A stretch of 64,000 nt of DNA from Escherichia phage p000v, in sequence record NC_055781.1. One strand, given 5' to 3'. The position numbers and the translations under genes were made by a program. Below, in pieces: positions 1 through 64,000 of the stretch (the stretch's first letter is position 1; every line of letters starts with the position of its first letter). Under the pieces are notes generated by a model. The model was not told where the DNA came from and made no database searches. It saw nothing but the letters and a program-made list of their open reading frames with translations.

Positions 1-489
1 GTCTATTGCTTCTATTACTTGGATTTGGTTCTCTTCAGTCAAATCATTCCATGGGTACCATTCATCATTATAATATATTTCTTTTATGTTTTCACTTATC
101 ATTAATGCTTTATTGTCATAAAACTTTTCAGGGAAAGAAAAACGTATTTTTATACCAGCAACATCAAGTTCAGGTTCGACTAGTTCTTTTTGATATATCT
201 CAAATGGTGCAGTTTTTTCTTTAGAGCATTTAGGGCAAGTGAAAATAACGGGAACTTTTGTTTTGCCTATAGATCCTGCAAAAACTTGCAGGAATATAAA
301 TGGTTGCCATGTTTTAGGGTACTCGCCAAAATAATCATCAATCAGATCGGCAATTATTTCTTTTTGTTCTTGCGGCGAACGATGTTCGATATCATTTCTA
401 ACTAGTAAAAAGTCTCTATAATCCGCCACAGTGAACGGCTTAAAACGATGAACACCATCCGGTAATTTACAACGAATTATATTAGCCAT
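1..489 (-). CDS. Baseplate hub protein, paralogue of gp26, at the position of T4 gene 51 (N-terminal 163 codons; gene continues beyond window start)
   Basis: ATG at 487-489 on minus strand, open in frame to position 1 with no stop (so absent from ORF track). Translation [28 protein letters not shown]...TCPKCSKE...[28 protein letters not shown] aligns by eye with gp26 (537-1163). Gene-51 assignment is by position only. Confidence 0.55.
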
Positions 490-506
490 AATTACTCCTT
501 TTCTAT

Positions 507-518
507 TATTTATAAATA
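507..518. promoter_or_regulatory. Overlapping divergent late promoters (TATAAATA on both strands within TATTTATAAATA)
   Basis: Plus-strand TATAAATA at 511-518, about 19 nt upstream of gp26 ATG (537); minus-strand TATAAATA at 507-514 upstream of the divergent ORF ATG (489). T4 late promoter consensus. Confidence 0.6.
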
Positions 519-536
519 CACAATAAAGGAGTTAAC

Positions 537-1163
537 ATGTACAAATATACGTTTACCGTACGTTTAGGCGATAAAGAAGTGAATTGTAGGGCCTTTACTT
601 TAAAAGAATATTTAGGGCTCATAGGTGCTCGGGCTACTGGTACTATTGAATCAGCAGTGAACAATATTATCACTAATTGCTCTAATGCTAAAAACTTGAC
701 TAAACAAGAAGCCGAGTTATTGTTGGTAAATCTGTGGGCACATTCATTAGGTGAAGTGAATCAAGAACACACCTGGAATTGTTCCTGTGGGCATTCATTT
801 CAAGTCTATATGAATTTATTGCACACTCAATTAGATGAACAGGCCGATCCCTGGTATTCGTTCAGCGGTATTAAAATTAAGTTCCGTCAACCTAAATTAT
901 TTGATGATAAAAATATCGCATTAATGATTGCTTCATGTATTGAGGCTGTTTTTGTCAATGGAGAGTCCATCCCTGTTGAAGATTTAACTGAAGCAGAAAT
1001 AAACGACCTTTATGGCCTTATAACGGAAGATGACATGATCAATATTAAAAATCTTTTAGTATCACCATCAATTTATCTAGCAACCCCTATTAAATGTCCC
1101 AAATGTGGGGCGTCACACGTTCACACAATACGAGGCCTCAAAGAATTCTTTGAGTTACTATAA
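537..1163 (+). CDS. 26: Baseplate hub subunit gp26
   Basis: 208 aa, same length as T4 gp26; directly upstream of gene 25 with TAATG overlap; SD AAAGGAG; late promoter upstream. Confidence 0.8.
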   Translation: MYKYTFTVRLGDKEVNCRAFTLKEYLGLIGARATGTIESAVNNIITNCSNAKNLTKQEAELLLVNLWAHSLGEVNQEHTWNCSCGHSFQVYMNLLHTQLDEQADPWYSFSGIKIKFRQPKLFDDKNIALMIASCIEAVFVNGESIPVEDLTEAEINDLYGLITEDDMINIKNLLVSPSIYLATPIKCPKCGASHVHTIRGLKEFFELL

Positions 1164-1561
1164 TGTCTAATATCAATAAACTTTATTCAGATATCGACCC
1201 AGAAATGCGTATGGATTGGAATAAGGACGTTGCTCGTTCTGTAGGACTTCGTTCTATTAAAAATAGTCTTCTTGGCATAGTGACAACTAGAAAAGGCTCA
1301 CGCCCCTTCGACCCTGAATTTGGATGCGATTTGGTTGATGAACTTTTCGAGAACATGACACCACTTACAGCCGATACTATTGAGCGTAATATCCAGGCAG
1401 CTGTTCGTAACTATGAGCCACGCATCGACAAACTTTCTGTAAGTGTAACGCCAGTATATGATGACTATACAGTTATAGTAGAGATTAGATTTTCAGTCGT
1501 AGACAACCCTGATGATATCGAACAAATCAAACTTCAGTTAGCATCAAGCAATAGAGTGTAA
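1163..1561 (+). CDS. 25: Baseplate wedge / sheath initiator gp25
   Basis: 132 aa, T4 gp25 length; conserved gp25 (GPW/lysozyme-like fold) sequence character; position between 26 and uvsY. Confidence 0.88.
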   Translation: MSNINKLYSDIDPEMRMDWNKDVARSVGLRSIKNSLLGIVTTRKGSRPFDPEFGCDLVDELFENMTPLTADTIERNIQAAVRNYEPRIDKLSVSVTPVYDDYTVIVEIRFSVVDNPDDIEQIKLQLASSNRV

Positions 1562-1641
1562 TGCTTCAAGGCAACCTATGTATAATGGTTTTAGGTCCTT
1601 CCGATACAGCCGGGAGATTATTAGTTAAAAGAGAGAACATT

Positions 1642-2055
1642 ATGAAGCTGGAAGATTTACAGGAAGAGTTAGACGCAGACTTAGCTATTGATATGACAAA
1701 GTTGCAATATGAGACGGCGAATAATGTTAAGTTATACAGCAAATGGCTACGTAAGCACTCATTTATTCGTAAAGAAATGTTGCGTATAGAGACTCAGAAG
1801 AAAACTGCTCTAAAAGCAAGATTAGACTACTACTCGGGACGAGGTGATGGTGATGAATTCAGTATGGACCGATACGAAAAATCTGAAATGAAAACTGTCC
1901 TGGCCGCAGATAAAGATGTGCTTAAAATAGAGACTACTTTACAATACTGGGGAATTTTACTTGAGTTCTGTAGTGGTGCACTTGACGCAGTTAAGTCTCG
2001 TAGTTTTGCACTTAAACATATCCAGGATATGCGAGAATTTGAAGCGGGGCAATAA
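1642..2055 (+). CDS. uvsY: Recombination mediator protein UvsY
   Basis: Start taken at M28 of the 1561-2055 ORF (MKLEDLQEELDADLAIDMTKLQ...), giving 137 aa as in T4 UvsY. Confidence 0.85.
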   Translation: MKLEDLQEELDADLAIDMTKLQYETANNVKLYSKWLRKHSFIRKEMLRIETQKKTALKARLDYYSGRGDGDEFSMDRYEKSEMKTVLAADKDVLKIETTLQYWGILLEFCSGALDAVKSRSFALKHIQDMREFEAGQ

Positions 2056-2279
2056 TGCGTTATTCAATTGAAGATGCCTTTAATAATGATGAAGAATTTG
2101 AAACAGAAATTAAATTCTTAATGGAAAAGTATCGTCTACGACGTCAGGATATTCGTATCCTGGCAGACCACCCTTGTGGTGAAGACGTCCTTTATATTAA
2201 AGGGAAGTTTGCTGGGTATATCGACGAGTATTTTTATACAAAAGATATGGGTATCGATATGTGCATGCGAGTGGTATAA
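2055..2279 (+). CDS. Conserved hypothetical protein (T4 uvsY.-1 position)
   Basis: 74 aa ORF, ATG overlapping uvsY stop (ATAATG); same strand and order as T4. Confidence 0.6.
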   Translation: MRYSIEDAFNNDEEFETEIKFLMEKYRLRRQDIRILADHPCGEDVLYIKGKFAGYIDEYFYTKDMGIDMCMRVV

Positions 2280-2311
2280 ATAGATATGTAATTTCAACTT
2301 AGGAGGCAATC

Positions 2312-2479
2312 ATGTCAGATAAGATTTGTGTTGTCTGTAAAACTCCAATCGATTCTGCATTGGTTGTTGAAACAGACAAAGGTCCAGCACATCCTGGTCC
2401 TTGTTATAATTATGTCCAACAATTGCCGGTTTCAGAAAGTTCAGAAGAGCAATTGAACGAAACCCAACTTTTACTATAG
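2312..2479 (+). CDS. Small Cys-containing protein (T4 uvsY.-2 position), 55 aa
   Basis: Not in ORF track (<60 aa). Perfect SD AGGAGG 6 nt before ATG 2312; MSDKICVVCKTP...HPGPCYNY (CxxC plus a third Cys, zinc-ribbon-like); stop TAG 2477-2479; followed by a terminator hairpin. Confidence 0.5.
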   Translation: MSDKICVVCKTPIDSALVVETDKGPAHPGPCYNYVQQLPVSESSEEQLNETQLLL

Positions 2480-2505
2480 TGTTACCTTTTTTGCCTATGG
2501 TTTTT

Positions 2506-2534
2506 GGCCCTTCCAAAAAGGTCGGGCCTTTTTT
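2506..2534 (+). terminator. Rho-independent terminator after the uvsY operon
   Basis: GGCCC-loop-GGGCC hairpin followed by TTTTTT. Confidence 0.5.
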
Positions 2535-2536
2535 AA

Positions 2537-2770
2537 TTAGAAGTCTTCTTCCTCATCCTCATCATCGTCGCCTTCAAGTTCGGCACGCTTACCTGCTAAG
2601 GCATCCCTGACAGAAATATCATCTGTATCTTTTAATTCCGTTTCTTTTATACGTTTCTTATAATAAGCTTCCAATTCTTCAAGCCCTTCTAAGGTATGAC
2701 AACTAGCAATTTTACCCATGAATTCGTCAATAGATGCTTCGTATAAAAATTGTTTAAATTCAAGTACCAT
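2537..2770 (-). CDS. uvsW.1: UvsW.1 (small acidic protein downstream of UvsW)
   Basis: 77 aa, acidic C-terminus, immediately 3' of uvsW on the same strand as in T4. Confidence 0.75.
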   Translation of the reverse strand: MVLEFKQFLYEASIDEFMGKIASCHTLEGLEELEAYYKKRIKETELKDTDDISVRDALAGKRAELEGDDDEDEEEDF

Positions 2771-2795
2771 TTTTATCTCCTAAGGGCCGAAGCCC

Positions 2796-4310
2796 TTATA
2801 AATTAATTGTTTTCATTACATAGTTAAATTTCTCATCAGCGTAACGCTGGATACGATCAATACCGTGTTTTAACAAGTAATTAAGATGAGTATACTTCTT
2901 TTTAGTATTTAATGATTTAGGTTTTACACCTGCGTCATCGATGAGATCCCAAACTGTAGCAACGGCTTTAGAACCATGCTTACGAAGCACACGACCTACT
3001 GTTTGAAGTACGATAATTTTTGATTTAACACCATGGGCAAAAATAACATGATGAAGATTCTTGACTGAAATACCGGTAGAGAATACTCCATATGATGCGA
3101 CAATAATAATGCCTTTACCATTTTCTGCCATGACTTTAAGCGCGTTACGTGTTTCAGTATCAACTTCACCTGATACGTAATAAACTTTTTCGTATCCAAG
3201 CTCTTTAATAGCTTCAAATATTTCTTTACCATGTGTAACATGTTTAAACATTACAAAGGCGTTCTCGTCTTTCTTAGCCAATTTGACCGAAAGTTGAGCA
3301 ATCCACTTTGTACGACGTTTTAGTCCGGTAATAATTTTAACTTCTTCTTGGTATGTTTTACCTTTTAATTTAACGGTGAATTCGTCCGGATAACGAAGGA
3401 AAATACTATTAATCTTAAGCTCAGTTACTTGACCGTCTTCCATTAATTTAGACGTGCTAACAGGACGGAAGATTTCGCCGAACATACCTACGTACTGCAT
3501 TACATTGGCTTTTCCGTCTCTTAATGAGCCGGATAAACCGAATTTAAACATACAATTATTTAATCCTGAGATGATTGAAGAAATACTTTTGCCTGTTGCT
3601 AAGTGGCATTCATCGTTCATCATCATACCGAACTGAGAGAACCATTCTTTAGGCTGCTTAACTACCGTTTGCCATGTGCCAACAATAATTGGAGCGTCGT
3701 TTTTAGATTTGTCCGCTTTATCGGCACCACCGCCAATTTTCTTAATCATCGAATGACTAAACAAGCGATAATCAACAAAATCATTAGCCATCTGGGTTGT
3801 CAATGCTGTTGTAGGGACGATAATGAGAATTTTACCTTCATAGTTCTCTAGATAATATCGAGCTAAAAGTGCTTGGATGAGTGATTTACCTGCTGATGTC
3901 GGAAGGTTTAAAATTCGACGACGATTAACTAGACCTTCATATACTGCATCTTTTTGATACCAATGTGGTTCGATTTTGGCGTTGCCTGAATAAATTTCTT
4001 GTTTAGAAAGCCATGCGTCAAAATCTTCCCTGGTAAGGTCTTCAGTCTCAAAGATTTTAGGGTCAATCCATACAGAATAACTCATATTGTTACAGAACTT
4101 TTTTATTTGTCCTACAAGTCCATATGGTAACAAACGATTGTAATCTAAAAGTCGAATTCTACCATCCCATTGCCCATAGCGATATTTTGGGTTAAATTTA
4201 TACCCGTCGGCTTCAAAGCTAAAAAAGTCACGAAGTTCGTAAAACGTACTTTCGTCGCATTCAATGCGCACGTGACTAAAATCATAAAAATGTACTTTAA
4301 TGTCAGTCAT
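2796..4310 (-). CDS. uvsW: UvsW SF2 helicase (RNA-DNA / DNA-DNA helicase)
   Basis: 504 aa; Walker A LPTSAGKS, DECH box (MMNDECHLA), helicase C-terminal motifs; T4 UvsW length about 503 aa. Confidence 0.9.
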   Translation of the reverse strand: MTDIKVHFYDFSHVRIECDESTFYELRDFFSFEADGYKFNPKYRYGQWDGRIRLLDYNRLLPYGLVGQIKKFCNNMSYSVWIDPKIFETEDLTREDFDAWLSKQEIYSGNAKIEPHWYQKDAVYEGLVNRRRILNLPTSAGKSLIQALLARYYLENYEGKILIIVPTTALTTQMANDFVDYRLFSHSMIKKIGGGADKADKSKNDAPIIVGTWQTVVKQPKEWFSQFGMMMNDECHLATGKSISSIISGLNNCMFKFGLSGSLRDGKANVMQYVGMFGEIFRPVSTSKLMEDGQVTELKINSIFLRYPDEFTVKLKGKTYQEEVKIITGLKRRTKWIAQLSVKLAKKDENAFVMFKHVTHGKEIFEAIKELGYEKVYYVSGEVDTETRNALKVMAENGKGIIIVASYGVFSTGISVKNLHHVIFAHGVKSKIIVLQTVGRVLRKHGSKAVATVWDLIDDAGVKPKSLNTKKKYTHLNYLLKHGIDRIQRYADEKFNYVMKTINL

Positions 4311-4339
4311 GTCAAATTACCATGTAATAAATATAGTTA

Positions 4340-4347
4340 TATTTATA
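4340..4347 (-). promoter_or_regulatory. Late promoter (TATAAATA) for uvsW
   Basis: Minus-strand TATAAATA about 30 nt upstream of uvsW ATG (4310). Confidence 0.6.
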
Positions 4348-4360
4348 ATGAGGAAATACC

Positions 4361-5029
4361 ATGATCGATAAAGACTATATTGAAGAGTTACGTGCTCTTT
4401 CTGATAAAAAGGAAGCCAAAGCTAAACTGTTTGAATATGCGGAACAATTTGGCATTAGTGTTAAGAAAACAAAATCATTCGATAATATTGTTATTGATAT
4501 CGAAGAAGCTCTTAACGCACTGGCTGATGAACCGTTACCTGAAACTGATGGATTATCTATCACCGATTTAATTACTGCCGCAGATGATGTGGACGGTGTT
4601 AATTTCACCAACGAAGAAGTTAAAGAAGAAGCTATTCTGTTGTTTGATTCTCCAACAGACCAAGTTGAAGTATTAGAAGTTGTCGAACAAGAAAAAGAAT
4701 TCGACCATGATAAATTCGAAGAAGCAATTACTCAGGTTGTTGAATCTGAAAAAGAGCCTGAGTCAGAGGTAAATAAAGAAGTAAAATTTGTTCTGCCTGA
4801 AAATTTTAGTCCTACACTCATTAAATTAGGCAAAGGCCCAGGGTATGTTACTGTTCCTTGGTGGATTTATCAATGGATAGCCGAAACCCCAGATTGGAAA
4901 TCTCGCCCAACTAGTTTTGTGCACGCTTCTGCCCACCAAACATTATTTAGCTTAATTTATTATATTAATCGCGATGGATCAGTTCTAATTCGTGAAACTC
5001 GTAATTCTTCTTTTGTAACATTAAAATAA
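4361..5029 (+). CDS. inh: Inh-like protein (inhibitor of prohead protease), acidic
   Basis: 222 aa; acidic central region; located between uvsW and hoc as T4 inh. Assignment by position and composition. Confidence 0.6.
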   Translation: MIDKDYIEELRALSDKKEAKAKLFEYAEQFGISVKKTKSFDNIVIDIEEALNALADEPLPETDGLSITDLITAADDVDGVNFTNEEVKEEAILLFDSPTDQVEVLEVVEQEKEFDHDKFEEAITQVVESEKEPESEVNKEVKFVLPENFSPTLIKLGKGPGYVTVPWWIYQWIAETPDWKSRPTSFVHASAHQTLFSLIYYINRDGSVLIRETRNSSFVTLK

Positions 5030-5038
5030 GGATAACTT

Positions 5039-6169
5039 ATGGCTTTTACAGTTGATATAACTCCTAAAACACCTACTGGAGTTATAGATGAGACTAAGCA
5101 GTTTACTGCTACTCCCAGTGGTGAAACTGGAGGTGGAACTATTACCTATGCATGGAGTGTAGACGATGCTCCTCAAGTAGGATCGGCAGAAACTTTTGAT
5201 TACGTGTTAAAAGGACCCGCTGGAACAAAAACAATTAAAGTTGTTGCAACAAATACTATTCCTGATACTGATGCCGAAACGGCAGAAATTACTACGACTA
5301 TCACGGTTAAAAATAAAACTCAGTCAACTACTTTGGCAGTAACTCCCGATAGTCCTTCAGCTGGAGTAATTGGAACCCCAGTTCAATTTACTGCTGCCTT
5401 AGCTTCTCAACCGGCTGGAGCGTCTGCTACGTATCAGTGGTATGTAGATGATTCACAGGTTGGTGGAGAAACTAACTCTACATTTAGCTATACTCCAACT
5501 ACAAGTGGAGTAAAAAGAATTAAATGTGTAGCTCAAGTAACTGCGACAGATTATGATGCAAAGGAAGTTACTTCGAATGAAGTATCATTAACGGTTAATA
5601 AGAAGACAATGAATCCACAGGTTACATTGACTCCTCCTTCTATTAACGTTCAACAAGATGCTTCGGCTACATTTACTGCTAATGTGACTGATGCTCCGGA
5701 AGAAGCGCAAATTGCGTATTCATGGAAGAAAGATTCTTCTCCTGTAGAAGGGTCAACTAATGTATATACCGTTGATACTTCATCTGTTGGAAGTCAAACT
5801 ATTGAAGTGACTGCCATCGTTACTGCAGATGACTATGATAGCAAAACTATTACAGCAGAAGGTCAAGTTCAAGTGACTGATAAAGTTGCTCCGGAACCAG
5901 AAGGTGAATTACCTTATGTTCATCCTCTTCCACATCGTACTTCAGCTTACATCTGGTGCGGTTGGTGGGTTATGGATGAAATCCAAAAAATGACTGAAGA
6001 AGGTAAAGATTGGAAAACTGAAGATCCAGATAGTAAATACTACCTGCATCGTTACACTCTTCAGAAGATGATGAAAGACTATCCGGAAGTTGATGTTCAA
6101 GAATCACGTAATGGATACATCATCCATAAAACTGCTTTGGAAACTGGTATCATCTATACATATCCATAA
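5039..6169 (+). CDS. hoc: Hoc, highly immunogenic outer capsid protein (Ig-like repeats)
   Basis: 376 aa (T4 Hoc length); three or four repeated Thr/Val-rich Ig-like segments and a conserved C-terminal capsid-binding region (WCGWWVMDEIQKM...). Confidence 0.85.
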   Translation: MAFTVDITPKTPTGVIDETKQFTATPSGETGGGTITYAWSVDDAPQVGSAETFDYVLKGPAGTKTIKVVATNTIPDTDAETAEITTTITVKNKTQSTTLAVTPDSPSAGVIGTPVQFTAALASQPAGASATYQWYVDDSQVGGETNSTFSYTPTTSGVKRIKCVAQVTATDYDAKEVTSNEVSLTVNKKTMNPQVTLTPPSINVQQDASATFTANVTDAPEEAQIAYSWKKDSSPVEGSTNVYTVDTSSVGSQTIEVTAIVTADDYDSKTITAEGQVQVTDKVAPEPEGELPYVHPLPHRTSAYIWCGWWVMDEIQKMTEEGKDWKTEDPDSKYYLHRYTLQKMMKDYPEVDVQESRNGYIIHKTALETGIIYTYP

Positions 6170-6173
6170 TCGT

Positions 6174-6200
6174 AAGGGGCTTCGGCCCCTTTCTTCGTTT
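6174..6200 (+). terminator. Rho-independent terminator after hoc
   Basis: AGGGGC-TTCG-GCCCCT hairpin followed by a T-rich run. Confidence 0.6.
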
Positions 6201-6270
6201 TTAAAGCATACAAAACACAACTTGAGATTGATGTATATAATGGCACAAACCAAATAATACGGGATTGATT

Positions 6271-6465
6271 ATGAGAGCTGAAGTTGAAGTTTATACATTA
6301 CATGAGGCGGGATTTTCATTCGTAGAAATTGCTCAAAAAATTGGTTTACAACCTAAAGAAGTTGGATTACTATGGACTAAAGCCGAGACAGCTCGGTCAA
6401 AGTTTAAAGCAAAAGAAAAAGTTGTATACCGTAAACGTTTGATTAACAAAAAGGTGAAGAAATGA
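6271..6465 (+). CDS. Small basic protein with putative helix-turn-helix
   Basis: ATG at M3 of the 6265 ORF (track start is TTG); 64 aa; FSFVEIAQKIGLQPKEVGLLWTKA resembles an HTH; Lys-rich C-terminus. Confidence 0.45.
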   Translation: MRAEVEVYTLHEAGFSFVEIAQKIGLQPKEVGLLWTKAETARSKFKAKEKVVYRKRLINKKVKK

Positions 6466-6713
6466 GTTTTGCACAGGAATTAAGAGAAAGGGCTCTGGCC
6501 ACTAAAGCCAATTTGTTGAGTGATTTTATTACTAACTTCTCTGTGATGGCAGAGAAAGCCGCTGACAAAGGCCAGACACAATTCACGTACTATCCATCAA
6601 AGAATGATTTAACTATCACCGAGCAAGTCGGTCAATGGCTTCGTGATAACGGCTTTCAGTACAAAATTAATCACGACCAACGTGATGGTCATTGGATAGA
6701 AATCAAGTTCTAA
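6462..6713 (+). CDS. Hypothetical protein
   Basis: 83 aa ORF, ATGA start/stop overlap with upstream ORF. Confidence 0.5.
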   Translation: MSFAQELRERALATKANLLSDFITNFSVMAEKAADKGQTQFTYYPSKNDLTITEQVGQWLRDNGFQYKINHDQRDGHWIEIKF

Positions 6714-6742
6714 TATGCTTTACATTTTTTGATGGTATAATG
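6714..6742 (+). promoter_or_regulatory. Candidate MotA-dependent middle promoter for rnlB
   Basis: ATGCTTTA (MotA box) followed about 13 nt later by TATAAT with an upstream TG; about 90 nt upstream of rnlB ATG. Confidence 0.4.
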
Positions 6743-6832
6743 AATCTAGGTTCTATCCATTCAAATTAAACATCTGGTCAGAGACAGAGTCTCTGCTAAT
6801 TATTTTGATATTATTATTTATAATGGTGATTT

Positions 6833-7840
6833 ATGTTTAAGAAATACAGCAGTCTTGAAAACCACTACAACTCTAAGTTTATTGAAAAACTCTACACTAA
6901 TGGTTTGACTACTGGTGTTTGGGTAGCACGTGAGAAAATCCATGGGACTAACTTCTCGTTAATAATTGAACGTGACAACGTCACATGCGCCAAGCGCACA
7001 GGCCCTATTCTTCCAGCAGAAGATTTTTATGGTTATGAAATCGTACTCAAGAAGTATGATAAGGCTATTAAAGGTGTTCAAGAAGTCATGGGCAGTATTT
7101 CAACTTCAGTGCCAGTGACATATCAAATCTTTGGTGAATTCGCTGGTGGTGGAATTCAGAAAGGTGTTGACTACGGTGAAAAAGATTTCTATGTATTCGA
7201 TATCATCATAAACACGGAAAGCGGTGATACTTATTACATGAGTGATTACGAAATGCAAGATTTCTGTAATGAATTCGGTTTTAAAATGGCACCAATGCTT
7301 GGTCGTGGAACATTTGATTCTCTTATCATGATTCCAAATGACCTTGATTCCGTCTTAGCCGCTTATAACGCTACGGCATCGGAAGACCTTGTCGAAGCAA
7401 ATAATTGTGTATTTGATGCTAATGTTATTGGTGATAATACGGCAGAAGGATATGTTCTGAAGCCTTGTTTCCCTAAATGGCTGCCAAACGGTACTCGTGT
7501 AGCTATTAAGTGCAAGAACTCTAAATTCAGTGAAAAGAAAAAGTCTGATAAGCCTATTAAAACTCAGGTTCCATTAACTGAAATTGACAAAAACTTGCTT
7601 GATGTTCTAGCTTGTTATGTTACATTAAATCGTGTTAACAATGTGATTTCTAAGATTGGGACTGTAACGCCAAAAGATTTTGGCAAAGTGATGGGATTGA
7701 CTGTTCAAGATATTCTGGAAGAAACTTCTCGTGAAGGTATTGTATTAACATCATCTGATAATCCAAATCTTGTTAAGAAAGAATTAGTCCGAATGGTGCA
7801 AGATGTTCTGCGTCCTGCATGGATTGAATTAGTATCATAA
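6833..7840 (+). CDS. rnlB: RNA ligase 2 (Rnl2)
   Basis: 335 aa (T4 Rnl2 334 aa); nucleotidyltransferase motif I KIHGTN with the active-site Lys; ligase motifs downstream. Confidence 0.9.
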
Positions 7841-7850
7841 CAAAAAAAAA

Positions 7851-7875
7851 AGGGACCTTACGGTCCCTTTTTAGT
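7851..7875. terminator. Bidirectional rho-independent terminator (rnlB on plus, gene 24 on minus)
   Basis: GGGACC-TTAC-GGTCCC hairpin flanked by an A-run upstream and a T-run downstream. Confidence 0.7.
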
Positions 7876-9159
7876 TTATTCATCTATAATAATTTTAGGC
7901 AATTTAACACCGAGTAAAACAGACAAGTCTGAACGTCCTGCCATTTTATCCATGTCCCCGCCATCAATTACTCTCGCTTCTTTTTCATCTTTTGCTACTG
8001 TGTAAGGATTTGCTGATAAAGCATATCTAACCAATAAACCTATAGACGGTTGTAAGCTTTCCGGATCAACTACAACTTTAAATGCACCGACATGTTCCGG
8101 GTCGTCTAAATCCATTCCTTCAGTGTATGGAGCATAAAAGATGGACCCTACAATCTCTTTTTCGCCGATATTTTCTACAACACCCACAATAACATAATCT
8201 AACGGACTGTTGGTATCGCAGTAAAGAGGTAATCCATTTGCCAAGAATCCATAAGCATTTTGTGAAAGATACTTGTCATCTTCTGGCTTATGTTTTAACC
8301 AACCAGAAGCAGCAAGAATAGCAGCTGCACGAGCTGAAGCTACGCAAAACGTTGCAGTATAAGTTGACTCTTTTTGGATATGCGAAACCATTTCACACAC
8401 CATTCGATATAACGAACGACCTGCTTCCGGAGCGGATGCATAGCTCAAGTCAATAAATCCGGTGTCAGTAATTCCAGTAACTTTATAACGTTTCGATACA
8501 GTAATTAAAGACTGAAGAATATCTTTATTAATTTCATCAGCCATTTCAGTAGCAAGCAAATCTTCTAAGAAGTTAGGGGCATCAAATCCATTCGCTTCCA
8601 AATCTTGCGCTAATTCAACCGTGAGGCCGGTTTTAAGTTTACGAGATTTGACTGAAGTTTGCCATTTATTAATCTGGAATCTTGCATCAGAAATTTCGCT
8701 ACCAGAGCTTTCAAATTTGCTTGTTACCGCTGCATCTGAAAATAACCGTACCTTTAAATGAACGACCGCAATCTGAAGAGCTAATTCTAGATCACTTTCC
8801 TGAATATCTGCAAACGGTGTATCTTCTAACACTTTATAGACTATATTATTATATTTGAAAAAATCACCTTTATTTAGTGTGGCTTTTGATTCTTCTGTGA
8901 GCTCGGTAATTTTTTCTCGGTCTACATATCCAGCTTCACCTGCATAAGTAGCACCAGTTTTAAATGTTAATTCGTTGTCTGGGTTAAGATATTTAATACC
9001 ATAAAAAGCAGCAACAGGTTGATTAGTTCTTTGTGTTGCCACAATGTCAGAATATATTAATTTAGTCGTAGCGCGAGTCAAAGCAACGAGATTTGGGCGA
9101 CCGATTGAGTTGCTAGTAGACGTTGTAGATTCACGCAATAATTTTTGGATTTTACTCAT
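7876..9159 (-). CDS. 24: Capsid vertex protein gp24
   Basis: 427 aa (T4 gp24 length); gp23-like fold; position upstream of gene 23. Confidence 0.93.
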   Translation of the reverse strand: MSKIQKLLRESTTSTSNSIGRPNLVALTRATTKLIYSDIVATQRTNQPVAAFYGIKYLNPDNELTFKTGATYAGEAGYVDREKITELTEESKATLNKGDFFKYNNIVYKVLEDTPFADIQESDLELALQIAVVHLKVRLFSDAAVTSKFESSGSEISDARFQINKWQTSVKSRKLKTGLTVELAQDLEANGFDAPNFLEDLLATEMADEINKDILQSLITVSKRYKVTGITDTGFIDLSYASAPEAGRSLYRMVCEMVSHIQKESTYTATFCVASARAAAILAASGWLKHKPEDDKYLSQNAYGFLANGLPLYCDTNSPLDYVIVGVVENIGEKEIVGSIFYAPYTEGMDLDDPEHVGAFKVVVDPESLQPSIGLLVRYALSANPYTVAKDEKEARVIDGGDMDKMAGRSDLSVLLGVKLPKIIIDE

Positions 9160-9185
9160 TGCATTTTTCCTTATGTGATATAGAT

Positions 9186-9193
9186 TATTTATA
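9186..9193 (-). promoter_or_regulatory. Late promoter (TATAAATA) for gene 24
   Basis: Minus-strand TATAAATA about 27 nt upstream of gp24 ATG. Confidence 0.65.
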
Positions 9194-9199
9194 AAGATT

Positions 9200-9259
9200 G
9201 TTTACAACGTATTTGGTATGTGATACTATAGACTTATCAACTACAGAGGAGTAAACAAA
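9200..9259 (+). promoter_or_regulatory. Early promoter plus leader cassette (PeSL-like)
   Basis: GTTTAC -35 (9200-9205), TGATACTAT extended -10, CTATCAA leader, SD GAGGAG; the last 45 nt are identical to the leader at about 46950-46995. Confidence 0.6.
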
Positions 9260-9529
9260 ATGACTAAAGCACGTTTCTTAAGAGATACTTTAAAAGTTCT
9301 AGAAGCTGAAGAAGTTAAGTTAGTAGAAAAATATGGTGCAAAAGTTAACGGTAATGCCTTCAACAAAGTATGGATGAAAGTTGATTCTGAAGCTCGAGCT
9401 AAAGGTTATTGGGCCACTGATAAACTTGCATCATTCAAAAACAAAGACGGTTCTCCGGCATATGTCCAAGAAGGTATGCCTAATTGGCAAAATATTTTGA
9501 AAACTTACATCGAAATTGCACAGAAATAA
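9260..9529 (+). CDS. Hypothetical early protein (89 aa) between genes 24 and 23
   Basis: ORF on the opposite strand to the late genes, driven by the PeSL-like promoter; occupies the slot where T4 has segD. Confidence 0.6.
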   Translation: MTKARFLRDTLKVLEAEEVKLVEKYGAKVNGNAFNKVWMKVDSEARAKGYWATDKLASFKNKDGSPAYVQEGMPNWQNILKTYIEIAQK

Positions 9530-9537
9530 AACCAAAA

Positions 9538-9562
9538 AATGGGAGACCGAAGTCTCCCAAAA
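9538..9562 (-). terminator. Rho-independent terminator after gene 23
   Basis: GGGAGAC-CGAA-GTCTCCC hairpin followed on the minus strand by a T-run. Confidence 0.6.
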
Positions 9563-9582
9563 TAAGATTTAATCAATTAAGA

Positions 9583-11151
9583 TTAGATGCCTTTTACATA
9601 TACACGGCGGAAGTAAGCGTTCTTACCAAGGCTGTTCAGGATAGACGGCATACCGGACTGGATGCGAGCACCTGGAGCCTGCAGGGAACTTTCAGCAAAC
9701 GGGTTAACACCGATACCGTAACGAGTTTTAAAGCCCATTACCGGCTGGAAGTTCTTAGGATCGGAACCACGCAGTGGGGTAAGTGCAACGTAAGGAGCAT
9801 AGTAAATACCTGCATCCATTTCGTTAGCGCCTTTGTAACCAACGGTGAAGTAATCCTGTTTAGCATACTGGTCGATGTATACGCGGTATTTACCACCAAG
9901 TACACCGGCAAATACAGACTTAGTAGTGTCGGTATTAAAACCAGAAGCCAGACCCTGTGCAGCGTAAGAAATACCAGTATCAACTGAAGCCAGTACGTTA
10001 ACTACGTTACGGGAAGCGATAATGAAGTTACCTTCACCACGGCCGGTTTGACGAGCAATTTCAACTGCTTCTTTATCAATCTGGAACAATAGAGATTTAA
10101 AGCTTTCACCGGCCCAACGAGCACCACGGATATCAATCGGGTCCTGGAAGTCAAATACACCAGCTTTAGAACCCGGAGTCAGGGTCATACCAGATTTACC
10201 AACCTGTGCTGAGTAGTTAATCCAATCAACAACTTCACGGTTGATTTCTAGCATAATTTCTGTAGCCAGAATACCGCTCAGTTCAGCATCAGCATCCATA
10301 CCGTGTACTGCACGGAGGTCTTGTGCTAATTCGATAGAGTAAGCAGCTTTCAGCTGGCGAGATTTAGCTTCGATAACTTGTTTATCGATACGGAAGCCCA
10401 TTTCATTCCATGGGTTATCGGTAGAACCGTTGAAACCTTCCTGGAGTTCAGCGATAGAAGTAGCCATACCTTCAGCGATTTCTACCAGTGCACCAGCTTC
10501 CATTTGTTTCTTAACTTCTGCATCTAATTTAGCAGCATCAGTTGCACCGGCATCGATTGTTACTTGAACAGAAGCTTGCAGATATACAGTACCAGTTTCC
10601 TGGAAGAAGTGAGTATAGATATCACCTACTGTGGTTTGTGTGCTAGCAGCCAGAGCTGGGAATTTCTTAGCAGCACCCTGACCAGAGAACATTGCATCCG
10701 GAGCATACATCGGATGGAAAGCTTCTTTAGCGCCAGCAGCGATAGGGTCTTTACCATATACTGCACGGAGAGCAAATACCTGACCGGTCGGGCTGTTCAT
10801 AGGCTGAACACCACAAATATCAAAAGCGATCAGATTAGGAATAGCACGACGAACCATACCCATAACTGCAGGCCCAATTTGGGTTACTGCACCAGAGGTT
10901 TGACCTGCTGCGATGTTCTGAGCATTATAACCATGGTCACCACCAATTTCAGCTTCGGTCAAGAAAGAACCAAATGCCTGAGCGATTTTCTCGTCTTTAT
11001 ATTCAGGGGATACTTCGAAATCTTTTTCCTGGTTTTCGAAGATTTTAGCGATAATAGCCTGCTTGCTATTAGCGATTTCCGGCAGGCCTTCACCTTCCAG
11101 CAGTTCTTTCCATTTGTCTACGAGCTGAGCTTTAGTTTTGATAGTAGTCAT
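9583..11151 (-). CDS. 23: Major capsid protein gp23
   Basis: 522 aa; N-terminal propeptide MTTIKTKAQLVDKWKELLEGEG... with LxE protease sites; unmistakable T4 gp23 sequence. Confidence 0.97.
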   Translation of the reverse strand: MTTIKTKAQLVDKWKELLEGEGLPEIANSKQAIIAKIFENQEKDFEVSPEYKDEKIAQAFGSFLTEAEIGGDHGYNAQNIAAGQTSGAVTQIGPAVMGMVRRAIPNLIAFDICGVQPMNSPTGQVFALRAVYGKDPIAAGAKEAFHPMYAPDAMFSGQGAAKKFPALAASTQTTVGDIYTHFFQETGTVYLQASVQVTIDAGATDAAKLDAEVKKQMEAGALVEIAEGMATSIAELQEGFNGSTDNPWNEMGFRIDKQVIEAKSRQLKAAYSIELAQDLRAVHGMDADAELSGILATEIMLEINREVVDWINYSAQVGKSGMTLTPGSKAGVFDFQDPIDIRGARWAGESFKSLLFQIDKEAVEIARQTGRGEGNFIIASRNVVNVLASVDTGISYAAQGLASGFNTDTTKSVFAGVLGGKYRVYIDQYAKQDYFTVGYKGANEMDAGIYYAPYVALTPLRGSDPKNFQPVMGFKTRYGIGVNPFAESSLQAPGARIQSGMPSILNSLGKNAYFRRVYVKGI

Positions 11152-11168
11152 TTGTGTTAACCTTTAAA

Positions 11169-11981
11169 TTAGAAACGAGATGCGACTTTCGCATATAAAC
11201 TTACATTAGAATTCTGTTCTACCTGAGTTGTGGTAGTGTCAACTGCTTCGGCAACAAAATTAAGACCGGCAGCGTCATTGTCAACTGTATTTATACTTTC
11301 GGTAATAGCGGCTTCTTCTTTAGTAGAACCTTTAACCATTTCTACAATAGCAGTTAACTTAGTACCAAATGCGTCAGAATAATCCATACCTTCAACCAGG
11401 CCAATAACTTTTTCTTTCTGAGATTCAGTCAGGTCTTTTACGCTTTCATTAATAGCGGTTTCACGCTGAACGTAATTGATATATGCATCACGTTTGGTAA
11501 CTTCTTCGAACAAACGAGCGGTTTCTTCTTTATGTTCGGCCAGCTCTTCTTCCATTTCTGCTACAACATCTACAGATTCTTCTGGAACAACAACGTTATG
11601 TTCAACAAACAGTTCTTTCAGACCACCAAGCATGGATTCAAACAAATCAGCTTTAATGCCTTTATCAACTGCGATTTGGTTTTCTGCGAGCCATTCTTTT
11701 GCAAGATGGTCCATGAATTTAGAAGCTTGTTCAGCCAATTTTTTATCAGCTTTCTCTTCAGCATCTTCTTTAGCCTTTTCAACTTCTTCTTCGGCTTTTT
11801 CGGCGATAGCTTTGATATGAGATTCAGCTAGTTTGACTGCTTCCTGCTTAACGGTGGCTTCGAATACAGTGCTGAAATTAGCTTTAACGTCCGGAGACAG
11901 TTCTACTGATTCGAAAACACTATTAAGAGCAACTGAAGTCTCGATATTCTGAGCTTCTTTCAAAAGTTGTTCTTTGATCAT
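11169..11981 (-). CDS. 22: Prohead core scaffold protein gp22
   Basis: 270 aa, highly acidic/helical, between genes 21 and 23. Confidence 0.9.
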   Translation of the reverse strand: MIKEQLLKEAQNIETSVALNSVFESVELSPDVKANFSTVFEATVKQEAVKLAESHIKAIAEKAEEEVEKAKEDAEEKADKKLAEQASKFMDHLAKEWLAENQIAVDKGIKADLFESMLGGLKELFVEHNVVVPEESVDVVAEMEEELAEHKEETARLFEEVTKRDAYINYVQRETAINESVKDLTESQKEKVIGLVEGMDYSDAFGTKLTAIVEMVKGSTKEEAAITESINTVDNDAAGLNFVAEAVDTTTTQVEQNSNVSLYAKVASRF

Positions 11982-12011
11982 TTTAGTGTCCTGTGGTTTA
12001 GATTACATTAT

Positions 12012-12019
12012 TATTTATA
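12012..12019 (-). promoter_or_regulatory. Late promoter (TATAAATA) for gene 22
   Basis: Minus-strand TATAAATA about 30 nt upstream of gp22 ATG, overlapping the 3' end of gene 21. Confidence 0.65.
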
Positions 12020-12656
12020 ATGCTTTTAAACTCTCTGCGAGAGCTTTAAATGCTTCATCAGCACTGTTTTTGGTGATTTCCACCGAATTTTCTGATTCTG
12101 ATATTTGTTTAGGAGTAACCCAAGCATCTGGAGCAGAAGGTCCCCATACGGCATCTACGCCGACGGTTAATTTAAATCCTTCGTTCACGATACGGTACCC
12201 TTTATTGGTGTCGGTTAAAGAACCAAGACCACGAGAGGAAACACCTGGAATCCAACCAGCTCGTATATTAGCAGCTAATTTATCGCCGGGACCATGGTCG
12301 CCTTCAATAATTCTAGCGCGTCCATATACATCGTTTCCTTTCCACCACATATCTTCAATAATGATAGCGGCTTGCATAGGGTCAACATTTGCGCGAGGTG
12401 GATGGTTTAATTCTCCAAGGGCTTGTTTGGTTGCGACTTGTTCTTTAATATAGTCACTTACTGCTTTTTCCAAAACGCGTTTAGGATATAAACGTTTATT
12501 TCGGTTAACAACCTCTGCCTGAAGAAAAATACCTTCTATATAAAGCCCTGGTTTTAAGCCAGAATCTTTTCCATCATGAGATTCCAACATTGGAACGCCA
12601 TCAATAATCTCACCGGGTTGACCCCAAGTTTCAATAAGTAACTCGGGTTTATTCAT
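12015..12656 (-). CDS. 21: Prohead core protease gp21
   Basis: 213 aa; [20 protein letters not shown]...; T4 gp21 length and sequence character. Confidence 0.93.
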   Translation of the reverse strand: MNKPELLIETWGQPGEIIDGVPMLESHDGKDSGLKPGLYIEGIFLQAEVVNRNKRLYPKRVLEKAVSDYIKEQVATKQALGELNHPPRANVDPMQAAIIIEDMWWKGNDVYGRARIIEGDHGPGDKLAANIRAGWIPGVSSRGLGSLTDTNKGYRIVNEGFKLTVGVDAVWGPSAPDAWVTPKQISESENSVEITKNSADEAFKALAESLKAL

Positions 12657-13081
12657 TAGCTTAATCCTAATGCTTTACGACGTTTAAGAGCTTTTTTACG
12701 CTTACGCATGCCTTTAACTTGGCCTGAAGGGTTAGCTTTTTTAGCTTTAACGACCTTACGAGCGATTTGTCTACGTTTTGCTTTAGAAAGACCGGTTGTT
12801 TGGAACGCGTTACGTTCACGAGTTTTACGGTCTTTAGTGCGGGTGACTTCACCACGAGAAGAAACATGTTTAACGATAAACTCATTTAACTGTTCTTCAT
12901 TAATAATGGAAGCCATTGCAACAGCTAAATCCGTTTCAGTTTCAAGCATGTTCTCGATAATAGTATTTATATCGTCAATATCGAGAGCAGAAGACAATGC
13001 ATCGATTCGGCCCTGTGCTTCAGGAATAAGTGCTTCGACATTTTCGAGTACCAATTCATAAGATTCAGGGATAAGATACAT
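12656..13081 (-). CDS. 68: Prohead core protein gp68
   Basis: 141 aa, basic C-terminus; same size and position as T4 gp68. Confidence 0.85.
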
Positions 13082-13317
13082 TATTCATCGTCCTCATCAT
13101 CTTCGTCTTCGTCGTCATCGCCTTCATCAGCGTCGTCTTCTGAAGCTTTAGCTTTCTTTTCTTCTTCAGGTTCTTCGCCTTCAATCAAAAATTGAGAAGC
13201 GATTTCTGCTTTGCGTGCTTCAATCAAACGAACCGTTTTTTCTGCCATTGCACTTTCAAAAAACTTTCGAGTAGCAACGAGGTCGTTTGATTTAATAGCT
13301 TGAATTAAATCGTCCAT
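13081..13317 (-). CDS. 67: Prohead core protein gp67
   Basis: 78 aa with poly-acidic C-terminus ([15 protein letters not shown]), between genes 20 and 68. Confidence 0.85.
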
Positions 13318-14888
13318 TAAAAATCCTCTTGTTCTTGGTCGGGGTCTTGGAAACGAGCCTCTTTCGACTCTTCTTCAATTTGCTTAGCCTCTTGTTCAAT
13401 TTCCTCGTCAGACATCTGAAGAATATCTTTCATAGCTGTTCTGTGAGAAATATATTTACCAATAAATGGTTCGGCCATCTGAAGCATATTAATGCGACGC
13501 TCCAGAATCTCAGCATCCTTTAATTCCGAGAAATAACTATCCCGATGAAATTTTATCTTAATATTATTTATTTCATCATTCCACTCATCTTCTGTAATAA
13601 TTCCTTTAAGAATTAAATTAGTTTTAAGCGGGTCTAGGAATATCTCTTCAAATTTATGTTGCAGCTCACGAATAAATTTACCAAATGACAATTCATCTCG
13701 TGTAATAGAAGTACCAGCATCAAACTGTATACCACCTTGGTCGCTTGGAATACGGGTAATAGGAATACGTAAAGCCATATAAAGCGCATTACGGAACCAA
13801 CGTACATCTTCCATATTTCCAGTATTATCTGCACCCGGTAATGTATCAACTTCTGTTACTGCTTTACCATCACGTCGTTGTAACCAATAATCTTCGGTCA
13901 TCGACATAATATGCTGCTGGTTTTTAATCTTGCCTGTAGTGGCATCATATGCAATACGGTTTTTCATCGTATTCATAACATGTTGCATATGTTCTGCTGC
14001 TTTTCTTGAAGGCATATTACCTGTATCAACGTACCATACACGACGATCGGGAGCACGAGTAATACGATAAATTACAACAGCATCTTCAAGAAGTTTTAAT
14101 TGGTTTGCCGGCTTAATAGCCCGATGCAAATAACCAATGATATTTTTACCACAACAATCAACTAAACCAGAATGGGCATAAACAATCGCGGCTTTAGGGA
14201 TTTTTATTTTTGTGCCAGCTTCATATATGCGACCATCACAAGCATAAGATTCGTGTGATGTGTCATAAATGAAATATTCCTTATAACCCTTGACTATTTT
14301 AACACCAGCTTCAGTGGTTGTAATAACTTCACGGACATATTGAACTTGACGTGGGTCTAAACGACGAAGCTCTTTAATACCTTCTTTAGGGCGTTTAGGG
14401 TCAATAATTTTATGGAAGAAAATTCGAGAATCTACGTACCAACGTCTAAAATGGTCTGAACCTTTACGTTGGAAAGATAAATGATTTAACACTTCGTTAA
14501 ATTCATCCAATATCATTGATTTGATATTTGGACTAAATTTTGTGTTGTCTAAATTTATAGAAACGACTTCTGTATCATCTTCATATACGATAGCATCGGA
14601 AACTATTTCAGAGACTGCATTATCCACTTCATAGTTCGTCATCAAATTTCGATACGTATCGATTAATTCACGCGTTGATTTGAGCCCTGGTTCTTGGCTA
14701 CCGAACATTCTCTGAAACATAGCATTATATGTTTGCTGTGCTTCATTTTCAGATACTTCGTATTCTTTAGCGCCGTCGTCTAATTTTGGTGTGGTGATCG
14801 ATTCTAAATTTTCTTTTTCTTGGTCTTTGTAATCACGTTCGTCCATTTTTGCCCATGGAGCAAACAAACTTAAGATATTAAATTTCAT
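13317..14888 (-). CDS. 20: Portal vertex protein gp20
   Basis: 523 aa; T4 gp20 length and sequence character. Confidence 0.95.
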
Positions 14889-14916
14889 TGTATTCTCCGA
14901 ATGGGAATTATAGTTA

Positions 14917-14924
14917 TATTTATA
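14917..14924 (-). promoter_or_regulatory. Late promoter (TATAAATA) for gene 20
   Basis: Minus-strand TATAAATA about 30 nt upstream of gp20 ATG. Confidence 0.65.
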
Positions 14925-14972
14925 TGGACTTCTCCGTCATCACGGGAAGCTGGGGATTTCTCCCCAACCAGA

Positions 14973-15464
14973 TTATTCCCACCAATCAAGAGCAAGAGTT
15001 ACTTCGAACGTTTCAATCTCGTTATTGCTGTCCCAGTCAAGAGATACTTCGCCAACGTTAGTAGGCCACAAGCCGACAATTTCAACTTCTTTAGTGACCG
15101 TTTTAGCATCACGAGCAAATTGACGAACGATAGCAGTCTTTTTATATTCAGCAGGTTTACCACCAGTAATTTCATTACCTTGTCCTGCTGCAATACCTTG
15201 CCAATCAACAAATTTCTGACGAATGCTATGAGCATCATCGTTCATTACTGTAATAGTCCAATCATCAAATGTACGATCACCGGCCACGTTAATTTTACGG
15301 TTCATATAAGAAACAGGAACCTTTTCAACGATTGCAGCAGGAAGAGCCGTAGCACGACACTGGAAGCTAAAGTTTTGCCCAAGATAAGAGATTTCTACTT
15401 CGAACAGGTTAGGGCGAGCGAAATCACCAGATTCGAAGGCACGAGTTACGTCATCTACAAACAT
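14973..15464 (-). CDS. 19: Tail tube protein gp19
   Basis: 163 aa, T4 gp19 length; follows gene 18. Confidence 0.95.
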   Translation of the reverse strand: MFVDDVTRAFESGDFARPNLFEVEISYLGQNFSFQCRATALPAAIVEKVPVSYMNRKINVAGDRTFDDWTITVMNDDAHSIRQKFVDWQGIAAGQGNEITGGKPAEYKKTAIVRQFARDAKTVTKEVEIVGLWPTNVGEVSLDWDSNNEIETFEVTLALDWWE

Positions 15465-15536
15465 ATTAGCCTCTGTAGTAATATGGGCTTAGGATTAACC
15501 GGACGCCCATAGAATTAATTTTTAAACGATATAGTA

Positions 15537-15544
15537 TATTTATA
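15537..15544 (-). promoter_or_regulatory. Late promoter (TATAAATA) for gene 19
   Basis: Minus-strand TATAAATA about 73 nt upstream of gp19 ATG. Confidence 0.55.
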
Positions 15545-15565
15545 TGGGCTACCGAAATAGCCCAT
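15544..15565 (-). terminator. Stem-loop after gene 18 (attenuating terminator / RNA stability element)
   Basis: ATGGGCTA-CCGAAA-TAGCCCAT inverted repeat immediately 3' of the gp18 stop, abutting the gp19 promoter. Confidence 0.45.
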
Positions 15566-15576
15566 CAGGCGTCTTA

Positions 15577-17559
15577 TTAACCACCTACAGCACCAATCAG
15601 TTCGTCGAAATCGGCACCAGTTGCTGTTGCTACAAAGTTCAACGTAATATAATTTATCGAGCGGGCAGGTTGTAAGTAGAAAGTAGCTACAAATTCATTA
15701 CGGTCGATAACTGCTGGGGTGTTATTGGTAGTATCACAAACAACTTTAAAGTTATATACACCACCGAGAGCTTTAATACCCTGTAGATATTGAGAAGTCT
15801 CTGTACGGAAAGAAGAACGGGTAAATGCGTTGTTCAATTCAAACAGGCGATATTTAGATGCTGAACCAATGTTCGTTTTAACCATATTGAACAAACGACG
15901 AACGTTAATACGGTCAAATGGCGAAGGAACGGAAGTGGCAGTTTTATCACCATACAGAACATATCCATCACCACCGGTACCAGTAACAGGGTTAATAGCT
16001 TCCTGATACAAACGATCACGTTGTGGTTGACGAGTTTCAATTGCAAGCTTAATAACGTTAAGAATTTGTCCACGGTTATAACCGGCTGGAGACATCCAAG
16101 GCTGAGAAATATTGTCTGTGCGAGCACAAAGACCAGCGATATCAGCAGCTAATGGAACCCAACGATTCACGTCATTATATTTGTCATATTGATATTTATA
16201 GTTACCGTCAATAGCAGCATAAGTAGAACTTACATTAAAGTTATTATCAGTGTAAGTTCCTGACGCAGTACGCCAATCAACCAGATTATCAACTGCACGA
16301 TTAACAGGAATACCAACTATAGTTGAACGCGGTGGTGAGCAAAGAACCAAGCAATCTTGACGAGAATCACCAATTGCTACAACATGTTTCTGAACCGTGG
16401 AAGCAACTTCTAAAGATTCACCTGCACAAGAACCGGCAATAAACAACTGCGCATTAACAGATTCGCGGTCGGCAAACAAATCCCAAGCTTCCATTAAATC
16501 ACCAGCGTCAACCGTTTCATTAGATGATAAGCCACCACCCAGTTTGATTACGCCAGAGAAACCTTTTGGCCAACCTTGTGCCGTAGCGAAAATATAATTG
16601 CTTGCGCCTTTAGCAAAGAAATCATCAATGAAGATATTGCTACCATAAATATCTCGTTCACCGCGTTTAGTAGAAAGAACTACGCTCTGGACTACAGCAT
16701 CGTTACGACGAACGATAATTGCATATTGGTCATCAGTTTGTGGGCCATATCCAAAGATTGCTTTAGCAGTAGATGCACGAGTACCGCCATCAGGATAAAT
16801 TTTTAACTGAGCTGAAGCACCTTTGTCATAGTCTGCTTTAGATACGATTTCAATTTCGAGCTGGTCGCCAAGTTCACCAGGATAAAGAGCAACTACGCCT
16901 GGGACACCATATTTTTTAATAGATTCTTGGAAAGTTAGAGAAGTAATAGCTTCTTCTGAAGTTTCAACTTCAGTCAACAGAATACCTGAATCGGTTACGA
17001 TAGAACCAATTGTAATAACGCCAGAGAGTCCAGAAGAAGAACTGGCAACTTCGGCGGTCCAGTTAGAACCCAATGCCGGATATTCATTAATTTCTTTTGC
17101 ACGAGCAATAATTTTACCGGTCGGGATATAAATGTTAAGAATTTTACCATCGACATCAACTGAAGTGACATAACCATCTGCTTCAACAGTTTCGGTCAAA
17201 TACTTAACGATAATTTTATCACCAACTGCATAGTTACTACCAGCAGCAGAGATTGTGAATTCAATATTGCCTGCTACAGGAGATGAGTTCTTAGCAGTAT
17301 CACGATCAACTGCGCGTACAACACGAAGGTCATTACCGTATTGAAGGAAGTTCATAGCAGACATGAAATAATCTGCTGTATCCGTATTAGGAGTACCAAA
17401 CATATCAACTAATGCAACTTCATCAGTGATTTGTTTAATCTGGAATGCAGGTCCCCATTGGAATTTTCCAGCCAGGGCAGCAGTACCAGTGGAGTTATTA
17501 ACTACAGTACTCTGTACGGTAGTTTCTTTGAGCTCAACGCCCGGAGAGAGAAGTGCCAT
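15577..17559 (-). CDS. 18: Tail sheath protein gp18
   Basis: 660 aa; T4 gp18-like throughout. Confidence 0.97.
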   Translation of the reverse strand: MALLSPGVELKETTVQSTVVNNSTGTAALAGKFQWGPAFQIKQITDEVALVDMFGTPNTDTADYFMSAMNFLQYGNDLRVVRAVDRDTAKNSSPVAGNIEFTISAAGSNYAVGDKIIVKYLTETVEADGYVTSVDVDGKILNIYIPTGKIIARAKEINEYPALGSNWTAEVASSSSGLSGVITIGSIVTDSGILLTEVETSEEAITSLTFQESIKKYGVPGVVALYPGELGDQLEIEIVSKADYDKGASAQLKIYPDGGTRASTAKAIFGYGPQTDDQYAIIVRRNDAVVQSVVLSTKRGERDIYGSNIFIDDFFAKGASNYIFATAQGWPKGFSGVIKLGGGLSSNETVDAGDLMEAWDLFADRESVNAQLFIAGSCAGESLEVASTVQKHVVAIGDSRQDCLVLCSPPRSTIVGIPVNRAVDNLVDWRTASGTYTDNNFNVSSTYAAIDGNYKYQYDKYNDVNRWVPLAADIAGLCARTDNISQPWMSPAGYNRGQILNVIKLAIETRQPQRDRLYQEAINPVTGTGGDGYVLYGDKTATSVPSPFDRINVRRLFNMVKTNIGSASKYRLFELNNAFTRSSFRTETSQYLQGIKALGGVYNFKVVCDTTNNTPAVIDRNEFVATFYLQPARSINYITLNFVATATGADFDELIGAVGG

Positions 17560-17586
17560 TTTAATTCCTCTTAATTTGCTTTATTT

Positions 17587-19912
<2,326 letters not shown>

Positions 19913-20734
19913 TTATTGTTTTCTAGGACCAGGAGGGGTTGGTGGAGTCGGGATTGGAATATCATGAGTATAAGTTTGTTCAACTTCACCATTCCAATCT
20001 TGTGCTTCAACGTCTCTCGGTTTAATTTCTGTATCAACTGATTCAAAAACACTGGCGGCTGTTTGAAGGTCTCGTTCATTAGCATGAAAATCAAGATAAG
20101 TCGTTTTAATAAGGCCTTCAGCTGCGCCTACCGGAGGATACATCCATCCATTTACTTCAAATGTTAATGACCACTCTAAACGTCGACGGGATAAATTATC
20201 ACCGTCTATTTGTTCATCCATTGCTGCTGCCATCCATACGACTTTAATATCCCTTTCAAATGGAATATCCTGCCCATACTGCTCAATCATAGTCGTATTA
20301 AAATGCGGCTGAAAATATGGAATAATTTGCTCAACAATTTGGAACATATCATCTTCATAACGAGTAAAGATGCTCAGTTCAAAAATCATTTTAATTGGTG
20401 ATGGGTTGTATTGGTCTACAATATCCTTAGTCGATTTACTCAAAAGAGAGTTATTCAATATATTCGTTTTAAACGTTGGGTTATAAACGAAATCTACCAT
20501 TTGGAGATTTATACGTGGTAGAATAGTTTCGACTTTAGCCACATCTTCTTGTGAGTTTATAGAGGTCCATTTATTAAGTTTCATCATAAAGTGCTCTTTA
20601 GATGCATACGTAATAGGAACTCTAATTAATTTATTGCCTGTAGACAATTGACGGTTAACTTGGATATTTGAAAACAAATCGCCCATCATTGTGATATATC
20701 GCCTGAACGACGAGTTGTAAAAATAGCCAAACAT
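19913..20734 (-). CDS. 15: Tail sheath stabilizer / tail completion protein gp15
   Basis: Start at second Met of the track ORF (MFGYFYNSSFRRY...); about 273 aa. Confidence 0.9.
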   Translation of the reverse strand: MFGYFYNSSFRRYITMMGDLFSNIQVNRQLSTGNKLIRVPITYASKEHFMMKLNKWTSINSQEDVAKVETILPRINLQMVDFVYNPTFKTNILNNSLLSKSTKDIVDQYNPSPIKMIFELSIFTRYEDDMFQIVEQIIPYFQPHFNTTMIEQYGQDIPFERDIKVVWMAAAMDEQIDGDNLSRRRLEWSLTFEVNGWMYPPVGAAEGLIKTTYLDFHANERDLQTAASVFESVDTEIKPRDVEAQDWNGEVEQTYTHDIPIPTPPTPPGPRKQ

Positions 20735-20786
20735 CATTTCTCCTAACCGGCCTTTCGACCGGTGTTTGCTTTATCTTATCTATTTA

Positions 20787-21551
20787 TTAATTCATAAACC
20801 CATCGTCAAACGGTGAATTTTGTCTACCACGGTTGTTAACTACTACGTACGGTTCAATGTATTCACTTGCCTCTGAATTGATTTGCTCAACTTCAGAATA
20901 TTCATCGATATTAATGTCATGGATACCGTCAAGATTTCTAACAGGGTTAAGTTCCAAGTCACTAAATTCAGGTATATTGATACCTTCATTTTTCTGAAGC
21001 ACCGGATTGATTTCTTCGCCAGAGTAAATAAACTTGCCTGCAGTAATTTTACGAATCGCATTTTTACCTACTTGATAGAATGGGTCATATGGTTCAACCC
21101 AGTTAATCTCAAACAAACTGTTGTCCATTGGGAAGTATATTAAATCACCTTCCTTAGGCTCCTGATTGTTGACCTGGTGTTTGAAAAGACCTGGGTTAAT
21201 AGATAATGTAACTTCGTCTTGAACTTGCATTCCGAAGTTGCTGAAGAACGATTTCGCTCCTTCATAACCTTCAAAAGAGTTCAGATATGCAGCAAATTTC
21301 CATGCTTTAGTAAATTTATTTTTAAGGTCCTCACCAAAGATAAGGTCCACAGCAACATATTCACGTGGAACATAAAAACATTCAATGCCGCGCATCTGTA
21401 TGCTTTCTGCCACTAGAACATCGGCTAATGTCTGACCATTCTCATAATTATTAAAATTGACAAATGGATTGAGGATTTCGGTCTCATTTGTCTGAGAATA
21501 CCCACCACGATTTTCTAGTTTGGCGAAAAGATTTTTATCATAAGTTGCCAT
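20787..21551 (-). CDS. 14: Neck protein gp14
   Basis: 254 aa, T4 gp14-like, between genes 13 and 15. Confidence 0.9.
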
Positions 21552-21552
21552 A

Positions 21553-22479
21553 TTAACCTACCAAAATACCTGCAGGAGGGTCCAGTAAATATAACTCTTC
21601 TCGTAAAGCTTCTTTCTCTAAACGAGCCTCTTCAATTAATCGAACACCGTCAACAGTGACACCACCAGGTAACATCATACCTTGATGTTTAGCAAGAATT
21701 TGTCCATTAAGCTCTTTAGCTAATGCAGTTGCGTAATCTTTAACCCAGCGGTTGTTATATGCGCCTTGTTTGGTTGCAGGATCTTCACCGACTCGTCGTC
21801 CGACCAAATTATGGTCTGGGTTGTCATAACGTTCAGAAATAGACCATGAATCACGAGGACCGACCTGACCATACCCTACTGTATTTCCTACCATCTTATG
21901 GGTCTCGATATAAGAGCGAACATACGATTCAACGATAATGACATCTTTCTGTCTAAAGTTACCCATTACTTTTAATTGCTCGTTTGCAGAGTTAAACCAA
22001 AAATCTGGAAGAGGAGCAATCATATCTTGAAGCATACCCATATAAGATACTAATTGAGAATAATACCCGAGGTCGGCGCCAAAAGCGTTCGGGCCGTAGA
22101 ATTTACCACAATTACTACCCATACCACCTGAAACGCCAGCCATTCCTAAAAGGAAATCAGTGAACCATGGATAAGTTGCATTACCATCCATTGAAGTAAT
22201 AGAGCCAACGTTTGTTCTTATAATTCTTGTTACAGCAAATACATTAGAACCACGCATATCAAATACGCCATGACGGTATTTTTCTTCGTCATCAACAAAA
22301 AATACATGGAAACCTTTATTCAACCCGTCAAAATGGTATTCGCCGTAAAGTTCTAACGCTCGTGAAATACAATCGTAAATTTGGTCTGTAGTTAATTCAA
22401 CATTTACAATAGGAGCGCCTAAACGACGTAATATTACATCCTTTAATTCTTTAGGGTTTTGTGCATTATAACCTGACAT
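21553..22479 (-). CDS. 13: Neck protein gp13
   Basis: 308 aa, T4 gp13-like. Confidence 0.9.
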
Positions 22480-22511
22480 ATAAATCCTTTAGGGCCCGAA
22501 GGCCCTTTTCA

Positions 22512-23960
22512 TTAAGCTGTAGGAAGTTCAACCCAGGCACCATCTTTGCGAACATAGAATTTACCATCTGAAGGAGCATCTTCAATATATCCAGCTTCCT
22601 TAAGAGTTTGGATTTCAGCTTCTGCAGCGGCCAAATCAGTTTCAAGAGTAGCAATTCTAGAAGTTAAACTATTAATTGTCGTATCATGACTTTTAACTGT
22701 AGGCAATATACCACGTTCTTCAACGGTCGAACCATTTGGGTTGGTGCCATTTATAAGAGTATTTAATGTGTTTACAGAACCCTTAATTCCTGTGGAATTA
22801 GTCCCAACATCAGTTTGAATATTCTGAATGTCATTACTCATCCCACTGATAGTTCCTTCAAGCTCTCGAGTACGATAAAGCAAAGAGCCGTCTGGTTCTG
22901 GTTTACCGCCTGAAGCGTCAACACCAACTACGTTATTTAACCACGACACATTAAAACGCAGTCCTGATGAAGAATCAGAGCCGACAACGGTGTTCAATGC
23001 TCCGATAGCATCAGTATTGAGTTTAATACGACCTTGGATTGTAGTAGGCAAATCATCAGCGCCAATGGCAGTTTCTACTGTGGTCAAACGAGGTTTAATA
23101 CCGCCTGATTGATTGAGCTCAAGATTAATGTCGTTTATTGCTGAACTATTCGCATTAGTTGTAGTAATAATAGAAGTCGTATTAGGATACCCAATAGACT
23201 GTTTAATGCCATCCAAGTCAGCATTTTGACGCGACAAAGTTAAATCAATACCGGAAAGACGACTAAACACTGGAGTAGTGAAAGAAGTACGAGGTCCCAT
23301 TTCTTCGCGCAAGTGTTCAACTTCAATAGTTAAAGAGCCGACGTCAGAATCAGCAAATTTAGTTTCTAAATCTGTTAAACGAACACCATGGTCGACAATT
23401 ACAGAGCTATTGGTCATAATACGGCGTTTCATACCGGTGCTATCATTTCCTGGAGTAGGAACCCCATTAATATCTTGACCAGTATATTGTCCTAATTCGT
23501 TTTTAATCCAAAGTAGGTCATTACGAACCGTTCTATAAACTGAATCTGTTTCCTGATTATAAACACCAATATCAGCAGTATTCGCATCAATATGTTCATT
23601 CAAATCATTCAATTCACTAGCATGGGTTTGAACTGTGACTTTAATGACATCGATATCTTGGGTGTTCTGGCCTATCTGTGCAAGAGCATCAACATCCCCA
23701 GAAACATCTAAAATACCTTGAATAACTTTAATATCTTCATTGGCCGTATTCAAAGAAGATGCTATAGTTTTAATATTAACATCTAACGCTTCTACGTTAC
23801 GTTGAACTTCAACAATAGGACGGTTCATTACACCTTCAGAACCGTATTTTGTGTCAGCACCTGTTATTTCTTCATCGTTTTTAATCCATTCAATACGACT
23901 CTGACCCGCGTCTGGCGGGCCGTCAACATATGGTAAATCTACCAGAGTTATATCAGCCAT
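22512..23960 (-). CDS. wac: Fibritin (whisker antigen control, Wac)
   Basis: 482 aa; coiled-coil segments and conserved C-terminal foldon GYIEDAPSDGKFYVRKDGAWVELPTA. Confidence 0.92.
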   Translation of the reverse strand: MADITLVDLPYVDGPPDAGQSRIEWIKNDEEITGADTKYGSEGVMNRPIVEVQRNVEALDVNIKTIASSLNTANEDIKVIQGILDVSGDVDALAQIGQNTQDIDVIKVTVQTHASELNDLNEHIDANTADIGVYNQETDSVYRTVRNDLLWIKNELGQYTGQDINGVPTPGNDSTGMKRRIMTNSSVIVDHGVRLTDLETKFADSDVGSLTIEVEHLREEMGPRTSFTTPVFSRLSGIDLTLSRQNADLDGIKQSIGYPNTTSIITTTNANSSAINDINLELNQSGGIKPRLTTVETAIGADDLPTTIQGRIKLNTDAIGALNTVVGSDSSSGLRFNVSWLNNVVGVDASGGKPEPDGSLLYRTRELEGTISGMSNDIQNIQTDVGTNSTGIKGSVNTLNTLINGTNPNGSTVEERGILPTVKSHDTTINSLTSRIATLETDLAAAEAEIQTLKEAGYIEDAPSDGKFYVRKDGAWVELPTA

Positions 23961-25543
23961 TATTTTACCTTAATGATATAGTTTAAAGAAATATTCCATG
24001 GGCGAGTTTCATTTCCAATTAATTCTGGACGATTCATGGTATATCTAGAGTTACGTTGAGACGCTGGATCAATTTCATATCCATCGTTAGTAAAATATGA
24101 ACGGTTATCCCAGTCAAGTCCTTTACGAGTACCAACAAAGTTTGAACGACGAGTATTACCAAATGCACCGGAATCATCATGTTCGCCAAAACCACCAGCA
24201 TGCTTATGATATGACATCTGTTGTTTTTGCACTTCACCGACATATCCACCAGTACAACCTACCGCCAGACGAGGCTTACCAAATTGGTCATTACCATTAA
24301 CATTAGGGTTAGTTAAATGGTTACCACGACCTGAGCCGCGAACAAATAATCCACGCATATCAGGCAAGCCTGGGTTAGAAGAACTACCACCATATCGTGT
24401 CCCAATTCTGGAAGCATATACCGGACATTCTGAAGCAGAAACGGTCCCGCCGTGACAGAAGCGCCAGTCCGAACTCGGTAAACTATCTGCTGCCCACATT
24501 GTAATAGCACCGACTGGAAGAATTCGGTCTAATTCATTTTGAGTCACAATACGATTGCCTTGAATATAACCACCGGTCATATTGACATTACCAGTTATAT
24601 TAGCACCACCAGAACCAACCGTCAACGTATTATTAATGCGAAGCGTGCCATTAATAGTTTGTCCGCCTCGTTGGTGGATAACATCAGCATTCCAAGCAAG
24701 GGCAGAAGAACCATCACCACCTGATTGACTACCTGCTTGTGTAGTTAAACGAACAACTCCACGTAAAGAAGTTGTAGCGCCGCGACCATTTAATGTTGCG
24801 CCGGTCACTACAACTGAAGAGTTGTTACTATTTACTTCAGTCTGTGTCCCTAGTTTAACGACGCCTTTATTAGTTTCTGATGCTACTGAATTCATAAAGG
24901 TATAAGGTGAAATTGCATAGCCTTCACGCAGGGTGCCTTGTTGTGCTTGTGCAACTGTAGCTAAACGAACAACACCGGTAATAGATTCGGTGGCGTCACT
25001 ATTATTTGGAGCAATTTGTGAAATAAGTTTAATTGCTAATTGTTGCGTTTTTAACGGAGTCATTGCCGTTGTATCGTCAGAACCAGCTAATGCCGCAGCA
25101 GAAGTTGAAATTTTAATTACACCATTTGTTGCTTCTGTTGACACTTTTGTCTGAAATACATTGTCTATTTTTTGATTCAATTTAAGCGGAGTAATTGATG
25201 CATCGTCAATTACTCCGGCTACTGCTTCATCTTCAGTAGCATAACGAGTTAAACCATATTGAGTTTCTGTCGCATTAGGATATTGTAGTCGAGCATTAAG
25301 TGTGGCTGGAGTAACAGCTTTACTATTATCTAATCCATCAATAACTTCTTGAGGAGTAGCTATTTGAATAATTCCTGGTGTAGTAGTTGTTGCTTCTGGT
25401 ACACCATTAACACCTGAAGGAGAAATAGCAGCTAATGCGGCTTGGACATTAGTGACTGTATCTGGAAAATTCGACCCAGTAGGGTCGAATTCAACGTAAA
25501 CGGATTCGTTTGAAACGTGTTGGTATGTATTGTTATTACTCAT
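23960..25543 (-). CDS. 12: Short tail fiber protein gp12
   Basis: 527 aa, T4 gp12 length; N-terminus [14 protein letters not shown]... Confidence 0.95.
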
Positions 25544-26199
25544 GAGGCTCTCACAAAGTGGTAGAAAACGGTAGGAGTATCATGGTTATCAAGAGTAACC
25601 GTTTGGGCACCCAATAAATTCCATGTTCCGTATCCGGATTTTGCTTCAGACAAAATTTCTTGCGAAATTGTTACACCAAACGAAGCATATGTTGGCAACA
25701 CATGACGTTGGTTATCTAAATATGTCACCTGAAGTTTATTACCTTCGGACGGATGGTCTTTATAAGAAGAAATAGCGATTTGATTAGCAATGGCTTCTTG
25801 TAAAGCTATACGAACTTGTGCAGTTAATTCGTTATCAGTCATACCAACTGTTGCTTTAACAGCAAGTCCAAATACGTTAATAACGACCGGCGTTCCAGGG
25901 GCCAAAGTATCGTCGAGAACATCACCAGAAAAAGTCCAATAATCAACTTGTGCTGTACCTTCAGGCGATATGCCTGAAGTGTTTGTGACAACAGTACCAA
26001 TATCAGCTCGTGCCATATTATGGACATCATTTATTGCAGATTCTACGTTATCATCATAAAAACCGCGAGCTAACTGAGAAATAGTCACGGAACCTACAGC
26101 TTGGTTGTTTAAAACATCAATTTGAGCTGGATTTTTTCTGTAATTCAAAAAATCAGCATGGCGGGAAATAACTCCCGCCTTTGTATTAAGTACAGTCAT
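25540..26199 (-). CDS. 11: Baseplate wedge protein gp11
   Basis: Start set at M7 of the track ORF ([18 protein letters not shown]...), giving 219 aa and an ATGA-type overlap with the gp10 stop. Confidence 0.9.
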
Positions 26200-28004
26200 T
26201 ATGCAATCCTTACCCAACGGTATACAGTTATAGATGGCTGAATATTAGTTATAGAACGCGCTGGAACATGAGATCCGTTAGTCTTTGCATGGTCTTCACG
26301 ATATTTAGTGTAAATAGGACCTTCTGCATCCGGGTCATATTGGCAACCGCCTATAATTACTGTACCATTATCATCAGAAATAAGAACCTTTTCATCGGTT
26401 TGTGTAGCTGGTAAATCAGCATTTTCTAATGTGATAGTTGTTACGCCAACAGTACCACCTGCGGTATGAGTAGGGTTACCATTGACGTCAAGGTCATTAT
26501 TATTTAATGCAAAATTAGGATCGGATGCGTCGTCATTCCAACCTGCTAATACTTTGCCTTGTCCCCAAATTTTCCACGAACCAAAACCTAAATAAGTGGC
26601 CGGATTATTAGGGTTAACCGCATTTTCGTAAATAGTCCCGACAGGATAAATTGTATCAAATATTGCTGAGATAGTCGAGAATTCACGTTCATACTTAGGA
26701 ACAGGTTCTACGTTAGGCCATCCAATTTTATCGAAATCAGTTAACGCAACGTCGCCAGTAATTTCAATGTTAGACCCTTGAGAAACATATTTCTCATCAG
26801 CGACATCAAGGATTTCTTCCATTTCAAGAAGAGTTCCTAAATCGTTATTAAACCATGTGATGGTAATAATGTCCTGGTCTTCAAATTGACGGTCAAACAG
26901 AATTGCGCTAGGGATATTATCAGTATATTCAATCGCATAATCTGTATATGATTGAGTCCATGTCCCACCGAGATTAGCGCATGACTCTTCAGAATCAGCA
27001 TCCACACCTTCACAACGGAAAATAGGAGTTCCAACAGTACCAGCTAATTCTTGGAGAATACCGTTGAAGCGAACTTCTAATGAATTCGGGTTAGGTGGTT
27101 CTGTAGGATTAATACCAAATGCTGTAAATGGAATAGACCGGAACGTACTCAAATCAGTGACGTAAATACTTCCGTCAATAGACTTTTTAGCAGTCAATTT
27201 ACTATCTAAAATGCGAACTTGGCGACGTGTATATGAACTACGCCACTGAGAAACACCGTCTAGGAATGTCTCAATTTGTACAGTGTCCCCAACATTACAC
27301 GGTTGACGTAATCTAATATTAAATCCATCAAGTGCAACCAGTTCACCAGGATTAGCGCCTGGAGAACCAAAATCACTATTATCACTGAATACATCACCAT
27401 AATACAATTCGTTGCCACGATGTTTTACGCGAATATTGTTAACGTTATAAGAGGTTCCATTAAAAACATCCATGAAATCGGTCTGACCTTGGGTTTCAAC
27501 CAGATATTCTCTACGAGCAACATTACTAATGTCAGAGCTAACTATTTTGTCGATTTGTTTGTTCTTGATGTATTCCCAACGTCCAGGAGCACAATAAACT
27601 AATTCTAAATCAGAGAACTGGACGTTAATTTCTACCGGAGATGAAGAACCTTTAATCGTGTCCCCGTTTGCCGGAATTAAAGTAACAGGGTTGATGTTCC
27701 AAGTTGCAAATACGTCACGAGCACGAATAACTTTATTATAGTCTGCAATTGTCCCTTTAGGAAGATTTACCGAAACTCGCCCAGAAGTAGTATTAATTGC
27801 ATAAGATTTACCCCAAGCAGCCTTAAGATTAAGACCATCAGCCGCATCATAGGTCTTCCATGCACCAGCGGCATAAGGAACTTCACCGTCACCTAATTCA
27901 TAATAGATTTCGTCAAAGTTCTCATTTATCTTTTCACCACCTCGACGAAGGTAATCGCCTTGTCCGTCATCAACGACGTTACCAATTTTAATATTTTGTT
28001 TCAT
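26199..28004 (-). CDS. 10: Baseplate wedge protein gp10
   Basis: 601 aa, T4 gp10-like. Confidence 0.95.
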
Positions 28005-28876
28005 TATTGAGCGACCCCAATTTTCTGAGTTGAGATAATTTTAACTGCTGAACGTAATCCAATAATATCGGATGTAATCGTCATAGTAGCAAAGTTGTTA
28101 ATAATACTAAAGCTAATATTAGCAATCTCGTCGGTTTCATCTACATTACCAACTCGCATTACTGCAAATTCGGTAGAAAGAACTTCTGAGTTAATTGTAT
28201 CTATTAGAATATTTATTTCGCATGTTTTTATTTTTCTACCGTCGGCGGATTGGCATGTAACAAGCAATTTAGCCATGTTATAATCCGTGCGATAAAACAG
28301 AGGAATAGAAACTGTGTTTCCTGTAAGACTCCAAGTCCCATCTACAGGAGATTCTTTCTGTCCAAACATGCTATCAGTAGAATAATTCCATACTGAAGTC
28401 GGCCCATTAATTTCAACACAACGAAGAACAACATGGGTATAAGGTGTGGAAATAACAAGATTATTAAGAACACCTTTAATCGAACCATCGGTTACTTGGA
28501 TACTTAAAGGATTGTTAACAGAAATAGACCCATTAGAGTTTATGAATTCTACAGAGTCACCTAATTCAGGACGGTCAATAATAACAATCACACCACCATC
28601 AGAAGCATCAATATCATGCATGGTGCCTGGTTTAATAGGAGTTTGATAATCGGCCGCCTTTCCTTTTTGATAATAACCTGTGGCATGAATAGTTTGACCT
28701 GTAGGTCCGGTTCCATCTGCTACGGCCATTTTACGTTGATCGCCAAATGCATTGTAAATAGCGTTGATATCGTCATTTATTTTATTACCACCGTCGAATA
28801 AGATATCACCTGTTGAGGCATTACCAATTTCGCCGGTATCGATTAATTGTTTAGGAGTTTGCTTAAAAAATGCCAT
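28004..28876 (-). CDS. 9: Baseplate wedge protein gp9 (long tail fiber socket)
   Basis: 290 aa, T4 gp9-like. Confidence 0.95.
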   Translation of the reverse strand: MAFFKQTPKQLIDTGEIGNASTGDILFDGGNKINDDINAIYNAFGDQRKMAVADGTGPTGQTIHATGYYQKGKAADYQTPIKPGTMHDIDASDGGVIVIIDRPELGDSVEFINSNGSISVNNPLSIQVTDGSIKGVLNNLVISTPYTHVVLRCVEINGPTSVWNYSTDSMFGQKESPVDGTWSLTGNTVSIPLFYRTDYNMAKLLVTCQSADGRKIKTCEINILIDTINSEVLSTEFAVMRVGNVDETDEIANISFSIINNFATMTITSDIIGLRSAVKIISTQKIGVAQ

Positions 28877-28908
28877 AATTCTGCCTTTTGTTGTCCGATA
28901 TTATATTC

Positions 28909-28916
28909 TATTTATA
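28909..28916 (-). promoter_or_regulatory. Late promoter (TATAAATA) for gene 9
   Basis: Minus-strand TATAAATA about 33 nt upstream of gp9 ATG. Confidence 0.65.
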
Positions 28917-28927
28917 GATACAAAAAT

Positions 28928-28945
28928 GGGAGCCCGAAGGCTCCC
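28928..28945 (-). terminator. Rho-independent terminator after gene 8
   Basis: GGGAGCC-TTCG-GGCTCCC hairpin followed on the minus strand by ATTTTTG. Confidence 0.6.
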
Positions 28946-28948
28946 TAA

Positions 28949-29953
28949 TTAAAACATAAACAAAATGTTAATTTCTTCTGTTTGGTCCATTGCCATAATA
29001 ACAGGTGGTCGGTTTTCCATATAAATCATTTCACCGGAATGACGTTGCAGGTCTCTAGGGTCGTAATAATCCTTTTCTGCTTTAACATTAGGGTCATTTG
29101 GATTTTTCTTAGCTTCTAATGGGTTTGTGATAATTGATATCTGTCTAAAACCCTTGTTACCAGGCAAAGCTGCCTCAGGGAAATAAACAGAATCAAAATA
29201 TGCTTTAAACCGCATCGTATTGGCTTTAACACGGTAAATCAAGCCGTAGTCATCTTGTTGCCAAGTTAAGTTATTTTCATATCCCCAACGCGTAGGGTCT
29301 TCTTTAATTTCTTCCGGCCATGGAACTACAAGATATTCGTTAGTGCAACGGTTAATTGACACATCGGCAGGAATCTCATAAAGATATTCCCAAATATATC
29401 CATCACCGGTTTCGATAACCCCATTAGCATCGCCTCTGCCTTCAGGAGGAGACATAGAACGAACAGACGGGGTCCATTTACCACCTAATTTAAGACATTC
29501 ATCTTTATTATCTAAAGATTCTATTGAACAGAGCCCTACGTCAGGGACGTCTAAACAACGGTAAATTAACCAACCAGCTCCAACTTCTGTCGCGTTGTAC
29601 GGAGCAGTATTACACGCGACTATATCGTTAATTCTAAACGTGTAAGGGTCTGGATATCGCACATCTCCCCAATCACGCCTAGGAATAACAGAATCTAACA
29701 TTGAAGGTAAAACTTTAACGGTACCCATCATATGGGTCCACATATCAGTAACACCAAGAACAGAATCTGTAGGATAAGGTGGGGCGAAGCCCACCTCATT
29801 TTCATTTGACGCCCAAGGCTCTGAACGTCCAAACGTAATATAAATGGAGTTCTTATCATCTCCATCCCCAACTGAATTATAAAAATTCAGCATTTTCTCT
29901 GTTCTAAATTTTGATGTAACTATTGCACGATAGATAACACTTGAATCATTCAT
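28949..29953 (-). CDS. 8: Baseplate wedge protein gp8
   Basis: 334 aa, T4 gp8 length. Confidence 0.95.
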   Translation of the reverse strand: MNDSSVIYRAIVTSKFRTEKMLNFYNSVGDGDDKNSIYITFGRSEPWASNENEVGFAPPYPTDSVLGVTDMWTHMMGTVKVLPSMLDSVIPRRDWGDVRYPDPYTFRINDIVACNTAPYNATEVGAGWLIYRCLDVPDVGLCSIESLDNKDECLKLGGKWTPSVRSMSPPEGRGDANGVIETGDGYIWEYLYEIPADVSINRCTNEYLVVPWPEEIKEDPTRWGYENNLTWQQDDYGLIYRVKANTMRFKAYFDSVYFPEAALPGNKGFRQISIITNPLEAKKNPNDPNVKAEKDYYDPRDLQRHSGEMIYMENRPPVIMAMDQTEEINILFMF

Positions 29954-32900
29954 CTAATTTAACCTGTGGTGGATTCACGGGGTCTCTTGGATTTCCTACA
30001 TTATCGATTAACCGTTGTTCAACCAAATCTCTAAATCTAGAGAATGTTGTTCCGGACGCATCAAATAATGGGCTCATCAGTTTACGTCGTTCCGATGGAA
30101 GTTGACCTTGAAATATGGAGTTATTGTTTTCAGCGTTATAATCTTCAGGCAATGGATAATCTTGACCCGCCATAGGGCCTATTTCATATATCGCTTTACC
30201 TGTAATAGGGTCAAACTCAACATTTCCTTGTGGGTCTAATTTAGCCACTCGGTCTGCATATTTAGTCGGTAATCCAGAATCCCACTTATAGTTTTTGTAT
30301 TTATTAATAATGGTTTCAACATGTTTAAGTGTTAATCCGGTGTTAATAAACATTGTGAGAAGGGTGATTGCGATAAATCCAAATCCAACCGGATGAACAA
30401 AACGTAATACGTCTGATTTCCAACGAGATGATGGAAGTTTAGATTTAATCTTCATTACGTAGTATGCTCTACCACGATTTATGTAATCGATGTTGTTCTG
30501 AGAAAGCTCTTTACCTTTAATACCACGAACAATTTCACCTTCAAAGCCAGGGAGTCTTTCAGCTTTAACTTCCTGTCCTTGGATTAAACGACCTAAGAGG
30601 TTGTGAATTGTTACGGTCCATTGTAATTTACCTTTAGAGTAACTTCTCTCGATATACGTCACATTACAACGTCCTGTCGCGGTGTATATGGTTTGTCCGA
30701 CCAAATCTTCTGACAACGAATCAGATTCAATGATGATATCATATTCGGTCCCAGAACTAGATTCAATTTCAATTTCAACATCTTCGTTATAAAGCACTTT
30801 AAACAAGAATTTATATGATGCTTCAGTTCCTTTAGTTGAATAGAAGTCATAACTTCTTGATTCAAAGAAACGAGACACTAAATCGCGTTTTTCGGCGTTT
30901 AAGTAAATGTTTCTTTTATAAATCTCAGACCATAAGTATTCCCACGCATGTTCTTCGCGTGGATATTGATTTTTAATAAGATTTAAAAGATTGTTATAAT
31001 GGGTCCCATAGCCGTCAGAAAGATACTGAATATAAGCCTCACAGAACGCTTCGAAGTTTGTATTATCTAAAAGATAAGACTCTGGCATCATTGTAGTGAG
31101 CAACGGACGTAAATCCGGGTCTGCAATACCGTTCTCTTCCACAGGAGTCCATGTGGTATCTTTTTCTTGGTTTTGTAATGATGCTGTTAAGAATATATTA
31201 GTAGGCTTCCAAATTATAGAAACATTATCTCTAACACGATAACTAAAATCATAATAAGAAATAATCTCACCTGATGATTTATAGAAAATCATGCCGGATG
31301 CATATTTTTTAAATCCGGTGAAATCTACGTTAGGCATCACTATTGTACAGTCACCGTCCTTCCAATATTCATGAACTTCACGGTCTGAAGAACTAAGTGG
31401 ATGATTCTCAATAACCTTAGTGTAAAGTAAATCAGAATAAATTACAACGGCCTTGTCTGAGTTATTAATCCAACAACGAGTACCAGACTTTCTAGAATAA
31501 CTAAAGAATGGCTCAGCGTAGTATTCCATTGGTTGAGGAGTGAACGATTCCCATTGAGAGTCTTCAGTTGAAATAAATGCCATCATATGATAATGTTTAT
31601 CAGCCAGCCATTCACGAGGATACTCATATTTGACAGCACCGATTAAACCGTACTTGACTTGTGTTTTTTGGTCATCAACAATATCTGATTCTAGAAATTT
31701 AAAATTACTAGATGAAATAGATAACTCAACACCATCAGTAGACATACTGGTGTACCCTGGTTCAATACGACGGCGTTCTTCTTCAGTATTACCAAACACA
31801 CGTTTAAATGTGCCAGCATCATGGTCTAGAACGTAAACACCCTTATCGGCAGAATCAACAATAGGAGTGGTCCTCGGGTCGTCATTAAGATTAACAACTT
31901 CGCCGATAATCAGTGCAAATATTTTACCACCGACAGAATCCATTTTATAGCAAACTGCCTTAGGGTTGCCTGTGATGTTAAATGTTTCTTGTTCAAACAA
32001 ACGTTCGGAATATGTCGGAGATAACGGGTCTGAATCAATAGGGGCATTACTAGTTTTAATAAAACGAACTTTATCTCGAGCAGCAACATATACATAATCG
32101 TCATTGCAAACGATAGCTTCTGCAATACGTGATACGTTAGCAGGTAATGATGCGTAGTTACCAAATATTTCTACATCAAATCCTAAATTTAGTTGGTCAC
32201 CAATTTTAGCAAATGTTATATCTTGAGAACTAAATCTCACATCATCAGCAGACCAACGAACGTCAGATGATTTACGGCCGTAAAATAATTTATCATACCC
32301 AAGAACATACGTGGTGTAATCTGTCTGGTAATACACTGTTCTTGATACAGGGTACCCTACACGGTCATTAAACAATTTAACCGATTTCCAGGTTTGTCCC
32401 TTATCATTAGAGACTTTAACCACAGGCTGATACCGTTCAAACAAATAAAGAATTCCTTCAGATTCCATCAAATAAACACGGTTTATATCATGACACACCT
32501 GTTGAATCGAACCTTGAATTTCATGATACTCATTTTCGCCAATAATGAAATTTTTAATAGATGAAATATCCGCATAAGCAGGGCTAAATTGGAACGATTC
32601 ATTCATTAGAGCTGCCATTATAGTGTCGTTATTAAAATCGACATAAGCCATGTTGTTATTTGTAAATTTTTCTCTAATAAAAGTGTTAGCCAATTGCATT
32701 TCAATCATATGTTGAAATGTATACGCGTTAGTCTGAAATGATTCAAATATTTCGGTATATACCCAATCGGATCTCTCGAAGCCTTCGGCGGCAGTTGATA
32801 CACGAATAATATAAGAAGTTAATGGGTCTAAGCTACTTTCGAACCAGTTGCTATTAGGAGTATATCCTAAATTTATCCATCTGTAGCTGGCAGGGGGAAT

Positions 32901-33044
32901 TATTTCCCCGTCTTCCGTTTTAGTCTCAGCGATTTCTACGAAATAGTAGAAATTAGCACCAACGTCATCCCAGCGTATTTGAACTTGGTTAGCGGACAAC
33001 TTGGATATTCTGAGACTTGTGACTGCTGGCGCTTTTACTGTCAT
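29946..33044 (-). CDS. 7: Baseplate wedge protein gp7
   Basis: 1032 aa, exactly T4 gp7 length. Confidence 0.95.
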   Translation of the reverse strand: MTVKAPAVTSLRISKLSANQVQIRWDDVGANFYYFVEIAETKTEDGEIIPPASYRWINLGYTPNSNWFESSLDPLTSYIIRVSTAAEGFERSDWVYTEIFESFQTNAYTFQHMIEMQLANTFIREKFTNNNMAYVDFNNDTIMAALMNESFQFSPAYADISSIKNFIIGENEYHEIQGSIQQVCHDINRVYLMESEGILYLFERYQPVVKVSNDKGQTWKSVKLFNDRVGYPVSRTVYYQTDYTTYVLGYDKLFYGRKSSDVRWSADDVRFSSQDITFAKIGDQLNLGFDVEIFGNYASLPANVSRIAEAIVCNDDYVYVAARDKVRFIKTSNAPIDSDPLSPTYSERLFEQETFNITGNPKAVCYKMDSVGGKIFALIIGEVVNLNDDPRTTPIVDSADKGVYVLDHDAGTFKRVFGNTEEERRRIEPGYTSMSTDGVELSISSSNFKFLESDIVDDQKTQVKYGLIGAVKYEYPREWLADKHYHMMAFISTEDSQWESFTPQPMEYYAEPFFSYSRKSGTRCWINNSDKAVVIYSDLLYTKVIENHPLSSSDREVHEYWKDGDCTIVMPNVDFTGFKKYASGMIFYKSSGEIISYYDFSYRVRDNVSIIWKPTNIFLTASLQNQEKDTTWTPVEENGIADPDLRPLLTTMMPESYLLDNTNFEAFCEAYIQYLSDGYGTHYNNLLNLIKNQYPREEHAWEYLWSEIYKRNIYLNAEKRDLVSRFFESRSYDFYSTKGTEASYKFLFKVLYNEDVEIEIESSSGTEYDIIIESDSLSEDLVGQTIYTATGRCNVTYIERSYSKGKLQWTVTIHNLLGRLIQGQEVKAERLPGFEGEIVRGIKGKELSQNNIDYINRGRAYYVMKIKSKLPSSRWKSDVLRFVHPVGFGFIAITLLTMFINTGLTLKHVETIINKYKNYKWDSGLPTKYADRVAKLDPQGNVEFDPITGKAIYEIGPMAGQDYPLPEDYNAENNNSIFQGQLPSERRKLMSPLFDASGTTFSRFRDLVEQRLIDNVGNPRDPVNPPQVKLDE

Positions 33045-35014
33045 TGTGAAATAGGCTCCAAATCTATAGTTAAGTACTGAGGACGTAAGTCATTTTCAAA
33101 TACGATTAAAGAACCATCCTTTGTAAAAATAATATCATCTGCAGGGTCGGAATAAAGTTCAATTGTTTGAACTTCAAAACGGTCTGAAGTGAGGTCAATT
33201 TTAGCAATGTTCCAATAAATCGAATCGGCAGGATAATTCACTTCACCAATTGAATAGTATTTGTTTCGTCCGTCAGTAACAGCAAGTTTATTAAAATCAT
33301 TACCTGTATAAGGTTGTATATTTTCGTTTTCAACAACATCGCCGTCTGCAAATGGGCCAATAATAACTTGACCTATGCCACGGTCATTACGGTCAGAAGA
33401 TACTATGCGAACACCGTATTTAATAGTTTCGTTTGCATTTTCTGGATTAGGTCTGTGCGAATCAAACGAGAATATATTAGATTCCATCGATCTATCTTTA
33501 ATCTGATTATTGTATTTAATACCGGCCTCAGGCGTTTTATAAAAGTTCTGTACTTCGCGAACCATTTGAATAGTAGCCGAAGAACCAATAATAGAAATAT
33601 CTGCATCATCGACATAAGTTAGCATTTTAGATTTTGCAAACGATGAGTTAAAAATTTCTACATCTTCAATATAATATCGGTCAATTTTATTAATAATCTG
33701 TCCTTCAAGGTATTGCTCTGATTCTTGAAGTTTATTCAACGCGTATGTAACTTTGATATTCATTTTGATAAACAAATAATCAGGCGAAATAACAACAGGT
33801 GTAATAGTCCCTAAGTTATAATCATTTAAATAGTTTTTGATGTCGTCGCGTTGAACAGAAGTCAAATACAATCCAGATTTAGGCTTAGCAGCAATATATG
33901 CGTACCCGGGTTTAGACGAATCTGTGAATGTTTGAACTGCTTGAATAATAGAACCAAACCGCTCAGAGACGAATGTGTCATAGTCGGAAGCGGTTACACA
34001 ACGTTGTTGAGTTTCACGTTTAATTGTGCCTAATTCTCGAATACGTTCAATATCTTCAGGGTCACCGCCACCATCAGCCCCGACAAAGTCTGGGTTATTG
34101 CTAGGGTTCTCGTTAATATCGATTACAGTGATATTAGCTAATGTATCAGCATAAGAAAATCCTACAGCACCGTTAGCATCTGCGCCATTAGTAGAAATAT
34201 ACTCAATTACGATTTTAGAACCCTGAACAGGCTTAAGGCCACCAATATAGTTGGATGTTAACGCGCCTTCTGATGTGTTAATAGAGATTTCGCCTTCACC
34301 AAAATAAAATTCGGTGTTCCCATCAACAGTTTCACGCATATAATAGATTGTTGACGTAGAACCAGCGTGAACCATCGACTTACGAGTCCAGTTAATCCAT
34401 TCTGCTCCGTCAACATACAACTTAACCAAATTACGGTCAATATTCTTATCACGAATAATGATAGGTTTTAATTTATCAAATGTTAATTCAGTGCGAACAA
34501 TACGACCCTGAGCTAATCGAAGACGTGGGAAATATTGATTATTTTTGTCTTTAACTACAATGACATCTTCAGTAGAAACAAAGTTATACGGGTTAACAGA
34601 AGTATCTTTAGCATATGCTAAGAAACGAGTGCCACGTGGAATGGTGATATAGTTTCTATTTAATGCATCTGTACATGTGAGCATAATTTCTGTTTGTGCC
34701 GCTGATTTAGATGAAGGCAGATATCCGTTATCTTGAGCCGCTTGTACAACAGAGCTACGCAAGTTTGCAGTGCGCATAAAACTTTCATACACTGCGCTAT
34801 TACTAAACTGTTGGATGTAAAGAGTGTTATATGCTAAAAGGTCGCACAATACGTTTAAGCGTGAACCTTCAAAATCATAATCAAGAAATTCATTCTGTCC
34901 ATGGAGCCATTCGATAATGTTTTGTTTGATTTCGGCAAATGTGCCCCCGATAAAAATCTCGGGAATAGCATTCGCTGTTCGGGTTAATTGATAATTTACA
35001 GGAGTGTTTGCCAT
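33041..35014 (-). CDS. 6: Baseplate wedge protein gp6
   Basis: Start set at M20 of the track ORF (MANTPVNYQLTRTANAIPEIF...); 657 aa. Confidence 0.93.
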   Translation of the reverse strand: MANTPVNYQLTRTANAIPEIFIGGTFAEIKQNIIEWLHGQNEFLDYDFEGSRLNVLCDLLAYNTLYIQQFSNSAVYESFMRTANLRSSVVQAAQDNGYLPSSKSAAQTEIMLTCTDALNRNYITIPRGTRFLAYAKDTSVNPYNFVSTEDVIVVKDKNNQYFPRLRLAQGRIVRTELTFDKLKPIIIRDKNIDRNLVKLYVDGAEWINWTRKSMVHAGSTSTIYYMRETVDGNTEFYFGEGEISINTSEGALTSNYIGGLKPVQGSKIVIEYISTNGADANGAVGFSYADTLANITVIDINENPSNNPDFVGADGGGDPEDIERIRELGTIKRETQQRCVTASDYDTFVSERFGSIIQAVQTFTDSSKPGYAYIAAKPKSGLYLTSVQRDDIKNYLNDYNLGTITPVVISPDYLFIKMNIKVTYALNKLQESEQYLEGQIINKIDRYYIEDVEIFNSSFAKSKMLTYVDDADISIIGSSATIQMVREVQNFYKTPEAGIKYNNQIKDRSMESNIFSFDSHRPNPENANETIKYGVRIVSSDRNDRGIGQVIIGPFADGDVVENENIQPYTGNDFNKLAVTDGRNKYYSIGEVNYPADSIYWNIAKIDLTSDRFEVQTIELYSDPADDIIFTKDGSLIVFENDLRPQYLTIDLEPISQ

Positions 35015-35022
35015 TTTAATTC

Positions 35023-35316
35023 CTATTTGATAAAGACTTTTGACGAGGCCTGAGAAACAGTATCCCCGCATGAAATTGGGTCAGCCATTTGAACGGCCTT
35101 TTTACCGGTGACGTATACTTTAGATGTACGAGGTTCAGTAACACCTCCATGAGTCTCGTATGGTTTTTTAATTTCTGTATGAGGTGTTATTTGGTCTCCT
35201 GCTACAAGAACAGGAATACCGCCGGTGAACACTTTAGATTGGGAAGCATTTATTACAGTAGGAGGCCATGCTTCATGACCTGTTGTAACGCACTTGTCGT
35301 AACTTAAGCCAGACAT
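35023..35316 (-). CDS. 5.4: PAAR-repeat spike tip protein gp5.4
   Basis: Start at M19 of the track ORF gives 97 aa (T4 gp5.4 length); sits between genes 5 and 6; Gly-rich beta-type sequence. Confidence 0.75.
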
Positions 35317-35318
35317 TT

Positions 35319-35834
35319 TTATGGCCTCGCATAAACATAGTTTCGTAATTGTTGAGCCCATTTGCTCCAATTTCCTACTATAGTTTTTGTATAAACCTTA
35401 GTAAGAGTTTTTTGTACTGGAGCCGGTGGAGGTTCTGTACCAGAGTCACTTCTAGAGCCGCCTGATGAACTTTCTTCTTGGTAGTTATAAATCATTTCAA
35501 CCGTATAACTAAACACTTTACGAAGATTCTGAGGAGCTCTCCACAAATATAACTGTGTGGATTCATCTTTTGGTAAATCATCCCATGAAGATGCAGTTTT
35601 AAAATCATCATTTAATCGATATTTCAATGCATCCGAAGAAAAGCTAAACACACTTTCATATGTTCCATATAAATGATTACCATCAACAGTAATGCCTTGT
35701 GTCGGTTCATAATCTATTATATTTATTGACACTAAAGTTTCGGACGTTTCTAACTGTGGAGTAAAAAGGACGTCAATAGACGCCCCTTCCATGTCTTCTC
35801 CTAAGTCGGTATTTAAAGGAAGTATTTGTGCCAT
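35319..35834 (-). CDS. Conserved hypothetical protein (T4 gene 5.1 position)
   Basis: 171 aa ORF directly 3' of gene 5 on the same strand. Confidence 0.6.
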
Positions 35835-35837
35835 ATA

Positions 35838-37571
35838 TTACCCAATATCAATACGAGATCCGTCAACAGTGTATTGTCCTGAAGCTACTGAGCTCATTGT
35901 AGACATCGTTTCTGCCCAATCCCCGGCAACAGTCATATCAACATTACCATTAACAGTCCATTTAACGTTTCCGTTGACGGTGTAATCATGATTCCCTTCG
36001 ACCTGAGTTTTAGCATCACCTTTAACAAGAATATCTGCATTTCCGTCAACAACTATTTTGATATTACCCTTAACGTAAAGAGTTCCATCGCCTTCAACAG
36101 TTTTAGTTTGGTTACCACGAATAAAGATTGTGTCATTGCCGTCTATTTGATGGAGGCGATCTGCCATGTTATAATATATTTCATTAGCACCAACGTTAAC
36201 AAGCTTATCACCAGAAATCAAGAAGTTCCCATCGCCATTAGTGATGTCAAAAAGGTCTTCTACAGTTTTACGAGTACGACGCCCGGATGGAGAAACTTCC
36301 TCATATGACCCTGTTGGATGAACTAAGCGATAACGTTCATTACCTGGAGTGTCATCAAATTCTTGGATATGACCACTTTCTGTTTCCATAGCATGAACAT
36401 ATGGATACTCACCACGATAACTTGATTCCGGTTCTTTAAAAAGGATGCGTGAATCTAATGGAACAGGAGGACCGGCCGGGTCTTCTGAATCGGTATTTCT
36501 AGTAACTAAATCGGCACCAACTCCTGGTGAAGGTGGTGTTTTAACAGGAACACCGTACGATTCCATGTTACCAGTTAAAATAATTGTTGTTACGCGTGAA
36601 GCACGTCCTTTAGTCTGTTGGAACCATAATGAATCACGCCCGGATTTGTATGCAGTTTTCCAATCACCTGTGGCCATTGCTTTAAGCATAGTATTGAATT
36701 TTGCTACGCCACCAACGCCCATTTGGAAGCACATGTTTTCTAATGCCATTTGACGAGACCTGTTCATTTTAGCATAAACAGGACCTACTTTGGAATTAGA
36801 ACGAATGTCTTTCTGCATCTTAGCAAGGTCTTTCTCAAATAACGCTGTTGCTTCTTCTAATGTAATAGTTCCCGGATTTCCTGTTACTTCACGCCCTACT
36901 TGATCGGATAACAATTTATTAATTCGAGACATATCTCGGGTCTTTTCCATTACGATAAGGTGTCCAATACCTACTGTAGGATATCCGAGATGGTCCCAAT
37001 ACACTTTATCACGAAGTCCTTCGTCACGACGTAACATTTCCGTTATTGTAAAATTAGGGTCATCATCTTCTGGAATATTTGCTAAATCTGTATCGTCTGG
37101 GTTTATACCATAATCCAAGTTGTTATCTTGAATTACGTTAGAGTTTGAATAATAACCGGCTTCACCACCTTGGTTTAATACGTTAGTATCATTACCTAAA
37201 CGTCGTGGATATTGGCCTGTCGGGTCTGAAAAACCTTCAAGTCTATTAGGCTTTTCACGTACGATTCCGCCGTATGTACCAAGTACAATCCCGTTTGTTT
37301 TCCATTTGTCTAAGAAATGACCATATACTCGAGTTCCTTCAACAGGACCTGTAACAGAACCACCAATACCTGACATTGATGCGGACGTAATAGGTTGAAT
37401 AACAGTCATCCATGGAAGTTTTTCTGTAGGAATACCTTGCACATCACCTTGTGCTCTCTGTGCTGGATGAAGACCAACGACTCGAACTCGAACTCGCCCT
37501 TGTTTTAATGGGTCCATTCTGTCCTCGACAACACCCACGAACCAATTAAGGCTACTGCTAATCATTTCCAT
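35838..37571 (-). CDS. 5: Baseplate hub + tail lysozyme gp5 (cell-puncturing device)
   Basis: 577 aa; OB-fold N-terminus, central T4-lysozyme-like domain (EGLRDKVYWDHLGYPTVGIGHLI...), C-terminal VxGxxxxx beta-helix repeats. Confidence 0.95.
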   Translation of the reverse strand: MEMISSSLNWFVGVVEDRMDPLKQGRVRVRVVGLHPAQRAQGDVQGIPTEKLPWMTVIQPITSASMSGIGGSVTGPVEGTRVYGHFLDKWKTNGIVLGTYGGIVREKPNRLEGFSDPTGQYPRRLGNDTNVLNQGGEAGYYSNSNVIQDNNLDYGINPDDTDLANIPEDDDPNFTITEMLRRDEGLRDKVYWDHLGYPTVGIGHLIVMEKTRDMSRINKLLSDQVGREVTGNPGTITLEEATALFEKDLAKMQKDIRSNSKVGPVYAKMNRSRQMALENMCFQMGVGGVAKFNTMLKAMATGDWKTAYKSGRDSLWFQQTKGRASRVTTIILTGNMESYGVPVKTPPSPGVGADLVTRNTDSEDPAGPPVPLDSRILFKEPESSYRGEYPYVHAMETESGHIQEFDDTPGNERYRLVHPTGSYEEVSPSGRRTRKTVEDLFDITNGDGNFLISGDKLVNVGANEIYYNMADRLHQIDGNDTIFIRGNQTKTVEGDGTLYVKGNIKIVVDGNADILVKGDAKTQVEGNHDYTVNGNVKWTVNGNVDMTVAGDWAETMSTMSSVASGQYTVDGSRIDIG

Positions 37572-38146
37572 TATGCAATCTCCATCTCACGAATCAAATC
37601 AGTAATAAACGAGTTTATATCTTCTTTTGCAACAATTTTTATTTTACGAAGTTTTTCATTATCTAATACTGCCGCTTCATAAGTATCTACTGCAGCTAAA
37701 GGTCCTTTATATTGCGGATACTTACGAGCTTCGTCACCTTTGTCATACCACACTAAAGGCTCATCCGGATATGAAACTAAATTGTAAAATTTCTCACGGT
37801 TCTCGTTAATATGGTAAAGAATTTGGTCTCCGCCAGCATTTGCATATTTCTGAATAGACGCTTGATACGCTGCTTCCTGAGATGTAATCCAACCATAATA
37901 TGGGTCATAGTTATCATTGCACATCAAAAGGACCCAGTATAATTGAGGGTTGCCATAAATTATGTTTGCTAGTTCTTCAGGACGCGGAGAGCCTTTAATA
38001 TAATAAGAACGTAATCTATAATTAGCAGCAACACGCTTAAAGTACTCTTTATAGTTACGAAATATGTCTGTCATAGGAATAGTAGGTGCATTCTTATCAA
38101 CTGTTTTAGCACTATATCCTATTGGGTCGAAGAATGTAAATAACAA
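37571..38146 (-). CDS. 53: Baseplate wedge protein gp53
   Basis: 191 aa; (M)LFTFFDPIGYSAK...; first codon at 38144-38146 reads TTG on the minus strand, with SD AAGGAG 6 nt upstream. Confidence 0.88.
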   Translation of the reverse strand: MLFTFFDPIGYSAKTVDKNAPTIPMTDIFRNYKEYFKRVAANYRLRSYYIKGSPRPEELANIIYGNPQLYWVLLMCNDNYDPYYGWITSQEAAYQASIQKYANAGGDQILYHINENREKFYNLVSYPDEPLVWYDKGDEARKYPQYKGPLAAVDTYEAAVLDNEKLRKIKIVAKEDINSFITDLIREMEIA

Positions 38147-38173
38147 AATAGTCTCCTTCCAATATGAAATTGG

Positions 38174-38181
38174 TATAAATA
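38174..38181 (+). promoter_or_regulatory. Late promoter (TATAAATA) for gene 4
   Basis: Plus-strand TATAAATA about 27 nt upstream of gp4 ATG (38208). Confidence 0.6.
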
Positions 38182-38188
38182 ATAATAC

Positions 38189-38196
38189 TATTTATA
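38189..38196 (-). promoter_or_regulatory. Late promoter (TATAAATA) for gene 53 and the baseplate operon
   Basis: Minus-strand TATAAATA about 43 nt upstream of the gp53 start. Confidence 0.6.
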
Positions 38197-38207
38197 AGGA
38201 GGACAAC

Positions 38208-38657
38208 ATGGCCTACTCTGGTAAATGGGTCCCAAAAAATTTAAAAAAATACCGTGGAGACCATACCAAAATAACGTATCGTTCAAACTGGGAAAAATTC
38301 TTTTTCGAATGGTTAGATAAAAATCCAGAAATTATTGCATGGGGCAGCGAAACGGCAGTAATTCCATATTTCTGTAACGCAGAAGGTAAAAAACGTCGAT
38401 ACTTTATGGATATATGGATGAAAGATGCATCAGGTCAAGAGTTCTTTGTAGAAATAAAACCAAAGAAAGAAACTCAACCACCTATTAAGCCTGCAAATCT
38501 TACGACCGCAGCAAAGAAACGTTATATGAATGAAATCTACGTGTGGTCTGTGAACTGCGACAAATGGAAAGCTGCGTCAGCATTAGCGGCTAAAAGAAAT
38601 ATTAAATTCAGAATTCTCACAGAAGACGGTTTACGTCGTTTAGGATATAAGGGATGA
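38208..38657 (+). CDS. 4: Head completion protein gp4
   Basis: Start at M49 of the track ORF (SD AAGGAGG, ATG 38208) gives 149 aa (T4 gp4 about 150 aa); position next to genes 53 and 2. Confidence 0.75.
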   Translation: MAYSGKWVPKNLKKYRGDHTKITYRSNWEKFFFEWLDKNPEIIAWGSETAVIPYFCNAEGKKRRYFMDIWMKDASGQEFFVEIKPKKETQPPIKPANLTTAAKKRYMNEIYVWSVNCDKWKAASALAAKRNIKFRILTEDGLRRLGYKG

Positions 38658-38658
38658 T

Positions 38659-39309
38659 ATGTATACTGTATATAAAATAACTAACATCGTAAATAATAAA
38701 ATTTATATAGGTGTTCATAAAACTAATAACCCGGATGATTCTTATAAAGGAACAGGTAAAATTATCTTAAAAGCCCATGCTAAATACGGATTAGATAATT
38801 TTGTAAAAGAAGTATTATATGTGTATGATACCGGTGACGAATTACTAAATGAAGAAATGGCTTTCCAAAAGGAAGCAGAATTAGTTGATCAATCTTTTGT
38901 GGATAGAGAAGATACATATAATATAGACCTAGGAGGAAAGGGAGGACGAGGCCGTTCTATTGATGTGCGAAAAAGAATAGGCGATTCATCCAGAGGTAGA
39001 AAATTAGGTCCTATTTCCGAAGAATCTAAAAAGAAAATGAGTTTAGCTAAGAAGGGTAAGAAATTATCCGAAGAGCATAAAGCTAAAATAGGTAAAGCAG
39101 GCCGAGGCAGGATAATGCCTAAAGAGATTAGAGACAAAATAAAAAATACTCTTACGGGACGAAATAGAACTCCTGAAGAAAAGGAAAACATGAGATTAGG
39201 ATACTTAAATACTCCTAATAAGATATGCCAATACTGCGGTATAGAATGTAAACCTGCGCCTTATAAACGTTGGCATGGTGATAATTGTAAAATGAGGAAA
39301 GTTGAATGA
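38659..39309 (+). mobile_element. Free-standing GIY-YIG homing endonuclease gene (Seg-like) inserted between genes 4 and 2
   Basis: 216 aa; N-terminal GIY-YIG module (VYKITN...KIYIGVHKT), several NUMOD3-like repeats (KKMSLAKKGKKLSEEHKAKIG..., KEIRDKIKNTLTGRNRTPEEKENM), C-terminal Cys pair; ATGA-type overlaps at both ends. Confidence 0.8.
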
Positions 39310-40127
39310 GCATATTCCAAATTATATCTGAAGGCGTACAAGCCCCTAAGATTGCTCAGTCTATTAACGAAAGAAAATGGATTAAGGTGGGATTAGAGTA
39401 CAAGAAAGCTAAAGAGAAAGGAATCACTGCAAAAGCATTTGCAGAATCAAAAGGAATAAAATACTCGACGTTTAAGTCTGCAATGTCTAAATATGCATCG
39501 GCTATTAAAACTGAACAGAAAATTGAAACACTTGAATCTAAACCTAAAAATAAACTCAATAAGCAAGAACGTCAACTTCTGATGATAAACTCGTTTCGCA
39601 GTTCAATACGAGAAAAGATTAGAAATGAAGGCGCAGCAGTAAACAACAAATCATCTAAGTGGTTTGTTGAAACAATTAAGAAAAGTGTAAAAGGTCATAA
39701 AGTAGTCAAGCCTACGCCAGGCAAAATTTATACTTACGTGTATGATGCTAAACATAAAGATACTCTGCCATACTGGGACAGATATCCTTTGATTATTTAT
39801 TTAGGATTAGGTAAACATAATTTGTTGTATGGGTTAAACTTGCACTATATCCCACCTAAAGCACGACAACAGTTTCTTGAAGAATTGCTGAAGCAATATG
39901 CTAGCACAACTACTATTACTAATAACACAAAGTTGAAGATAGACTGGAGCAAGGTGAAAGGATTTCAAGGTGCTGACAAAATGATTAAAGCATACCTGCC
40001 AGGCCACATTAGAGGAACAATAACAGAAATCGCTCCTAAAGACTGGGCTAACATAATCATGTTACCTACTCAGCAGTTTATGTCAAAAGGAAAACGTTTC
40101 TCTGCGAATACTGTTTGGAAATCTTAA
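39306..40127 (+). CDS. 2: DNA end protector protein gp2
   Basis: 273 aa (T4 gp2 274 aa); position between genes 4 and 3. Confidence 0.88.
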
Positions 40128-40229
40128 TTCTATTCTCTTCCGTTCTTCTGATATTCTGTTGAACCAGATTAATGGAAGAGACCTAAAACCATTATACTGC
40201 ATTTTTATTAAAGCGTTTTTGAGGTGCTT

Positions 40230-40814
40230 ATGACTCGTCCAACGAGACAGATTTTTAACCAAACAAATATAACAAACTTTGTTGTGGATATCCCGGATAG
40301 TACACGAACTTCAGGTTTTGTGCTCAATGCCCAAACGGCACCATTGCCAGGTGTGAGAATTCCTGTTGTTGAAACTGTGACAGGCACAATGGGGTTAGGA
40401 CGTGCAATGCGTGCAGGCACCACATTTGAATACGACCCTTTTGTTGTACGATTTATAGTTGATGAAGACATGACGTCCTGGATGAACATGTATAAATGGA
40501 TGCTCAGCACTAATAACTATATAACCGGACATAATACAGCCCACTCCGATGGTCCTGAGTTTGTTACTTTGCACATTTTAAATAACAATAAGACAGAAGT
40601 AGTTTTGACGGCAAATTTCTATAAACCATGGATTTCTGATTTGAGTGAAATTGAATTTAGTTACACTGAAGACTCTGACCCTGCCGTTACGTGCGTAGCA
40701 ACTATTCACTATGCGTATATGACGATAGAAAAGGATGGTGAAGTCATTGTATCTCAACAACCGCGTCAAGCGGTCGAATCTAAATCCATTTCTAGACACC
40801 CTTCCTTGCGTTAA
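40230..40814 (+). CDS. 3: Tail tube terminator / tail completion protein gp3
   Basis: ATG at M3 of the track ORF; about 194 aa; position between genes 2 and 1. Confidence 0.8.
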   Translation: MTRPTRQIFNQTNITNFVVDIPDSTRTSGFVLNAQTAPLPGVRIPVVETVTGTMGLGRAMRAGTTFEYDPFVVRFIVDEDMTSWMNMYKWMLSTNNYITGHNTAHSDGPEFVTLHILNNNKTEVVLTANFYKPWISDLSEIEFSYTEDSDPAVTCVATIHYAYMTIEKDGEVIVSQQPRQAVESKSISRHPSLR

Positions 40815-40867
40815 TCGCTTCTAGCTCCGTATGTTATAATCACTTATAAATTATATGAGGAAAACCT

Positions 40868-41602
40868 ATGGAGCTAATCTTTTTAAGTGGCATCAAACGT
40901 AGTGGTAAAGACACTACTGCTGATTACATCAATTCAAACTTTAAATCCGTAAAATACCAATTAGCATATCCAATTAAAGACGCTCTAGCAATAGCCTGGG
41001 GACGTAGGCATGCTGAAAATCCTGATGTATTCACAGAGTTGAAATACGAATACTTTGAAGGCATTGGATACGACCGTGAAACACCATTAAATCTCAATAA
41101 GTTGGATGTTATTGAATTATTGGAAGAAGCGCTAATTTATTTGCAAAGTCAATATTTACCAATTAATAATGTTAAAGTATTATCATCGTTAGAAGGTGGA
41201 TATTCATATCTAGATATTAAACCATATGAAGCCCTGCGTGAAGCTATAAATAATATCAACGACACATGGTCAATCCGCCGTCTTATGCAAGCCCTCGGTA
41301 CGGATGTTGTCGTTAATTTATTTGACCGTATGTATTGGGTTAAGCTTTTTGCATTAAACTATATGGATTATATTGGAAGTGATTTCGATTACTATGTCGT
41401 AACCGATACACGCCAAGTCCATGAAATGGAAACCGCTAGAGCGATGGGTGCCACAGTTATTCATGTGGTTCGCTCTGGTACGGAATCCACCGATAAACAT
41501 ATTACAGAAGCTGGGTTGCCTATTGAAGAAGGTGATTTAGTTATTACAAACGACGGCTCTTTAGAAGAGCTTTATTCTAAAATTGAAACAATCTTAAGGT
41601 AA
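40868..41602 (+). CDS. 1: Deoxynucleoside monophosphate kinase gp1
   Basis: 244 aa; P-loop SGIKRSGKDT; T4 gp1-like. Confidence 0.9.
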   Translation: MELIFLSGIKRSGKDTTADYINSNFKSVKYQLAYPIKDALAIAWGRRHAENPDVFTELKYEYFEGIGYDRETPLNLNKLDVIELLEEALIYLQSQYLPINNVKVLSSLEGGYSYLDIKPYEALREAINNINDTWSIRRLMQALGTDVVVNLFDRMYWVKLFALNYMDYIGSDFDYYVVTDTRQVHEMETARAMGATVIHVVRSGTESTDKHITEAGLPIEEGDLVITNDGSLEELYSKIETILR

Positions 41603-41606
41603 TAAA

Positions 41607-42292
<686 letters not shown>

Positions 42293-42304
42293 TTTCACAA
42301 AACA

Positions 42305-42368
42305 GTTTACATAAGGATGATGGTGTGTTACTATCATCCTATCAAATAAACAACCTCAAGGAAATAAA
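42305..42368 (+). promoter_or_regulatory. Early promoter + stem-loop cassette (PeSL-like) upstream of ipI-like gene
   Basis: GTTTAC (42305-42310), TGTTACTAT -10 inside the inverted repeat AGGATGATGG...CTATCATCCT, CTATCAA leader, SD AAGGAA. Confidence 0.6.
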
Positions 42369-42680
42369 ATGAAAACGTATCAAGAGTTTATCGCAGAAGC
42401 TACTAAAGCCGATAAAAATTTTATTATTAACACCACCGGTCCGTTAGATGATGAATACGCTAATGCTATTATTAAGTCAATTTCTAATCAAGGCGTTGAA
42501 GTAACAAATTTCGAATATAAGAAAAATGATACTTATATGGTAATTAGTATCAAAAAAGGTTCAAAGGCTAAAATTAAATCTGCATTTGGTGTTATGCGAG
42601 TCGACCAAATCGATAACCACGATTTTTCACAAACAGGGGTCAAACGCCAGAATACTATTTCATCTAAAGGCATAAAATAG
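42369..42680 (+). CDS. Internal protein (IPI locus) with capsid targeting sequence
   Basis: 103 aa; N-terminus MKTYQEFIAE|A matches the T4 internal-protein CTS with IxE protease site; located next to 57B as T4 ipI. Confidence 0.7.
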   Translation: MKTYQEFIAEATKADKNFIINTTGPLDDEYANAIIKSISNQGVEVTNFEYKKNDTYMVISIKKGSKAKIKSAFGVMRVDQIDNHDFSQTGVKRQNTISSKGIK

Positions 42681-42746
42681 TTTACATGCTGATAGGACTA
42701 TGTTATAGTAGTCCTATCAAAACAAATGAGTAAATGGAGAAATAAA
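42680..42746 (+). promoter_or_regulatory. Early promoter + stem-loop cassette (PeSL-like)
   Basis: GTTTAC (42680-42685), TGTTATAGT -10 inside the inverted repeat ATAGGACTA...TAGTCCTAT, leader CTATCAAAACAA, SD GGAG. Confidence 0.6.
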
Positions 42747-42932
42747 ATGAAACGCGCTGAACTGATTCGTAATGTTGCTGTAGTAATTGCTTCAATGGCT
42801 TTTAGTTTTTCGATGTTTGTAGGATTCATTTGTGGACTACTGACAACAACTGAAAATTCTATCTCATTGGTAGTAGCATTTCTAATCGGCTTAATCGCTA
42901 TCGTTATGGATAAAATTGCAAAAGGTGAGTAA
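42747..42932 (+). CDS. Small membrane protein (two predicted TM helices)
   Basis: Start at M8 of the track ORF (SD GGAGA 7 nt upstream); 61 aa; hydrophobic segments VAVVIASMAFSFSMFVGFICGLL and ISLVVAFLIGLIAIVM. Confidence 0.55.
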   Translation: MKRAELIRNVAVVIASMAFSFSMFVGFICGLLTTTENSISLVVAFLIGLIAIVMDKIAKGE

Positions 42933-43295
42933 ATGAAATATCATGTATATGCGGATTTTGAAGCAAATCCTTCTAAAGACCCTGATTGTCGTTTGATACG
43001 CAGACCATTTGATTCGGCAGCTCAAGCCTGGGCCTGGATTAAATCTAAATCGCCTGGTTATATGTTCTTTGAAGTAGTCGATGACAATGGTACACTGCAT
43101 CCGGCCCCTACAGAAACTATTAATTTCCTTCTGTTTGCTGGTTATGAATATTATCCTTATGGCGGTATTGACGACTTATACGCTAAAGGAAAAACTGTTG
43201 AGGCTCTTCGCGAAATTTATAAAAACGCTGAAGAAAATTTTGACTGGTATCATATTGTTGATGCTCACACCTTTGAAGTGGTGGAACATTCATGA
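42933..43295 (+). CDS. Hypothetical protein
   Basis: 120 aa ORF; SD GGTGAG; tight packing with neighbours. Confidence 0.55.
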   Translation: MKYHVYADFEANPSKDPDCRLIRRPFDSAAQAWAWIKSKSPGYMFFEVVDDNGTLHPAPTETINFLLFAGYEYYPYGGIDDLYAKGKTVEALREIYKNAEENFDWYHIVDAHTFEVVEHS

Positions 43296-43582
43296 TTCTT
43301 TATGCTAAAGTATCATCCGTCAAGAACGGTTATGAAAGCGACCAACGTGCAGCTAAAGCACTAGTTGATGACTACGGTATTCTGACCCTCTTTGAAGTTG
43401 AAAAGGTTTATATTGACCGTTCATCTTCACAGGTTAAATTACTCTGGGAAGACCGTAAATTTAATAGTGTGAACTTTGATTTCTTTATTGAAACAGAAAA
43501 AGGCCCTCTTGAATATGATATTTTCAAGAATCCTTTAAATCTTGAATGTATTGAGTATACTTACATTAATATGGTACGGTGA
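43292..43582 (+). CDS. Hypothetical protein
   Basis: 96 aa ORF with ATGA overlap. Confidence 0.55.
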   Translation: MILYAKVSSVKNGYESDQRAAKALVDDYGILTLFEVEKVYIDRSSSQVKLLWEDRKFNSVNFDFFIETEKGPLEYDIFKNPLNLECIEYTYINMVR

Positions 43583-43586
43583 GTAA

Positions 43587-44102
43587 ATGAATATTCGTTT
43601 AGGCAGTACAATTACTAAGGGCTACGTAATTGATGTCACTACCTATGAAAATGATGGTGACAACTATAAAACCAAAACATTGTTTGAAGTGGAAGAACAT
43701 GAGCTCCAACAGTTTAAATATCTCTTGAAGAAATTTAAGAGCCGTCATTCTAGCACCAAAGCCGAACGCTATTGCGGTAATACACCATTCAGTGATTGCT
43801 CGCTTATTATCTACGAATATCTGGTTGAAGGACTGTTCTCAGACCAACTCCAACCGGAATTTATTAAAAAGGTCTTTGGTATCGAAGTAGACCTTGGTGA
43901 TAAATCTGAAGAAGACGAAGCCCGCGTATTCGACCTGTTCTTTGTGAAAGGCGATGAGATATCTCAAGGACTTATTGATATTCTTGGCTATGCTTCTGAA
44001 TACTATGATTACGATTTCTTGCGTGTAGTTGAACGTGTCGAATTTGCTTATATTGAAAAAGAAATTGTTTTGCCAACAGTTAAAATGGTTGATTTGCTTT
44101 AA
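43587..44102 (+). CDS. Hypothetical protein
   Basis: 171 aa ORF; SD GGTGAG identical in context to the 42933 start. Confidence 0.55.
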   Translation: MNIRLGSTITKGYVIDVTTYENDGDNYKTKTLFEVEEHELQQFKYLLKKFKSRHSSTKAERYCGNTPFSDCSLIIYEYLVEGLFSDQLQPEFIKKVFGIEVDLGDKSEEDEARVFDLFFVKGDEISQGLIDILGYASEYYDYDFLRVVERVEFAYIEKEIVLPTVKMVDLL

Positions 44103-44181
44103 GAATTATGTGTTATTATTAATTCATACCCTCTATTACCAAAGGTGCTCTAAAGTGCCTTTCATAATAGAAAGTTATTAA

Positions 44182-44253
44182 GGCCCTGTAGCTCAATGGG
44201 AGAGCTGTCAGCTCATAACTGATAGGTAGCTGGATCGAAACCAGCCAGGGCCA
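44182..44253 (+). tRNA. tRNA with anticodon CAU (Met, or Ile if C34 is modified)
   Basis: Cloverleaf folded by hand: acceptor GGCCCTG/CAGGGCC (7 bp), D-stem GCTC/GAGC, anticodon stem GTCAG/CTGAT with loop CTCATAA (anticodon CAT at 44214-44216), 5-nt variable loop, T-stem GCTGG/CCAGC with loop ATCGAAA, discriminator A. No encoded CCA. Confidence 0.8.
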
Positions 44254-44294
44254 TATTTTGGGAACATAAATACTCTTAGAAATAGGAGATATTT

Positions 44295-44963
44295 ATGTTC
44301 CATTACACTTATAAAATAACAAATAAAATTAATAATAAAATCTATATAGGCGCTCATTCTACCGAAAATTTAGATGATGGATATATGGGTTCTGGTAAAT
44401 TATTAAAAAGAGCCCAAGACAAGTATGGTATAGAAAATTTTAATAAAGAAATTTTAGAATTCTTTGACACTAAAGAGCAGATGTTTGAAGCCGAGAAAAA
44501 TATCGTAAACGAAGAATTTTTGAATCGTTCTGACGTATATAATTTAAAACTTGGTGGCGAAGGTGGTTGGGACCATTTAAATACTTACGAATTTAATTAT
44601 AAAAAGAAAGAAGCCTCTATTAAAGGAGCCAAAGCTTTTAAAGAGAGATTTGATTCTGATGAAGTGCTTCAAGAAAAATATCGTAAAATGGGTTCAGAGA
44701 AATTAAAGCATCTGTGGACTTTACCTGAATACAGAGAAAAATTCTCTAGCACTAAGTCGTTTTTAAATAAAAATCATACTTCCGAAACTATTGCTAAAAT
44801 GAAAGATACCCACGCCAGGAACAAACACCAACAAGGCGAGAAAAATTCCCAGTTTGGTACTATGTGGATTCATTCATTAGAAGAAAAGAAATCTAAGAAA
44901 ATTAAGAAAACCGATCCTATTCCGGAAGGTTGGATTAAAGGCTATAAACTAAAATTTAAGTGA
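44295..44963 (+). mobile_element. GIY-YIG homing endonuclease gene, SegB-like (adjacent to tRNA)
   Basis: 222 aa (T4 SegB 221 aa); N-terminal GIY-YIG module YTYKITNKINNKIYIGAHST; basic C-terminal DNA-binding region; located beside the tRNA gene as T4 segB. Confidence 0.75.
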
Positions 44964-44970
44964 GGAAAAT

Positions 44971-45316
44971 ATGAAAGGTAATATTTATCTGGTAGTTCAT
45001 GATTTAACGTTTTATTTTAACGAACAGGATACAGTTATTTCGCGACCGGTTGATTAATTCATTATATCAACACGCTGATTACGTTTATTTCCAAAATGAA
45101 TTTGGCCATTGGAAGTTCCTTAAAAATCGTTCCGGGTTAACTAGTTTTGAATACTTTGACCGTAAAGACCTTTTAAACGAAATTCCATTGCAACATCGGT
45201 TCCAGAAACGCGAATCATTATATTATTGCCGTCATATACCAAACGCAGAATGTGCCAATGAAGCGATTAATCTATGGCGTAGACGTAGAGAACAAATTGA
45301 TGATATGCCAAAATAA
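44971..45316 (+). pseudogene. Possible frameshift-split gene (28-codon ATG ORF followed by an 88-codon ORF lacking an ATG start)
   Basis: ATG 44971 with SD GAGGAAAAT opens a 28-codon ORF ending at 45057; the 45050-45316 track ORF is in another frame and has only a TTG start with no internal Met until the last residues. Confidence 0.3.
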
Positions 45317-45484
45317 GAAGCCGGGTCGCTACCGGCAAGACGTCGGACTGATGTTCCCTGGGTAAGGACTGGTCTTAATAAATCTTTACGATTTGTTAAT
45401 ATCCCCTTACATCACAGCAGAAACGGCGCGCAGAATTATCGATTCGAGGAAATATCTTTGCCGTAAGCCGAGTAGCGTTTTTGA

Positions 45485-45576
45485 CGGAACGTTCGGATAT
45501 GGTCGAGATATGGCCTTTTAAAAATATTGAGTAGCGTCAACTGCTTAATAACCGGGTTCGAATCCCGGCGTTTCGT
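45485..45576 (+). ncRNA. tRNA-like element (canonical T-arm and acceptor pairing; D/anticodon arms do not fold convincingly)
   Basis: CCGGG-TTCGAAT-CCCGG T-arm followed by CGTTTCG, which can pair with CGGAACG about 85 nt upstream; could be a degenerate tRNA or a small stable RNA as in the T4 tRNA region. Confidence 0.25.
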
Positions 45577-45617
45577 ACAAACACTTACCTAGTAGGTGGA
45601 AACCCCGACAAGGTATA

Positions 45618-45648
45618 AAGCCCCTTCCGAAAGGTTGGGGCTTTTTTG
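45618..45648 (+). terminator. Rho-independent terminator
   Basis: AAGCCCC-TTCCGAAAGGTT-GGGGCTT hairpin followed by TTTTTTG; near-identical copy at about 61579-61608. Confidence 0.7.
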
Positions 45649-45656
45649 TATAAATA
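45649..45656 (+). promoter_or_regulatory. Late promoter (TATAAATA)
   Basis: Plus-strand TATAAATA about 36 nt upstream of ATG 45692, immediately after the terminator. Confidence 0.6.
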
Positions 45657-45691
45657 TAGTAAACAATAAACCTACTTTCTAAGGACCATCG

Positions 45692-46318
45692 ATGTATACT
45701 TTTAATGAATTTTTAGCCGAAACGGAAGTAATCACCGAAGCCGGTGTACGTATGACAAAAGAGAAATGGCAAGCTGCTTACGATGCTATTTCTGGTACAA
45801 AAACTAGTACAGAGTTTTTCAAAAACGTTCAAGCCATGTACGGTATCGACACTTCCAGCCAAAAAGAATATTACAGAGCTTCTAAAGCATTCAAAGATAT
45901 TGTTAGTGGTGGTGTTTCTGCTAAATCTGGTTCGCCTAAAGTAAAACCTGCTCCTACCATTCCTAAACCTGCGACCCCTAAAGCAATAGCAAAACCTGAG
46001 CCTAAGCCTGAAGTAAAAGCAACTCCTAAAGCTCCTGCTCTTAAGTTTGATACTTCTAGCCTGGAAAAAAAATATAGACAACTATCTTCGCTTGTTCGTG
46101 ATATTGAATCCGATACATCTTCACTCGTTCGTGAATTCAATAGTCTTCGTAATGGCCAACATATCAACAACCTTGATACCCCAGACCTTTATCGTCTTTA
46201 TTTGACTATCGAAGGTTTGAAGTATACTCAACCACTTCATGATGAGATTAAAGAAAAACTTCGACAAGCAGGTCGTTTGGCTGCTGACGCTGCTCAGTAT
46301 GCAAAAACTCGTAAGTAA
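45692..46318 (+). CDS. Late-expressed protein with CTS-like N-terminus (candidate capsid internal protein) and Pro/Lys-rich linker
   Basis: 208 aa; N-terminus MYTFNEFLAE|T resembles the internal-protein CTS (LxE site at residues 8-10); central PKVKPAPTIPKPATPKAIAKPEPKPEVKATPKAP; late promoter upstream. Confidence 0.55.
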   Translation: MYTFNEFLAETEVITEAGVRMTKEKWQAAYDAISGTKTSTEFFKNVQAMYGIDTSSQKEYYRASKAFKDIVSGGVSAKSGSPKVKPAPTIPKPATPKAIAKPEPKPEVKATPKAPALKFDTSSLEKKYRQLSSLVRDIESDTSSLVREFNSLRNGQHINNLDTPDLYRLYLTIEGLKYTQPLHDEIKEKLRQAGRLAADAAQYAKTRK

Positions 46319-46320
46319 AG

Positions 46321-46342
46321 AATGGGGACTTCGGTCCCCATT
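46321..46342 (+). terminator. Stem-loop (possible terminator or RNA processing site)
   Basis: AATGGGGA-CTTCGG-TCCCCATT hairpin after the 45692 gene; no strong T-run. Confidence 0.35.
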
Positions 46343-46370
46343 AGGGGGTCTATAACTTACTGAAAAAGTT

Positions 46371-46429
46371 GTTTACTTCTTCCCTAGATGTGTTACTATA
46401 GAACCTATCAACAACATGAGGAAAATGTT
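46371..46429 (+). promoter_or_regulatory. Early promoter + leader cassette (PeSL-like)
   Basis: GTTTAC (46371-46376), TGTTACTAT -10, CTATCAACAA leader, SD GAGGA. Confidence 0.55.
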
Positions 46430-46933
46430 ATGAGTCTTTACACTGAACTGAATAAAAAATCTGAAGAATCTGCTGAAACTATTTTTAAAAACGTGCAAAA
46501 GCGTATTTTAGAAAAGATGTATAACGCTGCATCTAAAGGTGAAAAATCTTGCCAGTTTCCGATGAGGTGTTCTTCTGATTTATGCGCAAATACTATTGAA
46601 TGGTTGGAAAGTGAAGGTCTTACAGTAGAGAAAAACCCGGCGACTTCTATTGACAGTGAATCATATATTAGTATTTCTTGGGATAAATCAAGGGTAGAAG
46701 AGAAAGATGGTGATTGGGTTGTAGATGTTAAAACTTCTGATGGTGGACGTTCTGTTGAAGTTTCAGCTGTAGTTAAAGGTACCCACGAACAAAGGACTTG
46801 GGGCTGGGGTGGTGAAGAAAAAGAAATTGTTCTTAGTGTGATTGCCAGGTCAACTAGTAATAAAATTGCACAAAGCATCATTGACGCTGCAATTGCTGAA
46901 GCAGAAAAAATTTGCAAAATTAAAAATAAATGA
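46430..46933 (+). CDS. Hypothetical protein
   Basis: Start at M15 of the track ORF (SD GAGGA); 167 aa. Confidence 0.55.
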   Translation: MSLYTELNKKSEESAETIFKNVQKRILEKMYNAASKGEKSCQFPMRCSSDLCANTIEWLESEGLTVEKNPATSIDSESYISISWDKSRVEEKDGDWVVDVKTSDGGRSVEVSAVVKGTHEQRTWGWGGEEKEIVLSVIARSTSNKIAQSIIDAAIAEAEKICKIKNK

Positions 46934-46992
46934 TGTACAATCACCAAGGATGGTGATACTATAGACTTATCAACTACAGAGGAGTAAACAAA

Positions 46993-47157
46993 ATGACTAC
47001 TTTAATTATTTGGTTCGATGAAAATGAAGAAACATACTGTGTGAATATTGGTGAAAGCCCAATGCCTGAATTTGAATCCTCAGATAAAAACTCTGTTGTA
47101 TCTTGGGCTGAAGGTTATAAAGCAGCTAAAGGTGACGTTGAAATAATTTACATCTAA
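46993..47157 (+). CDS. Small hypothetical protein (54 aa), not in ORF track
   Basis: ATG 46993 preceded by the duplicated 45-nt leader with SD GAGGAG; MTTLIIWFDENEETYCVNIG...; stop TAA 47155-47157. Confidence 0.5.
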   Translation: MTTLIIWFDENEETYCVNIGESPMPEFESSDKNSVVSWAEGYKAAKGDVEIIYI

Positions 47158-47203
47158 GTAAGTTTATGTTATAGTAGTTCTATCAAAACAAGAGGAAAAC
47201 AAA
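47147..47203 (+). promoter_or_regulatory. Decayed early promoter cassette (TTTACA-17-TGtTATAGT) + leader
   Basis: TTTACA at 47147-47152, 17-nt spacer, TATAGT preceded by TG; leader CTATCAAAACAAGAGGAAAACAAA-ATG; upstream IR arm missing compared with the full cassettes. Confidence 0.5.
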
Positions 47204-47431
47204 ATGGCTAAAGTTAGTATTGATGTCGTTGATTATGAATACACAGAAGAAGTTATTCGCAACCGTCACCCTGAAGTTCGTATCGATTCAGTACAAGATT
47301 CCAAGTTCTGGACAACTGAGCTTAATCTGAGTGGTCCTTATGAAGCTGTTAAGAAGTTCATGGTTGAAGAATACTGCGAAGGCATGCACCCCGAAGACGC
47401 CAAGTTTTATGTCAATTTGATTAAAAAATAA
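47204..47431 (+). CDS. Hypothetical protein
   Basis: 75 aa ORF with cassette leader and SD GAGGA. Confidence 0.55.
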   Translation: MAKVSIDVVDYEYTEEVIRNRHPEVRIDSVQDSKFWTTELNLSGPYEAVKKFMVEEYCEGMHPEDAKFYVNLIKK

Positions 47432-47432
47432 T

Positions 47433-47501
47433 TTACAAACTCTTGAGAGCAGAGTATAATGCTCTCGTTGGATAATAAACCACCAATTGAAAGGTAATAA
47501 T
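47433..47501 (+). promoter_or_regulatory. Sigma70-type promoter (TTTACA-17-TATAAT) with inverted repeat flanking the -10
   Basis: TTTACA, 17-nt spacer, TATAAT; GAGAGCA...TGCTCTC inverted repeat around the -10; SD GAAAGG before ATG 47502. Confidence 0.55.
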
Positions 47502-48095
47502 ATGAACACACTGAAGAAACTTGTTGAATTCATCCGCACTAAACTGGGTACTGCTATGGCTAAAAATCTGACTGTAGAAGAACAGTATAACGCAGCTGCA
47601 GATAAGTTGATTACCCAAATCAAAGAACTAAAAACGGCTTCTGTTAAATCTATTAACGAAGAAAAACGTATTCGCGAACTTGTTAATGAAAAGAACAAGC
47701 AAGCCGCTTCTAAGGAACGTGAAATTCGTAAGCTCCTGGCTGAAGGACAAGATGTTACCATGCATGCTAAGCTTGGTCTTCTGTATCGTCGAACTGCCGA
47801 ACAACTTAATACAAAAGCTGACGGTTATGCCGCTATGCGAATTGAAATTGCTCGTAAGGTGGTTGAACTTGATGATGCTCGTCAGAACCTGGCAATCAAA
47901 CTCGAATACATTCGTGAAACTCGAGCAGCCAATGCCCTTGGTATCTCTACGGCTGATGATGTGATTGAAATTGCTGCACTGACTAAGGTTGATATCGAAG
48001 ACACTCTGACTCGTGTCGAAACATTCAATGGCACTCCAGCCGGTGTCGAAACCACTTCTGCTGATGTACAAGAATATATTAACTCTTTGAAATAA
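47502..48095 (+). CDS. PspA/IM30-like coiled-coil protein
   Basis: Start at M6 of the track ORF; 197 aa, almost entirely helical with heptad-like charge pattern ([33 protein letters not shown]...[14 protein letters not shown]) resembling phage-shock protein A. Confidence 0.45.
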
Positions 48096-48103
48096 AATAA
48101 TAC

Positions 48104-48126
48104 GGAGGACTCCGGTCCTCCTTTTG
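48104..48126 (+). terminator. Rho-independent terminator
   Basis: GGAGGAC-TCCG-GTCCTCC hairpin followed by TTTTGG. Confidence 0.6.
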
Positions 48127-48144
48127 GATAATAAAGGAGTTAAC

Positions 48145-48747
48145 ATGCGAAACCAAAATAATGATATTGACTCAATGTTCGAAGAGTTCCGAGATAAGGT
48201 AAATCCACCTACGTCTTTAGTTGATTCATTACGATATGTTGCAACTGGGCGTAAATGGTACTGGTCGTCTTCTTATGAGACCACCGAGAAAACAGCTAGC
48301 CATAGCAGAAAATCTTTATTGGCCCCGGGTATTATGATTCATGATATCGGAGCTATTGCTAAACTAGTTGCAGACCATGATATTAGATTCACTGATTTCG
48401 TTGCTCCTACGTGGTCTGTTTGTTGTTTAAACACTGAATGGGAATATATCAGCGAACGCTCTGAAGATTATTATGGTTTTAGAGATAAGCTTCTGAGGTC
48501 TAATATGTTTTATATCGATACAGAAGTTCTAGTCGATAATAAAAAATATTACTTTACGTTAATCATCGATTCTGAAACTATGTATGAAGGCAAGCCTTTG
48601 CTTAAAAGAGTTGATGCTTTAAGTGCTATTGATGCGCTTTATGAAACTATGGTTGTTAGTCCTAATTTCACTAACAATTTAATCCTTGAGCAATTTATTA
48701 TGGAATGTAGAGAATATGTCAAAGCCAACCCTATACATGCCAAGTAA
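48145..48747 (+). CDS. Hypothetical protein with C-terminal QFIMECR motif
   Basis: Start at M8 of the track ORF (SD AAAGGAG); 200 aa; C-terminus ...LILEQFIMECREYVKANPIHAK shares a motif with 48716, 51356 and 52349. Confidence 0.55.
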   Translation: MRNQNNDIDSMFEEFRDKVNPPTSLVDSLRYVATGRKWYWSSSYETTEKTASHSRKSLLAPGIMIHDIGAIAKLVADHDIRFTDFVAPTWSVCCLNTEWEYISERSEDYYGFRDKLLRSNMFYIDTEVLVDNKKYYFTLIIDSETMYEGKPLLKRVDALSAIDALYETMVVSPNFTNNLILEQFIMECREYVKANPIHAK

Positions 48748-49108
48748 GCCCTGGGCGTATGAATACAAGCGTAAATTAATCCCAAATGAAGTACTATTTG
48801 GCCCTATTTTAGCTTTAGCATTTTTAATCTTTATGATTATAGGAGCTGTTTTAGATTCTAGTGAAGTTATATCGTCTGATGCAGCATTTTCATTAATGTT
48901 CGTCGCACCACTTATTATACCGTTTTTATTAATGCCTATTAACTGGATGGGATATTGGTACCAAGGACGTCATCACAGAGCCCGATTAAGAGAATGGAAA
49001 GTTCAGTGCGCAAAAGCCCAAGCTCAGTATGATGAAGCTGTTAAAAAGTATGAATATGAAGAAGCTATGGAATTCGTTAAGGAAATAAGATGCAAAAGCC
49101 TTAACTGA
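48716..49108 (+). CDS. Membrane protein (two TM helices) with C-terminal EFVKEIRCK tail
   Basis: Start uncertain (ATG 48716 or 48737; track ORF begins with TTG at 48686); TM segments ILALAFLIFMIIGAVL and FSLMFVAPLIIPFLLMPI; helical C-terminal tail. Confidence 0.5.
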   Translation: MSKPTLYMPSKPWAYEYKRKLIPNEVLFGPILALAFLIFMIIGAVLDSSEVISSDAAFSLMFVAPLIIPFLLMPINWMGYWYQGRHHRARLREWKVQCAKAQAQYDEAVKKYEYEEAMEFVKEIRCKSLN

Positions 49109-49206
49109 ATTTATGCTGTTTACGCTTCTCAAATGATTAGTTATAATGAACTCCTAGCTAAACGTGAAAATGAAACAATCGAAAACTTTATTAAGGAATG
49201 TAGAAA

Positions 49207-49512
49207 ATGAGTAAGATTATTGAAATTAAAGTACCAGAGTTTAATGATGCCAAATCCGCTTCAGATGCAATTTATAAACTTCTGAATCAAGCTGAACGTA
49301 TCGAAGAAGAAGCAACAAAGATCGCAGACCAATACGCTGTATCGTTTTCTGTAGGTGATTATGGTAGCGGTCGTACTTATTATCCTAAGGGTGAAATCGT
49401 ATCCCAGTGGATGAAAAATGAAATTGAAAATAATGGTGGCGACGTTAAGCGTGAAGGTAATGGTTACGTTATTACTGAAGGTGCTTGGGTTTCGTCTTCT
49501 GCGTTGTGCTAA
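49207..49512 (+). CDS. Small protein, member A of tandem triplicated family (C-terminal GAWVSSSALC)
   Basis: 101 aa; shares helical N-terminus and C-terminal G-W-V-S/A-S-S-x-x-C motif with 49522 and 49804. Confidence 0.6.
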   Translation: MSKIIEIKVPEFNDAKSASDAIYKLLNQAERIEEEATKIADQYAVSFSVGDYGSGRTYYPKGEIVSQWMKNEIENNGGDVKREGNGYVITEGAWVSSSALC

Positions 49513-49521
49513 GGAATCATT

Positions 49522-49794
49522 ATGTCTAAAGAACAAACCGAACTGGCTGAAGCCGTAGCAAAAATCTATGCAGCTATTGAGGCTGCCAAAGAAATTGCTA
49601 ATAAACAAAACACAACATTCGACTTGTATCCAGCTTATGGCATGGGTGGAACCTATCATTCACCAGGACATCTTAAAGCCGATCTTGAACGTTGTACAAA
49701 AAACGGCTATGCTGAATGGGCTGACGTTTACCAATACGACTACAACTTGAGCCTTGAAGATGGCGGTTGGGTTGCATCTTCTCACACTTGTTAA
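49522..49794 (+). CDS. Small protein, member B of tandem triplicated family (C-terminal GGWVASSHTC)
   Basis: 90 aa; paralogue of 49207 and 49804. Confidence 0.6.
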   Translation: MSKEQTELAEAVAKIYAAIEAAKEIANKQNTTFDLYPAYGMGGTYHSPGHLKADLERCTKNGYAEWADVYQYDYNLSLEDGGWVASSHTC

Positions 49795-49803
49795 GGAAAT
49801 CAT

Positions 49804-50001
49804 ATGTCTCGTGAATTAGATTGTGCTGTACGTACAGCAGTAGCTGCCCTAGAAAACCTGTTCCAGATTGCAACCGAAGAGCGTGAAGAAGTTACATTGT
49901 GGATTGAAGATAACGCAGGTCTGAATCTCCAGGACGCAATCTCGTTATCAAATAATAGTATTACTGTTCAAGGCTGGGTATCATCTAGTTATTCTTGCTA
50001 A
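49804..50001 (+). CDS. Small protein, member C of tandem triplicated family (C-terminal QGWVSSSYSC)
   Basis: 65 aa; paralogue of 49207 and 49522. Confidence 0.6.
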   Translation: MSRELDCAVRTAVAALENLFQIATEEREEVTLWIEDNAGLNLQDAISLSNNSITVQGWVSSSYSC

Positions 50002-50005
50002 AACA

Positions 50006-50063
50006 GTTTACAACAAGATAGGGCTATGTTATAGTAGTCCTATCAAATTAAATGGAGTCTACA
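50006..50063 (+). promoter_or_regulatory. Early promoter + stem-loop cassette (PeSL-like)
   Basis: GTTTAC (50006-50011), TGTTATAGT inside the inverted repeat ATAGGGCTA...TAGTCCTAT, leader CTATCAAATTAAA, SD GGAG. Confidence 0.6.
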
Positions 50064-50303
50064 ATGATTTATTATGAAAGTATCGGAACCGAAGTAGTTG
50101 CTAAAACTATTACTCGTGAAAAGTTTGCAAAGATATTCGATATGCGTTATAAAAAATCTGAACACAAAGGCATCCGATTCGAAGATGCGCACTGTACAAT
50201 TTGCCCTTATAATGAAGACATAAACGGTACAATCGTTCCATTGGTAGAGGCTTCACATGATGACCTCTGGGATGAATATAATATCGCATGTCGCGAAATT
50301 TAA
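50064..50303 (+). CDS. Hypothetical protein
   Basis: Start at M5 of the track ORF (SD GGAG 6 nt upstream); 79 aa. Confidence 0.5.
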   Translation: MIYYESIGTEVVAKTITREKFAKIFDMRYKKSEHKGIRFEDAHCTICPYNEDINGTIVPLVEASHDDLWDEYNIACREI

Positions 50304-50328
50304 GTAATCTAAATTCGAGGAAATTATT

Positions 50329-51285
50329 ATGATGTTAGTTATTGGTTCTCGTGCACTTCACTATCACGGCCTTATTGATTCTAGCGCTATCAAAAATAGT
50401 GATTGGGACTTTATTGCGGACCAAGGTTCTTGGAATGTATTCAAAAATCAAATGATGGGCGTATATGTTCACCAAGATAACCCTGATGTCCAAGTTTTCA
50501 AATGCTTCCATAATGGACGCGAAACTCATTTTGAAGCATACATTGTTCCGGCAATCACTAATGTCCGTGAATTAGTCGGTGAACTCACTCCTGAAGATTT
50601 CACGTCTTCTTATGACCTTTTAAAATACGCCAAGAAAAATTTGACTAAAGACCGTTTGAACGGGTTTTACTGGGCAACTCCTGAGATGTGTCTTGCAATT
50701 AAGATGTCTCATCGTTTCAAGAAAAATAATCCATTCTTTTTAAAGACTATGAACCATATTCAGTATCTTCGTGGTAAAGGTGTTACACTGAACGATGAAC
50801 TTACTGAAATTATGCTGAAACGCCAGAAAGAAACCTTGAATTATGCTCACCCGGTTCTTGACACTTCTAAAAGCGCATTCTTTAAAGATGACATCTACAC
50901 ATACGATCATGATACTATTCACGAAGCCATTGCACTAACAGACCGTCCAGCGTATACATTTTATATGAAAGATGGTTCTGAAGTCATGACCTCACGCGAG
51001 AAGTTCGAATCATTACCGGAAATGGTCAAATTGGCCGGCGTATACGAAGAATCATGTGTACTAGCATTAGAACGTTCTCAGATTCCTAATAACTTTGAAA
51101 TCCATCCACGTGATAGTTTTATGATAGCTCTTGAAAAGGTCTGTACTTCAATCACGTCAGGCTGGTTCCGTGAGTATGCCTGGGAGAACTATGGCAAAGT
51201 AGTAAGTATGTATCAAAGCTTAGGACATGACGATTATGTCAAACGTTTCAAACAAAATTTCCATATGGTAAAACCTTTCAAATAA
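50329..51285 (+). CDS. Hypothetical protein with Pol-beta-type nucleotidyltransferase-like motif
   Basis: 318 aa; N-terminal LVIGSRALHYHGL...NSDWDFIAD (GS...SDxDF pattern similar to the 63423 protein); rest alpha-helical. Confidence 0.4.
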   Translation: MMLVIGSRALHYHGLIDSSAIKNSDWDFIADQGSWNVFKNQMMGVYVHQDNPDVQVFKCFHNGRETHFEAYIVPAITNVRELVGELTPEDFTSSYDLLKYAKKNLTKDRLNGFYWATPEMCLAIKMSHRFKKNNPFFLKTMNHIQYLRGKGVTLNDELTEIMLKRQKETLNYAHPVLDTSKSAFFKDDIYTYDHDTIHEAIALTDRPAYTFYMKDGSEVMTSREKFESLPEMVKLAGVYEESCVLALERSQIPNNFEIHPRDSFMIALEKVCTSITSGWFREYAWENYGKVVSMYQSLGHDDYVKRFKQNFHMVKPFK

Positions 51286-51297
51286 CTTCACAAAACT

Positions 51298-51355
51298 GTT
51301 TACAACAAGATAGGACTATGTTATAGTAGTCCTATTAAAACACGAGGAGAATATT
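51298..51355 (+). promoter_or_regulatory. Early promoter + stem-loop cassette (PeSL-like)
   Basis: GTTTAC (51298-51303), TGTTATAGT inside the inverted repeat ATAGGACTA...TAGTCCTAT, SD GAGGAG. Confidence 0.6.
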
Positions 51356-51661
51356 ATGAAATTAGGCGAAACCAACCGAATTGGTCTTTTAACAATATTT
51401 GCATCACCTTTTTACGCAGCTCTTTCTGTTGCAGTATTACAAAAGGCTTACGATATGGATGGTGTTCCTGGTTGTATATTCTTATCACCATTTTTGTTAT
51501 TCGTTGGAGCACTGCTATTATACGCCACGACTAGTTTCGACCATAATGTCTGGGTTAATTATAAATGTAAATTGTCTGAAGAAGAACACGCAGAAGCTCG
51601 TAAAAAAGCTATTGAATCTACCAATCTAGAAAATTTCATTAAAGAATGTCGAGGAAAATAA
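51356..51661 (+). CDS. Membrane protein with C-terminal ENFIKECR tail
   Basis: 101 aa; two hydrophobic segments (IGLLTIFASPFYAALSVAVL, CIFLSPFLLFVGALLLYA); C-terminus ...NLENFIKECRGK. Confidence 0.55.
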   Translation: MKLGETNRIGLLTIFASPFYAALSVAVLQKAYDMDGVPGCIFLSPFLLFVGALLLYATTSFDHNVWVNYKCKLSEEEHAEARKKAIESTNLENFIKECRGK

Positions 51662-51662
51662 T

Positions 51663-52349
51663 ATGAATAGTTCTAAAGTGTTTAATAGTCAAGCTCGTGC
51701 AGTAGGTGGTTTCGCTGGCCGTATCAGTAATGATAAAATTAAAAATGAGCCTATGTTCTTCAACTGCGACCTGAAGTTTGCTTTTGATAACGGCGGTCCT
51801 ATCACTCGTTCTTTCATCATGAATCTGCCTGATGACTGGAACACTAATGAAGTAGTATTCGATTCACGTGTTCATATGCTTATGCCTGGCTGGTATCCTG
51901 CTATTCCTGGATACCACCATGACGATGTTCCTCGCCCTGATATTCCAGTCGGCCAACACTTTATTACTGCAGGACAACCTGACTATGATAACCCTCGTTA
52001 CCATTCTGAACATATTCTTGGTCTTGTTAACGCTGACGTGTGTCCTACTCATTTTGCAACAGGAACTGCAGAGTTCAGTCAGATTCCTGATGGCGAACTT
52101 ATCTATCGCCAGTGGCACAAAGAAGTCCTCGAAAAAATCGAAAAAGGCGAACTAGAGAAATGGGAAGCTCCAGACCGTACTCTTCTTCAGTTTGATTGGC
52201 AAACATGGCACACTGGTTCTCGTGCAATTAGTAATGGATGGCGTTGGTTCGGGCGTGTATCTCGTAATACAGACCGAGTTAAAAAGATTACCAATGAAAT
52301 TCGTGTCAACGCTCAAGTTTATCTAGAATTCCCTATGGAAGGCTGGTAA
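51663..52349 (+). CDS. Hypothetical protein
   Basis: 228 aa ORF tightly packed after 51356; His/Asp-rich segment (YHHDDVPRPD...HSEH). Confidence 0.5.
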   Translation: MNSSKVFNSQARAVGGFAGRISNDKIKNEPMFFNCDLKFAFDNGGPITRSFIMNLPDDWNTNEVVFDSRVHMLMPGWYPAIPGYHHDDVPRPDIPVGQHFITAGQPDYDNPRYHSEHILGLVNADVCPTHFATGTAEFSQIPDGELIYRQWHKEVLEKIEKGELEKWEAPDRTLLQFDWQTWHTGSRAISNGWRWFGRVSRNTDRVKKITNEIRVNAQVYLEFPMEGW

Positions 52350-52840
52350 TGATTAACAAAACATATTGGTCTAATATTGACGACGGCAATGAAGGTATTT
52401 CGTACTATTCAGTGGATTGGACAGGATGTCCATCCTACTTAGTGAAACGTATTTGCCAAGAATTTAAAATCGACCAGCCAGCAGGTATTATCGTGAACAG
52501 ATACATTAATGGATATCAACCTATCGATGAAGTAATACGAACAACTCAAGCTGATCTTGAAAAGTTTTTCAATAAGTGCCAATGGATAACAGGATGGATT
52601 ATATTTGTACCGTCGGTATGGTTTTTTAGTACTAAGGTGAGTTCTTTCGGTTTTGTTGATATTATTGCTATCTTATTAGCATCTACTATCGTAAGTATAA
52701 TTGGTGGTATAATTGGTGGAGGTACTATAGGCATCATTATTAATCTTGTTAAAAGTAGTTTACAGGAACGTAAAGACAAGATAAAGGCCAAGAATAACGA
52801 AGTTGAACGTTTTATTACCGAATGCAGGAATTTGAGATGA
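52349..52840 (+). CDS. Membrane protein with C-terminal ERFITECR tail
   Basis: 163 aa; soluble N-domain, two TM segments (WIIFVPSVWFF, FVDIIAILLASTIVSIIGGIIGGGTIGIIINLV), C-terminus ...NNEVERFITECRNLR. Confidence 0.55.
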   Translation: MINKTYWSNIDDGNEGISYYSVDWTGCPSYLVKRICQEFKIDQPAGIIVNRYINGYQPIDEVIRTTQADLEKFFNKCQWITGWIIFVPSVWFFSTKVSSFGFVDIIAILLASTIVSIIGGIIGGGTIGIIINLVKSSLQERKDKIKAKNNEVERFITECRNLR

Positions 52841-53073
52841 GTATAGCAATTTACATTAAATCAGAATCATGCGATAGTTATCTGTACACGTATGATAAAG
52901 ATGTGTCAGAAGAAAAAATCAAAGACGATCTTAATATGGACCTTGATATGTTCTGTCCTATTGCAGATTACAAACTTGCGGTCTCTAATAGTGAAAGTCC
53001 ATCTAAAGAAACGCGTATTGAAGAATTTATGTCCGAATTAATGGCCAAATCATGGGACCGAGATGATGAGTAA
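52837..53073 (+). CDS. Hypothetical protein
   Basis: Start at M6 of the track ORF (ATGA overlap with 52349 stop); 78 aa. Confidence 0.5.
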   Translation: MSIAIYIKSESCDSYLYTYDKDVSEEKIKDDLNMDLDMFCPIADYKLAVSNSESPSKETRIEEFMSELMAKSWDRDDE

Positions 53074-53521
53074 GAAAAATAAAGTGAAAGAACTATCAGC
53101 CGGTATTATCTTCATGACAAAAGATAAAGAATTATTCATGGGACGTGTAACTGGTTCTCGTCCTAAAGGTTCTTTAGCTCATCGGTGGGATATTCCTAAA
53201 GGACGTGTCGAGCCCGGTGAATCGCCTATTGAAGCTGCTATTCGTGAATGCGAAGAAGAAACTGGGTTTACACAATATGACCCTGCCTTCCTGAAAGACC
53301 TAGGTGAACATCATTACTCAGACAATAAGAATATTCATCTGTTCCTATATACCATCCCTGTAGAGCACGAGCAATTCAGAAACAGTGTTTGTAATTCCTA
53401 TCATACATTCCAAGACGGACGACAGATTCCTGAATTTGATGCATTCGCTTTAATTAAACCTTCTCAATGGGAATATGTGATGGGCAAATCATTATATAAG
53501 GTGCTCACTACCATCCTATAA
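53063..53521 (+). CDS. nudE: Nudix hydrolase (NudE / e.1)
   Basis: 152 aa; Nudix box GRVEPGESPIEAAIRECEEETGF; immediately upstream of lysozyme e as in T4. Confidence 0.88.
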   Translation: MMSKKNKVKELSAGIIFMTKDKELFMGRVTGSRPKGSLAHRWDIPKGRVEPGESPIEAAIRECEEETGFTQYDPAFLKDLGEHHYSDNKNIHLFLYTIPVEHEQFRNSVCNSYHTFQDGRQIPEFDAFALIKPSQWEYVMGKSLYKVLTTIL

Positions 53522-53555
53522 GTAATAAATACCTCCTATAAACGTGGGAGGTATT

Positions 53556-54044
53556 ATGAATATATTTGAAATGCTTCGTAATGACGAAGGTCTTAGACTG
53601 ACTTTATACAAAGACACCGAAGGCTTTTGGACGATTGGCATAGGCCATTTGGTAACAAAGAACCCGTCTTTAGCCGTAGCTAAAGCTGAACTTGACAGAA
53701 TGATCGGTCGTAAATGCAACGGCACAATTACCCTTGATGAGGCTGAAAAGCTATTTAATGAAGACGTTGATAAAGCCGTTCGTGGAATCTTGGGTAATGC
53801 TAAACTTAAACCAGTGTATGATTCTTTAGACGCGGTTCGTCGATGTGCATTAGTCAATATGGTCTTCCAAATGGGTGTAGCAGGCGTCGCAGGTTTTACT
53901 AATTCTCTTCGTATGCTTCAACAGAAACGTTGGGATGAAGCGGCAGTAAATCTAGCCCAATCTAAATGGTATCGTCAGACACCTAATCGCGCGAAACGCG
54001 TAATCTCAACATTTAAAACAGGAACTTGGAAAGCGTATATATGA
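53556..54044 (+). CDS. e: Endolysin, T4 lysozyme (gene e)
   Basis: Start at M5 of the track ORF (SD GGGAGG); 162 aa; [32 protein letters not shown]... essentially T4 lysozyme with catalytic Glu11/Asp20/Thr26 context. Confidence 0.95.
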
Positions 54045-54322
54045 AAACATATAGTGAATTTTTATCAGAATCTATTCTTAACGAAGCTACCGACACATTT
54101 GCAACTAAGCTAGGTGCAGCTTTGGTTGAAGCGGAAAGTCTATTAGCACGTATTTCTGAACTTGCCAGTAAGATAGATACTCGCAAATTTGAACGTACCA
54201 GTGATATCGTTAAGCTTGAAGCCTTGTTGCGTATGTGCGATAAACCGGAAGAAATCGCTAAGAACGGCTCGTTAATGAAACAACGTCTTGAAAAATATAT
54301 TTCAGGCGCTTCAGAAAAATAG
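54041..54322 (+). CDS. Small protein with CTS-like N-terminus (candidate internal protein)
   Basis: Start at M6 of the track ORF, ATGA overlap with the e stop; 93 aa; N-terminus [10 protein letters not shown]|S (LxE site). Confidence 0.55.
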
Positions 54323-54323
54323 T

Positions 54324-54380
54324 GTTTACTTCCTCCAAGGACTTTGATACTATACATTCATCAACTACTTGGAGGAAATT
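54324..54380 (+). promoter_or_regulatory. Early promoter + stem-loop cassette (PeSL-like) upstream of denV
   Basis: GTTTAC (54324-54329), TGATACTAT -10; inverted repeat TTCCTCCAAG...CTTGGAGGAA pairs the region after -35 with the SD. Confidence 0.6.
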
Positions 54381-54794
54381 ATGACTCGTATCAATTTAAC
54401 ACTTGTTTCTGAACTGACCGACCAACATCTTATGGCTGAGTATCGTGAATTACCACGCGTATTTGGTGCAGTCCGTAAACATGTTCAAAATGGTAAACGT
54501 GTAAAGGATTTTAAAATCTCTCCAACATTTATCTTAGGCACAGGTCACGTAACATTCTTTTACGACAAACTTGAATTTTTACGTTTACGTCAAATCGAGC
54601 TAATCGTGGAATGTTTAAAACGCGGTTTCAAAATCAAGGACACGACAGTCCAGGATATTTCCGACATTCCTGTAGAATTTCGTAATAATTATGTCCCGTC
54701 CGAAGCGTCCATTGCGATAAGTCAAGCACGCTTAGATGAAAAAATTGCTCAACGTCCGACTTGGTACAAATACTATGGTAAATCAATTTACTAA
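54381..54794 (+). CDS. denV: Endonuclease V, pyrimidine dimer DNA glycosylase (DenV)
   Basis: Start at M5 of the track ORF; 137 aa; [34 protein letters not shown]... near-identical in character to T4 endo V. Confidence 0.93.
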
Positions 54795-54806
54795 GGAAAA
54801 ACGAAA

Positions 54807-55061
54807 ATGTATCAAGAATTTACCGCTGAAGCAGATGCCAAAGGCCCAAAGTTTAAAGTTAAAGCTTTCATTGGTGATGCGGAAGACTTTGGCTCATTAA
54901 AATGTAATGGGTATTCTTTCTTAGGTGGCGATGGTAAAGAAATCAACACCTATGCAAAACGTAGTGAAATTGCTTATGTTGTAGCAAGTCCTAAAGTAGA
55001 TGTTGACGATATTGAATACGATTTTAACAACTTCGGAATTATTTCTGGCGGTAAAGCTTAA
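54807..55061 (+). CDS. Hypothetical protein with degenerate CTS-like N-terminus
   Basis: 84 aa; N-terminus MYQEFTAEA resembles MKTYQEFIAEA lacking two residues. Confidence 0.5.
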   Translation: MYQEFTAEADAKGPKFKVKAFIGDAEDFGSLKCNGYSFLGGDGKEINTYAKRSEIAYVVASPKVDVDDIEYDFNNFGIISGGKA

Positions 55062-55065
55062 AATT

Positions 55066-55125
55066 GTTTACGCTTAAGTATTAATATGGTATAATTACTC
55101 TATCAAAACAAACAAGGAAACAAAA
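55066..55125 (+). promoter_or_regulatory. Early promoter + leader cassette (PeSL-like)
   Basis: GTTTAC (55066-55071), TGGTATAAT extended -10, leader CTATCAAAACAAACAAGGAAACAAAA. Confidence 0.6.
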
Positions 55126-55440
55126 ATGAAAACGTATAAAGAATTTATTGCAGAATCCGCCAACCAACGCGTTGAAGGTGGTTATATTTGGATTGAACAA
55201 GTTGAGCCACCGAGCCGCACTTCTACAGGTAAATGGAAAATTACCGTTGATGGTCCTGGTGGTAAACGTAGGACTCTTAAAGAAATTAACGGGTACTATG
55301 AAGAAGCTCTTTCGGATGCAGGAACTTACATGATGCAAATCATGATTAAAAACCCTGAAAACCGTTTTGCAGCTAAAGTCTTCCGCCGCATCGGTAATAA
55401 ACTTTATGATGCATACTCTAAAAACTTCCCTAAAGAATAA
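55126..55440 (+). CDS. Internal protein (IPII-like) with capsid targeting sequence
   Basis: 104 aa; N-terminus MKTYKEFIAE|S; basic; size close to T4 IPII (100 aa). Confidence 0.65.
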   Translation: MKTYKEFIAESANQRVEGGYIWIEQVEPPSRTSTGKWKITVDGPGGKRRTLKEINGYYEEALSDAGTYMMQIMIKNPENRFAAKVFRRIGNKLYDAYSKNFPKE

Positions 55441-55465
55441 CATAAATTAAAACAATAGGAACAAA

Positions 55466-56044
55466 ATGAAAACTTATAAAGAATTTATCGCCGAGGCCTT
55501 TGCAGGAAAAGCTCAAGGCATTAATAAGGACGAGTGGAATTATCGTGGCGGAAACGGCTTTGACCCTAAAACTGCTCCACTTGAACGATATCTAGCCACA
55601 AAAGCTTCTGATTTTAAAGCATTCGCTTGGGAAGGACTTCGCTGGCGTAACGATCTAAATATTGAAGTTGACGGACTCAAATTTGCTCATATTGAAGATG
55701 TTGTTGCTAGTAACTTAGATGCAGCTTTTGTTAAAGCCGACAGCGACCTTCGTCGCTGGAATTTAAAACTGTTCTCTAAACAAAAAGGCCCGAAGTTTGT
55801 GCCTAAAGCAGGTAAATGGGTTATTGATAATAAATTGGCTAAAGCTGTCAACTACGCTGGGCTTGAATTTGCCAAGCATAAATCATCATGGAAAGGTCTT
55901 GATGCAATGACTTTCCGTAAAGAATTTGCCGATGTTATGGCTAAAGGCGGCTTTAAGGCAGAAATAGATACCTCTAAAGGTACGTTTAAAGACGCTAATG
56001 TTCAGTACGCTTACGCCGTTGCTAATGCAGCCCGTGGTAATTAA
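55466..56044 (+). CDS. Internal protein (IPIII-like) with capsid targeting sequence
   Basis: 192 aa; N-terminus MKTYKEFIAE|A; size close to T4 IPIII (194 aa). Confidence 0.65.
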   Translation: MKTYKEFIAEAFAGKAQGINKDEWNYRGGNGFDPKTAPLERYLATKASDFKAFAWEGLRWRNDLNIEVDGLKFAHIEDVVASNLDAAFVKADSDLRRWNLKLFSKQKGPKFVPKAGKWVIDNKLAKAVNYAGLEFAKHKSSWKGLDAMTFRKEFADVMAKGGFKAEIDTSKGTFKDANVQYAYAVANAARGN

Positions 56045-56222
56045 TAAGGCCTAAGTATAGGCCTATTTACATTTAAATAAAATGGGAACAACCTGGACCT
56101 CATGATTCTATGAGGGATTCCCGCCAACCTGTAATAAGGTCGAGCCCAAGTGCGGTAATGGGTAAATACAGAAATGGACAATTCATGCGCCACGGAATGG
56201 CCCAAACCTTAAGAGAAATAAT

Positions 56223-56762
56223 ATGAGAACATTTTTAACTGGACCTTATCTATCCCTGATGAATGCTTTTACACACCATTCTGATGCTAGAGTAGAAGAA
56301 ATTTGTAAGAACGGTTATATCCCACCGTTTGAAGACGTACTCAAGCAGTACTGTACACTTCGTTTAGACGGCGGCCGACAATCAGGTAAATCAATTGCTG
56401 TGACTAACTTTGCTGCTAATTGGCTGTATGATGGTGGAACAGTTATTGTTCTTTCTAATACTTCAGCTTATGCTAAAATTTCTGCTGGCAACATTGAAAA
56501 AGAATTTTCTCGTTATTCTAGCGACGATATTCGATTCCGTTTATTTACTGATTCTGTCCGTAGTTTTATTGGCAATGAAGGTTCTAAATTCCGTGGATTA
56601 ACGCTTTCTCGTATTCTGTACATAATTGACGAGCCTATTAAAGCTCCTGATATGGATAAGATTTACGACATACATATTAAAACAGTCCAACACTGTTGCA
56701 AAAGCAAATATTGCAACGGCGGTAATGCTCGTCCTCAATTTTTTGTGATTGGAATGCAATGA
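56223..56762 (+). CDS. Predicted P-loop NTPase
   Basis: 179 aa; Walker A GGRQSGKS and Walker B-like ILYIIDEP. Confidence 0.5.
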   Translation: MRTFLTGPYLSLMNAFTHHSDARVEEICKNGYIPPFEDVLKQYCTLRLDGGRQSGKSIAVTNFAANWLYDGGTVIVLSNTSAYAKISAGNIEKEFSRYSSDDIRFRLFTDSVRSFIGNEGSKFRGLTLSRILYIIDEPIKAPDMDKIYDIHIKTVQHCCKSKYCNGGNARPQFFVIGMQ

Positions 56763-57067
56763 TGACCACTATTGAAGTTTTTGAGTATTGTTATAACAGC
56801 TCAGTATGCAATAAAAGGGCTCTTGTAGAAAATTACGAGATTTACCATTTTAAACCTAAACGATATCGTTTGACTAAAGGTCCGTTCGCAGGGCAGCAGG
56901 TTCTTTGTACTGCTCCTAATGCACGACTGATGACTAGTATTCCGCATTTCAAAATGGAATTTATTGATGGACCATTTAAGGGATTAATCACTCAAAGTTT
57001 AATGGCGTTTAATTCTGACCCATTTTTGATTAAAGAAAAAACTTGGATAAATTTATTTTCTAATTGA
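56759..57067 (+). CDS. Hypothetical protein
   Basis: 102 aa ORF with ATGATG overlap. Confidence 0.5.
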   Translation: MMTTIEVFEYCYNSSVCNKRALVENYEIYHFKPKRYRLTKGPFAGQQVLCTAPNARLMTSIPHFKMEFIDGPFKGLITQSLMAFNSDPFLIKEKTWINLFSN

Positions 57068-57073
57068 GGTTAT

Positions 57074-57436
57074 ATGAAAGCATATCAAATTCTTGAAGGT
57101 GTACATAAAGGCACTATTTATTTTGAAGACGGTACTCAAGCCCGGATTATTGTCTCTAAGACTTTTAAAGAAGACACTATTGTAGACCCTGAAATTTTCT
57201 ACGGTTTGAATGCCCGTGAAATTGAAATTGAACATCAACCTAAAGTTAAAATTGAAGGTGGTCAACATTTGAACGTTAACGTTCTGCGTCGTGAAACTCT
57301 GGAAGATGCAGTTAAGCATCCGGAAAAATATCCGCAGCTGACCATCCGTGTATCCGGTTATGCAGTTCGCTTTAACTCTCTGACTCCAGAACAGCAACGC
57401 GACGTTATCGCTCGTACCTTTACTGAGAGCCTATAA
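57074..57436 (+). CDS. Autonomous glycyl radical cofactor (GrcA/YfiD-like; T4 Y06I-like)
   Basis: 120 aa; C-terminal half [61 protein letters not shown] carries the glycyl-radical RVSGY motif and matches E. coli GrcA as I recall it. Confidence 0.8.
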
Positions 57437-57660
57437 TGGCTAAATTGATTATAGAAGGGTCTGAAGATGTTTTAAAATGTTTTGCCGCCTGGTTTAGTTG
57501 CTCAGGCGAGCAATCATTCATTGAAGCATTTAGAATGGGTGATATTACTGGAAGCTATCCGACAACTGATATCACTGTACGTGGATATGGTATTAATGAG
57601 CCTATCCAATTGGTCGAATATGACCTTGCCACTGATGAGGAAATTCCTTATGTCGATTGA
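57436..57660 (+). CDS. Hypothetical protein
   Basis: 74 aa ORF, TAATG overlap with the grcA-like stop. Confidence 0.5.
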   Translation: MAKLIIEGSEDVLKCFAAWFSCSGEQSFIEAFRMGDITGSYPTTDITVRGYGINEPIQLVEYDLATDEEIPYVD

Positions 57661-57916
57661 AGACATCAAAGGCTACAAGCCGCATACCGATGATAAAATC
57701 GGTAAAGTGAACGCTATTAAAGATGCAGAAGTCCGTCTTGGATTGTTGTTTGATGCTCTGATTGAAGAAGCCTATATCTTGAAAGAAAATGAAACAGAGC
57801 AACAAACCAAAGAAGATATGGATGCAGTGCAGGCTCTTAAGTACGCTAAGCAACATTTAAAAGAAGCCAGCATGTGGGCCTGTCGTGCAGTATTTCGACC
57901 TGAGGAAAAATACTAA
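57650..57916 (+). CDS. Hypothetical protein
   Basis: Start at M57 of the track ORF (ATG 57650 overlapping the upstream stop); 88 aa. Confidence 0.45.
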   Translation: MSIEDIKGYKPHTDDKIGKVNAIKDAEVRLGLLFDALIEEAYILKENETEQQTKEDMDAVQALKYAKQHLKEASMWACRAVFRPEEKY

Positions 57917-58131
57917 TGGCTTCTACTATTACTGGGTTATTGGACTTTCAAGAAAAGGTCAACAAAATTTGTAGTGAATACTTAAAGTATCTTGAAGAAG
58001 ACCTTGAAGATTGTAAGGAAGAAGGCGAAGAAGATTATGCTGACCAGCGTCGTCGCCAAATCGAAGAGATGAGGCATTTTGCCAATATGGTATCTAAAGA
58101 ATCTTGGGCTTTAACTCCATTTTATCAATAA
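57916..58131 (+). CDS. Hypothetical acidic protein
   Basis: 71 aa ORF, TAATG overlap. Confidence 0.5.
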   Translation: MASTITGLLDFQEKVNKICSEYLKYLEEDLEDCKEEGEEDYADQRRRQIEEMRHFANMVSKESWALTPFYQ

Positions 58132-58135
58132 AGTA

Positions 58136-58192
58136 GTTTACTTCTCCTCTAGTTGTGTTACTATAGACCTGTCAACTAGAGGAGAAATCAAA
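58136..58192 (+). promoter_or_regulatory. Early promoter + stem-loop cassette (PeSL-like) upstream of regB-like gene
   Basis: GTTTAC (58136-58141), TGTTACTAT -10 within the inverted repeat CTCTAGTTG...CAACTAGAG, SD GAGGAG. Confidence 0.6.
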
Positions 58193-58651
58193 ATGACTAT
58201 CAATTCGGAAGTTTTTATCCGTCGCAATAAACTCCGTCGAATCTTTGAAACGGAGTTTCGTCAAATCAACGCCAGTATAAAAGATGCTGCAAAGTCTCTT
58301 GGACTACCAGGCTTTCATATAAAGTATTCTCAACATCTCTTAGATCGTGCCATCCAGAGAGAAATAGATGAGAATTACGTTTTTGAATTATTTCATAAAG
58401 TAAAAAATCATGTTAAAGAAGTTGCAGAATTTTTATCAATGCCGGCACGTCCAGATGTTGATGAAGATTTTGTCGAAGGTGTCGAATATCGCCCAGGCCG
58501 TTTAGAAATAACTGACGGAAATCTTTGGTTAGGACTTACAGTCTGTCGCGAAAATCCAGCATTCAAAATGAAGACTCTTCAATGCAGAATGGCTATTATT
58601 AACAGTAAACGACTACCAGGAAAAGCTTCTAAAGCAGTGATTAAAATCTAG
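58193..58651 (+). CDS. regB: RegB-like endoribonuclease
   Basis: 152 aa (T4 RegB 153 aa); MTINSEVFIRRNKLRR... matches my recollection of the RegB N-terminus; location between denV and tk. Confidence 0.55.
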   Translation: MTINSEVFIRRNKLRRIFETEFRQINASIKDAAKSLGLPGFHIKYSQHLLDRAIQREIDENYVFELFHKVKNHVKEVAEFLSMPARPDVDEDFVEGVEYRPGRLEITDGNLWLGLTVCRENPAFKMKTLQCRMAIINSKRLPGKASKAVIKI

Positions 58652-58659
58652 AGGTAAAC

Positions 58660-59202
58660 ATGAGAAAAGCACTACTCGCTGGTCTATTTGCTCTTTCGTT
58701 ATCAGCACATAGCTCCGAGCATACTTTTAGTAATGTCCAACTCGATAACTTGAATTATGCTTATCAGTTTGGGGAACAGTTTTCTAAGGATGGAAAATTT
58801 AAAACGCATGAAAATATGCATAAGAAAGGACTTGGATACATAATGGCCGCAATACTATGGCAGGAATCATCTGCCGGTATTAATCTTAAAGATAAGAAAG
58901 GTCACCATGCGTATGGAATGTTCCAAAACTATCTACCAACAATGAGGGCAAGAATTAACCAGCTCGGTTATAATATGACTGATGCCCAAATTAAGAAAAT
59001 GCTATCTAAGCGGTCTAATTCAGCAAGATGGGCTTATATCGAATTTTCTTATTGGTTAAATATACATAACGGGGATATAAGAAAAGCTATATCCTCATAT
59101 AATGCGGGATGGAAGACAAGTGCTGGAAGTAAATATGCTTCTGAAGTCCTAGAAAAGGCTAATTACCTTAAATCAAATAAACTACTGGAAATAAAAGAAT
59201 GA
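58660..59202 (+). CDS. Secreted lytic transglycosylase (SLT-domain protein with signal peptide)
   Basis: 180 aa; signal peptide MRKALLAGLFALSLSAHS; SLT motifs ILWQESSAG (catalytic Glu-Ser), GMFQ, SYNAGW. Confidence 0.7.
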   Translation: MRKALLAGLFALSLSAHSSEHTFSNVQLDNLNYAYQFGEQFSKDGKFKTHENMHKKGLGYIMAAILWQESSAGINLKDKKGHHAYGMFQNYLPTMRARINQLGYNMTDAQIKKMLSKRSNSARWAYIEFSYWLNIHNGDIRKAISSYNAGWKTSAGSKYASEVLEKANYLKSNKLLEIKE

Positions 59203-59546
59203 CCAAAATGTTGGCTTTAATAGTTGGCTTGGTTTCATTTAACGCTCTTGCTAATACTACATATACTGATGTAACGGAGTATACAAACAGAACGGCGTCT
59301 GATTATTGTGGTAAAAGTCAAGAGTGTAAAGTAGATTTTTCACAAAAATTGTTATATGCATATAAAGACGGAGAAAAAGATGGGGCGTCTAGTAGGTTCA
59401 AGGCGTCTACCTTAATTAAAAGATACTATAAAAAATGGCAAATATTAGAATGCTCGGTGGCGGAACCTAAAGATAAGGCAGCATGCAATTCTATGGTGGA
59501 CCGTCTAGTTGACTCTTATACTAGAGGACTTGCAGCAAGTGATTAA
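59199..59546 (+). CDS. Secreted Cys-rich protein (115 aa) with signal peptide
   Basis: Signal peptide MTKMLALIVGLVSFNALA; six Cys in the mature part; 115 aa corresponds by position and size to T4 vs, but the signal peptide makes that identity uncertain. Confidence 0.5.
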   Translation: MTKMLALIVGLVSFNALANTTYTDVTEYTNRTASDYCGKSQECKVDFSQKLLYAYKDGEKDGASSRFKASTLIKRYYKKWQILECSVAEPKDKAACNSMVDRLVDSYTRGLAASD

Positions 59547-60006
59547 AAACTATATCAAGGGCGATATTGTCGCCCTGTTTTCTGAAGGTAAAAATGTTGC
59601 TCATGGTTGTAACTGTTTCCATACAATGGGCGCAGGAGTAGCCGGGCAATTAGCGAAGGCCTTTCCAAAGATTTTAGAAGCCGATAAACTTCAAACCGAA
59701 TTCGGAGACGAGTCTAAACTTGGGTCTTATTCGGTTTATGAAAAATATTTTAAGACCCATAAAGCTTATTGCTTTAATCTTTATACACAGTTTGAGCCGG
59801 GACCTAATTTTGAGTACTCTGCTTTAATGAATTGTATAATAGAATTAAATGAATTCGGAAAAAATAAGATAACAAAGCCTGTAATTTATATGCCAAGAAT
59901 TGGTGTAGGTATAGGTGGTGGAAACTGGGATATCATTGAAGAAATTCTTGATACATATTCCACTAAACTAGAAATTGTGATTGTTGATTGGGAACCATTG
60001 CTATGA
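59539..60006 (+). CDS. Macro-domain-like protein (putative ADP-ribose binding / hydrolase)
   Basis: Track ORF starts with TTG at 59509 and has no ATG; GTG 59539 with SD GAGGA 10 nt upstream proposed. Motifs GDIVALFSEGKNVAHGCNC...GAGVAG and IGVGIGGGNWD resemble macro domain glycine-rich loops. Confidence 0.45.
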   Translation: MIKNYIKGDIVALFSEGKNVAHGCNCFHTMGAGVAGQLAKAFPKILEADKLQTEFGDESKLGSYSVYEKYFKTHKAYCFNLYTQFEPGPNFEYSALMNCIIELNEFGKNKITKPVIYMPRIGVGIGGGNWDIIEEILDTYSTKLEIVIVDWEPLL

Positions 60007-60215
60007 AAGTACATTACCCACATCCGTTTGATCCTAAAAATAAAGCAGTAATTATTCGTCAATGGGAACGCATTTGTCGTACTAAATGTCCAATTAATAG
60101 TCCACATGACGTAGATAAAGACTACATCGGAACATTCGTTGAATATACCTTTATTGATAAGAAAGGTCGTAAACAACATGTAGAAGAATATTGCTTAAAG
60201 GTGACATGGTTATGA
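60003..60215 (+). CDS. Hypothetical protein
   Basis: Start at M6 of the track ORF (ATGA overlap); 70 aa; CxxC...C...H pattern. Confidence 0.5.
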   Translation: MKVHYPHPFDPKNKAVIIRQWERICRTKCPINSPHDVDKDYIGTFVEYTFIDKKGRKQHVEEYCLKVTWL

Positions 60216-60243
60216 GTCAAACAAAAATTCTTACAGGTGCTAA

Positions 60244-60426
60244 ATGAAATTGACTAAAGAAGAGAAAACTAAACTGTTCGAACTTATCCATGACCTATTG
60301 GATGAGCAAGCAGCCACCAATGCGTACGATGAATATGCTCCTTTAACAGATGAAGAATATCAAGCATTGTTGGAATCATTTGACAGGAAAGAACAAGAAC
60401 TCATTGACTACGTGAATTCACTATAA
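60244..60426 (+). CDS. Hypothetical acidic protein
   Basis: 60 aa ORF just upstream of tk. Confidence 0.5.
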   Translation: MKLTKEEKTKLFELIHDLLDEQAATNAYDEYAPLTDEEYQALLESFDRKEQELIDYVNSL

Positions 60427-60435
60427 GGGACTCTT

Positions 60436-61017
60436 ATGGCTAGTTTAATTTTTACCTATGCCGCTATGAACGCTGGTAAGTCTGCTTCATTACTTACTGC
60501 CGCACATAACTATAAAGAACGTGGCATGGGTGTATTAGTTCTTAAACCGGCTATTGATACTCGCGATTCAAAAGGTGAAATAGTCTCTCGTATCGGTATT
60601 CGTCAGGATGCCAATATAATTACAAAAGACATGGATATCTTTGAATTTTATAAATGGGCAGCAGCACAAAAGGATATTCATTGTGTATTTGTTGACGAAG
60701 CTCAGTTCTTAACTACTGAAAAGGTGTATCAACTTAGTCGTATTGTTGACGTATACAATGTGCCAGTAATGGCATATGGACTACGAACAGATTTTAAAGG
60801 TAATCTATTTGAAGGTTCTCAAGCATTAATGGCTATTGCCGATAAGCTTGTTGAACTTAAAGGTGTCTGTCATTGCGGTAAAAAAGCCACAATGGTAGCT
60901 AGAGTCACGGAAGACGGACTTCCAATTACAGATGGCAGTCAAATTGAAATTGGTGATACCGATAGATACGTGTCATTATGCCGGAAGCATTGGAATGATT
61001 TGACAGGGTTGTTATAA
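60436..61017 (+). CDS. tk: Thymidine kinase
   Basis: 193 aa (T4 Tk 193 aa); P-loop MNAGKS, VDEAQF, zinc-binding CHCG...C...C motif. Confidence 0.93.
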   Translation: MASLIFTYAAMNAGKSASLLTAAHNYKERGMGVLVLKPAIDTRDSKGEIVSRIGIRQDANIITKDMDIFEFYKWAAAQKDIHCVFVDEAQFLTTEKVYQLSRIVDVYNVPVMAYGLRTDFKGNLFEGSQALMAIADKLVELKGVCHCGKKATMVARVTEDGLPITDGSQIEIGDTDRYVSLCRKHWNDLTGLL

Positions 61018-61044
61018 ATACTAATATCTAACCAAGAGGTATAT

Positions 61045-61257
61045 ATGCAGCAATTAAACGAAAGACAACTTCGTAATCTTACTGTAACCCAATTGGATGA
61101 AATCCGAAGAGAATTAGGACATTCTATTTCTCATTTAAACGAGGATATCCGTCAAACTGGTTCTAAAGCTGATTATACACGCAAGCGCAAGCTGGAAAAA
61201 TACCTCACAGATGTTAAGGCCGTCCAAAGGCGAAAAATAAATACTGGCCAAAATTAA
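61045..61257 (+). CDS. Hypothetical protein
   Basis: 70 aa basic helical ORF downstream of tk. Confidence 0.5.
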
Positions 61258-61269
61258 CAGGAGGCCTAT

Positions 61270-61572
61270 ATGGCCTTAAGAGCGATAGCTGTCATGGCGA
61301 TGCTGGGTTTTTTTGCAGCAACAACTCCTATCGTTGGTACTGCACGTATTGACCCATATTTTGATAACTTTATGGAATCAGGGATTAAAAACGTATATAC
61401 TTTGTTCGAAATTCAAAATGTTGAGAATTCTGAAAAATTCTATAAGTATATGGCAAAGCATTACAAAAATAGCCCCTGTGATGATGCATTTGAATGTCAT
61501 GAACAAGGCATAAAAACTGCCAGACAATTTGCTGAGTTCATGAAAATAAAATTAGAGCCTACATCTATCTAA
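61270..61572 (+). CDS. rI: RI-like lysis inhibition regulator (antiholin), membrane-anchored/periplasmic
   Basis: 100 aa; N-terminal signal-anchor MALRAIAVMAMLGFFAAT; resembles T4 RI (97 aa) in size, N-terminus and position next to tk. Confidence 0.6.
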   Translation: MALRAIAVMAMLGFFAATTPIVGTARIDPYFDNFMESGIKNVYTLFEIQNVENSEKFYKYMAKHYKNSPCDDAFECHEQGIKTARQFAEFMKIKLEPTSI

Positions 61573-61578
61573 TTTACT

Positions 61579-61608
61579 AGCCCCTTCCTTATGGTTGGGG
61601 CTTTTTTG
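61579..61608 (+). terminator. Rho-independent terminator (copy of the 45618 hairpin)
   Basis: AGCCCC-TTCCTTATGGTT-GGGGCT followed by TTTTTTG; same stem sequence as at 45618. Confidence 0.7.
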
Positions 61609-61617
61609 TATCTATCA

Positions 61618-61673
61618 GTTTACTTCTCCGCAGGTTGTGTTATAGTAGTCTTTACTTACTAGAGGAGAACGTT
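61618..61673 (+). promoter_or_regulatory. Early promoter + stem-loop cassette (PeSL-like)
   Basis: GTTTAC (61618-61623), TGTTATAGT -10, inverted repeat TTCTCC...GGAGAA pairing with the SD. Confidence 0.6.
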
Positions 61674-61853
61674 ATGTCACGTAAAGAAAAAATTTCTAAG
61701 TTAATGTTTTTGATTGAAGAGTACGCTAATGCCGTATCTGATTGGGAGAATGCCCACGGGTGCGAAGATGGCGATATTGATATCAATAAGGCAATGAAAA
61801 AGATGGCTGACGCCCACACCGAATTGCAAATGTATGTTAACGAGATTATGTGA
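61674..61853 (+). CDS. Hypothetical protein
   Basis: Start at M14 of the track ORF (SD GAGGAG); 59 aa. Confidence 0.5.
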   Translation: MSRKEKISKLMFLIEEYANAVSDWENAHGCEDGDIDINKAMKKMADAHTELQMYVNEIM

Positions 61854-61860
61854 GGACATT

Positions 61861-62067
61861 ATGCTTTACGATTATACTGGAAAATCTGAAGACGGTGTAC
61901 TTGAACTTTTACCTGAAAGCGCTGAAGATGATGATACGGTGGTGATGTTTTGTAAAAATGGTCCTGGGGATAAGGGATGGATTTATCTTCGTCAAGAAAA
62001 TGATCTAATTGTTTTGGACCCAAAACAAGTTGAAGAACTTTATCAACATTTAAAACATAATCGGTAG
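61861..62067 (+). CDS. Hypothetical protein
   Basis: Start at M10 of the track ORF (SD GAGGA); 68 aa. Confidence 0.5.
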   Translation: MLYDYTGKSEDGVLELLPESAEDDDTVVMFCKNGPGDKGWIYLRQENDLIVLDPKQVEELYQHLKHNR

Positions 62068-62124
62068 TTTACATCTTGGTAGGATTATGTTATAGTAGTC
62101 CTACCAAAACGAACGGAGAACAAA
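62067..62124 (+). promoter_or_regulatory. Early promoter + stem-loop cassette (PeSL-like)
   Basis: GTTTAC (about 62067-62072), TGTTATAGT inside the inverted repeat TGGTAGGA...TCCTACCA, SD GGAGAA. Confidence 0.6.
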
Positions 62125-62235
62125 ATGAAACTTTTGCTTATCGCTTATGTTGTAGTACAATACAATTATCCGATGTTTACTTATAACATGGTAAACGGCA
62201 TAGTGAATCTTATTGAAACGAGTATGGTAAAATGA
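62125..62235 (+). CDS. Small hydrophobic peptide (36 aa), not in ORF track
   Basis: ATG 62125 after the cassette leader; MKLLLIAYVVVQYNYPMFTYNMVNGIVNLIETSMVK; stop TGA overlaps the next ATG. Confidence 0.4.
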   Translation: MKLLLIAYVVVQYNYPMFTYNMVNGIVNLIETSMVK

Positions 62236-62411
62236 CCCGTGAACAAGCTATTAAATTGATGGAACTTATCCGTAACTTACGTGAAGCCGATTCAGATTTG
62301 AATGATGTAGCTTATCATGCAGTAAATGATAACGAAGACTTTTATGAAAAACAGGTTGATGCTTGTCTGAATGATTTGGTGAATTTTGTTGAAACTTTAA
62401 TTGGTGAATAA
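62232..62411 (+). CDS. Small acidic protein (59 aa), not in ORF track
   Basis: ATG 62232 (ATGA overlap); MTREQAIKLMELIRNLREADSDLNDV...; stop TAA 62409-62411. Confidence 0.45.
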   Translation: MTREQAIKLMELIRNLREADSDLNDVAYHAVNDNEDFYEKQVDACLNDLVNFVETLIGE

Positions 62412-62412
62412 T

Positions 62413-62943
62413 ATGAAAATTGTAATTGAAACAACCGAGTTGTTTGGTGATTTATGTATCGAAAAACGTGGTTATGTGTATGTTCTGACACAAGAAGATG
62501 ATTCTGTTACTATTCTTCCTATGGAACTGGACAAGATTTTGAAACTCAATCCGCCTGGCCATGCATCTGTAATTAACATCGATGAAGACCTTCAAGTTCG
62601 TTTTTATCACGGTCTTTATAGTGGGGTTAATATCGAAACAGAAGATGAATGCCTTTCTATTAATAATTGGAAAACATTCGTCACTAAGGTGAAAGAATTA
62701 ATGGAATCTGAAACAGCCAAAAAGGCCAAACTTCAATGGGCTAAATGCCGTAATGCTTTTATTACAAATCAGGACCGCCCTGACTATACAACAGTCCTAG
62801 GTGTTAATCCTTCTTATGAAGATGGCGATGTTGTAGTTATTCGTCAAATTGATGACCTTCGTCAGCATATCGTTACATTAGACAAAGATGAAGCAGTTGC
62901 TCTTAAAGCTTATCTCGATTCTATTATCCCAACTTTGAAATAA
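62413..62943 (+). CDS. Hypothetical protein
   Basis: Start at M5 of the track ORF; 176 aa. Confidence 0.55.
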   Translation: MKIVIETTELFGDLCIEKRGYVYVLTQEDDSVTILPMELDKILKLNPPGHASVINIDEDLQVRFYHGLYSGVNIETEDECLSINNWKTFVTKVKELMESETAKKAKLQWAKCRNAFITNQDRPDYTTVLGVNPSYEDGDVVVIRQIDDLRQHIVTLDKDEAVALKAYLDSIIPTLK

Positions 62944-62952
62944 GGAATTATT

Positions 62953-63426
62953 ATGATTATCAATGAAAACTCTTGGCACTTTAAAATTTATGCCGCGTTT
63001 AATAGTACATGGAATCGCCCGAAAACGTTGTGTGCTTATTTTTGGAAAACGTTAATCCCGGTATTGGCTGTTTCAATTATTGGATTTGCGATTTTAGCCG
63101 CAGTCACAATCATTGGCCAGGAAATTTTAACTAAATTCTTTGTTTTTAGCAGTCTATGGACATTAGTTCCAGCCTCAATTGGTGTAGGTGTTTTATTCAT
63201 TGCATTATGTGTTGGTATTTCTATAGTTTTAGTATTAGGCATACCGTGGCTAATCGACTTATACAGAGAGCGGAAGTATTATAAAGAAGTTGAGCTCATT
63301 GCACAAAACCAAGAACGAATTAAAAATGGACTTGAGCCTATTGAACGTAAGAAATCATTAATAGGTGAATACCTTAAAGCTCGTAAAGAAAAAGTCTGTC
63401 CTACTCTTGAATATAAGGCTAAATGA
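62953..63426 (+). CDS. Membrane protein (three or four predicted TM helices)
   Basis: 157 aa; hydrophobic segments LIPVLAVSIIGFAILAAVTII, LVPASIGVGVLFIALCVGISIVLVLGIPWLI; basic C-terminal tail. Confidence 0.55.
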   Translation: MIINENSWHFKIYAAFNSTWNRPKTLCAYFWKTLIPVLAVSIIGFAILAAVTIIGQEILTKFFVFSSLWTLVPASIGVGVLFIALCVGISIVLVLGIPWLIDLYRERKYYKEVELIAQNQERIKNGLEPIERKKSLIGEYLKARKEKVCPTLEYKAK

Positions 63427-64000
63427 TGAAAACGATTGTTAAGGCTTACTTTGGTAGCCACCTTTATGGAACGTCTACTCCTGAATCTGACGTCGATTTT
63501 AAAGAAATTTATGTCCCTCATGCTCGTGATATCTTGACCGGTAACGTTAAAGAACACATGAGCAAGAACACGAATAACACATCTTCTAAGAACACAAAAG
63601 ACGACGTGGACCATGAGTTGTATAGTCTCAAATATTTCTTTAAACTAGCTGCGGATGGTGAAACCGTCGCATTAGACATGCTTCACACTCCACCAAGTCT
63701 AGTAGTTAAATCTGATTTGCCTGATGTATGGAAGTATATTCAAGATAACAGGTCTCGTTTCTATACCACTAACATGAAATCTTATTTAGGGTACGTCCGT
63801 AAGCAAGCTTCTAAATACGGTGTCAAGGGTTCTCGACTGGCTGTTCTTCGTCAAGCCCTTAAACGTTCTAATGAATGGGGACAATACTTTGATAACGGTG
63901 CAGTAATTCGTTTATCACATATGAAGAATGTTCTGCCTGTAGGTGAATTTGCTTCGTGGGTTGAAACCGAAAACGAGAAAACAGGTAAGCAAACATTCTA
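63423..64000 (+). CDS. Predicted nucleotidyltransferase (Pol-beta superfamily motif), truncated at window end
   Basis: ATG 63423 (ATGA overlap); no stop within window; N-terminus YFGSHLYGTSTPESDVDF fits the hG[GS]x(9-13)DhDh minimal nucleotidyltransferase signature. Confidence 0.55.
   Translation, partial: MMKTIVKAYFGSHLYGTSTPESDVDFKEIYVPHARDILTGNVKEHMSKNTNNTSSKNTKDDVDHELYSLKYFFKLAADGETVALDMLHTPPSLVVKSDLPDVWKYIQDNRSRFYTTNMKSYLGYVRKQASKYGVKGSRLAVLRQALKRSNEWGQYFDNGAVIRLSHMKNVLPVGEFASWVETENEKTGKQTF

Follow-up and report, generated by a model that had tools for sequence, protein, structure and literature searches.

Gene content at the end of the window

We analysed a stretch of 64,000 nucleotides of the genome of Escherichia phage p000v (NC_055781.1), hereafter the window. 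It ends with an open reading frame (ORF) for a membrane protein and, overlapping it, the first part of a nucleotidyltransferase gene with two possible starts:

62953..63426, + strand: ORF of 157 aa for a membrane protein (phrog_944 'membrane protein', 1e-51), upstream of the nucleotidyltransferase gene
63423..64000, + strand: 5' part of an nrdC.11-type RlaP nucleotidyltransferase gene (578 nt, the first 192 codons, i.e., 58%)
63426..63428, + strand: second in-frame ATG of this gene, which is the start annotated in relatives (CDS in L001, L002 and L084) and gives a product of 328 aa

The frame that opens at 63423 has 192 sense codons and is free of stops up to base 64000. The N-terminus of its product is MMKTIVKAYFGSHLYGTSTPESDVDF. 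It was absent from the mechanical list of ORFs because the end of the window cuts it. The two in-frame ATG codons, at 63423 and 63426, are neighbours and leave the start ambiguous: an AAGG at 63415-63418 is placed 4 nt ahead of the former and 7 nt ahead of the latter. The first ATG overlaps the TGA (63424-63426) of the upstream ORF in an ATGA arrangement. The membrane-protein ORF is co-transcribed with the nucleotidyltransferase gene, and the two are possibly also translationally coupled. We took an antisense ORF in this region (63279..63614, 111 aa, - strand) as spurious because the frame on the + strand has strong homology.

The first-pass annotation had described the gene as cut by the end of the window, and had named a stop codon or a frameshift soon after this point as what would speak against it. 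We checked the sequence beyond 64000 by proxy. We looked up the exact sequence of the 157-aa protein encoded upstream and recovered two metagenome contigs, L084 (ENA) and L085 (JGI), which are 100.000% identical to positions 61489-64000 of the window (2,512 nt) and extend beyond its end. They show neither a stop nor a frameshift shortly after the window. The ORF is intact in L084, where it has 329 codons and a TAA as codon 330. Judged from these identical contigs, the gene is confirmed to be intact, and its truncation in the window is just as had been described. The part of the protein encoded in the window is identical at 190 of 191 residues to the full-length protein of phage mobillu (P0004).

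Downstream of the nucleotidyltransferase stop codon, L084 has a spacer of 33 nt, then an ORF of 88 aa with a signal-peptide-like N-terminus (phrog_2243), and then a GC-rich, terminator-like hairpin (GGGGACCTTCGGGTCCC) with a T-rich tail. The hairpin is followed by a homolog of nrdC.10 (326 aa) with weak P-loop/AAA and HTH matches. By eye, the sequence between the hairpin and nrdC.10 may resemble a T4 middle promoter. Scans of positions 60000-64000 for sigma-70 promoters and for terminators gave results no better than those of shuffled sequence.

A HEPN or substrate-binding partner encoded after the gene had been suggested as a possibility. We scanned nine neighbouring products, including that of the upstream ORF and those of seven ORFs found downstream in the nearest relative, and none of them matched HEPN. 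The neighbours are the membrane protein, the 88-aa signal-peptide ORF and the P-loop protein NrdC.10, and the suggestion of a partner had to be abandoned. The substrate-binding part is the C-terminal domain of the nucleotidyltransferase itself.

Orthology with nrdC.11 of T4

Many genomes of Mosigvirus (T4-like Straboviridae) match the last 3 kb of the window with 96-97.5% identity, and identity to Mosigvirus at the locus overall is 96-99%. The 578-nt fragment of the nucleotidyltransferase gene is 99.1% identical to phage mobillu. The genes of this region are ordered tk, rI.1, rI, several small ORFs, a mobD.1/y05I homolog, the 157-aa membrane ORF and the nucleotidyltransferase gene, whose ortholog is named nrdC.11 in the records of T2, JS98 and T4. 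Its similarity and its position identify the gene in the window as the Mosigvirus (T4-like) ortholog of T4 nrdC.11. As in T4, it occupies the same slot of the early-gene block tk - rI - mobD.x - nrdC.11 - nrdC.10. NrdC.11 of T4 (NP_049709.1), formerly an uncharacterised 38.9 kDa protein, is now annotated 'nucleotidyltransferase' and matches the same Pfam family (PF10127) at the same model positions. Representative orthologs of Tequatrovirus are ~78% identical in protein to the nucleotidyltransferase of the window phage.

Some features differ between the two phages. T4 NrdC.11 has 336 aa, whereas proteins of the p000v type have 328-329. Directly upstream, T4 encodes the mobD homing endonuclease, the place of which is occupied in the window phage by the 157-aa membrane ORF. 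The 88-aa ORF between nrdC.11 and nrdC.10 is extra in the window phage relative to T4. The membrane ORF was found upstream of the nucleotidyltransferase in 41 of 79 viral loci, whereas neither the T4 region nor the bacterial loci searched gave a match to it. A single-sequence structural model of its product (pLDDT 69.7, pTM 0.38) was too poor for a comparison with HalA.

Relatives of the nucleotidyltransferase are present in 1,566 phage records, and in 1,448 of these at least 80% of the protein is covered. Many GenBank records mislabel the nrdC.11 ortholog and its neighbours 'thioredoxin', because this label was mis-transferred from the nrdC.x locus names. The annotation as a nucleotidyltransferase has been available in T4-like phages since 2006 (COG3541, PMC1524935). 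T4 tolerates the deletion of nrdC.11-mobD.3 in the laboratory (PMC9825161), and there is therefore no known phenotype. We found no paper on a test of NrdC.11 itself.

Family assignment and predicted fold

The 192-aa fragment matched the Pfam family PF10127 (RlaP) with an E-value of 6.3e-11 and a score of 42.9 bits (cut-off 23), and phrog_388 'nucleotidyltransferase' with an E-value of 5e-69. The full-length protein from L084 matched PF10127 with 49.1 bits (cut-off 23). The profile searches assigned the protein to RlaP and to no other fold. The family was matched by 119 out of 120 diverse relatives. Within the NrdC.11 subfamily the match is limited to model positions ~20-148 of 249 (23-148 for the full-length protein). 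On these profile matches, NrdC.11 proteins are a divergent subfamily of RlaP with a distinct C-terminal half. The substrate specificity of the phage subfamily could differ because it is the C-terminal, substrate-binding half that is divergent.

An exhaustive HMMER search among 1.84 billion cluster representatives identified 3,274 relatives at E <= 1e-3, of which 750 had E <= 1e-30. Among the 150 matches listed of the 3,274, most had 300-350 aa and aligned end to end. Searches of NCBIfam and PADLOC with the nucleotidyltransferase gave no match. Sequence searches of the PDB, started from the single protein and from a profile of 120 sequences, found no relative in a set that apparently does not include the PfRlaP crystal structure.

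We modelled the complete protein with AlphaFold2 and the 120-sequence alignment (pLDDT 93.8, pTM 0.86). The model has an alpha/beta nucleotidyltransferase domain (~1-115), a helical domain (118-299) with a three-strand beta insert inside it (~176-200), and a terminal helix (308-327). The full product is thus predicted to be an N-terminal Pol-beta-type nucleotidyltransferase domain fused to a C-terminal helical domain of its own; the 192 codons in the window span the entire nucleotidyltransferase domain and the beginning of the helical one. The nucleotidyltransferases matched by the model in Foldseek were all of the Pol-beta type: HalB, 3c18, kanamycin nucleotidyltransferase, ANT(4'), LinB and AadA. 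The closest solved structure, in a PDB set without PfRlaP coordinates, was that of HalB, a DNA-oligomer synthase rather than an enzyme of RNA repair, which speaks against the RNA repair reading.

The first-pass annotation had spoken of a minimal nucleotidyltransferase motif. The protein is a Pol-beta nucleotidyltransferase, but it does not belong to the minimal class that these words imply: it has 328-329 aa and a conserved C-terminal helical domain of its own. The MNT/HEPN modules consist of a nucleotidyltransferase of ~100-150 aa and an adjacent HEPN gene, whereas the phage protein has 329 aa, two domains and no HEPN neighbour. The hG[GS]...DhD signature is common to both.

Catalytic motifs and conserved residues

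The nucleotidyltransferase motif of the ORF starting at 63423 (or 63426) is YFGSHLYGTSTPESDVDF. We numbered residues from the first ATG (63423), so that the numbering of P0004 is lower by one, and read conservation from the alignment of 120 relatives. The motif residues encoded in the window are the following:

63453..63458, + strand: Gly11-Ser12 of the hG[GS] motif (in P0004 numbering, G10 is invariant and S11 nearly invariant in the 120 sequences)
63489..63497, + strand: Asp23-Val24-Asp25, the metal-binding DhD motif (D22 and D24 in P0004, at least 90% conserved; predicted strand 23-30)
63603..63611, + strand: Asp61-Val62-Asp63, a conserved acidic pair (D60 and D62 in P0004, at least 90% conserved; predicted strand 61-67)
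63675..63677, + strand: Asp85 in the conserved GETxAxDMLH helix (D84 and M85 in P0004, at least 90% conserved; predicted helix 80-86)

The signature hG[GS]x10DhDh is complete, with F10-G11-S12, ten residues, and then D23-V24-D25-F26. It has the form expected of Pol-beta enzymes, i.e., hG[GS] and [DE]h[DE]h separated by 9-13 residues. The motif had been described as almost textbook, and this description is sound: the signature can be read directly in the sequence, and the Pfam and PHROGs matches are far beyond chance. Given the topology of the model, the third catalytic carboxylate is probably provided by D61 or D63, which start the next long beta-strand. Conservation extends to the C-terminal part of the protein, where the conserved residues (P0004 numbering) are Y123, Q127, K130, Y131, R137, Y219, G220, R222, D233, W234, K235, S238, H239, R242, K270 and G272.

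Comparison with characterised RlaP enzymes

RlaP stands for RNA ligase-associating Pol-beta, a family name that dates from 2016. Two RlaPs of Pseudomonas, PfRlaP and PaRlaP, both encoded between rtcB and rtcA, have been characterised (Carruthers, Fatma and Huang, bioRxiv December 2025, PMC12776372). They add one or two NMP (or dNMP) to the 3'-OH ends of RNA, work best with Mn2+, do not extend DNA and do not label E. coli proteins (PMC12776372). They have little NTP specificity and act also on full-length tRNAs and rRNAs, which they label at the 3'-OH; given a mimic of a cleaved tRNA, RlaP prefers the broken end of the anticodon loop over the acceptor end (PMC12776372). When the missing nucleotide was added before ligation, the aminoacylation of the repaired tRNA was partly restored, and RlaP was proposed to be an antidote to ribotoxins that excise nucleotides after the cut, e.g., RloC (PMC12776372). 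In the similarity network of PF10127 in the same study, T4 NrdC.11 is an RlaP of cluster 5 and the assayed enzymes are in cluster 1a; the authors also point out that the T4 enzymes, with their 3'-OH/5'-P chemistry, suit RlaP better than RtcB does (PMC12776372). In the crystal structure of PfRlaP, a nucleotidyltransferase domain at the N-terminus is followed by a helical domain at the C-terminus, and a terminal helix folds back against the nucleotidyltransferase domain.

The phage nucleotidyltransferase has in common with the Pseudomonas RlaPs the PF10127 family and the GS/DxD catalytic core. The order of the parts (nucleotidyltransferase domain, helical domain, terminal helix) is also the same in the phage model, although the alignment to the Pfam model does not extend into the C-terminal half. 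Of the Pfam model, just the first ~60% aligns to the phage-type protein, which is ~80 residues longer than the 249 positions of that model and contains the predicted beta insert (~176-200). Unlike the Pseudomonas genes, the phage gene lies outside any rtcB operon.

RNA repair genes in phages and in cells

The window encodes, far from the nucleotidyltransferase, one RNA repair enzyme:

6833..7840, + strand: Rnl2-type RNA ligase, ortholog of T4 rnlB/24.1 (Pfam RNA_ligase 4.2e-23, T4_Rnl2_C 6.1e-23)

This gene is 56 kb away from the nucleotidyltransferase gene and is not an operon partner, but its product is a candidate for the sealing step of the same pathway. In T4, the genes for Pnkp and Rnl1 are at other places of the genome. 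We searched the 8 kb around the nucleotidyltransferase in 79 viral loci, and found a homolog of Rnl1 in two of them and Pnkp or Rnl2 in none. We therefore rejected an operon-level link between the nucleotidyltransferase and the repair genes in phages.

We also scanned prokaryotes, using one genome per species, and identified 156 cellular relatives. We kept 80 of them, which are 33-52% identical over the full length and have the DWKAxSHAxR motif in common; many of these 80 are from Desulfobacterales, Nitrospirota and Alphaproteobacteria, on contigs of megabase size. We clustered the neighbours of these 80 bacterial or archaeal loci, and checked the cluster representatives against Pfam. An RNA repair gene was present within 6 kb in 19 of the 80 loci. 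By gene, RtcB was found in 10 loci, the bacterial Pnkp in eight, Hen1 in seven, Ro60/TROVE in four, and a T4-like Pnkp in three. The repair neighbours were mostly on the same strand, and in several Hen1-Pnkp-RlaP arrays the genes abut or overlap. A genome normally has no more than one copy of each such repair gene and, as a rough estimate, chance would place one in a 12-kb interval of a multi-megabase genome in well under 1% of the cases. We regard the association with RNA repair as real for the NrdC.11 subfamily because 19 in 80 compares with this roughly estimated chance of well under 1%. Cellular members of the subfamily thus show the genomic association with RNA repair genes that is seen for the Pseudomonas RlaPs.

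Proposed role and alternatives

The gene at the end of the window is of an already known kind, orthologous to T4 nrdC.11 and within the RlaP family; it is real but ordinary. [quoted passage not shown] We infer the substrate, the product and the role in the phage from the characterised Pseudomonas RlaP and from the gene context. The pathway would start with a host anticodon nuclease, such as RloC, that cuts and trims the anticodon loop of a tRNA (or another essential RNA). The phage Pnkp would heal the ends into a 3'-OH and a 5'-P. The NrdC.11-type protein would bind an NTP via two Mn2+/Mg2+ ions held by its acidic residues, and add one or two nucleotides, untemplated, to the 3'-OH of the broken RNA; the best candidate for a substrate would be the 5' half of a tRNA with a cut and trimmed anticodon loop. 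The break would then be sealed by a 5'-phosphate RNA ligase of the phage, either Rnl1 or the Rnl2 of positions 6833..7840, and a fraction of the functional RNA molecules would be restored.

Other substrates than broken anticodon loops deserve consideration. The enzyme might repair or rebuild the 3'-CCA end of tRNAs, as a functional analogue of a CCA-adding enzyme, which we consider unlikely. The Mosigvirus of the window has a single tRNA gene, and therefore depends on host tRNAs, and one distant phage homolog (H117) is annotated 'tRNA nucleotidyltransferase'. Yet, there is no Pfam match to the families of CCA-adding enzymes, and the host already provides a CCA-adding enzyme of its own. The labelling of full-length tRNAs and rRNAs at the 3'-OH by RlaPs agrees with an activity of this kind, but their little NTP specificity and their preference for the cleaved anticodon-loop end do not (PMC12776372).

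It is similarly improbable that the target of nucleotidylylation is a small molecule, as it is for the nucleotidyltransferases of kanamycin and lincosamides, or that a host protein is AMPylated during host takeover. The structural matches that would suggest such targets have weak scores (Foldseek E ~4e-3, TM 0.3) and reflect the generic two-domain architecture of Pol-beta enzymes, Pfam gives RlaP and no aminoglycoside nucleotidyltransferase family, and the RNA repair neighbourhoods of the same subfamily favour an RNA substrate. For a protein target in particular, the RlaP enzymes left E. coli proteins unlabelled (PMC12776372).

The resemblance of the model to HalB raises the question of whether the protein could be a template-independent, possibly protein-primed, synthase of oligo(dA)-like molecules that, for instance, hold the host HalA closed, or could form a Hailong-like pair with the upstream membrane protein. 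HalB makes tyrosine-primed oligo(dA) and is a component of host defence paired with the HalA channel (reviews). We deem such a function very unlikely for the phage protein. HalB (PDB 9dbh) has 217 aa and is 15% identical to the phage nucleotidyltransferase, with no detectable sequence homology; the PDB searches showed no sequence similarity to it even with the 120-sequence profile, and no PADLOC model matched. Furthermore, T4 keeps nrdC.11 without the membrane ORF, all the bacterial loci are also without it, and the cellular relatives are associated with RNA repair genes rather than with membrane effectors. The characterised RlaPs add just one or two nucleotides and leave DNA unextended (PMC12776372). 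There is very little probability indeed that the NrdC.11 subfamily, with its divergent C-terminal half and HalB-like core, is no simple healer of RNA ends but a template-independent oligonucleotide synthase used in counter-defence, which would, for example, replenish or mimic the oligo(dA) that closes HalA, maybe together with the possibly coupled membrane protein.

Finally, we rejected, on protein size and neighbourhood, an MNT/HEPN toxin-antitoxin-type minimal nucleotidyltransferase that would AMPylate or neutralise a downstream HEPN or substrate-binding partner: it could draw on the GSx10DxD motif common to MNT proteins, on the MNT-HEPN complex 7ae9 far down the Foldseek list (E 0.18) and on a sub-threshold match to Pfam NTP_transf_2 (E 0.05), but it is in practice refuted by the 329 aa of a protein with its own conserved C-terminal domain, by the nine scanned neighbouring products that do not match HEPN, and by the terminator-like hairpin that parts the nucleotidyltransferase unit from nrdC.10.

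The repair of broken tRNAs by an RlaP-type enzyme remains our preferred reading of this gene. If NrdC.11 restores the nucleotides that are removed by RloC-like wobble-excising nucleases, it would complete the classic tRNA-repair counter-defence of T4 by Pnkp and Rnl1.

Genes flanking the nucleotidyltransferase

The nrdC.11-type nucleotidyltransferase gene is directly preceded by an ORF that ends in TGA; this stop shares bases with the ATG start codon of the nucleotidyltransferase, giving ATGA.

62953..63426, + strand: predicted membrane protein, 157 aa (phrog_944)

This ORF is fast-evolving: its identity is only 25–48% in phages where the neighbouring nucleotidyltransferase is 64–78% identical. 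It was not found in the T4 region, where the homing endonuclease gene mobD occupies the same slot, nor in the bacterial loci.

The downstream side was read in L084, a metagenome contig that continues past the window end, and in L002, a locus of a related phage.

L084 3033..3299, + strand: 88-aa ORF, just past the window end (phrog_2243, function unknown)
L002 8407..9387: nrdC.10 homolog, 326 aa, weak P-loop/AAA match, downstream of the window

In L084 the order is nrdC.11, 88-aa ORF, nrdC.10, whereas T4 has no counterpart of the 88-aa ORF between the two other genes. The encoded protein begins with what looks like a signal peptide and contains a Gly-rich segment. The ORF is followed by a hairpin, GGGGACCTTCGGGTCCC, with a T-rich tail, and then by a box, ATGCTTTTA, which by sequence resembles a middle promoter. 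The nrdC.10 homolog lies near the nucleotidyltransferase in 36 of the 79 viral loci. Some records label it "helicase loader"; its P-loop/AAA matches (AAA_22, nSTAND3) are weak and sub-threshold, the HTH_37 match is weak, similarity to clamp loaders is faint, and its PHROGs entry is listed as unknown.

Labels, a possible variant and overlapping ORFs in relatives

Many phage records (GenBank records under H21, H24, H28 and H30, and locus L002) label the nrdC.1–nrdC.11 block "thioredoxin" throughout. This is an error spread from the locus names; nrdC itself is the only thioredoxin. The nucleotidyltransferase homologs of phages E26, kaaroe and vB_Eco_TB34 (H112–H114) align as two pieces that cover only 66–86% of the query, which suggests that some T4-like phages encode a shorter variant lacking part of the central region. 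Among the 80 bacterial and archaeal loci (L086–L165), 38 show a recurring ORF, roughly 157 aa long, on the strand opposite the RlaP coding region and overlapping it, e.g.:

L087 5851..6294, – strand: antisense ORF inside the RlaP gene

These ORFs group by sequence and are most likely by-products of the conserved sense frame, not genes.

Early-gene block and a distant RNA ligase

58193..58651, + strand: RegB endoribonuclease homolog (annotation of a relative in L001, a related phage locus)
59509..60006, + strand: Macro-domain protein (Pfam Macro, E 7e-6)
44182..44253, + strand: tRNA-Met (CAT), ARAGORN
6833..7840, + strand: RNA ligase, T4 Rnl2-type, rnlB/24.1 ortholog (Pfam RNA_ligase and T4_Rnl2_C)

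The RegB and Macro-domain genes lie a few kb upstream of the nucleotidyltransferase, in a common early-gene block. ARAGORN found a single tRNA gene in the 64-kb window; the corresponding region of T4 carries eight clustered tRNA genes. The Rnl2-type ligase gene adjoins a gp24-like ORF. Its product could plausibly act in one pathway with the nucleotidyltransferase, but the two genes lie 56 kb apart.
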